This document shows, one piece after another, positions 1-21,276 of a stretch of DNA of 21,276 bases. The stretch lies in UHGV virus genome UHGV-0185283; one strand, given 5' to 3'. The notes beneath the pieces were generated by a model. That model had not been told where the DNA came from, did no database searches, and saw only the letters and a list, made by a program, of their open reading frames with translations. Positions within the stretch are counted from its first letter, which is position 1, and the number at the start of each line of letters is the position of its first letter. Source of the stretch: a virus. A program made the translations under genes and the position numbers.

Positions 1-312
1 GACTTATCCATCGGACGAGGGAAGAATTCCACCTCAGAGACTCAAAAATCGATTAAATGATGTGGAAGCGATCGTCAATGTCACCTGTAACGATGAGCTT
101 TCTCATATGCACACCACAGTGTTCAGGAGACACGGAAAGGTACCAGGCGGCCTGCTAACGAGTGGTTTCTTCACTAATTAGGACGTAAAATCGGTAACGG
201 CTGGAAATCATTCAATACTCACACTATCGAAAGTACACCAGCCAACCGCGATACGTCCCTGCATACGACGTACCGCAGTTCTCTTTACGATTTATAGCTG
301 TACTGGTGAATT

Positions 313-642
313 ATGAGCAATCTGAATCCATGCATGACGTGTGGTGCCTGTTGTGCATTTTTCCGCGTCTCTTTTTACTGGGCCGAAGCCGACGATGCTG
401 GCGGTACCATTCCCGCCAGGCTTACTGAACAAATATCCCCTTTTCACCGATGCATGAGCGGTACTAATCAGAAAAATCCCCGATGTATTGCCCTTGCAGG
501 AACACCGGGCAAAAATGCCTGCTGCACGATATATAAAAATCGATCGTCCACATGCAGAGAATTCGCCATGTCTGGTGAGAACGGAGAAGTCAATGAGGCT
601 TGCAATCGTGCAAGAGCTAAATACGGGCTAACACCGTTATAA
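313..642 (+). CDS. ykgJ: YkgJ-like small Cys-rich (CxxCxxCC) putative zinc/iron-chelating protein; host chromosomal gene
   Basis: 109-aa ORF with N-terminal CxxCxxCC cluster ([10 protein letters not shown]) and further Cys pairs; recalled as matching E. coli YkgJ in length and sequence; intrinsic terminator immediately downstream. Confidence 0.7.
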
Positions 643-664
643 ATATACAATAATTAATTGCATT

Positions 665-698
665 GCCCCGCCAGCTGTAATAGCGGGGCTTCGTTTTT
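665..698 (+). terminator. Rho-independent terminator downstream of ykgJ
   Basis: 7-bp GC stem GCCCCGC/GCGGGGC (665-671 / 683-689) with 11-nt loop, followed by TTCGTTTTT. Confidence 0.45.
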
Positions 699-848
699 CA
701 GGGACAACAAAACCTGAAACTTCTTCCATTTTCCAGCAACAATGCCTCTTCTTCTGTAGCGTTCTCCGGACCTACATCATCCTGAAGTAGCGCGATATGA
801 TCACTTACTGTCCGCATCAGAATATGAAAAGCAACGTTTTTAACCTAT

Positions 849-877
849 AAAAATGGCGCTATATTTGCGCCATTTTT
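849..877 (-). terminator. Perfect 11-bp palindrome, probable terminator of yagU (potentially bidirectional)
   Basis: AAAAATGGCGC-tatattt-GCGCCATTTTT; GC core flanked by A/T runs on both sides, 14 nt downstream of the yagU stop. Confidence 0.45.
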
Positions 878-890
878 ATCATTCAAAGCA

Positions 891-1505
891 TTATCTATTT
901 GAGCCTAAAGGGATCTCAGGGTCTGGCTCATGGGTAATTCTGTTTCGTAAATCTCTGCGAATAATTTCAATAGACCAGAACCAGACTAAATGTCCAAAAA
1001 TTTCAGAGACATTCTCATACCACGGAAGATCAAAGAGAGGTGGCGTAAGTCCCATGAGAGGGAATGAAATCATATGAACAAAAAGTTGTGCTAAAGCACC
1101 TGCCAGTAAGCCCTGCCAAAGTTTAATTTTCGGAAATACTTCGGCGACCACACAGTAACCAACGGCAAAAACTATCGAAAAGATTATGTGCGTTACACCA
1201 ACCCAGTTAAAGACATGCCCGGCGAAGGTATAAACAGCCGAATTTGGATCTGTCAGTCCCAACCAGTCTCGAAGAAAAATGTACGGAGGATTGAGAAAGT
1301 TACGGGAGCAATCAATTTGGCCTGCAGCCCTGATTAATGATTCCGGACCACACGCTGCATTAAACATATCAACCGGACTACGTGGTGGCAATGGAACTTC
1401 TGCCCCCCACTTAACAAATGCGGAAACAACGCCAGCAATCAGCCCAATGAATGCAGCAAGACCATAACGTCTGCGGTTTGGTGGAGTTTGTTCAAATATA
1501 TTCAT
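891..1505 (-). CDS. yagU: YagU-like inner-membrane protein (DUF1440 family); host chromosomal gene
   Basis: 204-aa ORF with several hydrophobic segments; N-terminus [25 protein letters not shown] recalled as E. coli YagU; convergent with ykgJ as in E. coli. Confidence 0.7.
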
Positions 1506-1712
1506 ATCTACCCTGCTTGTACCATTATGTTATACACCTCTTCAGGAGTATTCATAAAACAAGGCAAATGTAAAGAACTGTATTGTTTTGTATAACCACA
1601 TGGTTACCTAATCGCCAATTAATATAAGCTCCATTATTTCTCCATATTTTTATGTTAGAAGTGACAAGGAGAAATGTAATGTTTCTCTCAGAGAATATAA
1701 ATCATTCCTTTT

Positions 1713-1737
1713 GCCCACCTTAATGGTGGGCTTTTTT
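1713..1737 (+). terminator. Strong intrinsic terminator in the host intergenic region, overlapping the stop of a 14-codon ORF
   Basis: Stem GCCCACC/GGTGGGC (1713-1719 / 1725-1731), loop TTAAT, then TTTTTT (1732-1737). Confidence 0.5.
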
Positions 1738-2125
1738 ATGCAAAACCTGAACGTCCTGTGGTATTCCTCTGGCATAATAATTTTCGCGATTAACCAACAA
1801 CCAGACCAGCAAAGACGCCACCACAAGCACAGCAACATCCATCAGGCTTGCCACACCCCATACGTGCGGCTCAAAGCCGCCATGGCATATTAATCCGCTT
1901 GCCATTTTCGAACAGCTGATTGGTTTAGTCCGGTGTTTCCCTGCTTGCACTTAAAAATGAGCGGATGGGAAACTCTCGAAATGGTTCGTCGATATGCTCA
2001 CCTCGCACCTAATCACCTTACCGAACACGCACGGTAAATAGATTCGATCCTGAACCCATCGGTCCCAAATCTGTCCCAATAAAAAATAAGGAAGGTATTA
2101 GTAATGTGTAACTTATTGATTTAAA

Positions 2126-2173
2126 TGGTGCCGATAAGAGGAGTCGAACCTCCGACCTTCGCATTACGAATCT
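2126..2173 (-). other. 3' fragment of a tRNA gene (tRNA-Thr-like, anticodon CGT), probable prophage attR core
   Basis: Minus strand reads ...ATTCGTAATGCGAAGGTCGGAGGTTCGACTCCTCTTATCGGCACCA: T-arm GGTTCGACTCC, 3' acceptor strand and CCA present, but no matching 5' acceptor strand or D-arm upstream, so not a functional tRNA. The fragment's 3' end faces the host side, away from the phage genes. Confidence 0.55.
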
Positions 2174-2337
2174 GTAGCACCAATCATAACTATCTGTTTT
2201 AGCAAGCATTAACCGCATTCACTAAGCTATAGTTGATGGCACAAACAGAAAGTTGATGCATGATGTTGCCATATATATGTCACAAATACGGCACAACGAT
2301 CTTCAAACATATAGCCACACATTCACAGAAGAGCACA

Positions 2338-2365
2338 AAGCCTTGCAATCCAGTGCAAAGCTTTG
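2338..2365 (-). terminator. Hairpin downstream of the acyltransferase gene (possible terminator or RNA-stabilising element)
   Basis: AAAGCCTTGCA-atccag-TGCAAAGCTTT, 11-bp arms with one mismatch, about 30 nt past the acyltransferase stop; no clean U-tract. Confidence 0.3.
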
Positions 2366-2396
2366 TTTGTCTCAGTTTTGCTTCACTTCCTAGGCT

Positions 2397-3521
2397 CTAC
2401 TTTAGTCGCAATTTTTCGATCAGCTTTTTCCCTATGATGACGCTTGGTTTCTCTATATAATTAAACATGATTAGTGAAAGAAAGTATGCAGACATAAGAT
2501 CAGTTAGGAACTTTGCCCATCCTGGATTTTTAGGATACCACGGTATATCCGAACCATATTTTGCAAAAAATAATCCGACAGGAATATGTATTAGATAAAT
2601 AGAGTAAGACAGATCACCAAGATGGCAAAGAAATCTAGGAAAACCGATATCATGCCGACTCTCTATAATAACAAGGCCAACAAAAAGAAATGAAGCAATC
2701 ATCCCCCCATTCATAACACCGTGACCTGACTTATACTGAGTCAACAATGCTGACAATGAATAGATGACAAAAGAAACAGCAATTATTCCAATTGTATTTT
2801 TTTTGTAACTATCTTTTCTTATTGCAATATACGCTTCTGCAAGCAAAACACCTATAATAAAATCAAACACTATAGGGTTGATTATAAATTTAGCGTGGTC
2901 TATTAATCTTTTTGTTTCACCTACTGAAACAGTATAGGGGTCAAGAGTTATTACTCCAGAGAAAATCAACTGCCCAAAAATAACAACAGATGTTATGGTA
3001 ACTACAGTTAAAAGTGCTCTATACTTATGACTTACCATTAGACACATCATAAATACAAAGTAAAAATAAACCTCATATATCAATGTCCAGGAGGGATACA
3101 ATAACCCATAGCCATAAAACGGGCCTTGCTGACTCATATCAGAAGTTATAAACAGGTATGATTTCAAGATATCTTTCCAGTCAAACCATGTTTGAGGGAA
3201 TGACATTATTGAGAAGTCAAAAAATACACCCATCAGCAATAAAGATAATGCAATTAAATATACTGGGTAAATCCTGAACAATCTTTTTATAAAGAAAGCA
3301 ATAGGCGTATTTTCAATTCTATTTTTAGTTGAATAAACAATGATAAATCCACTAATTATAAAAAATAAATCTACGCCAAAAGCGCCATTCATGAAGAGGA
3401 GATCACCAAGATTTGCCTGAGCATACACTCCATTCAGGCTGGTACGGTAGTGGAAACCAACCACCATAAGAGCCGCAATGCCTCGCATAACCTGAATGGA
3501 GTTTAGTTTTAGTTGAGCCAT
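2397..3521 (-). CDS. Integral-membrane acyltransferase, acyltransferase-3 (OafA/Oac-like) family; putative O-antigen acetyltransferase for lysogenic conversion
   Basis: 374-aa polytopic hydrophobic protein; N-terminus MAQLKLNSIQVMRGIAALMVVGFHY is typical of the acyltransferase-3 family; no C-terminal SGNH domain; very AT-rich; sits tailspike-proximal at the prophage end as oac does in Sf6. Confidence 0.75.
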   Translation of the reverse strand: MAQLKLNSIQVMRGIAALMVVGFHYRTSLNGVYAQANLGDLLFMNGAFGVDLFFIISGFIIVYSTKNRIENTPIAFFIKRLFRIYPVYLIALSLLLMGVFFDFSIMSFPQTWFDWKDILKSYLFITSDMSQQGPFYGYGLLYPSWTLIYEVYFYFVFMMCLMVSHKYRALLTVVTITSVVIFGQLIFSGVITLDPYTVSVGETKRLIDHAKFIINPIVFDFIIGVLLAEAYIAIRKDSYKKNTIGIIAVSFVIYSLSALLTQYKSGHGVMNGGMIASFLFVGLVIIESRHDIGFPRFLCHLGDLSYSIYLIHIPVGLFFAKYGSDIPWYPKNPGWAKFLTDLMSAYFLSLIMFNYIEKPSVIIGKKLIEKLRLK

Positions 3522-3550
3522 TTTCGTCTAGTTCATCAGTTTTTTCAGCA

Positions 3551-3578
3551 AATATAACACACATCAAAACTGAATCAA
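3551..3578 (-). promoter_or_regulatory. Candidate sigma70 promoter for the acyltransferase gene
   Basis: Minus strand TTGATT (-35), 16-nt spacer, TGT-TATATT (extended -10), about 30 nt upstream of the ATG at 3521, in the 102-bp gap after the tailspike stop. Confidence 0.3.
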
Positions 3579-3623
3579 TAGCATTGACATTATAAAAATG
3601 GCTGCATTTTTATGATTAATACA

Positions 3624-5933
3624 CTAAATAGCAGCAATTATAAAGCATAATAATTCATCATACCTGATGCTATATCTGCTTCCAGATGCAATATATGGTT
3701 GTTTGACTGTTAATGTTCCATGTTCATCTCTTTCTACAATCTCAGGAGATTCATCCCATTCATCATAACAAAACAGCGCGTAAGAATGAGGGTCTAGATT
3801 TTCCGATAAGAATGCATCTCTTACATCTTGAGCAATCACACCAATATGAATCCTTGCATTATTTCCTTTTTTTAACACAGAGTCATTTAACTTATATTTT
3901 TTTAGTAACCGTTTTATTTTTAAAGCCACACGTTTCTCAGCATCATCAAGCCACTCCTCCTGTTGCTTTAAGCATTTGTCAGATGAAACAATAGGTGATA
4001 CGGTGAAATAACTTGAATTTATTCTCCTGCTTGCAGCTCCAAAATCCTGTGTGCCATCAGTACCGGGTGATAAATAACCGCGAGTAGTCATCTCCCATGA
4101 CTGACCGAGTACGTCGGAGTTATTGATCTTCAGGTTATTAAAAGAAAGATTGGCAGATGCACCTGCGCCATCATAAGCAATAAGATTCGAACTTATCGAT
4201 GCAGCTATAAAGTTAACCCCGGTATCATAAGAGAATCTGTATTCCGGCCCAGATGCAAGCTGCGGATTACCTGCCCTTAACTCATGAAAGTTTTCCCTGA
4301 TACCGAACGCGGTGATGTTCGACTCTAACCCACCTGTTATTGCACGTTCTGACAATTTCGTTGGAGCATACGATCCTCCTAACGTTATAAGATCATTATC
4401 TGATTCAAACACGGAATAACAAGCTGCTTGATATACATGTTGAGTACCAGCATTAGGTTTGTAGTTGGTGTTGTTTTTTATCACACCACCTTCAATTACA
4501 GTAGCCTGTATAAACTTCCCTGCCTTTAAACCATAGCAGATGTTGTTTTCTATTTTTAACCCTGAAATACCAGATACACATATGAAATGGTTTGCTGGAT
4601 TTGTGGCCACGTTATTTGTGATAGTAACAATAGGTACGTATCCGCGCCCCTCATAGTCTTTGTTATACAGCAAAGAATACGGAGTACCAAGGCAATCATT
4701 GACTTTATTACTATCAATAAGCCGGTTTCCGCCACCGGTACCAAGACCAAAAAGAATACCACTATTCACACTTCCATCATGTGTTGTGTTAATTATATCT
4801 CCCGCAGATGATTCAACCCCATTATAGGAAACGTTAGTATAACAATCACGGATTACTATATTAAACATTGCGCTATAAACGTTCATGTTTAGCGCATTAA
4901 ATCGTGCGTTAGTACTGGTTACGCTATCGAATAACGCATCACGGTTGTTGGCGTTACGAGAGAACCAGTATACTTGCTCACCTTCAAATCCGTCTATGTG
5001 AACGCCTTTAACTGTAAAGCGAGAGCAGTTCCATGCAGCTATACCCTTCCGGTTTACCTGGTTAACCAGATCGCTATTGTTTGGAGTTCCTGACCAGTAT
5101 CCTTGTATTCTACCATTACCAGTTACTGAGTAGCAGAATCCATCGTTGCCTGCGAATACAACACCGCCGAACTCGATAAATCCTCGTTCATCCCCAGACT
5201 GCGTTCCAGCGGCAGTGTTAGGCCATCCTGATTTTGCAGGTGCAGGCACCATTCCAGTGCATTCAACCAATCCGTTAACAATCCAATGGACGTTATTTAC
5301 TCCGTATGCAGTGAATCGACCATTGGATTTAATGACTCCACCATTCTCTACGAGAATAATCCTGTCTCCCGGGATTGTGATATCAACATTACCGATGATT
5401 TCAATCGTTGTTCCAGATGGAATTCTTACACTACCTGAATTCACCGCAGCCTGAAATGTTTGTGCGTCGGTGTATCCTGGCTCTCTGAACTCTTCGATAG
5501 TTCTTATTGTAGTGTGTAGGAATTGGGTTAAATCGTCATAACCAGGGTATCCTATATAATCTGCCCCATTGCCAGAAGAAAGTCTCCGTTCTAACTGATC
5601 AGGGTCATACTTCAGCACGTTTGGGAAATAGAACTGCTGCACCCCATAAGCATCGTAAACAGCCATCGAATGACCTTGCACGGTAACGAATTTGGCAATC
5701 TGTCCGTTATATACAGGATATCCAGCAGCGTTAATGATGATTGGCTGCGAAACAGGAACGTGAGAGCCGTCTTCGTTCTCCACATAAACCTGAATCTGGT
5801 TTTCAGGATTTACAGGGTCAGTATCAATTTTACCGATATAAATTTTGCCATTGGCTACAGCTTTAAAAGAACGCGCCATAGTGAAGAGTTGCGAAGGCAT
5901 GCTTACCACAACATTTGCGGTGATATCTGACAT
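3624..5933 (-). CDS. Tailspike protein: P22 gp9-like N-terminal head-binding domain, divergent central beta-helix-type receptor-binding domain, C-terminal intramolecular-chaperone (peptidase S74-like) domain
   Basis: Residues 1-100 from [13 protein letters not shown]...NVLKYDPDQ are near-identical to the remembered P22 tailspike N-terminus. The central region is Gly/Asn/Ser/Thr-rich and does not resemble P22 endorhamnosidase. The C-terminal ~120 aa ([20 protein letters not shown]...[14 protein letters not shown]) resemble autocleaving chaperone domains. Start placed at the internal Met matching P22, with GGAG 7 nt upstream. Confidence 0.85.
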
Positions 5934-6054
5934 TTCATTGCTCCAGACGAATGATATGATGCAACCATGATGTGATTGCATACCGAAATGGTACTATTGA
6001 GTATTTATCCAGTAGGTTACGATGCCATTCCACCCAACTGGTGAGGCATCAAGG

Positions 6055-6315
6055 ATGTACAGCAAATACGACGAGGCGCAGTTTCACTTGAGACTTCCGC
6101 ATGAACTCCACGCGAAAATTAAGCAGCGTGCGAAGATGAATAACAGGTCGCTGAACTCAGAGATAATTGCAGCGATTGAAGAATCATTGGCTAAACAAAG
6201 CTCTGCATCAGTTTACATTGACGATGCAGAGCGTATGGCAGAACAACAATCTGATATGGTTAAGAAAATTGTCTTTGATACGCTCAAAGAGCTATATAAA
6301 AAAGACAGCAGCTAA
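6055..6315 (+). CDS. mnt: Mnt-like ribbon-helix-helix (Arc/MetJ family) repressor
   Basis: C-terminal two-thirds aligns with remembered P22 Mnt (NNRSLNSEII..., AERMAEQQSDMVKKIVFDTLKELYKK versus AERLADEQSELVKKMVFDTLKDLYKK); the N-terminal beta-strand residues differ. Divergent from the tailspike; start chosen at MYSKYDE with GAGG upstream (ORF-track start 6022 is an alternative). Confidence 0.7.
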   Translation: MYSKYDEAQFHLRLPHELHAKIKQRAKMNNRSLNSEIIAAIEESLAKQSSASVYIDDAERMAEQQSDMVKKIVFDTLKELYKKDSS

Positions 6316-6335
6316 CCATCAGTTACGGAGGATTT

Positions 6336-6413
6336 ATGCAAAGAGATATGCTGAATATTGCGTTCTACATATTTGGTTTTTGCACGTTCCTGGTGTTTGC
6401 GAAGCTATTCTGA
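6336..6413 (+). CDS. Hypothetical 25-aa hydrophobic peptide downstream of mnt
   Basis: GGAGG 4 nt upstream of ATG; MQRDMLNIAFYIFGFCTFLVFAKLF has one predicted transmembrane helix; its 3' end overlaps the gp16-like gene on the opposite strand. Below the 60-aa ORF-track cutoff. Confidence 0.3.
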   Translation: MQRDMLNIAFYIFGFCTFLVFAKLF

Positions 6414-8402
6414 CAACGCATCAGACTTGGCACCCTGAGTCAGGGCGTTAATGGCCTTTTGCGCCTGCTGCATGGCTTTCTCAAACGCTGTTGATCCGCG
6501 TGGGGTGTTTGCCATTCGGAGCATTGCATTTCTGAATGGTTCGCTCTCATAGGCGCGAGTAAGAAGTCCGTAGCTTACTGCTGCGCCAGTTGTCGCCGGG
6601 TTCATTGCCGTCCCATACCCGATAATGAACGGGATGGTTTGCTGCCCTGTTGGTGTTGTTACTGCCGCTTTTGCTGCCTGCTGAGTGGACTGAAGGTAAT
6701 TTTTCAATCCTTTCAGATAAGCAGCGTCCTGCCCCTTAAATGTGATGCCAGTCTGGTTTTGCAGGATGTTAAGCTGCCGAAGGAACTGGTCAGGGGATCC
6801 GCCAGATTTCTCCATCGCCTTTCCAATGATGCCATTGCGCATTTGCACCCTGCCAACACGACCAACTGAGTTATACAGCGTCTTAATTTCCGATTTGTTC
6901 TTGCTGAATAGCATGTTGTTGACAACTTCCGGCGTCAGGTCGCCTTTCATGAGAACATTCTTCAGCCTGGTATTCTTTAGTTTCGCCGCTTCGTCAGCGT
7001 AGACGGCATTGGCCTGCTGATATTTACGGAGAGTATCGTTGCCAAGATTCTGACCAATGGCACCATTGATATCGTCGGTCATCGCCTTGTAAACGCGCTG
7101 AATGGCAGCATCGGAACGGTTTGGTAACACTGGTCGCTCACCCTTCACGTCCATTCTGAACTGACTGCGCAGGTCGCTTAATTGCTTCAAATCCAGATTT
7201 ACCGGACCATCAGGGCCAGCATTGCGAACAAGCTCATCACGATATGACTGAAGTTTTGAAATTGTCTCGTTATCAGCCACCTTACCAAGCTTCTGCAGGT
7301 TAGATATTTCTGTATCAATCTGCTGAATTGCTCGCGCAGGCTGAATGTTTACTCCAGCCATAGCATTCTGAACCTGCTCCAGTCGATTACCGGCGGCACG
7401 ACGAATTCCTGATGTTTTCGCTTTAAGGCTGTCAATAACAACCGCTGGATCATACTCCCCGAATTTATCAGCAAATCTCTGCACCAACTGGCTTCTCGCT
7501 TCCTGTTGCGTTGCTCTCATTCCGCTTGTTCCAGCCAGAGGGATATTTTCTGCTGTAGTCTGCGCCATTTTTCCGACGCGGGAAGTAGGTTGTAACAGGT
7601 CTGTGGTGTGCAGAGGCACTCCTTCACGCTCTGCAAATCTGATAGCCTGCTGCGCTTCTGGCGCAATAGCACCACGAACGCCACGATAAGCAGCACCTAA
7701 TCCACGTCCAGCAGCGTTAATAGCGCCGCCTGCCAGAACTCCAACACCTAAATCGGTAGCGAGTGCTTCCGCATCATCTTTCGCACTATTTGCAGCAAGT
7801 GATCCAACTGCGTTTTCTGCTAGAAGGCGAGTTGCCCCATGAGCAATTCGACCAGCAAGTGTTGGTGCCTGTACCGCCGCTCTCTCAACGCCAGCAGGAG
7901 TGAGGTAAGGCAATGCTTCAGCAAATACCCTTCCCTCTGTCGTTTGTGGAGTCAGCGCACCTTGCTGAAGGCCAAAGTCCTGCTCTAATCCCTGCGTTGT
8001 TACTCGTGGTGCTGGTTGATATGTACCATCGCCAATGCCGAGTTTACCGCCAGCCCAAGCCGCCGCGCTTGTTACAGCATCGGCAACTGATGCAGGTATG
8101 TTTGCCACGTTCACGCCAGCCTGCACCAGTCCGCGACCAGTTTCTTTCACGGCTTCACCAAGATCAGACATAAATCCACTTTGCTGTGGTTGTTGCTGTG
8201 CTACTGGTTGTTGTGTCTCCACTGGATGCACAGATGGCAATGGATAGGCAGCATAGAAAGCTTGCTTAGCCTGCTCTGCATTTTCTCCGGCTTTCGGGGC
8301 CACGACTTCATTGAAGTATTGCTCCTGAGCCTGCGCTTTTTGTTCTGGTGCTAACGCCTGATACTGTGGAGAGGCGATAACATCTTTCCATGCTTTAGCC
8401 AT
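6405..8402 (-). CDS. Ejection (E) protein, P22 gp16-like
   Basis: 665-aa Ala/Gly/Gln-rich protein in the last position of the gp7-gp20-gp16 block; start overlaps the upstream stop (ATGA). Confidence 0.65.
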   Translation of the reverse strand: MAKAWKDVIASPQYQALAPEQKAQAQEQYFNEVVAPKAGENAEQAKQAFYAAYPLPSVHPVETQQPVAQQQPQQSGFMSDLGEAVKETGRGLVQAGVNVANIPASVADAVTSAAAWAGGKLGIGDGTYQPAPRVTTQGLEQDFGLQQGALTPQTTEGRVFAEALPYLTPAGVERAAVQAPTLAGRIAHGATRLLAENAVGSLAANSAKDDAEALATDLGVGVLAGGAINAAGRGLGAAYRGVRGAIAPEAQQAIRFAEREGVPLHTTDLLQPTSRVGKMAQTTAENIPLAGTSGMRATQQEARSQLVQRFADKFGEYDPAVVIDSLKAKTSGIRRAAGNRLEQVQNAMAGVNIQPARAIQQIDTEISNLQKLGKVADNETISKLQSYRDELVRNAGPDGPVNLDLKQLSDLRSQFRMDVKGERPVLPNRSDAAIQRVYKAMTDDINGAIGQNLGNDTLRKYQQANAVYADEAAKLKNTRLKNVLMKGDLTPEVVNNMLFSKNKSEIKTLYNSVGRVGRVQMRNGIIGKAMEKSGGSPDQFLRQLNILQNQTGITFKGQDAAYLKGLKNYLQSTQQAAKAAVTTPTGQQTIPFIIGYGTAMNPATTGAAVSYGLLTRAYESEPFRNAMLRMANTPRGSTAFEKAMQQAQKAINALTQGAKSDALSE

Positions 8403-9697
8403 TAATCACCCCATAGTGAAGAAAAGTTACTGCCAGCAGGAGATTGTTGTCCTGGCGTATTCTGTACTGGATCCTGATAATCAAACTGTTTTTTAACAGT
8501 GCTCAACTTGCTTTCAAGCTGATTTCTAATCTTTCCGATAGAGTCACGAAAAGCCTTTTCACTCATTTTGGGGCTTAGGGCACCAACCGCATCGGATAAT
8601 TTTTTACCCTCAGCATCTGAAAGAGCGCCCATACCCTTCAGGGACTGCACCATAGGAAGGAATGTTTGAGCTTTAAAGGTGTCGAGCCTTGCTTCAAAGT
8701 TAGCCGCATCAGAGCCAGGAACTGTCGGAAACGCTGAGCGAATTCCTACTGCTTTTGAAAGGCCGGGGCTTTGCTCTATCTCGTTGAGAGAATCAAGCGC
8801 GGTGCTGAACGTATCAACTGCACCCTGAGCGGCGGCCTGCCTGTCAGCGCGGGCTATGTCAGCCTTTTGCCGAACATCTGCCTGTTTCTGTTTTAGCTCT
8901 TCAAGCTTTAACTGATTGCTTTCTCTGGCTATCTGTCTGTCCAGAGCCTTTTCTTGTAATTCTGCTCTTTGTATTTCTCGGGAAAGAGCAGCATTCTGTG
9001 CGCTGATGTTCTGTCCACGTATCTGGATGTCCTGACCTCGAGCTGTTAGTGCTTCTCCTGCCTGATTGCTGCGGATTGTCTCTGCCAGCCTGCCTCGGTC
9101 AATCTCACGACCAGCCATCTTGTCCTGAACATTGAAGTAGTCAATCGGACCAAGCGCAGCCATCCCAAGGTGATCAACAAACTCACCAAATCCTGAAGGA
9201 TTCTGCTGATACATCTGAGCAACGCTGTTAGGGTCAACACCGACGCGAGTCAGTTCCTTGGCGTTGTTTTGCAGCCATGATTGCATTGCTTCTGGAGACG
9301 ATGATGCAAGGCGGGCGCCAGCCGCTAAGGTGCCGATAGAATTGCGCTGGTCTTCATCAATGAACCCCATGCCTTTACGAACGGATTCAATCTGGTCTGG
9401 ATATTCAGTAGCTAACTGACGCAAAGCACCGCGATCACCAGACGCATAAGCATTAGCGTATGCCTGCTGAAATTCTTTCTGCCGCTGAGCCTGCTTTTCC
9501 TGCTGAAACACCCCCGCAATACCTGAAAGGCCTTGCAAAGCAGTCAGCCCAACATTGTTAGCGCCTGAACGCTCAATATCATTGTTCTGCCTGATAAGCT
9601 GAAGCGTATTGCCGATGTCATTTACGTTCGGAGCGTTTGAGTTGACACCACCGATACCAGCCAACAATCCGCCATTTGTTCCTTGCCAAGTAGCCAT
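8402..9697 (-). CDS. Ejection (E) protein, P22 gp20-like
   Basis: 431-aa protein between the gp7-like and gp16-like genes; Gln/Ala-rich coiled-coil-like composition; translationally coupled to neighbours. Confidence 0.65.
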   Translation of the reverse strand: MATWQGTNGGLLAGIGGVNSNAPNVNDIGNTLQLIRQNNDIERSGANNVGLTALQGLSGIAGVFQQEKQAQRQKEFQQAYANAYASGDRGALRQLATEYPDQIESVRKGMGFIDEDQRNSIGTLAAGARLASSSPEAMQSWLQNNAKELTRVGVDPNSVAQMYQQNPSGFGEFVDHLGMAALGPIDYFNVQDKMAGREIDRGRLAETIRSNQAGEALTARGQDIQIRGQNISAQNAALSREIQRAELQEKALDRQIARESNQLKLEELKQKQADVRQKADIARADRQAAAQGAVDTFSTALDSLNEIEQSPGLSKAVGIRSAFPTVPGSDAANFEARLDTFKAQTFLPMVQSLKGMGALSDAEGKKLSDAVGALSPKMSEKAFRDSIGKIRNQLESKLSTVKKQFDYQDPVQNTPGQQSPAGSNFSSLWGD

Positions 9698-9706
9698 GAT
9701 TACCCC

Positions 9707-10399
9707 TTAAAACAACGAGCCAAGCAATCCGATACCAGCACCAATGCCAGCGCCCCAAGGTGTTGATGTTCCCAAAAGGCTGGCAAGACCTGCACCGGCA
9801 ATCGCACCAGACGTTCCGCCACTAATTGCTGTCTGAAGACTTGATGGTTTGTTGGCATTAGCAGCGGCAAGAGCTGCGCTTTGCTGTGCAATGCTGCTCA
9901 TGTTGTTGGCGTACGTCTGCCCGGCGTTTGCCTGACCTTGCAGCGCACCAAGCCCAACGTTTGCCAGATTGTTGTAATTGCTCATCTGGTTTGATAACCA
10001 AGACTGACCGAGTGTCGGCGCGATCGTAGCCAGTTGATTGCTTGTGGCTGTCGAACCAAGTCCACCAGTCGCCTCCGCAGCAGCAAGACTCTGGTAACGC
10101 GCCTGACCTGCAAGGTCTTTATACTGCTGAGAATTGTAATACTGATTAAGTGCCTTCCCCTGACCTTCTAAACTGGAAAGATTCTGAAGCTGGTTAACAT
10201 ACTGCTCCGCAAGAGGCGTGAACGGAGCAAGGTTTTTCATGATCGTCTGCCACTGCTGATTTTGCAGGTCTGCGGCATACTTCTGAGCTTCTGCTGCATA
10301 TTTTGCGCTTTTATCAGAACTGCCACCTTTCCCGCCTTTTTCAGGGCAATAAGGTTCCTCACCGCGCAGTTTTCTGCCCAGCTTAAATGCATATAACAT
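9707..10399 (-). CDS. Ejection (E) protein, P22 gp7-like
   Basis: 230-aa protein; N-terminus MLYAFKLGRKLRGEEPYCPEKGGKGGSSDKSAKYAAEAQKYAADLQNQQ and Gly/Ala-rich C-terminus match remembered P22 gp7; similar size to P22 gp7 as recalled. Confidence 0.75.
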   Translation of the reverse strand: MLYAFKLGRKLRGEEPYCPEKGGKGGSSDKSAKYAAEAQKYAADLQNQQWQTIMKNLAPFTPLAEQYVNQLQNLSSLEGQGKALNQYYNSQQYKDLAGQARYQSLAAAEATGGLGSTATSNQLATIAPTLGQSWLSNQMSNYNNLANVGLGALQGQANAGQTYANNMSSIAQQSAALAAANANKPSSLQTAISGGTSGAIAGAGLASLLGTSTPWGAGIGAGIGLLGSLF

Positions 10400-10401
10400 G
10401 G

Positions 10402-10857
10402 CTATCTCCCGTGATTCAGGAAGTCGATTAGTTCTTCGCGTGTGGCGCTGTAAAACGTCACGTCATCCACGCCTTTGAAGTATTTCTTGATGGTTCCTAC
10501 ACGCTTAAGGCCAATCATTGCGCAGTACATCTGCCCGTGGCGGAATTTGCGTGCAGCGAACGATGTGACGCACTGAACGGTGGTGTTAGTCAGAATGTAT
10601 CGCCAGAACGCCAGCCCGATTTCCTTGCTGAATCCGCGAATCTCTGGCAGGTACATGGCGTGGCAATCAAAGGTCAAAGGCTGAATCTCCTGATAGTAAA
10701 CAATTCCGCCGAACTGCCCGTGCACGTTCACCTCAAAGTAACGGCAATCAGGTTTGTAGTCGTATCCATCACCGTTGTTGCTCCCGGCGATAATGTCAGG
10801 GTGATTTCCGACTGCTTCGATCAGGTCAATGTTTCGCGTTGGTTTGAATGTAATCAT
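10402..10857 (-). CDS. P22 gp14-like virion protein
   Basis: 151-aa ORF in the gp14 position between the tail needle and gp7; assignment is by synteny and size only. Confidence 0.55.
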   Translation of the reverse strand: MITFKPTRNIDLIEAVGNHPDIIAGSNNGDGYDYKPDCRYFEVNVHGQFGGIVYYQEIQPLTFDCHAMYLPEIRGFSKEIGLAFWRYILTNTTVQCVTSFAARKFRHGQMYCAMIGLKRVGTIKKYFKGVDDVTFYSATREELIDFLNHGR

Positions 10858-11558
10858 CAGTCAATCAGCCCATGTAATCTAAGTGCCGTTTCAAGCGCCA
10901 GAATACGCTGCCGCGCCTGCTGCAAACCTGTAGCGAGAGATGCGACTTCGGATTGTGTGTACGTAGTGCCGACAGTGTATGACTGGTTAGCGTTGAATGA
11001 GCCAAGAAGTGGCGTACCTGTGGCTGCTGTCCACCCTGTCTGACGAGCACCAATAACCTTGGTGCCGCCGACCGAATAGGATGTTGTTACATTGAGGGGA
11101 GATGCCAGCGATTGTGTTGCAGTGGCTGTTTTCGATACATAGTCGTCCTGTAATGCAGAAATGTTGCTCTCAGCAGTCGTAACCCGGCCATCAAGAGCGC
11201 TGACGTCAGCCTGTAAAGTGACTATTTCTCCTTCAGCCGTGGTTAGTCTGACATCCAGCTCTGCAATTGCCGCAGTATTCGCAGCAATACGGATTTCATG
11301 GTCATCTACTTCAATGCGGAGCTGACGAATTCTTTCTTCGTGATCGACCAGAATCACATCCTGCTCATCGTTCCTGACTTGTGCGTCATAAGCGCCCTGT
11401 CCGGCCTCGTTGGCCTTGTTCGCCACGTTACCAACATCAGTACCCTGTGCGATAACGTAAAGCAGATATGACTGCGAGAAGATATTGCGTGGAAGGATTG
11501 ATGTATCGAGCCGCGTCGCCTGAACAATAACAGGTGTATTGAGATTCGAATCCGCCAT
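10857..11558 (-). CDS. Tail needle protein, P22 gp26-like
   Basis: 233 aa, same length as remembered for P22 gp26, and highly similar along most of its length ([43 protein letters not shown]...; heptad-rich coiled-coil core). Confidence 0.85.
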
Positions 11559-12976
11559 TACTCAATCCTTATCTGGCAGCCAGACAGAGTGACAGGTGAC
11601 TTCGTGATAACGCGCAATTTGAAGCCGACATTTTTCCTGATGCGCCCTACTCGCTTCCACAAAACGCGTTTGTCGTAAACGAACGGTTCATTCTGCTCAA
11701 TCATCTGCTCACGCCCGTAATTGATGCCGTCAGTGGTTGCAGAGAGAAAAAGGCGGTCAGCATACTGCGCAACGCCAGTTGACGATTCAACCTCAAGGTC
11801 GAACACTCTGGCGTTATCCGCTTTGAACAGTGGAGTAAACAGCAGGTGTTCCTGTTGCTTGTCGTACTGGCTGCTGATGTCGAATTGCAATTTCCCGGTC
11901 ACGGACTCCAGCTTATCGCCGCACGTTATCTGATTGCCTTCGTAAATGAAGTCGATAGCGCGGTACACATCGTCATACAGGCCTGTTTTCAACACACACC
12001 ATTGCGGACCATTGGCGCTTGAAGATGCGTCGTAAACAAGAACATGGCGAGGAAGGTGGATAATCAGCAACTCATGAGCATCAAACCGCAGCGATTCCAT
12101 CACACCATCAGCCAGTTCATCAGCAGTGTAGGAGCGGAGGATTTTCTCAATGCTCGCGCTGGCGATTGGTGACACCTGACCGGAGCCGATGATGTATACA
12201 GACGGAGCACCTGTTGCCGGATTGCTGATAAACGCATAAGAATCAGCAAACGGCGTTTTACAGTAAGTTCCGGCAATGCCTTTTTGCACCATCAGTGATG
12301 GCTGTGCGACATACAAAGCAGCACCAACGGTGGTTGCGCCAGTCAGGGAGAAATATTCAATAGTCGATGAACCAAAGCAGACGATGAAGTCTCGCCATGT
12401 CCCGATACCGATGATGCCGTCCGGCTGAGACTCGGCACGATATTGTGCGCTGTAACGGTCAGGATGCGATTCGTCTTCAAGGTCAGTGATAAACCATGAA
12501 TCAGTGCCGTCTTTTGACCACGCATAACGCCCACGTAAACGCGTAATGTCGCGAACCGAACCTAACTCATACTGAGTGAATCCGCTGTCTGTAGGCCAGT
12601 TTGAGACTGTTTTAACCGTGCCATCATAGCGATACTCGATCAGTTGACCATTAACGCCTACCGCCTGAGATGTTCGACCATGCGCCATTGATACGCGACC
12701 ACTTCCGGCAACATCACCGACCTCGCTTTCGCCTTTGTAGAGCTTGCCGCCACACACACGATAGACAGCATTCTGCGCCATGTTGTACTCGACGCCTCGA
12801 GATACACCGTTCACATCAGAACGTTTGGCAATGCCCGGGAATGAGCGAAGATATCCGCTGCTGTTGAGGATTTCTTTGGGTGTAGCCAGCATATTCACTG
12901 GCAGATAGTCGATATAGTCGGCGTTTCGAAAGTCTTTGCCGACACCTTTCATAAGCGGAAGTTGCTGAATCGGCAT
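11558..12976 (-). CDS. Tail accessory factor / tail hub protein, P22 gp10-like
   Basis: 472 aa, same length as remembered for P22 gp10, with near-identical sequence from [49 protein letters not shown] onwards. Confidence 0.85.
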
Positions 12977-12985
12977 TTATTCACC

Positions 12986-13447
12986 TCACGTACTCGGATC
13001 ATCTTTCTCGATGTAAAACCGATTCCACGTAAACGCGCTTTTGTTACCACTACCGCGAGGCATGTCATTTCGCCGCTCAAGTGGTGGTATTTTGGTTAAA
13101 GCGATGCAGATTGTCTGATATGCGCTGTCAGCAGCGGTAAGGAGAGCATCTGACGGCTGAATGACGTTATCCATGCACACTTGCACAGCGAGTTTCAAAG
13201 CGACGCCATCATTTGCCCATGCAGGGATACCTGAATCATCGTCAGGTAACGGCATGATGCCGTTTTCTGTATCAGCAAACTGATATCCAAGCTCGATACC
13301 TTTCGCCTGCCATGCTGCCATCATGTCTTCGAGGTCATTAATGGCATCTTCTATTGCCTGAGGGTCGGCATCTGTCAACGTGGCATTGGAATACAGCCCG
13401 GCTTTTCGTAAAGCCTTAAGAACGAGATCACCCTTCGTTTTCGCCAT
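12986..13447 (-). CDS. Head-completion / tail accessory factor, P22 gp4-like
   Basis: 153-aa protein immediately upstream of the gp10-like gene; MAKTKGDLVLKALRKAGL N-terminus resembles remembered gp4. Confidence 0.65.
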   Translation of the reverse strand: MAKTKGDLVLKALRKAGLYSNATLTDADPQAIEDAINDLEDMMAAWQAKGIELGYQFADTENGIMPLPDDDSGIPAWANDGVALKLAVQVCMDNVIQPSDALLTAADSAYQTICIALTKIPPLERRNDMPRGSGNKSAFTWNRFYIEKDDPST

Positions 13448-13616
13448 CTTCTTCCGCCTTAGCCACTTTATGCTTCGTTGCGGTTTCTTCAGGAGTTTTT
13501 ACCCAGCCTTTTTTCAGGTGAGATTTAACTTCTTCGTCATCAACAATGATGTAATCGACAGCAAACTGACCACAGGTGATCATGTTGCCAGGCTTATAGA
13601 GCATTGTTCGTGCCAT
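13428..13616 (-). CDS. Hypothetical small protein between the coat and gp4-like genes
   Basis: 62 aa from MARTMLYKPGN with GGAGA 5 nt upstream; acidic C-terminus; the ORF-track start at 13655 lies inside the coat terminator hairpin, so the internal Met is preferred; 3' end overlaps the gp4 start by 20 nt. Confidence 0.5.
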   Translation of the reverse strand: MARTMLYKPGNMITCGQFAVDYIIVDDEEVKSHLKKGWVKTPEETATKHKVAKAEEDGENEG

Positions 13617-13625
13617 TGTCTTCTC

Positions 13626-13651
13626 CAAATAAAAATGGGGCCGAAGCCCCA
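13626..13651 (-). terminator. Rho-independent terminator immediately after the coat gene
   Basis: Minus strand TGGGGC-TTCG-GCCCCA (6-bp GC stem, UUCG tetraloop) followed by TTTTTATTT; begins 7 nt after the coat stop codon. Confidence 0.6.
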
Positions 13652-13657
13652 CCAAAA

Positions 13658-14911
13658 TTACTGCCCGGCAATAACGATGCCCGTATATTCAGGAACAAGT
13701 ACAGAGCAACCGTACAGGGTGGTGAAACGCGCAGTGGTTACACCTTTGATGTGGTCGAAGGCGTAAGACATGATCAGCGTAGCGCCCTGCTCGGTGGTTG
13801 CTGTCATTACCTGTGGCCCCTGACCAGTAGGGAACGCCAGTTTGCCGTACATCAGCTCAACAGAACCATCAGCCCAGAACAGGTTAGCCGGTGCGGCATT
13901 TTTGTTGAGAATGGTAATTGCTGCACCATTTGCCGCGTTAGCATCAACGTTTGCATATGGTCGGCTGGCGACATCCGCGTTGTCAGGCGGCAGAATTTTC
14001 GGGGAGATAGTTACTGTCGTTCCGCTTACTGCCAGAACGCGGAATACCTGCAGCTGCCCGGTGGTATCTTTGGTGATCTGGTGTACGGAATTCACCCCTG
14101 CAATGGTAAACGCATCGCCAACCTGCAAACCAGATGCAGATACCGTAATGGTCCCCTGTCGGTTATCCACTGGCATATCGTTGGCATCTTTCGCTTCAAC
14201 CTTGTGCGCAGGTTCAGCCGCCAGCGTCAGGGAAGTTGCTGTACCCTTCGGAACACGACCAGAAATATCGGTCTTGTAGCTATCGAAGGACGCAACCGGA
14301 GGGATCTGCGCTTTTTCGTATGCTGTCAAGGTTGCGCCCTGAGCATAGGCACGGTGACCAAGCTCGCCAGCAAGGTCTTTGTAGTTGAAGGGGTTCCAGA
14401 AAGAGCGGCGGTTGATACCCTGCGGTACACCAATCGCCGTCATAGTGGCATCAATACCTGCCGCACAGTTCCACAAATCACGGCCCTGTGAACCAGTGGT
14501 TGAGTCAGACATTGTGATCACGTTAGTAGCACGCTGCGTAACCATGGAAATTAGGTCAGAGTCAATCTGTGCAGCAAGGCGCATACCTGCGGCGCGACCA
14601 GCTTCAGTTTTATGTTCCGGGTCACGCATTTCACGCGCATCCAGAGTGTACAGAATGTTTTTCGGCTCCTTGAACACAGAAGGAACAAGGCGCTGAACCA
14701 GTGCTGTTGGCGTTTTGCTGCTGAGGTCGAGGCCTTCCTCAATATTCATGTGGTAATGCTGCGGACGATACAGAACATCACCTGCTCGCTGCATTGCTGT
14801 ATCACCGGGACGGAATTTTTTAGCGTTACGGGAAACTACGCAGGCGGCCTCAAAGCCTTCAACGTAGTTTTCGAACATGATTTCAAGGTCTTTTGCTAAT
14901 TGGTTAGCCAT
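13658..14911 (-). CDS. Major capsid (coat) protein, P22/Sf6 type
   Basis: 417-aa protein directly after the scaffolding gene and before the gp4 block; size and position match P22/Sf6 coat; strong terminator downstream. Confidence 0.8.
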   Translation of the reverse strand: MANQLAKDLEIMFENYVEGFEAACVVSRNAKKFRPGDTAMQRAGDVLYRPQHYHMNIEEGLDLSSKTPTALVQRLVPSVFKEPKNILYTLDAREMRDPEHKTEAGRAAGMRLAAQIDSDLISMVTQRATNVITMSDSTTGSQGRDLWNCAAGIDATMTAIGVPQGINRRSFWNPFNYKDLAGELGHRAYAQGATLTAYEKAQIPPVASFDSYKTDISGRVPKGTATSLTLAAEPAHKVEAKDANDMPVDNRQGTITVSASGLQVGDAFTIAGVNSVHQITKDTTGQLQVFRVLAVSGTTVTISPKILPPDNADVASRPYANVDANAANGAAITILNKNAAPANLFWADGSVELMYGKLAFPTGQGPQVMTATTEQGATLIMSYAFDHIKGVTTARFTTLYGCSVLVPEYTGIVIAGQ

Positions 14912-14929
14912 GCTTAATGCTCCGATAGG

Positions 14930-15823
14930 TTATTTTTTTGCCTTTTTAGCGGCGAAATACGGCGTCCAGTCACCAGTTTCCAGCGCCTTGGCTTTCAGTT
15001 TGTCGAGGTTATTGATTACTGCGCCGTTGCTCCCCTTAACTGTCGGGGTTGTGGCTGCCGTGGTTTTTGCTTTTGGCATGATTCTGGCCTTCGATTCGAT
15101 ACGTTCCAGCAGACGACCAATTGCTACGGGGTTGGTAGCTTCTGCCAGTTGCTTGCGCAGTTCAGCGTTGCGACCAAGCGCCAGAACAACGATTTCCGGC
15201 TTCTCTGACTCAAACAGGATCGCGTTTTGTGTCTCGATGGGGATTTCCTCGAGTACGGCCTGTTCTGCTTCCTGATAGCCAGGAACCTTGAGAGCCTTAA
15301 CACGTTGCTGATATTTGGATAATCGCTCTTGATAAGCAGCCTGAAGCTCCTGCTCCTTCTGCTTGCGAGCCATCTCCTGTTGCTGGTACTTTCCGTTATC
15401 CTCTGCCCACTTAGCCATGCGTTGCTGATAGATTTCTTCATCGAAACCGATGTCCTCATCATCCAGTTTTGGCATTCGCGGTGGTTGAGTGATTACCGGC
15501 TGCTGCTCGACGGGTTTCTGAGACTGACGCATCAGCTCTTTCAGCTCGCGATCTTTCTCTTTAATCGTCTTGCGCAGGTGTTTTACCAGTCCATGCTCTG
15601 CGCTATCTTCGCTGGTTGGCGAATCCAGCTTTTCGTCACCAAAGTAGAATTCCTGTTCTGATTCGTCGTCATCAGTTTCAGTAGCTTCCTCTGCATCATT
15701 GCCAGAGGACTCACTGCCATCTTCTGTTTCGACTTCTTCAGCCAGTTCGACATCATCAGGAATCTGCTCTGACGCGTCGGTTTCGATTTCAACTTCTGGT
15801 GTGTTTTCTGCCATCTGGTCCAT
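14930..15823 (-). CDS. Scaffolding protein
   Basis: 297-aa highly acidic, Glu/Gln/Lys-rich, predicted helical protein with a basic C-terminal tail (...DWTPYFAAKKAKK), positioned between portal and coat as P22 gp8 is. Confidence 0.8.
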   Translation of the reverse strand: MDQMAENTPEVEIETDASEQIPDDVELAEEVETEDGSESSGNDAEEATETDDDESEQEFYFGDEKLDSPTSEDSAEHGLVKHLRKTIKEKDRELKELMRQSQKPVEQQPVITQPPRMPKLDDEDIGFDEEIYQQRMAKWAEDNGKYQQQEMARKQKEQELQAAYQERLSKYQQRVKALKVPGYQEAEQAVLEEIPIETQNAILFESEKPEIVVLALGRNAELRKQLAEATNPVAIGRLLERIESKARIMPKAKTTAATTPTVKGSNGAVINNLDKLKAKALETGDWTPYFAAKKAKK

Positions 15824-15913
15824 TTGTTACCCCTGTTTACTCGATGTTCAGCCCATCGGAAGGCAATAGGGTGCCAGGCCTCATAAAGACAGCCATTGCA
15901 CGTTATGGGTTAA

Positions 15914-18112
15914 TTACTGCTGTGGTTGTTGCCGGGTTGATTTTTGCAGGATGCTGCTGATGTCCATGCGCTGCGCATGGCCCTGTGCCTGACTTTTCAG
16001 GACAAGCTCTGCATCAGCACGGGCATTGTCTCCTTGCTGTTGCTGGAACTGTCCGAGCAGTTTCAGAGCCTCGCGGATATCAGATTTCTGCTGGCTATCG
16101 GCAGATGCGAGTATTTTCACAACATTTGCCGCTGCAACCTGAGCATCAGTTTGTGCCTGGAATGCTTTAACCTGAATGGCTGCCTGTTCGTTCTGCGCTT
16201 TCTGCAATTCAGCCTGACCAGCAAGAAGCTGACCTTGCGCTGCAACCATAGCCGGATCTGGCTGACTGGCCTGTTGTTGTTTCGCCTGTTCAACCATCTG
16301 CTGCTCTTCAGGCGTTCTCGGCTTGATAACGCCAGACAGAAGCAACTGATTGCGGTTGTATTCTTTCAGGTCGTCCATCCCTTCGCCGTCCATATTGTCG
16401 AGAATCATCGACGATACAAGGTCGTGCTTCGGAGTTCCTGGTGGGATAAGTGCCAGCATGGAAAGTAACGACTTAACCGTTGCATCACGGCGAGTAGCGA
16501 ACGACTGGCCAACATCGACAGTCACTTCATAGTTACCCTGCGAAAGGTCATTAAGCGCGATAACCTGCCCTGTCTGACGGTCAACCACTTCACCAGTCAT
16601 CAGCGCCACGTCATCGCTGCCGTCCTCATTAACGATACGCATCGGCGTATCACTGCCATAGACCTCACGCGCCATAGAAAGCCACACAACGCCAGCGCGA
16701 CGCATGGATTTAGCCATGTTGTCCATGTAGATATAGGACTGCGTGTCCATCCGGTTAAAGATGCTATCAACGGTATCGGTAGCGACGTTGCTCGGCATGT
16801 TCTCAAGCTGCGACGCACCTGTAATTTGCTGAATAGCCGTTCCGGTGTACTGCAATAGCCCGGCAAGAGCAGGAGGCATTTGTGTCGGAGGTGTCCAGCC
16901 AGCAACCTGAGCCTCTGAAATGACCGTTCCGTTTTTGTCCTTCTTGCTGGTCATGGGAAGAACTGCAGGTCTTTTCTTATTCCTCTCTGCCCAGTGATTC
17001 ATTAATGGGCCGGGAATGAAATCAACATCCACGATAGGAATGCCATCACCGCCAGCCTGAGTAGCGTTATCTGCAATCATAGAAACCATCAGGTTCTCAA
17101 GACGCTGTGCATCCATCGCTTTTGCTGCGTGGCCTTCTATTCGCTCCTGATTATCAACAAATGAGCGACGCCCATATACCGGGATGAGAGGAATATGTTC
17201 GCCCGGAATACGCTTCGGTTCTTCCAGCCATTCAGCGCCAGACAGAAGACCGCAATAAACGCGGCGCTTCTTCACCGTTCGCTCGCCAATCAGTTCGAAT
17301 GCACCATCGGTCAGCTCGTCGACAATATCTTTGATTTGCTCTTCATCATAGATTGCCGTTTCTCCGCTAACAGGGTTGCGCCACGCCGTGAGCTTCACCT
17401 TCTCTATGCGAACTTCGTAGTAGCGTCCAACATAGATGGCATCGGGCGTTGACCAGTCATACTGAGTACCAGTGTCATCCCGAGAAAGGCTTGCCGCAAT
17501 GGAATCAGGGTATTCAGCCTCGAACGCTTTAGGCGTCATGGAGAACATTTCCATAGCCCACATAGCATCAGAGCGGTCATATTGCTTGCTGTCCTGATCG
17601 AAGAAGACGCATGTCGCCGGGTCGTAAACAGGAAGAAGGCTGATGCGCCTCTGCTCATTACTAGGATCCATTTCATCTTCGTAATCGGCACACATGCGGA
17701 AACAACCAAATCCACCCGTTACGGCATCATCAAATGCGTTATCACACGCTTCGCCACCGGATGTTTCCTGATAGTCAGCGCGGAATTTTCCGTTCATCTT
17801 TTCGGCTAACGCTTCCGATGCCTTATCGTCCTTCGGTCTGAATTTAACGCTGATGCGATTCTGTCGATACTCGCCAATGATGCGATCACATTCACGGGCA
17901 ATCTTATTCAGTTCAAAACGCGGATAATGCTCAAACCTGCCTTCATCAAATGAGTAACCAGCGTTTGTGCTGCCTTCCCACTGTGCGCCGGACACCCTGA
18001 CGAAACGTTGAGCCTCAATAATCTGCTCACGCATATCCTGCGTTGCTGACCAGGCATTATCAAAGTTGCACAGCACCTTGCGATGCCAGTCAGTCATCTT
18101 TTTTTCTGCCAT
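15914..18112 (-). CDS. Portal protein, P22 gp1-like
   Basis: 732 aa; internal motifs KRRRVY...GEHIPLIPVYG and the long Gln/Ala-rich C-terminal helical region (PDPAMVAAQGQLLAGQAELQKAQNEQ...) match the remembered P22 portal. Confidence 0.85.
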   Translation of the reverse strand: MAEKKMTDWHRKVLCNFDNAWSATQDMREQIIEAQRFVRVSGAQWEGSTNAGYSFDEGRFEHYPRFELNKIARECDRIIGEYRQNRISVKFRPKDDKASEALAEKMNGKFRADYQETSGGEACDNAFDDAVTGGFGCFRMCADYEDEMDPSNEQRRISLLPVYDPATCVFFDQDSKQYDRSDAMWAMEMFSMTPKAFEAEYPDSIAASLSRDDTGTQYDWSTPDAIYVGRYYEVRIEKVKLTAWRNPVSGETAIYDEEQIKDIVDELTDGAFELIGERTVKKRRVYCGLLSGAEWLEEPKRIPGEHIPLIPVYGRRSFVDNQERIEGHAAKAMDAQRLENLMVSMIADNATQAGGDGIPIVDVDFIPGPLMNHWAERNKKRPAVLPMTSKKDKNGTVISEAQVAGWTPPTQMPPALAGLLQYTGTAIQQITGASQLENMPSNVATDTVDSIFNRMDTQSYIYMDNMAKSMRRAGVVWLSMAREVYGSDTPMRIVNEDGSDDVALMTGEVVDRQTGQVIALNDLSQGNYEVTVDVGQSFATRRDATVKSLLSMLALIPPGTPKHDLVSSMILDNMDGEGMDDLKEYNRNQLLLSGVIKPRTPEEQQMVEQAKQQQASQPDPAMVAAQGQLLAGQAELQKAQNEQAAIQVKAFQAQTDAQVAAANVVKILASADSQQKSDIREALKLLGQFQQQQGDNARADAELVLKSQAQGHAQRMDISSILQKSTRQQPQQ

Positions 18113-18113
18113 A

Positions 18114-19529
18114 TCAACCTACACCACAAGGAATTGAGTAACTGGAATAGTCGGGTTGCGCAGCCGACTCCGGGCAATGCATACACATCATCAACGCATC
18201 AGCCAGGTTAGGAGATGGGATCCCGAGCTTTTGCTTCATTTCTACCTTAGTCATAAGCTCCAGCTTCCCGTTGTTATTGAATTTGCGCTGAATCTGCGTA
18301 AGTTCTGCAAACAGCTTCTCCAGCATCTTCTCGCCTATTGCTTCTTTGTCGAAACTCAGCATGTCGTCGGGGTCTGCATACTCACCGTGAACAACCGCCC
18401 GATATGTCAGATACAGCCTGTCAGCCAGCGCGTAATAGAATTGCGCTCGCTTATTGCGGAATACATCGCCAATAGTGCGAACGTTGTCGCCCTGCACGAC
18501 TTCATCAGCCCATGCTCCGGCCTGATAAGGCGCATCCTCATCGAATGGCGATTCGCTGCCCTTGAACATCGTGGCGGTGATTTTCTTACCGGAGAACGCT
18601 TCCGTTGTCTGTCTGCGTAGACCTGCACCAACACCATCACCATCCCACAAGTAGTGGTCAGCGCCGTCTTCAATCGCCAGAGAAGTAGCCCAGTCAGCGC
18701 CCTCGTTGATGTCCATCAGCAGGCCTTCGGCAATGCGCTTAACTACCGAACCGTGACGCGATGCGTAACCTTTAGCATCTGGCCCTGTGTCTGATGGGTC
18801 ATGCGCAGAGACAACAGCGCCTTTCGCTTTCCATCCGAGTTTCTTGTGCGCATCGGTTGCGGCTTCAAGCCATTCACGTTTGATGATTGCCATATCACTT
18901 GCGCTTACTGGCTCACCAAGCCAGATGTGACGATACAGTGTCGGGTTTCTGCGTTTGCACTCTTCCATCTCCAGACGGAGAACTTCAGGAAAGTGCGGGT
19001 TGTCGGTGTAGTTCACCGTCAGCAGGCAAATATCATCGGGAGGATTTACAACGAATCGCTGATAGGTATCGTCGAGTATGTTCTTCGGGTTAAAGCTCAC
19101 CCATATTTCGGAAAACGGCTTGCGGATGGTTGGCATCAGGATATCCCACGATTCCTTTGTTACCGCTTCCGCTTCTTCCACCCAGCAGATATCAATGCCT
19201 TCGAGCGATTTAATCTTCGTCGGGTTGTTTTTGATGCCGTAGAACATGAACTCAGCATTCGTTCCGAGATGACGAATCATGGAACGCTGAATTTCAAACT
19301 CAGCCGTATACCCTTCACGCTCTATGGTGTCTTCAAGCAGCCGGATTACCGAATCGCTGATACTGTTTTGCAGTTCGCGAGCGCAGAGAATACGCACTGG
19401 CTGCCGACGCGCCGCTTCAACAAGCAGCCTCGCAATTGCCCATGATTTGCCGCTACCTCGACCGCCTTTGGCGACTTTGTAGCGATGCGCCTCAATGAAC
19501 GGTTCAAAGATAGGATTAATCGAGGTCAT
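18114..19529 (-). CDS. Terminase large subunit
   Basis: 471 aa with Walker A motif (KGGRGSGKSW) near the N-terminus; overlaps the small-subunit gene by 4 nt and abuts the portal gene. Confidence 0.85.
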   Translation of the reverse strand: MTSINPIFEPFIEAHRYKVAKGGRGSGKSWAIARLLVEAARRQPVRILCARELQNSISDSVIRLLEDTIEREGYTAEFEIQRSMIRHLGTNAEFMFYGIKNNPTKIKSLEGIDICWVEEAEAVTKESWDILMPTIRKPFSEIWVSFNPKNILDDTYQRFVVNPPDDICLLTVNYTDNPHFPEVLRLEMEECKRRNPTLYRHIWLGEPVSASDMAIIKREWLEAATDAHKKLGWKAKGAVVSAHDPSDTGPDAKGYASRHGSVVKRIAEGLLMDINEGADWATSLAIEDGADHYLWDGDGVGAGLRRQTTEAFSGKKITATMFKGSESPFDEDAPYQAGAWADEVVQGDNVRTIGDVFRNKRAQFYYALADRLYLTYRAVVHGEYADPDDMLSFDKEAIGEKMLEKLFAELTQIQRKFNNNGKLELMTKVEMKQKLGIPSPNLADALMMCMHCPESAAQPDYSSYSIPCGVG

Positions 19530-19951
19530 TTTCCGAACAGAGTGCTCATCGGTGATGTTTCAATCTGGATTGCGCCTCCGTCTTTGCCGACAAGCTCATT
19601 AGTTACCTTGTCGCCATACTTACGGGGATTCATTCTGGCCAGCGCCCATTTGCGGGTATCAACGCGAAGTCTTGCCTTTGCCACCTCGGCGGCATCAGGG
19701 ATTACGTCGTCAGCAATTTCGAATATCTCTTCGAAAATAGAGTCGGCCCGAGTCTCTGTTGCCTTCGCGTACTGGTCACGAAACTCCTGATGTTCAGCCA
19801 GCCAGCGAAAAACTGATGTTTTGCTCGGCATTCCTGGGCGTTCGCAAACTTTGCGCAGACTCTCACCGGAGGAAAGCAATGCGCAAATGTCATTAGCCAC
19901 CTCCGGCATATAATCAGAGGGGCGACCACCTTTCTTTTTCTCAGTCGCCAT
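19526..19951 (-). CDS. Terminase small subunit, Sf6 gp1-like
   Basis: 141 aa; MATEKKKGGRPSDYMPEVANDICALLSSGESLRKVCERPGMPSKTSVFRWL... resembles the remembered Sf6 small terminase; lies directly upstream of the large subunit. Confidence 0.8.
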   Translation of the reverse strand: MATEKKKGGRPSDYMPEVANDICALLSSGESLRKVCERPGMPSKTSVFRWLAEHQEFRDQYAKATETRADSIFEEIFEIADDVIPDAAEVAKARLRVDTRKWALARMNPRKYGDKVTNELVGKDGGAIQIETSPMSTLFGK

Positions 19952-19956
19952 ATTGA

Positions 19957-20028
19957 TTATTTCCCTTCTGCTTGCTTATCCCATTCATCGCGGAATTTGG
20001 ATGGGTTGTCGAAACCTTGAGTTGCCAT
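19957..20028 (-). CDS. Hypothetical 23-aa micro-ORF between orf80 and the small terminase gene
   Basis: MATQGFDNPSKFRDEWDKQAEGK; GGAG 8 nt upstream; starts 2 nt after the orf80 stop and ends 5 nt before the terminase small subunit ATG. Coding status unproven. Confidence 0.25.
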   Translation of the reverse strand: MATQGFDNPSKFRDEWDKQAEGK

Positions 20029-20030
20029 GT

Positions 20031-20273
20031 TTACGCTCCGGTAGTGAACAGGTCTAACGCTTCCTTCGATTTACGCACCGCTTCGATAGTGCGGGTCGTG
20101 ATATCTGAATTAGCGCCGCCTGACTGGAAGTGAATTTTGAATAGCTCAAGCTTCAGTTCGTCAGTGCCAATGAACTGAAATGCTTCCTCTGCAGCTGCGT
20201 TCTGGTTCATGACCAGTTTGTAAATCTCTAACTGGAATTTCTGTTCTTCAGTCATGGGAATAATCTCTGCCAT
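20031..20273 (-). CDS. Hypothetical protein (80 aa)
   Basis: ORF with GGAG 6 nt upstream of ATG; acidic, predicted helical; no family recognised. Confidence 0.5.
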   Translation of the reverse strand: MAEIIPMTEEQKFQLEIYKLVMNQNAAAEEAFQFIGTDELKLELFKIHFQSGGANSDITTRTIEAVRKSKEALDLFTTGA

Positions 20274-20435
20274 TGTTGGCTCCGTTTATCCGTTAAAAGG
20301 GATATCAGTTAAGTTATCCCGTGCAGGGTATAAGCCATTATCAAGCCCACCCGTAGATGGGCTTTGTAATGGATAGCCGTTGCTCAGTTCTAGTAATGCT
20401 TTGATTTTTTCGATAACGCAGTTTTGCGTTTGCCA

Positions 20436-20957
20436 TCAGCACGCGATATCGAGAGTCAACTGCAGTTGCTCGCGCCAGTACTCAACATTTGCTTCAATAA
20501 CCGGCTTATCCCATCGCCAGCGAGCCATCTCTCTTGCCCCATTGCTGGCTTTTGATTTCCGGTCATCGCGAATGCGACATGCTTGCTCATATTTCTGCTG
20601 CTCAGTCAGTTCACCGCGAAGCAGACTATCAATGTGCAGGTCGCACCACACAGCAAAACGAGCATCACACCAACGGGCAAATGCAACTGAAAGTTTTGGA
20701 TGTAGCCACGTACCACCACCCCTGTCCTTTCGTGCCTTGCTGGTTTTTACATACCTCGATTGTGAGGGATGTAAAATTTGAGATTCTTTCCCGGTCAACG
20801 CTTCGTCTAAAGCACGAACGTATTCAAGCGTTTCTGCCAAACGCATCCAGTTATCAATGCGTTTCCCAAATCTCTCAGCAACACCTGTGACGTTGATCCA
20901 ACCATCAGTGTTGAAACTGACAATTTCACCTTTGTAATTAAGTGGCACGATATTCAT
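20436..20957 (-). CDS. KilA-N domain-containing protein
   Basis: 173 aa; N-terminal ~100 residues (MNIVPLNYKGEIVSFNTDGWINVTGVAERFGKRIDNWMRL...GGTWLHPKLSVAFARWCDARFAVWCDLHIDSL) look like a KilA-N/APSES-type DNA-binding domain; lies between the lysis genes and terminase. Confidence 0.6.
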   Translation of the reverse strand: MNIVPLNYKGEIVSFNTDGWINVTGVAERFGKRIDNWMRLAETLEYVRALDEALTGKESQILHPSQSRYVKTSKARKDRGGGTWLHPKLSVAFARWCDARFAVWCDLHIDSLLRGELTEQQKYEQACRIRDDRKSKASNGAREMARWRWDKPVIEANVEYWREQLQLTLDIAC

Positions 20958-21072
20958 AACGTTTACCTACCATTTGAAATGAACCTTTGCCGCACAGGAA
21001 ACCAGCCCACCGAGGCTCGCCAGCACTAACTGGTATCCTCAAAGGCCCATTCCAAAGGGGCAGGTTCGGTGT

Positions 21073-21099
21073 AAAAAAAACATGCGTTGCGGTACGCAT
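21073..21099 (-). terminator. Intrinsic terminator (distal of a tandem pair) downstream of Rz
   Basis: Minus strand ATGCGT-ACCGCA-ACGCAT followed by G and TTTTTTTT. Confidence 0.5.
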
Positions 21100-21105
21100 T
21101 TATTG

Positions 21106-21130
21106 CAAAAAAGCCCCGCATCGCGAGGCT
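21106..21130 (-). terminator. Intrinsic terminator (proximal of a tandem pair) downstream of Rz
   Basis: Minus strand GCCTCGC-gat-GCGGGGC (one G-U pair) followed by TTTTTT. Confidence 0.4.
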
Positions 21131-21161
21131 CATTAAATGGACTTTGTGATTTGCAAAAAAA

Positions 21162-21276
21162 TTATTTCAGACATTGCGTCCTGATGTACTCCTGCAGGTA
21201 GTTAACCTGCGCGGTTATCCTGTCGATTCCACTTCGGAGACGGTAATAATTGAGTTCAGCATCTGCTGTAAGTCCT
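21162..21276 (-). CDS. Rz-like i-spanin, 3' end only (5' part lies beyond the window edge)
   Basis: Minus-strand frame ending TAA at 21162-21164 translates ...TADAELNYYRLRSGIDRITAQVNYLQEYIRTQCLK, resembling the remembered lambda Rz C-terminus (...AERDYFTLRERLITMQKQLEGTQKYINEQC). An embedded Rz1 frame cannot be assessed. Confidence 0.45.
   Translation of the reverse strand, partial: GLTADAELNYYRLRSGIDRITAQVNYLQEYIRTQCLK

Follow-up and report, generated by a model that had tools for sequence, protein, structure and literature searches.

The gene that lies next to the attachment end of a P22-like prophage of E. coli is probably an accessory ('moron') gene, encoding a stand-alone acyltransferase-3 (AT3) protein of the inner membrane that masks the receptor of the adjacent tailspike. 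The prophage was analysed as a 21,276-nt stretch of virus genome UHGV-0185283 (the window), and the features discussed are collected in the table. The gene is of an ordinary kind, a further prophage-borne surface-glycan acyltransferase, most likely one that acetylates the sugar bound by its own tailspike, and as it stands the finding is useful mainly for correct annotation.

Table. Positions of the features in the window, and of motifs and helices in the AT3 protein
Feature	Position	Strand	Description
tRNA 3' fragment (att core at prophage end)	2126..2171	−	46 nt, anticodon loop to CCA, read from sequence
Conserved att-proximal arm, integration module	2200..2380		181 bp
Hairpin	2335..2366	−	13-bp stem, 31 nt past AT3 stop; terminator-like, poor T tail
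AT3 acyltransferase CDS	2397..3521	−	374 aa, ATG start
Co-inherited segment	2437..5567	−	tailspike codons ~123–769, gap and AT3 codons 1–361; GC 0.382
A8 homopolymer	2797..2804	−	AT3 codons 240–242, TAC AAA AAA AAT
Gap, tailspike stop to AT3 start	3522..3623	−	102 nt, GC 0.275; weak A/T hairpin 3613–3592
Sigma-70 promoter-like site	3551..3578	−	−35 TTGATT 3578–3573, 16-nt spacer, TG 3559–3558, TATATT 3556–3551
Tailspike gene	3624..5933	−	P22-type; 769 aa from M17 of listed ORF; directly upstream of AT3
AT3 protein motifs	R13-X10-H24; FFIISG 53–58; R80-L-F-R83; SYSIYLIH 305–312
AT3 model long helices	7–24, 46–64, 73–100, 144–163, 168–187, 218–235, 241–261, 272–289, 305–325, 335–373

Family, motifs and fold of the protein

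A first-pass annotation of this region had described a 374-aa membrane acyltransferase and proposed a homology or profile search for the acyltransferase-3 signature. The signature is clearly present. Pfam Acyl_transf_3 (PF01757) matched residues 7–351 over profile positions 2–323 of 326, at E 3.7e-28 and with 99 bits against a cut-off of 31, and PHROG 3333 ('O-acetyltransferase') matched the protein over its full length (E 2.1e-75); these matches, the motifs and a 10-helix model bear out the description. The protein belongs to the AT3-only subclass, with one Pfam domain in its 374 aa and no fused SGNH or other extracytoplasmic domain.

The motif residues are intact, and they are invariant across 26–27 homologues of 32–90% identity. 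R13 and H24 lie exactly 10 residues apart and do not vary in an alignment of 27 sequences, Sf6 Oac among them, while R80 and R83, which make up an RXXR motif after the second helix, are invariant in the aligned homologues and line up with KRARRIFP of Oac. Both R/K-X10-H and RXXR are named as essential in a review of AT3 proteins, and RXXR is essential in Sf6 Oac (PMC9558356). Some public gene calls start at M19, leaving out the essential R13.

The AlphaFold model, whose underlying alignment was without Sf6 Oac, had a pLDDT of 89.7 and a pTM of 0.90 and contained 10 long helices, in line with the approximately 10 looked for; its C-terminal end is a transmembrane plus an amphipathic helix. The best solved-structure matches of the model were to human HGSNAT (8vli, 8vlg and others), with probability 1.0, a TM-score of 0.38–0.45 and an identity of 12–14%. 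HGSNAT is a transmembrane enzyme that transfers acetyl from acetyl-CoA on one side of the membrane to a sugar on the other, and the match to its acetyl-CoA-bound form is suggestive of acyl-CoA-dependent sugar acylation by the AT3 protein, although HGSNAT belongs to the eukaryotic lysosome and has additional domains. A sequence search of solved structures with the AT3 protein gave no match, and the sole profile match among them, Ninjurin-2 (E 0.008), was rejected as spurious. NCBIfam held no match for either the AT3 protein or the tailspike.

The best relative among 50,697 phage records had 35% identity, and no characterised close relative or orthologue was found in a comparison that covered these records, Sf6 Oac and phiV10 Oac; on this evidence the protein can be placed at family level only. 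Known acceptors of the family further include enterobacterial common antigen, periplasmic glucans and exopolysaccharides, among others, and in some cases the group transferred is succinyl (PMC9558356); family membership therefore settles neither donor nor acceptor.

Insertion, co-inheritance and the attachment site

As the first-pass annotation had stated, the AT3 gene is much more AT-rich than the structural genes: its GC content is 0.345 (GC3 0.31) against a mean of 0.505 (sd 0.012, in 1125-nt windows), giving z = −13.6, and of all 1125-nt stretches in the window the one with the lowest GC begins at 2801. The GC of the tailspike gene is also low (0.413), so that the low-GC block extends beyond the AT3 gene alone. 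The separate acquisition that had been read from this composition is therefore half right. In the sister prophage Z142-1, which occupies the same att site, the AT3 gene is missing and the tailspike stop lies 21 nt from the conserved arm, and relative to Z142-1 the gene is an insertion. It did not move by itself, however, but shares a low-GC, highly mosaic segment of 3.1 kb with the receptor-binding part of the tailspike. Presence or absence among similar phages and deviant base composition, both marks of a moron, were found for the AT3 gene; as regards a promoter and terminator of its own, the promoter match occurs at chance frequency, and the downstream hairpin is part of the shared att arm rather than of the insert.

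The limits of the co-inherited segment were taken from megablast, and the segment is common to epsilon15/phiV10-like prophages of chicken E. coli. What is new here is that it recurs in three prophage settings, namely P22-like prophages inserted at two further sites in the chromosome (99% identity) and epsilon15/phiV10-like prophages (~84–96%). The receptor-binding part and the AT3 gene were found together in P22-like prophages at a thrW-type site (the window), the argW/yfdC site and the dacD site, and in epsilon15/phiV10-like prophages adjoining yfgI. One carrier of the latter kind is a prophage of strain E28, located by its position in the genome, which was induced spontaneously (PMC5454188). 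Identity along the segment is block-wise mosaic: the tailspike is 96% identical to that of Z1323CEC0010 over 653 aa without gaps, and the AT3 protein is 91% identical to the CS6L/E28 allele. Judged by sequence comparison, the receptor-binding part and the AT3 gene have been co-inherited across phage types. More distant AT3 relatives (54%, 37% and 40% identity) also adjoin genes for a tailspike or tail fibre, whose receptor-binding part differs in each case, and in a pairwise test the tailspike beside the 54% relative was not the same as that of the window.

The tailspike itself carries a Pfam Head_binding domain (223.6 bits) and a C-terminal Peptidase_S74 (S74 chaperone) domain; its sequence matches in the PDB are confined to both ends, leaving the receptor-binding part without a solved relative. 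Gene calls for the tailspike in loci L003–L008 are 769–770 aa long.

The dN/dS of the AT3 gene, 0.11 against the E28/CS6L allele, indicates a functional gene under purifying selection, and at least 18 contigs hold copies with 99% identity; the draft assemblies GCA_053187145.1, GCA_958521745.1 and ERZ16008938 are examples of carriers. The allele of Z1323CEC0010 has A7 instead of A8 and is frameshifted, and is annotated as two CDS.

The position of the gene between the tailspike and an att fragment had been correctly recognised. ARAGORN and Rfam scans of the att region found no complete tRNA, so the tRNA there is partial only; the fragment is presumably thrW, which it resembles, and this reading agrees with yagU/ykgJ and CP4-6-type neighbours, the host genes yagU and ykgJ lying beyond it. 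The att-proximal arm is 94–99% identical to att/int-adjacent sequence in HK542, ECP1, mEp213, mEp043, HK75 and SfX and is present in 1,400+ E. coli genomes. Loci L003–L009 match the window to ~2328 and then diverge into a convergent integrase gene. The downstream hairpin (fold −23.3 kcal/mol, z −1.85) sits within the arm, in sequence common to HK542, mEp213 and SfX; it marks the downstream limit of the sequence common to the P22-like copies and also adjoins att/int in lambdoid phages.

Transcription, receptor and competing explanations

The gap after the tailspike had been proposed to hold an extended −10 promoter. The motif is there, with a predicted transcript start at ~3544–3545, and its −10 is invariant in 10 of 10 cassette copies, its −35 being TTGCTT in the CS6L-type copy. 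Sites of this kind are nonetheless no commoner than in shuffled sequence (15 found within 5 kb against 15.9 expected), and the putative promoter is statistically indistinguishable from chance. Conservation of the gap was dropped as promoter evidence, since other mosaic blocks proved just as conserved when compared block by block, and the conservation is therefore no argument for regulation. The hairpin that follows the tailspike stop is weak (fold −4.6 kcal/mol, z −0.67) and was dismissed as a terminator on that account. With only this hairpin between the co-directional tailspike and AT3 genes, read-through of the late operon is an equally plausible source of AT3 transcripts. No recognisable Shine–Dalgarno sequence was seen in the gap, and no GATC site; as there is no GATC upstream of the gene, phase variation of the Dam/OxyR type, as in P22 gtr or oafB, was ruled out.

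By analogy with the AT3 family, R13, R80, R83 and H24 of the first transmembrane helix would bind cytoplasmic acyl-CoA, most likely acetyl-CoA, and the acyl group would pass via the 10-helix bundle to a sugar hydroxyl on the periplasmic side. Of the possible acceptors, the most likely is whichever surface polysaccharide serves the neighbouring tailspike as its substrate for binding and cleavage, the O-antigen or another. Its modification would prevent the same phage or related ones from adsorbing and would alter the serotype. In the lysogen, transcription probably starts at the putative extended −10 promoter; in lytic growth, late-operon read-through is probably a further source, the gene being co-directional with the tailspike and separated from it only by the weak hairpin.

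The first-pass annotation held that the substrate could not be inferred from the sequence. This can be softened: the carriers are strongly enriched in O123/O186, but the link is not exclusive. The cassette was found in 4 of 8 complete genomes with the O123/O186 wzy against 4 of 5,418 others (naive Fisher p = 1.4e-10), half of the complete-genome carriers being O123/O186 strains. The four O123/O186 carriers hold three different tailspike alleles, and identical tailspike and AT3 proteins occur in one O51 strain and one O123/O186 strain. The O-antigen cluster of CS6L differs from that of O123/O186 and its type is unnamed, and no related wzx genes were found in the non-O123 carriers. O51 was ruled out as a second associated serogroup, the cassette being present in 1 of 28 O51 genomes. 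In a preprint, a cluster of prophage tailspikes has been linked to O123, O186 and Salmonella O58 (PMC10370184). The O123 and O186 gene clusters are 98–99.9% identical and without an O-acetyltransferase, and the O-antigen cluster of E28 contains no O-acetyltransferase of the AT3 or hexapeptide-repeat type. In one review table the O123 repeat unit bears an O-acetyl group, in a notation that looks inconsistent (PMC10609480).

These observations lend themselves to a wider reading, which we put forward tentatively and consider rather unlikely: that a receptor-binding part and the AT3 gene matched to it make up a recognise-and-mask unit, exchanged through recombination among unrelated lineages of temperate podophages (P22-like and epsilon15/phiV10-like) and among several att sites, with the AT3 protein as the missing O123/O186 O-acetyltransferase and the A8 tract as its on/off switch. 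The enzyme might then explain the O123 O-acetyl group or the serological split between O123 and O186. If this is true, the co-transfer of a receptor-binding module with a receptor-masking enzyme would be a compact case of host range and superinfection exclusion carried together across phage genera, and the gene would be a concrete candidate, open to testing, for modifying the O-antigen from outside the O123/O186 cluster, relevant to molecular serotyping, which cannot tell the two serogroups apart.

The protein might instead acylate an envelope glycan other than the tailspike receptor: colanic acid, a capsule, enterobacterial common antigen (the target of WecH) or periplasmic glucans (that of the succinyltransferase OpgC), the tailspike merely adjoining the usual insertion spot for accessory genes. 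AT3-only proteins fill all such roles (PMC9558356), several AT3 homologues are labelled 'ExoZ/exopolysaccharide production protein' by their sources, and hosts whose O-antigen clusters are unrelated (O51, O123/O186 and an unnamed type) carry one and the same pair of tailspike and AT3 protein. We nevertheless consider this unlikely, given that the strong O123/O186 enrichment points to the tailspike receptor and that the AT3 gene and receptor-binding part are co-inherited in two types of phage and at no fewer than four chromosomal sites, with distant AT3 variants paired with different receptor-binding parts, a pairing that is expected if both proteins act on the same glycan.

A slightly smaller chance is given to the gene being mainly a late lytic one, transcribed with the tailspike and silent in the lysogen, whose product would mask receptors on the cell as it dies and on the debris it leaves, sparing progeny virions. 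The co-directional arrangement, unlike that of Sf6 oac and phiV10 oac, would suit such a role, as would the weak hairpin between the genes, the chance-level promoter match and the 22-nt gap between tailspike and AT3 gene in the 54% relative, which leaves no room there for a promoter. However, the extended −10 element, with its −10 invariant, is present in all copies compared, and purifying selection has kept the gene intact in prophages, one of which has a broken holin gene; characterised phage AT3 genes at such a position all act in the lysogen (PMC9558356), and lytic and lysogenic expression are not mutually exclusive. That the reading frame is a decaying or inactive remnant without present function is highly improbable: the frameshifted Z1323CEC0010 allele and the lack of an obvious ribosome-binding site would fit, but the window frame is full length with all family-invariant residues kept, and its low dN/dS, its many near-identical copies and the confident structural model all speak against decay. 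Masking of the tailspike's own receptor by the AT3 protein is the explanation that we prefer.

Comparison with known systems

The P22 prophage carries gtrABC, three proteins for O-antigen glucosylation, between tailspike and att, in an orientation opposite to that of the AT3 gene. The genomic niche and the general logic of receptor modification are the same; the chemistry is different and the proteins are unrelated. In the P22-like K1 prophage CUS-3, the O-acetyltransferase NeuO lies beside a tailspike with a C-terminal chaperone domain, the two acting on the same polysaccharide. NeuO is a soluble hexapeptide-repeat acetyltransferase and not an AT3 protein, and is switched on and off through a heptanucleotide repeat, where the window gene has only the A8 tract, with one natural frameshift observed.

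OafB (formerly family II GtrC) of the Salmonella prophage BTP1 acetylates the O-antigen and so protects against the prophage's own tailspike (PMC9558356). OafB and OafA share with the window protein an AT3 domain with R/K-X10-H and RXXR, but they are AT3–SGNH fusions, whereas the window protein is the AT3 domain alone. Expression of oafB is phase-variable via upstream Dam/OxyR signatures (PMC9558356), which have no counterpart in the GATC-free sequence upstream of the window gene.

The phiV10 Oac protein, from an Escherichia phage of the genus Uetakevirus, acetylates the O157 antigen and gives superinfection immunity, the same biological role as is proposed here. Its gene immediately follows the tailspike and precedes the holin genes, a layout shared by the epsilon15-like relatives of the window cassette. 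The pairwise similarity of the two proteins is not significant (E 0.11), and phiV10 oac is in the opposite orientation to the tail fibre gene whereas the window gene is co-directional with the tailspike.

Sf6 Oac, from a Shigella phage, is an AT3-only O-antigen 2-O-acetyltransferase of rhamnose I that blocks Sf6 superinfection. It belongs to the same Pfam family as the window protein and is likewise stand-alone, without an SGNH domain, and the R..H of the first transmembrane helix, FFxISG and RxxR motifs of the two align. Identity is 31% over the N-terminal 132 aa (E 2e-5), about a third of its length, and the remainder does not align significantly, so Sf6 Oac (333 aa against 374 aa here) is a family relative and not an orthologue. 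Sf6 had also been cited in the first pass for carrying oac in the equivalent place, correctly so from the layout of that phage: in both P22-like phages the gene comes directly after the tailspike and adjoins the integration module. Sf6 oac is annotated with its own promoter, where the window gene has a promoter-like site, and it lies on the opposite strand, convergent with its tailspike, whereas the window gene is co-directional. While its orientation differs from that of both Sf6 oac and phiV10 oac, the AT3 gene fits their common layout, that of an acyltransferase gene of a temperate phage adjoining the tailspike and att/int.

The att end of the prophage

The window covers the end of an E. 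coli P22-like prophage where the late genes lie, with Pfam matches to terminase, P22 portal, P22 coat, gp10, gp7, gp20 and a Mnt-type repressor. The first 2.1 kb on the left belong to the E. coli chromosome, carry ykgJ and yagU and are 98–99% identical to many genomes. Towards the terminase end, 20436–20957 (minus strand) encodes a protein with a KilA-N domain. The acyltransferase-3 (AT3) gene has the tailspike on one side and the hairpin, arm and tRNA fragment of the att end on the other, as the first-pass annotation had it.

Features of the tailspike-to-att region (window coordinates)
Feature	Coordinates	Strand	Remarks
Integrase C-terminal remnant	1894–2037	+	~30–40 aa; converges on the tRNA 3′ fragment
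tRNA 3′ fragment	2171–2126	−	final 46 nt of the tRNA
att-proximal arm	2200–2380		181 bp
Hairpin, 13-bp stem	2366–2335		downstream of the AT3 gene, inside the arm
AT3 ORF	2397–3521	−	374 aa; directly downstream of the tailspike gene
Tailspike gene	3624–5933	−	769 aa; P22-type
Mnt/Arc-type repressor gene	6022–6315	+	between gp16 and the tailspike

The arm was 94–99% identical to att/int-adjacent sequence of the lambdoid siphophages HK542, ECP1, mEp213, mEp043 and HK75 and of SfX, and occurred at this identity in more than 1,400 E. coli genomes, indicating one integration-module boundary in P22-like and lambda-like phages. In argW-type P22-like prophages, the same 13-bp-stem hairpin lies between convergent AT3 and integrase genes. 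Neither ARAGORN nor Rfam detected a full tRNA at the att end, and the integrase remnant beside yagU and ykgJ seems to have been left behind by an element that used this att site earlier. The Mnt/Arc-type gene stands singly, no arc or ant partner having been noticed among the larger ORFs. Related prophages have Arc, Ant/Bro or a 161-aa ORF in its position, which marks immI as a variable region; the best PHROG label of this gene, 'partition protein ATPase', seems to be misapplied.

The AT3 protein

The proposed identity as a membrane acyltransferase was supported by profile, motif and predicted fold. The protein scored 99 bits against Pfam Acyl_transf_3 (PF01757; cut-off 31 bits), covering nearly the whole profile, and matched PHROG 3333 'O-acetyltransferase' at 2e-75. 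Both motifs reviewed as essential in AT3 proteins, R/K-X10-H and RXXR (PMC9558356), were found, as R13-X10-H24 and R80-x-x-R83. These were invariant, with FFxISG (53–58), W145, E150, Y154 and S305, in an alignment of 26–27 homologues of 32–90% identity. A confident AlphaFold model built on the homologue alignment (pLDDT 89.7, pTM 0.90) contained ten long helices. No bacterial AT3 structure was matched by sequence or by Foldseek against the PDB, where the best structural matches were to human HGSNAT (probability 1.0, TM-score 0.38–0.45), a transmembrane acetyl-CoA-dependent acetyltransferase. The gene is under purifying selection, with a dN/dS of 0.11 against the allele of E28 and CS6L.

Public gene calls of the 99%-identical copies start at M19 (356 aa; window 3467–3521, corresponding to 7947–8000 in the P22-like locus L003). 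With this start the protein would lose R13 and with it the essential R-X10-H motif. The ATG further upstream (M1) is conserved and is favoured by a Pfam profile that begins at residue 7; the M19 start is therefore probably a start-codon mis-annotation. The mechanical tailspike ORF runs 16 codons too far upstream (5934–5981, minus strand), the true CDS being 3624–5933 (769 aa), in agreement with the gene calls of related loci.

A shared tailspike–acyltransferase segment

The AT richness noted from the sequence was pronounced: the AT3 ORF has a GC of 0.345 and a GC3 of 0.31, against 0.505 ± 0.012 in structural-gene windows of equal size (z = −13.6), and the lowest-GC stretch of the window overlaps it. 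In strain Z142-1, the P22-like prophage that occupies this att site carries no acyltransferase, and just 21 nt separate its tailspike stop from the conserved arm, so that about 1.24 kb (2381–3623) behaves as an inserted accessory unit. The suggested separate acquisition thus held for insertion, but the gene did not travel alone, as the receptor-binding part of the tailspike is co-inherited with it.

This cassette (2437–5567; tailspike codons ~123–769, the gap and AT3 codons 1–361) was found again in 8 complete chicken E. coli genomes within another prophage type, which adjoins yfgI and has an epsilon15/phiV10-like layout of tail fibre, AT3, two holins, GH19 endolysin and a DUF2514 protein in the Rz-like spanin position of phiV10. 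The tailspike was 96% identical to that of Z1323CEC0010 over 653 aa without gaps, with identity breaking exactly at the junction of head-binding domain and receptor-binding part. The AT3 protein was 91% identical to the allele common to E28, CS6L, TB4019 and Z1323CEC0014. The E28 (DSM 103246) pair (record 1454707–1458540) lies in region P3 (1419048–1460607), a spontaneously induced prophage whose excision has been reported (PMC5454188), so a live phage with a 91% AT3 relative is available in a culture-collection strain. Copies of the pair at 99% identity occur in P22-like prophages at two further sites, one adjoining an IntS-type integrase, yfdC and mlaA, the other dacD and sbmC.

The segment is a patchwork in which 100-nt blocks at 95–100% identity alternate with blocks at 55–75%. 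The receptor-binding alleles are sharply mosaic (window 3700–5500 against the loci of Z1323CEC0010, Z1323CEC0014, TB4019 and E28 and one further locus), 97–100% blocks adjoining 55–75% blocks (100 nt), a pattern implying that recombination within this part of the tailspike is frequent. The tailspike C-terminus is a Peptidase_S74 intramolecular chaperone domain (3624–4130, residues ~610–769) with PDB sequence matches to 3gw6 (endosialidase chaperone) and other tail fibres; by sequence, no solved relative was found for residues ~117–610, which form the central part. More distant AT3 relatives likewise adjoin tailspike or tail-fibre genes: at 54% in epsilon15-like prophages, with an unrelated receptor-binding part, at 40% beside an S74 tail fibre, and at 37% in P22-like prophages integrated at argW. 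That the two are co-inherited repeatedly argues, indirectly but better than anything else at hand, that enzyme and tailspike may act on the same glycan.

Expression, candidate acceptor and known systems

The extended −10 promoter proposed for the gap (3522–3623) is present as a motif, TTGATT-16-TGtTATATT at 3578–3551, but promoter-like sites in the region were no commoner than in shuffled sequence (15 against 15.9). The −10 was invariant in all 10 copies aligned and the −35 had one change in the CS6L type; conservation of the gap was no better than that of other mosaic blocks. No clear ribosome-binding site was seen upstream of the gene. Since tailspike and AT3 gene point the same way with just a weak hairpin (−4.6 kcal/mol, z −0.67) in the gap, late-operon read-through appears likely as well. 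A Dam/OxyR switch is known for gtr and oafB; none is expected here, as the upstream region lacks GATC sites. An A8 tract occupies codons 240–242 (2797–2804, minus strand), and the Z1323CEC0010 allele has A7 at exactly this position (~6340–6350 of its locus), splitting the gene into two annotated CDS. This is a frameshift by natural slippage, and the tract could serve as an on/off switch; a single observed event is too little to establish phase variation.

The O-antigen cluster of E28 is annotated 'O123/O186 family'. The O123/O186 wzy was present at at least 99% in 8 of 5,426 complete genomes, four of which carry the cassette (naive Fisher p = 1.4e-10, relatedness ignored); the other four cassette carriers lacked that wzy and wzx. 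Three different tailspike alleles among the four O123/O186 carriers argue against a single clonal event. The O123 and O186 clusters are 98–99.9% identical and cross-react (PMC4732683), a review table shows the O123 unit as O-acetylated (PMC10609480), and a preprint ties a prophage tailspike cluster, not necessarily this one, to O123, O186 and Salmonella O58 (PMC10370184). No O-acetyltransferase of AT3 or hexapeptide-repeat type was found in the E28 cluster. The link is not exclusive, since CS6L has a cluster of another, unnamed type and Z1323CEC0014 is O51. The latter and TB4019 (O123/O186) carry identical tailspike (WP_243044454.1) and AT3 (WP_080030029.1) proteins in hosts with unrelated O-antigen clusters, which would fit either a change of O-antigen in an existing lysogen or a receptor other than O-antigen; the cassette occurs in only 1 of 28 O51 genomes, and the holin gene of the O51 copy has an internal stop. 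The O123/O186 O-antigen is thus a candidate acceptor, not a conclusion.

The original observation was confirmed and its interpretation supported in the main lines, with a putative promoter and a predicted phenotype; the cassette behaviour, co-directional layout and O123/O186 lead add modest interest. Having no SGNH domain, the protein is 'AT3-only' like Sf6 Oac. Judged by sequence, it belongs to the AT3 family and to this subclass but is an orthologue of no characterised enzyme: no protein of the phage collection exceeds 35% identity to it, identity to Sf6 Oac is 31% over 132 aa only, and similarity to phiV10 Oac is not significant. In predicted function and in position, the gene is of the same prophage-gene type as oac of Sf6 and phiV10, whereas those genes are antisense to the tailspike gene and this one is co-directional with it.

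Follow-up and report, generated by a model that had tools for sequence, protein, structure and literature searches.

An orphan Mnt homologue in a P22-like prophage and a candidate operator beside its own promoter

The DNA between the tailspike gene and the gp16-like gene of a P22-like prophage is read here as a minimal 'ant moron', in which a functional Mnt protein and its operator would autoregulate a prophage-expressed transcript of mnt and a small downstream ORF, pep25. We give this reading, which draws on sequence comparison, a probability of about one half. The 86-aa protein encoded there is probably a functional orphan Mnt of a specificity class that was not described before, and its operator is likely the 17-mer at positions 5979-5995. 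All positions refer to the window, i.e., the whole stretch of 21,276 nt that was analysed (virus genome UHGV-0185283).

Gene neighbourhood of the orphan mnt gene

The window covers the late region of a P22-like (Lederbergvirus) prophage on the minus strand, with the late genes ordered from the small and large terminase and the portal down to a gp16-like ejection protein, followed by the tailspike. The gene of the gp16-like DNA-ejection protein (6405-8402, minus strand) was identified by tblastn with P22 gp16 (34% identity over 582 aa, E = 1e-75) as well as by the RefSeq names of the E. coli matches, and is the final gene of the late operon ahead of the moron. The tailspike gene (3624-5933, minus strand, 769 aa) encodes a P22-type head-binding domain and a C-terminal Peptidase_S74 chaperone. 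Its start lies at 5933, as tblastn places residues 1-113 of P22 gp9 at 5933-5595 and Pfam Head_binding (5.2e-67) covers residues 1-113 of the tailspike. Beyond the tailspike an acyltransferase gene and then apparent host genes are found. Between the gp16-like gene and the tailspike the plus strand carries two ORFs, one of 86 aa (6055-6315) and one of 25 aa (6336-6413).

The 86-aa protein (mnt-like gene, 6055-6315, plus strand) combines an N-terminal ribbon-helix-helix domain (Pfam Arc, PF03869, 7.5e-15, residues 7-49) with a C-terminal tetramerisation domain (Pfam Repressor_Mnt, PF11423, 3.4e-14, residues 57-82). Its matches in the PDB are 1MNT, the N-terminal domain of Mnt (3.4e-19), and 1QEY, the tetramerisation domain (1.7e-8), and with P22 Mnt it shares 49% identity over 80 aa. 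Its place in the variable region, flanked by gene 16 and the tailspike, is likewise that of the Mnt family, as is the transcription of mnt towards gene 16. Together with the tailspike start at 5933 these matches bear out the sequence-only reading, which had proposed an Mnt homologue divergent from the tailspike. The same reading had pointed to altered DNA-reading residues, and indeed the reading beta-strand is Q9-F10-H11-L12-R13, with KYDEAQFHLR in this protein versus ARDDPHFNFR in P22 Mnt.

Two other views of the ORF were rejected. A 97-aa form starting from the ATG at 6022 does not hold because relatives have an in-frame stop codon upstream and the RefSeq E. coli records start short; the correct start of mnt is 6055. 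An antitoxin of a type II toxin-antitoxin system was dismissed as well, as the HicB/FitA-like Pfam matches are weaker and overlap the same ribbon-helix-helix region. There is no adjacent cognate toxin gene, and the sole downstream ORF encodes a 25-aa hydrophobic peptide of no family.

With P22 Arc, Ant, SieA and Orf59a as queries no tblastn match was obtained across the whole 21-kb window, and arc and ant are also missing from the complete genome of phage Sf101, which is near-identical, so that the description of the gene as an orphan without arc and ant stands. From a complete immI region, which comprises mnt, arc, sar, ant and the overlapping divergent promoters Pant and Pmnt, mnt and Pmnt alone are left. 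As ant, arc and a Pant-like promoter are all absent, there is no counterpart of the maintenance function, the repression of Pant/ant. The protein is a structural homologue of Mnt and not a maintenance repressor of ant in the sense of P22.

The arrangement itself is common and already in the literature and is not a new kind of system. Villafane et al. (2008) named the region 'ant moron' and described ST64T, ST104 and Para1 as carrying only mnt and an unknown gene (PMC2629481), and Zaworski et al. (2020) noted the mnt-only arrangement for phage L (PMC8022706). The action of P22 Mnt at Pmnt is also described (PMC2724298, PMC11016777). In the literature we found neither an operator nor a function assigned to an orphan Mnt. 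The phages closest to the window, Sf101 and IME10, have gene, operator and tailspike leader in common with it (96-99% identity). Sf101 differs in having another gp16 variant and no pep25, and its mnt is annotated from the long start as 'partition protein ATPase', a wrong name that is widespread for this gene in databases; in IME10 the mnt-like gene was left unannotated.

The candidate operator abuts the -35 element of Pmnt

The mnt upstream regions of 12 diverse loci were aligned (P22, epsilon34, ST64T, ST160, 720R6, Brookers, a Klebsiella phage, Pluralibacter and QFHLR-type loci, the latter named after their reading strand). ATTG and TAnnAT are the sole invariant blocks and correspond to the -35 and -10 elements of the annotated P22 Pmnt. 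By this homology Pmnt of the window is predicted on the plus strand at 5997-6023, with the -35 element TTGAGT at 5997-6002 and the -10 element TACGAT at 6018-6023. Every aligned region contains a 17-bp palindrome that ends one base before the TTG; the annotated P22 Mnt operator is AGGTCCAC-C-GTGGACCT.

In the window the positional homologue of P22 Omnt is CATACCGA-A-ATGGTACT at 5979-5995. This predicted operator stops 1 nt short of the TTG of the Pmnt -35 element, in register with the operator annotated in P22, and 45 nt separate it from the tailspike start. The layout is that of the Mnt family and is shared with P22 Omnt, in which a 17-bp palindrome 1 nt before the -35 element of Pmnt has its centre about 66-68 nt upstream of the start codon, though the palindrome is imperfect in the window: the core TACCGAAATGGTA (5981-5993, centre 5987) pairs at 4 of 5 core positions.

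Conservation of the site also argues for its being the operator. In QFHLR-type loci it reads RTACCNAAAYGGTAC, and 15 to 17 bases of it are kept in Escherichia, Buttiauxella and Serratia while the flanks diverge (JEP4, E. coli HS, 8GC, Buttiauxella and Serratia). The core is 14/15 identical to JEP4, HS and Serratia despite a dS of about 1.7-2.2 against these three, i.e., with synonymous sites near saturation. In Buttiauxella the operator is a perfect 6+3+6 palindrome (GTACCAAAATGGTAC), and in one contig of the set the palindrome is perfected by a symmetric double change. The motif TACCN5GGTA occurs once in the window, against 0.08 expected, once in the whole 38.7-kb genome of Sf101 and once per related locus. 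A second copy was found neither elsewhere in the window or in the Sf101 genome nor near the KilA/Rha-type genes of JEP4, HS, Serratia, Citrobacter and Buttiauxella.

The neighbouring palindrome belongs to the tailspike leader

The candidate operator proposed from the sequence alone was another palindrome, ATGCAACCATGATGTGATTGCAT, given as 5958-5980; its position is one base off and should be 5959-5981. The palindrome has perfect arms of 6 bp and is located inside the divergent intergenic region, as expected for an operator. However, an equal repeat arises in 26% of the shuffles of the 121-nt intergenic region, and relatives with the identical QFHLR head (JEP4, HS, 8GC, FACU, Buttiauxella, Serratia) have unrelated sequence at this position and keep the adjacent RTACCNAAAYGGTAC instead. 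As the palindrome is within chance (P ~0.26) and not conserved under the same reading residues, it was rejected as the Mnt operator, a role that now appears very improbable.

In the 5' leader of the tailspike mRNA (minus strand) the same 23 nt would form a stem-loop, AUGCAAUCA-CAUCA-UGGUUGCAU, of 9 bp with one G.U pair. Hairpins of other sequence are found about 24-30 nt upstream of the tailspike start in P22, Sf6, HS and Buttiauxella, for example CCGUAGC-CAU-GCUGCGG and CCGCAGC-UCU-GCUGUGG among the relatives. The leader hairpin of P22 gene 9 lies 1.4 kb from Omnt and Sf6 has a leader hairpin without any mnt, which both speak against a connection with Mnt. A stem of at least 6 bp, with G.U allowed, is present in the tailspike sense in 16 of 20 leader families (80%) versus 30% in antisense and 35% after shuffling, and this strand asymmetry of the G.U pairs points to an RNA element. 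In the leader family of the window itself the U.G pair is changed to U-A or C-G in some contigs. We conclude that the 5959-5981 palindrome is most consistent with a conserved stem-loop of the tailspike mRNA leader that is unrelated to Mnt, which moves the candidate operator to 5979-5995. This conclusion comes entirely from the comparison between loci, as the fold energy of the single sequence is ordinary (z = -0.76) and not significant. The stem-loop is not followed by a U-tract and is thus not a canonical terminator.

Pant is lost in the orphan loci while Pmnt is kept

Leftward promoter scores from a position weight matrix reach 14.8-16.3 bits in P22-type arc-ant loci and 2.4-9.3 bits in orphans, with the 95th percentile of the background at 8.7. 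The homologous Pant -10 element of the orphans has lost its critical final T (TATATT is changed to TAAATA, TGTATC or TGCATC) and the -35 element TTGACA is gone. For a tailspike-directed promoter nothing above background was found by consensus scan or PWM scan, and no terminator-like element was detected in 5800-6600. On this comparison Pant is lost in the orphans while Pmnt, the operator and an intact gene are kept. The sequence-only reading had left the regulatory target unsettled between mnt itself, the tailspike and the downstream peptide; that still stands, with the addition that the tailspike-directed Pant of P22 has decayed here.

The Pmnt of the window is itself unusual. Its spacer is an atypical 15 bp in the window lineage versus 17 bp in JEP4, ST64T and P22, and its PWM score of about 5.4 is at background level, which makes the expression of mnt uncertain.

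Reading strand, operator and architecture are linked across Mnt loci

About 180 Mnt loci were compared and the architecture was scored where the flank was long enough. Within these limits reading strand, operator and gene neighbourhood associate without exception. Loci with HFNFR (n=24) have the operator (A/G)GGTCCAC-N-GTGGACCT, always together with arc-ant and a best leftward promoter of 14.8-16.3 bits. QFNLR loci (n=64) have nnGACCAC-N-GTGGTCTT with a free central base, are always orphan with the tailspike directly next to the site, and reach 4.1-8.3 bits. QFHLR loci (n~90), to which the window belongs, have RTACC-N5-GGTAY and are likewise always orphan with the tailspike directly next, the leftward promoter being at background level. 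QINIR, found in Klebsiella, occurs with GGTATAAC-C-GTTATACC and with arc-ant. This covariation agrees with the earlier expectation that a different reading head implies a different operator. As distinct heads track operator and architecture, the orphans are, as far as these sequences tell, distinct old lineages and not recent deletions from a P22-type region.

The mnt-only modules thus fall into two long-lived specificity classes that are common in P22-like prophages of E. coli, Shigella and Salmonella. In both, selection still maintains the gene, its operator and its promoter after the sole known target was lost, and their matched Mnt heads and operators are a natural set for work on protein-DNA recognition. 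For the QFHLR class, the dN/dS of the N-domain is 0.05-0.11 versus relatives, and 90 of 92 loci have an open frame of at least 80 codons; one of the 90 is E. coli 8GC, which is annotated as frameshifted. Besides 8GC, mnt is broken by a stop codon in Citrobacter and by a truncation in one further contig (L057).

Compared with P22, the window protein shares with Mnt the ribbon-helix-helix domain followed by the C-terminal tetramerisation helix, and the gene occupies the same position between gene 16 and gene 9 in the same orientation. It differs in its reading strand and half-sites (QFHLR and RTACC here, HFNFR and GGTCCAC in P22), in an N-terminal arm that is 3 residues longer and in the 15-bp Pmnt spacer, and the region differs from immI in lacking arc, sar, ant and sieA and in the decay of Pant. 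With P22 Arc the protein shares the fold and also the register of arm and strand, Q9-F-x-L-R13 (M-K-G-M-S-K-M-P-Q9-F-N-L-R13 in Arc versus M-Y-S-K-Y-D-E-A-Q9-F-H-L-R13 here). However, Arc has no tetramerisation helix, recognises a 21-bp operator situated between the -35 and -10 elements of Pant and is itself located across the promoter region. In the window there is no operator of the Arc type, only a relic 'CAGTAG'.

The closest known counterparts are the ant morons of ST64T, ST104, L, SE1 and ST160. They share an orphan mnt divergent from the tailspike, a small downstream ORF, and the retention of operator and Pmnt with loss of Pant. These Salmonella orphans differ from the window in the reading strand QFNLR, in the operator AGACCAC-N-GTGGTCT, which is always a near-perfect palindrome, in having orf59a or orf62 and not pep25 downstream, and in the host, which is Salmonella and not Escherichia/Shigella.

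The downstream ORF pep25

The conserved, unannotated ORF pep25 (6336-6413, plus strand) encodes a hydrophobic peptide of 25 aa (MQRDMLNIAFYIFGFCTFLVFAKLF), begins 20 nt downstream of mnt and is preceded by a GGAGG Shine-Dalgarno sequence. It has no match to a Pfam or PHROG family. The ORF is open in every locus in which fixed-offset extraction was in register; the two remaining loci were read out of frame because both have a 1-nt shift immediately before the ATG. Substitutions fall preferentially on third codon positions (92 versus 45 and 38). In the window pep25 is probably co-transcribed with mnt. It is also present in Sf6, which lacks mnt, and in 720R6 away from mnt, and its occurrence without mnt in Sf6 means that pep25 does not need Mnt. 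In general mnt commonly heads a rightward unit whose cargo varies and may be orf59a, a lipoprotein, hypothetical proteins or pep25.

What the orphan Mnt may regulate

In the favoured model an Mnt tetramer would bind the single 17-bp operator at 5979-5995 through RTACC half-sites 9 bp apart, and the bound operator would abut the -35 element of the promoter of mnt itself exactly like P22 Omnt. Comparison shows that the ancestral target, the strong Pant that drives arc-ant and reads on into the tailspike, was lost. The remaining output would be autoregulation of the rightward, prophage-expressed mnt-pep25 transcript, and the binding of Mnt immediately before the tailspike leader would be incidental. 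The spacing between operator and Pmnt -35 element is exact to the base in lineages long without Pant, which speaks for an interaction with the RNA polymerase at Pmnt. Autoregulation of mnt-pep25 is favoured since mnt is usually first in the rightward unit and pep25 follows 20 nt on with a strong Shine-Dalgarno sequence. For ribbon-helix-helix proteins negative control is the rule; the weak -35 element, the spacer of 15 bp and a dimer close to the promoter, with its centre near -41, would fit positive control. An autoregulator without another target is, however, an unsatisfying reason for long-term retention. Several other explanations were weighed.

Mnt could repress a remnant of the leftward Pant that starts at the operator and in this way silence the tailspike in the lysogen. 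The operator is homologous to Omnt, which covers the start of Pant in P22, and in all orphan loci of both classes the tailspike start follows directly past the operator, 45 nt away here. In addition, Pant transcripts of P22 are thought to affect tailspike expression (PMC2629481). However, the best leftward sigma-70 promoters of the orphans (2.4-9.3 bits) are in the background range given above, far from those of the P22-type loci, the homologous -10 and -35 elements are degraded, and the consensus scan detected no minus-strand promoter, which makes this an unlikely explanation. Another possibility is that the Mnt-operator complex and convergent transcription from Pmnt tune late read-through from gene 16 into the tailspike during lytic growth. 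A role of the moron and its repressors in tailspike levels was suggested (PMC2629481) and the late transcript does cross the site on its way from gp16 to the tailspike, but, as noted, no terminator-like element was detected in 5800-6600 and Sf6 manages without Mnt; we regard this as slightly more improbable than the two explanations that follow.

Gene and site may also be what is left of a former immI region, decaying and without function. This was raised as one possibility for phage L (PMC8022706), and the loss of Pant, arc and ant, the 15-bp spacer of Pmnt, the imperfect palindrome of the window and the existence of pseudogenes could all be understood in this way. This is at odds with the low dN/dS at near-saturated synonymous sites and with the frame that is open in nearly all loci. 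In addition, operator, -35 and -10 elements are conserved across genera where the neighbouring sequence is not, both orphan classes keep a class-specific and often perfect palindrome, and at least 141 of 5426 complete E. coli genomes contain the region with a coverage of 80% or more. A remnant is accordingly improbable, and the published question of remnant or new function becomes testable. Retention without a cis target would be explained if the orphan Mnt acted in trans on ant promoters of superinfecting or co-resident phages and prevented antirepressor-driven induction. A prophage Mnt silences the ant of incoming P22, so the action would be the same. Yet a QFHLR or QFNLR operator is linked to arc or ant in none of about 180 Mnt loci, and the operator classes segregate completely with architecture; action in trans is about as improbable as the remnant. 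A more speculative idea, with a small chance comparable to that of the Pant remnant, is that the orphan pairs are old, independently co-evolving classes kept after the loss of ant for some further function. A self-activating prophage 'on' switch for the 25-aa membrane peptide or a gate for tailspike expression would be examples. If this were true, the natural series of reading strands and operators would be a ready-made recognition code for ribbon-helix-helix proteins. Autoregulation of mnt-pep25 by Mnt at 5979-5995 remains the reading that we favour.

A second palindrome and operator matches in other phages

The list of inverted repeats contains a second palindrome at 6021-6050, GATGCC-N18-GGCATC with an inner CACC/GGTG pair, which overlaps the -10 element of Pmnt and the Shine-Dalgarno sequence of mnt. 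The MAFFT alignment around it was too poor for the counting of pairs, and the clues to its strand conflict, with a U.G pair on the mnt-sense strand in P22 and a G.U pair on the opposite strand in 720R6. The fold gives z = -2.0 on the plus strand and -1.7 on the minus strand. The outer arms recur unchanged in ST64T and 720R6; Brookers has the complementary TTTGTC/GACAAA in their place.

A scan of IMG/VR for the exact operator, aimed at targets in trans, returned 55-56 sites beside a QFHLR mnt and 64 others. The latter have no protein with the QFHLR motif and no homologue of P22 Arc or Ant nearby and were judged to be chance-level matches, which also speaks against action in trans. One unrelated phage lineage in IMG/VR carries a duplicated cassette that contains the operator 16-mer, a match judged coincidental.

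Promoter Region of mnt

The promoter of mnt, assigned by homology and called Pmnt here, is overlapped in the window by the palindrome GATGCC-N18-GGCATC (6021-6050), which has an inner CACC/GGTG pair and covers the -10 element as well as the ribosome-binding site of mnt. The palindrome arms are identical in the ST64T and 720R6 classes. In the Proteus phage Brookers the GATGCC/GGCATC arms are replaced by TTTGTC/GACAAA, which are again complementary to each other. The spacer of Pmnt (window 5997-6023) was shortened from 17 to 15 bp by a 2-bp deletion in about 78 of 90 loci. Within the mnt class of the window, the 15-bp spacer predominates in E. coli and Shigella, and the 17-bp spacer is retained in the JEP4-like, Buttiauxella and Serratia copies.

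A second promoter-like arrangement in mnt sense, TTGATA/TTGATT-17-TATTGT, was detected in the Buttiauxella locus L015 (about 2905-2945) and the Serratia locus L016 (about 690-730). In both loci the operator fills the 17-bp spacer of this arrangement exactly, a layout that would lead to classic negative autoregulation. The arrangement with the operator in its spacer is not present in the window.

An operator-like match was also observed in an unrelated metagenome phage lineage, where a regulatory cassette of about 70 nt is duplicated, with the copies 515 bp apart (2560-2660 and 3075-3175 in L233; also in L193, L198, L222, L261, and L270). The copies precede two small genes, which are themselves located upstream of the terminase gene, and within the cassette CATACCGAAACGGTAC is nested in an inverted repeat of greater length. 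Nothing Mnt-like is encoded near the duplicated cassette, and CATACCGAAACGGTAC was judged a coincidental match.

Antirepressor-Like Genes

KilA/Rha/P22AR-type antirepressor-like genes are also present in the moron, the variable region between gene 16 and the tailspike gene, of several loci of the window's QFHLR-type mnt class (JEP4, L005 2770-5252; E. coli HS, L012 5228-7211; L016, L017, and L021). They are located on the late strand, convergent to mnt and beside a divergent helix-turn-helix (C2-like) repressor gene, and no Mnt operator was found near them in these loci. The window itself encodes a KilA-N domain protein of 173 aa (20436-20957, minus strand), flanked by the lysis region on one side and the small terminase gene on the other. 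Its counterpart in Sf101 is annotated as Rha-like, and no Mnt-type operator was found near the window gene.

Features Flanking mnt and the Tailspike Gene

Upstream of the start codon of the tailspike gene, at a distance of about 24-29 nt, a stem-loop is found on the minus strand of the window (5959-5981), in P22 (L004 5161-5182) and in Sf6 (L003 about 2765-2790). Among P22-like phages its shape is kept but its sequence is not. The stem-loop uses G.U pairs, folds in tailspike sense only and lacks a U-tract; possible roles are mRNA stability, processing or translation.

Directly next to the gp16 gene, at its 3' end, an unannotated ORF on the plus strand (6336-6413) encodes a hydrophobic peptide of 25 aa (MQRDMLNIAFYIFGFCTFLVFAKLF). 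Further copies are located in L006 (3821-3895) and, on the opposite strand, in the Sf6 locus L003 (about 2830-2907). Sf6 has no mnt, and in 720R6, where the ORF is also found, it lies away from mnt. The reading frame is open in all loci with in-register extraction, with codon third-position changes in excess. No Pfam or PHROG family was assigned to the peptide, which is possibly a small membrane protein with expression from the prophage.

Downstream of the tailspike gene and on the same strand, an Acyl_transf_3 protein is encoded (2397-3521, minus strand), possibly an O-antigen acetyltransferase. In Sf6 and Sf101, in contrast, oac lies on the strand opposite to the tailspike gene. Beyond the Acyl_transf_3 gene of the window follow genes for a DUF1440 protein (891-1505, minus strand) and a CxxCxxCC protein (313-642, plus strand). 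Both are probably host genes, and therefore the prophage end should fall between about 1500 and 2400.

Database Naming of Mnt

Mnt carries the name 'partition protein ATPase' in several RefSeq phage records, NC_002371 (P22 mnt), NC_027398 (Sf101 gp14) and NC_011976 (epsilon34 mnt), and PHROG 795 labels it likewise. Mnt is a ribbon-helix-helix repressor, and this label is a mis-annotation that has been propagated. The mnt gene is present in IME10 and carries no annotation at all.

Follow-up and report, generated by a model that had tools for sequence, protein, structure and literature searches.

Does the short open reading frame (sORF) that lies between the repressor gene mnt and the gp16-type DNA-ejection gene of a P22-like prophage encode a protein, and, if so, what might this protein do for the lysogen? 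The window analyzed here is the whole 21,276-nucleotide stretch of UHGV virus genome UHGV-0185283. A sequence-only reading of this DNA had drawn attention to a 25-aa hydrophobic peptide in the position where P22 carries the superinfection-exclusion gene sieA, and had suggested either a minimal membrane exclusion factor or a small toxin-like peptide. In this study, the sORF was traced through related phages and prophages, its substitution pattern was analyzed, and its position was compared with that of STnc6030, a transcript of the Salmonella prophage BTP1 published as an antisense RNA of 786 nt that brings about superinfection exclusion (Owen et al. 2020, PMC7067206).

Genomic setting of the sORF

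The sORF occupies positions 6336..6413 on the plus strand and comprises 25 codons plus a stop (ATG at 6336, TGA at 6411-6413), encoding a predicted single-pass membrane peptide, MQRDMLNIAFYIFGFCTFLVFAKLF. Its Shine-Dalgarno (SD) sequence, GGAGG, is located at 6327..6331 (+), is separated from the ATG by a 4-nt spacer (ATTT), and is unpaired in the predicted MFE fold, confirming the strong ribosome-binding signal reported earlier. Residues 5-21 form a 17-aa hydrophobic stretch with a mean Kyte-Doolittle value of 2.06 and a summed Hessa dG of approximately -0.3. This stretch is predicted to be compatible with one membrane helix, in agreement with the single transmembrane helix of the sequence-only reading.

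The cistron 5' of the sORF is mnt (6055..6315, +), encoding an Arc/Mnt-family repressor (Pfam Arc, 7.5e-15; Repressor_Mnt, 3.4e-14) that RefSeq names 'Arc family DNA-binding protein'. The earlier statement that the sORF follows mnt on the lysogen-expressed strand holds, as Mnt was identified by Pfam and its stop codon lies 20 nt before the sORF ATG. Because of this short gap and the lack of any terminator between the two genes in a terminator scan, the sORF is probably co-transcribed with mnt and expressed in the lysogen from the mnt transcript. A promoter consensus scan gave nothing convincing for the sORF in either the window or BTP1; manual inspection showed that a TATAAT box is kept in tailspike-adjacent contexts, with no usable -35 element. 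Just 5' of the mnt start, at about 6035..6047 (+), lies a palindrome, CACC-N5-GGTG, which may be what remains of an Mnt/Arc-type operator. The window lacks arc and ant of the P22 immI region, and the mnt gene has therefore lost its known target promoter.

Downstream, the sORF converges with a gene of the Sf6 gp13 / P22 gp16 type (6405..8402, -; 665 aa), annotated as a DNA transfer protein or P22-gp16 family ejection protein. The two genes overlap by 9 nt, corresponding to the last two codons and the stop codon of each, an arrangement absent from the earlier description. The P22-like prophage late operon also includes a gp20-type gene (8402..9697, -) and a tailspike gene with a P22 head-binding N-terminus (3624..about 5936, -). 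The tailspike frame is open to 5981, with a conserved start, MSDITANVV, at about 5936; its product combines the P22 gp9 head-binding N-terminus with a C-terminal tail resembling an intramolecular chaperone or autoproteolytic domain (...IGVIAQDV...). Near the end of the late region, and unrelated to the sORF, the segment 685..885 (-) matches Rfam IS009 with 190 bits (gathering threshold, 117).

The sORF is annotated in none of the records checked (Sf6, IME10, BTP1, P6, phiKp_30, VSe13 and RefSeq E. coli), so the expectation that standard annotation would miss it proved correct. An exact look-up of eight sORF peptide variants among 15 billion proteins found none of them, and three variants had no match in Pfam, PHROGs, NCBIfam or PADLOC. 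Literature searches found no translation data on the sORF.

Distribution and length classes

Related DNA was collected from three sources: BLAST searches of phage and E. coli sequence collections; a scan of IMG/VR with an exact pattern placed in the 3' end of gene 16; and scans guided by the gp16 C-terminal protein sequence, covering a one-genome-per-species set of bacteria as well as IMG/VR. Among the roughly 216 Sf6/L-type gp16 loci examined, all had an intact sORF frame. Each of the pattern matches (125 of 125) has an ATG and 25 codons with no internal stop or indel. A loose peptide pattern matched at 215 of the 220 loci, to which locus L167 adds a variant ending in S that was recognized by eye. 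The four remaining loci lack the sORF and comprise P22, Sf101 and Pectobacterium, all with other gp16 types, together with one truncated contig.

The peptides fall into two length classes, and the change between 25 and 23 codons, which is in-frame, is the sole length change across genera. The 25-aa class pairs with Sf6-type gp16 and is found in Sf6, IME10, VSe13 and many E. coli prophages. The 23-aa class, with the consensus MERDLLNFAFLIFG[IL][VC]VG..LFA, pairs with L-type gp16 and occurs in BTP1, L, ST64T, ST104, g341c, SPN9CC and Klebsiella phiKp_30, as well as in prophages of Erwinia, Citrobacter, Kluyvera, Atlantibacter and Pseudescherichia. Among 5426 complete E. coli genomes, 316 (about 6%) contain a match to the sORF sequence. 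Peptide class and the gp16 escape segment described below show perfect class-level pairing, which is uninformative because both lie within 250 bp and are tightly linked physically.

The loci without the sORF illustrate how this region is assembled. In P22, gene 16 is of a different type and sieA abuts it. In Sf101 (L003 3073..3384), mnt is 98% identical to that of the window up to position 6323, after which a different 911-aa gene occupies the gp16 position; this switch after mnt, in a phage without the sORF, shows that mnt and the sORF/gene-16 unit meet at a mosaic joint. Pectobacterium sp. B1J-3 (L135) encodes a distant gp16 relative (47% identity) and has no recognizable sORF homologue. A longer convergent ORF at this locus ends about 20 nt before the gp16 stop, and its hydrophobic C-terminus (...KKILTALTIIAACMVGFSLKTIF) suggests that it may encode an analogous membrane-anchored product.

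Upstream contexts and SD conservation

At least four unrelated contexts precede the sORF, which is found after mnt, after a gene for a 161-aa lipoprotein, directly beside the tailspike gene, and in other arrangements. A purine-rich SD is present in each, most often as GGAGGATTT-ATG, a unit shared by the majority of loci of both length classes across genera, with other SD-like motifs in the remaining contexts. At least four contiguous SD bases are located 3-12 nt 5' of the ATG in 185 of 215 loci; together with the intact frame, this bears out the conservation of both the ORF and its ribosome-binding site, which had been named earlier as a check. Mosaic homology breakpoints fall at the sORF ATG (position 6335).

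Elsewhere among the prophages, the sieA slot holds other genes in addition to the sORF, which is therefore tied to the 3' end of gene 16 rather than serving as a slot filler. The earlier assignment to the P22 sieA slot accordingly stands with respect to position, as P22 sieA lies downstream of mnt and ends 22 nt from gene 16, but not with respect to the kind of module: the sORF always accompanies Sf6/L-type gene 16 and is not a replacement for sieA.

Two of these contexts have features of their own. The 161-aa lipoprotein gene (MKKSLLIIPLLLAGC..., phrog_6067; L004 2026..2511, +; L006 995..1480, +) is located 24 nt 5' of the sORF on the same strand, an arrangement shared by VSe13 and many E. 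coli prophages (about 40 loci). Its product has no Pfam or PADLOC match and is a candidate second lysogen-expressed envelope factor. Where the sORF is tailspike-adjacent, a 95-nt spacer is conserved across genera (L138 2406..2500 in BTP1; L130-L134; L137). It holds a hairpin (GCACAAG...CTTGCGC) and, 20-25 nt 5' of the SD, a GGTTATAAT box for which no usable -35 element was seen; the spacer may represent a secondary promoter or a late-mRNA signal.

Evidence for coding

By itself, the sORF is not beyond chance, since 79 ORFs of at least 20 aa occur within 5 kb. Its substitution pattern was therefore analyzed using pooled Nei-Gojobori pN/pS, after removal of the start codon and of those codons that overlap gene 16. 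The ratio was 0.30 for the 25-aa class (47 distinct cores) and 0.24, with a pS of 0.68, for the 23-aa class (43 distinct cores). Of the six possible frames, that of the sORF had the lowest value, the remaining five ranging from 0.36 to 3.1, and none of 300 column shuffles yielded a pN/pS as low in either class. Variant alleles were distributed over the three codon positions as 17/13/24 in the 25-aa class and 16/9/43 in the 23-aa class. The probability that no start-destroying or stop-creating variant would be observed was 0.03 and 0.002, respectively. Furthermore, indels are present just 5' of the sORF and never within the frame. These comparisons of homologous sequences argue strongly that the sORF is a protein-coding gene under purifying selection, a conclusion we hold with high confidence.

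The same region was analyzed for signs of a functional RNA. Folding compared with shuffled sequences revealed no structure signal on either strand (z of -0.19 and -0.07), Rfam returned no match in the sORF region, and a scan of the region for intrinsic terminators found none. On these three grounds, an RNA element on either strand was rejected as the main explanation.

Relationship to STnc6030 of BTP1

STnc6030 is highly expressed in the lysogen and measures about 786 nt by RNA-seq, with the largest Northern band at about 500 nt (PMC7067206). When cloned behind the constitutive promoter PLlacO-1, it confers full resistance to BTP1, though not to P22, and the phage yield from prophage induction is unchanged (PMC7067206). 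Escape phages arose at 4e-8, and the four different escape SNPs, located at D23580 nt 404041-404078, are all non-synonymous in STMMW_03891, which encodes gp16 (PMC7067206). The model of Owen et al. invokes an antisense 'seed', and ORFs of more than 60 aa alone were considered and excluded (PMC7067206); because of this length limit, STnc6030 was published as non-coding. As of 2025, it is still treated as a non-coding antisense RNA in the searchable literature, in which we found neither a later reinterpretation of STnc6030 nor small-protein data on D23580 or BTP1.

Coordinates were mapped using the supplementary gene table of PMC7067206 and the BTP1 record, a D23580 coordinate being equal to the BTP1 record coordinate plus 390239. 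STnc6030 (D23580 403942-404727) corresponds to 2095-2880 of our BTP1 locus (L138), and the published cloning primers map exactly to both ends. The BTP1 sORF homologue, MERDLLNFVFLIFGLVVGKLLFA, is located at 2501-2572 of this locus and is preceded by the SD GGAGGG, the two together spanning 2492-2572. As this interval falls within 2095-2880, the STnc6030 clone contains the sORF along with its SD. The fragment additionally carries about 320 nt antisense to gene 16. The escape-SNP window corresponds to BTP1 gp16 residues 583-595 (ILGIGTVTNPALV) and lies 170-210 nt past the sORF stop; the escape SNPs thus fall beyond the sORF and therefore alter the gp16 of the incoming phage, not the peptide. Counted from 2095, an RNA of 500 nt would extend about 23 nt past the sORF stop and not into the SNP region, whereas the 3' end of STnc6030 derived from RNA-seq does cover this region.

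STnc6030 and the sORF of the window belong to the same genomic element, alike in orientation and in the way the gp16 stop is overlapped. Both share the GGAGGNTTT-ATG unit, M-x-R-D-x-L-N and an IFG core, and 9 of the first 17 residues of the BTP1 peptide are identical to those of the window peptide. The two loci differ upstream: the STnc6030 transcript starts about 310 nt inside the BTP1 tailspike gene, whereas in the window mnt separates the sORF from the tailspike gene, and the region of the BTP1 transcript start (L138 about 2085-2095) shows no obvious conservation in the window. They also differ in class, BTP1 combining a 23-aa peptide with L-type gp16 and the window a 25-aa peptide with Sf6-type gp16.

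The gp16 escape segment and SieA

The counterpart of the BTP1 escape region in the window comprises gp16 residues 593-605 (IIGYGTAMNPATT), encoded at 6588..6626 (-). It is homologous to BTP1 gp16 583-595 and P22 gp16 540-552, in an alignment anchored on either side by TGQ and GYGL.R.YES.P. The P22 stretch contains P546, and P22 G532 aligns 7 residues before the escape segment. P546S was present in all eight P22 mutants that escaped SieA, with G532W as a later enhancer mutation (Leavitt et al. 2024, PMC10883804). This correspondence makes residues 593-605 a putative site of contact with the peptide. In vitro, gp16 does not need its C-terminal 134 residues to associate with membranes (Leavitt et al., PMC10883804), and an intramembrane contact with this segment is therefore uncertain.

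In the phage collection, 41 records carry a P22-type SieA (as defined by the type A SieA query only) and about 39 carry the sORF, with an overlap of 0; this mutual exclusivity is confounded by the tight linkage of the sORF to gp16 type. A tblastn search with P22 SieA gave no match in any sORF locus.

Proposed function and alternative explanations

We lean, by a modest measure, toward the view that the product of the sORF is a single-helix peptide, made in the lysogen, which stops the gp16-dependent DNA entry of phages with the cognate gp16. The peptide would sit in the inner membrane of the lysogen and interfere with the DNA-delivery conduit formed by incoming gp16, and possibly gp20, through the Gly-rich hydrophobic C-terminal segment of gp16, so that DNA delivery by superinfecting phages of the same gp16 type would fail. 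Induction of the resident prophage would be spared because it involves no injection step. The peptide would then be a miniature, non-homologous functional analogue of P22 SieA, and STnc6030 of BTP1 would be, at least in part, its mRNA. For translation, membrane location, co-transcription with mnt and the mechanism of exclusion alike, the sORF is a case in which we infer rather than observe. The exclusion phenotype itself was measured on the 786-nt fragment of the Salmonella phage BTP1, which carries the 23-aa class, whereas the window allele belongs to the 25-aa class. With this scope, the earlier idea of a minimal membrane exclusion factor gains plausibility from another phage, in that the BTP1 homologue lies inside the exclusion clone and the escape mutations fall in the gp16 segment implicated in SieA escape.

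The broader claim, that STnc6030 is the mRNA of a 23-aa membrane peptide and that a family of 23-25-aa peptides present in every P22-like phage with Sf6/L-type gp16 examined acts on the Gly-rich C-terminal segment of gp16, appears to us evenly balanced. An entry-stage block that spares induction, specificity for gp16 type, and single missense escapes within the same segment are what would be expected of a membrane protein acting on gp16, and the same three features do not sit easily with an antisense RNA whose complementarity extends over more than 300 nt. Because the fragment carries the long stretch antisense to gene 16, STnc6030 may still work through RNA or through a dual mechanism. As the peptide is encoded within 250 bp of the targeted gp16 segment, the blocker and its target type would be inherited as one unit.

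The evidence for coding would be equally strong if the sORF encoded a real small membrane protein with another role, such as a host membrane-protein regulator, a lysogenic-conversion factor, or a weak type I-like toxin checked by convergent late transcription, while STnc6030 acted purely as an antisense RNA on gene 16/tailspike mRNA. This alternative accords with the RNA-based model of Owen et al. (PMC7067206), with the location of the SNPs inside the roughly 320 nt of STnc6030 complementary to gene 16, and with a convergent overlap with a strongly transcribed late operon that resembles cis-antisense control. Against it, one mismatched base would be a poor means of escaping antisense control when the duplex exceeds 300 nt, and each of the four SNPs alters a gp16 residue within the segment containing the SieA-escape mutation P546S. 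An mRNA-destabilizing RNA should lower the phage yield, yet overexpression of STnc6030 leaves the induction yield unreduced, and the principal Northern band, at about 500 nt, would be too short to extend into the SNP region. Moreover, no toxicity was reported for constitutive expression, and no toxin or defense family was matched. We consider such another role possible but distinctly less probable than exclusion by the peptide. A type I toxin in particular was judged unlikely, given the lack of a family match, of a structured 5' leader and of a dedicated antitoxin sRNA, and the tolerated expression of the BTP1 fragment; the small toxin-like peptide suggested by the sequence-only reading is likewise disfavored, as lawns carrying this fragment under constitutive expression were normal and usable (PMC7067206), which speaks against strong toxicity.

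That the frame is untranslated, and that the 70 nt after gene 16 are kept as an RNA or DNA element, whether as part of STnc6030 or as a late-mRNA 3' or intercistronic signal, would fit a segment that always travels with the 3' end of gene 16 and lies within a documented abundant BTP1 transcript. Such an element would not account for codon-structured substitutions, in which pN/pS of 0.24-0.30 is confined to the sORF frame, third positions vary in excess and pS reaches 0.68, nor for a start, stop and length kept across genera with a lone in-frame change of two codons. SD motifs that have arisen or been retained in unrelated upstream contexts, indels that stop short of the frame, and the lack of a fold signal on either strand, an Rfam match or a terminator all point the same way, leaving this explanation improbable. 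The last explanation, a chance short ORF with a fortuitous GGAGG, draws on the sheer abundance of ORFs of this size noted above; it is refuted by the comparative data, namely the conservation of frame, SD and codon pattern across loci, and we regard it as very improbable indeed.

Should the exclusion peptide proposed here prove real, the well-studied model phages Sf6, L, ST64T and BTP1 would gain a widespread gene that annotation has missed, and the mechanism assigned to a phage 'antisense RNA' exclusion factor cited in textbooks would be corrected. The peptide would also explain why a prophage is unaffected by its own RNA once induced, a puzzle left by the original authors, and would provide a minimal tool of 23-25 residues for probing the gp16/gp20 passage of DNA across the inner membrane. 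If the peptide acts in this way, we know of no smaller injection-blocking exclusion protein. More generally, it would show that prophage defense functions can hide below the length limits of gene callers.

Comparison with known systems

Small hydrophobic type I toxins include Hok, Ldr, Ibs and TisB, and enterobacterial small membrane proteins include AcrZ and MgtS. The sORF product shares with these groups a length below 50 aa, a single hydrophobic helix, absence from annotation and nearby antisense transcription. It differs from them in having no match in Pfam, PHROGs, NCBIfam, PADLOC or Rfam and no structured leader.

The functionally closest system appears to be P22 SieA, with which place and strand logic are held in common and, by analogy, probably also the target segment. 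Both genes lie between gene 16 and the tailspike gene, converge with gene 16 and occupy the lysogen-expressed strand. P22 SieA acts by preventing DNA injection, and one of the mutations that overcome it, gp16 P546S, falls in the stretch aligned with the region of STnc6030 escape. However, P22 SieA has 164 aa, several membrane helices and an FxRYPxEAxxFNK motif, whereas the sORF peptide has 25 aa and one helix and lacks the motif; the two have no sequence relationship and differ about 6.5-fold in size. The peptide likewise falls outside SieA types A-C as a whole, which are about 160-200 aa long with several transmembrane helices and the same motif. Escape from SieA also needs changes in gp20, and the ranges differ: phages equipped with the ejection proteins of L, Sf6 and CUS-3 are subject to exclusion by SieA, whereas STnc6030 leaves P22 unaffected. 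We infer that the sORF represents an unannotated protein family within a known kind of system, the inner-membrane injection blockers of prophages.
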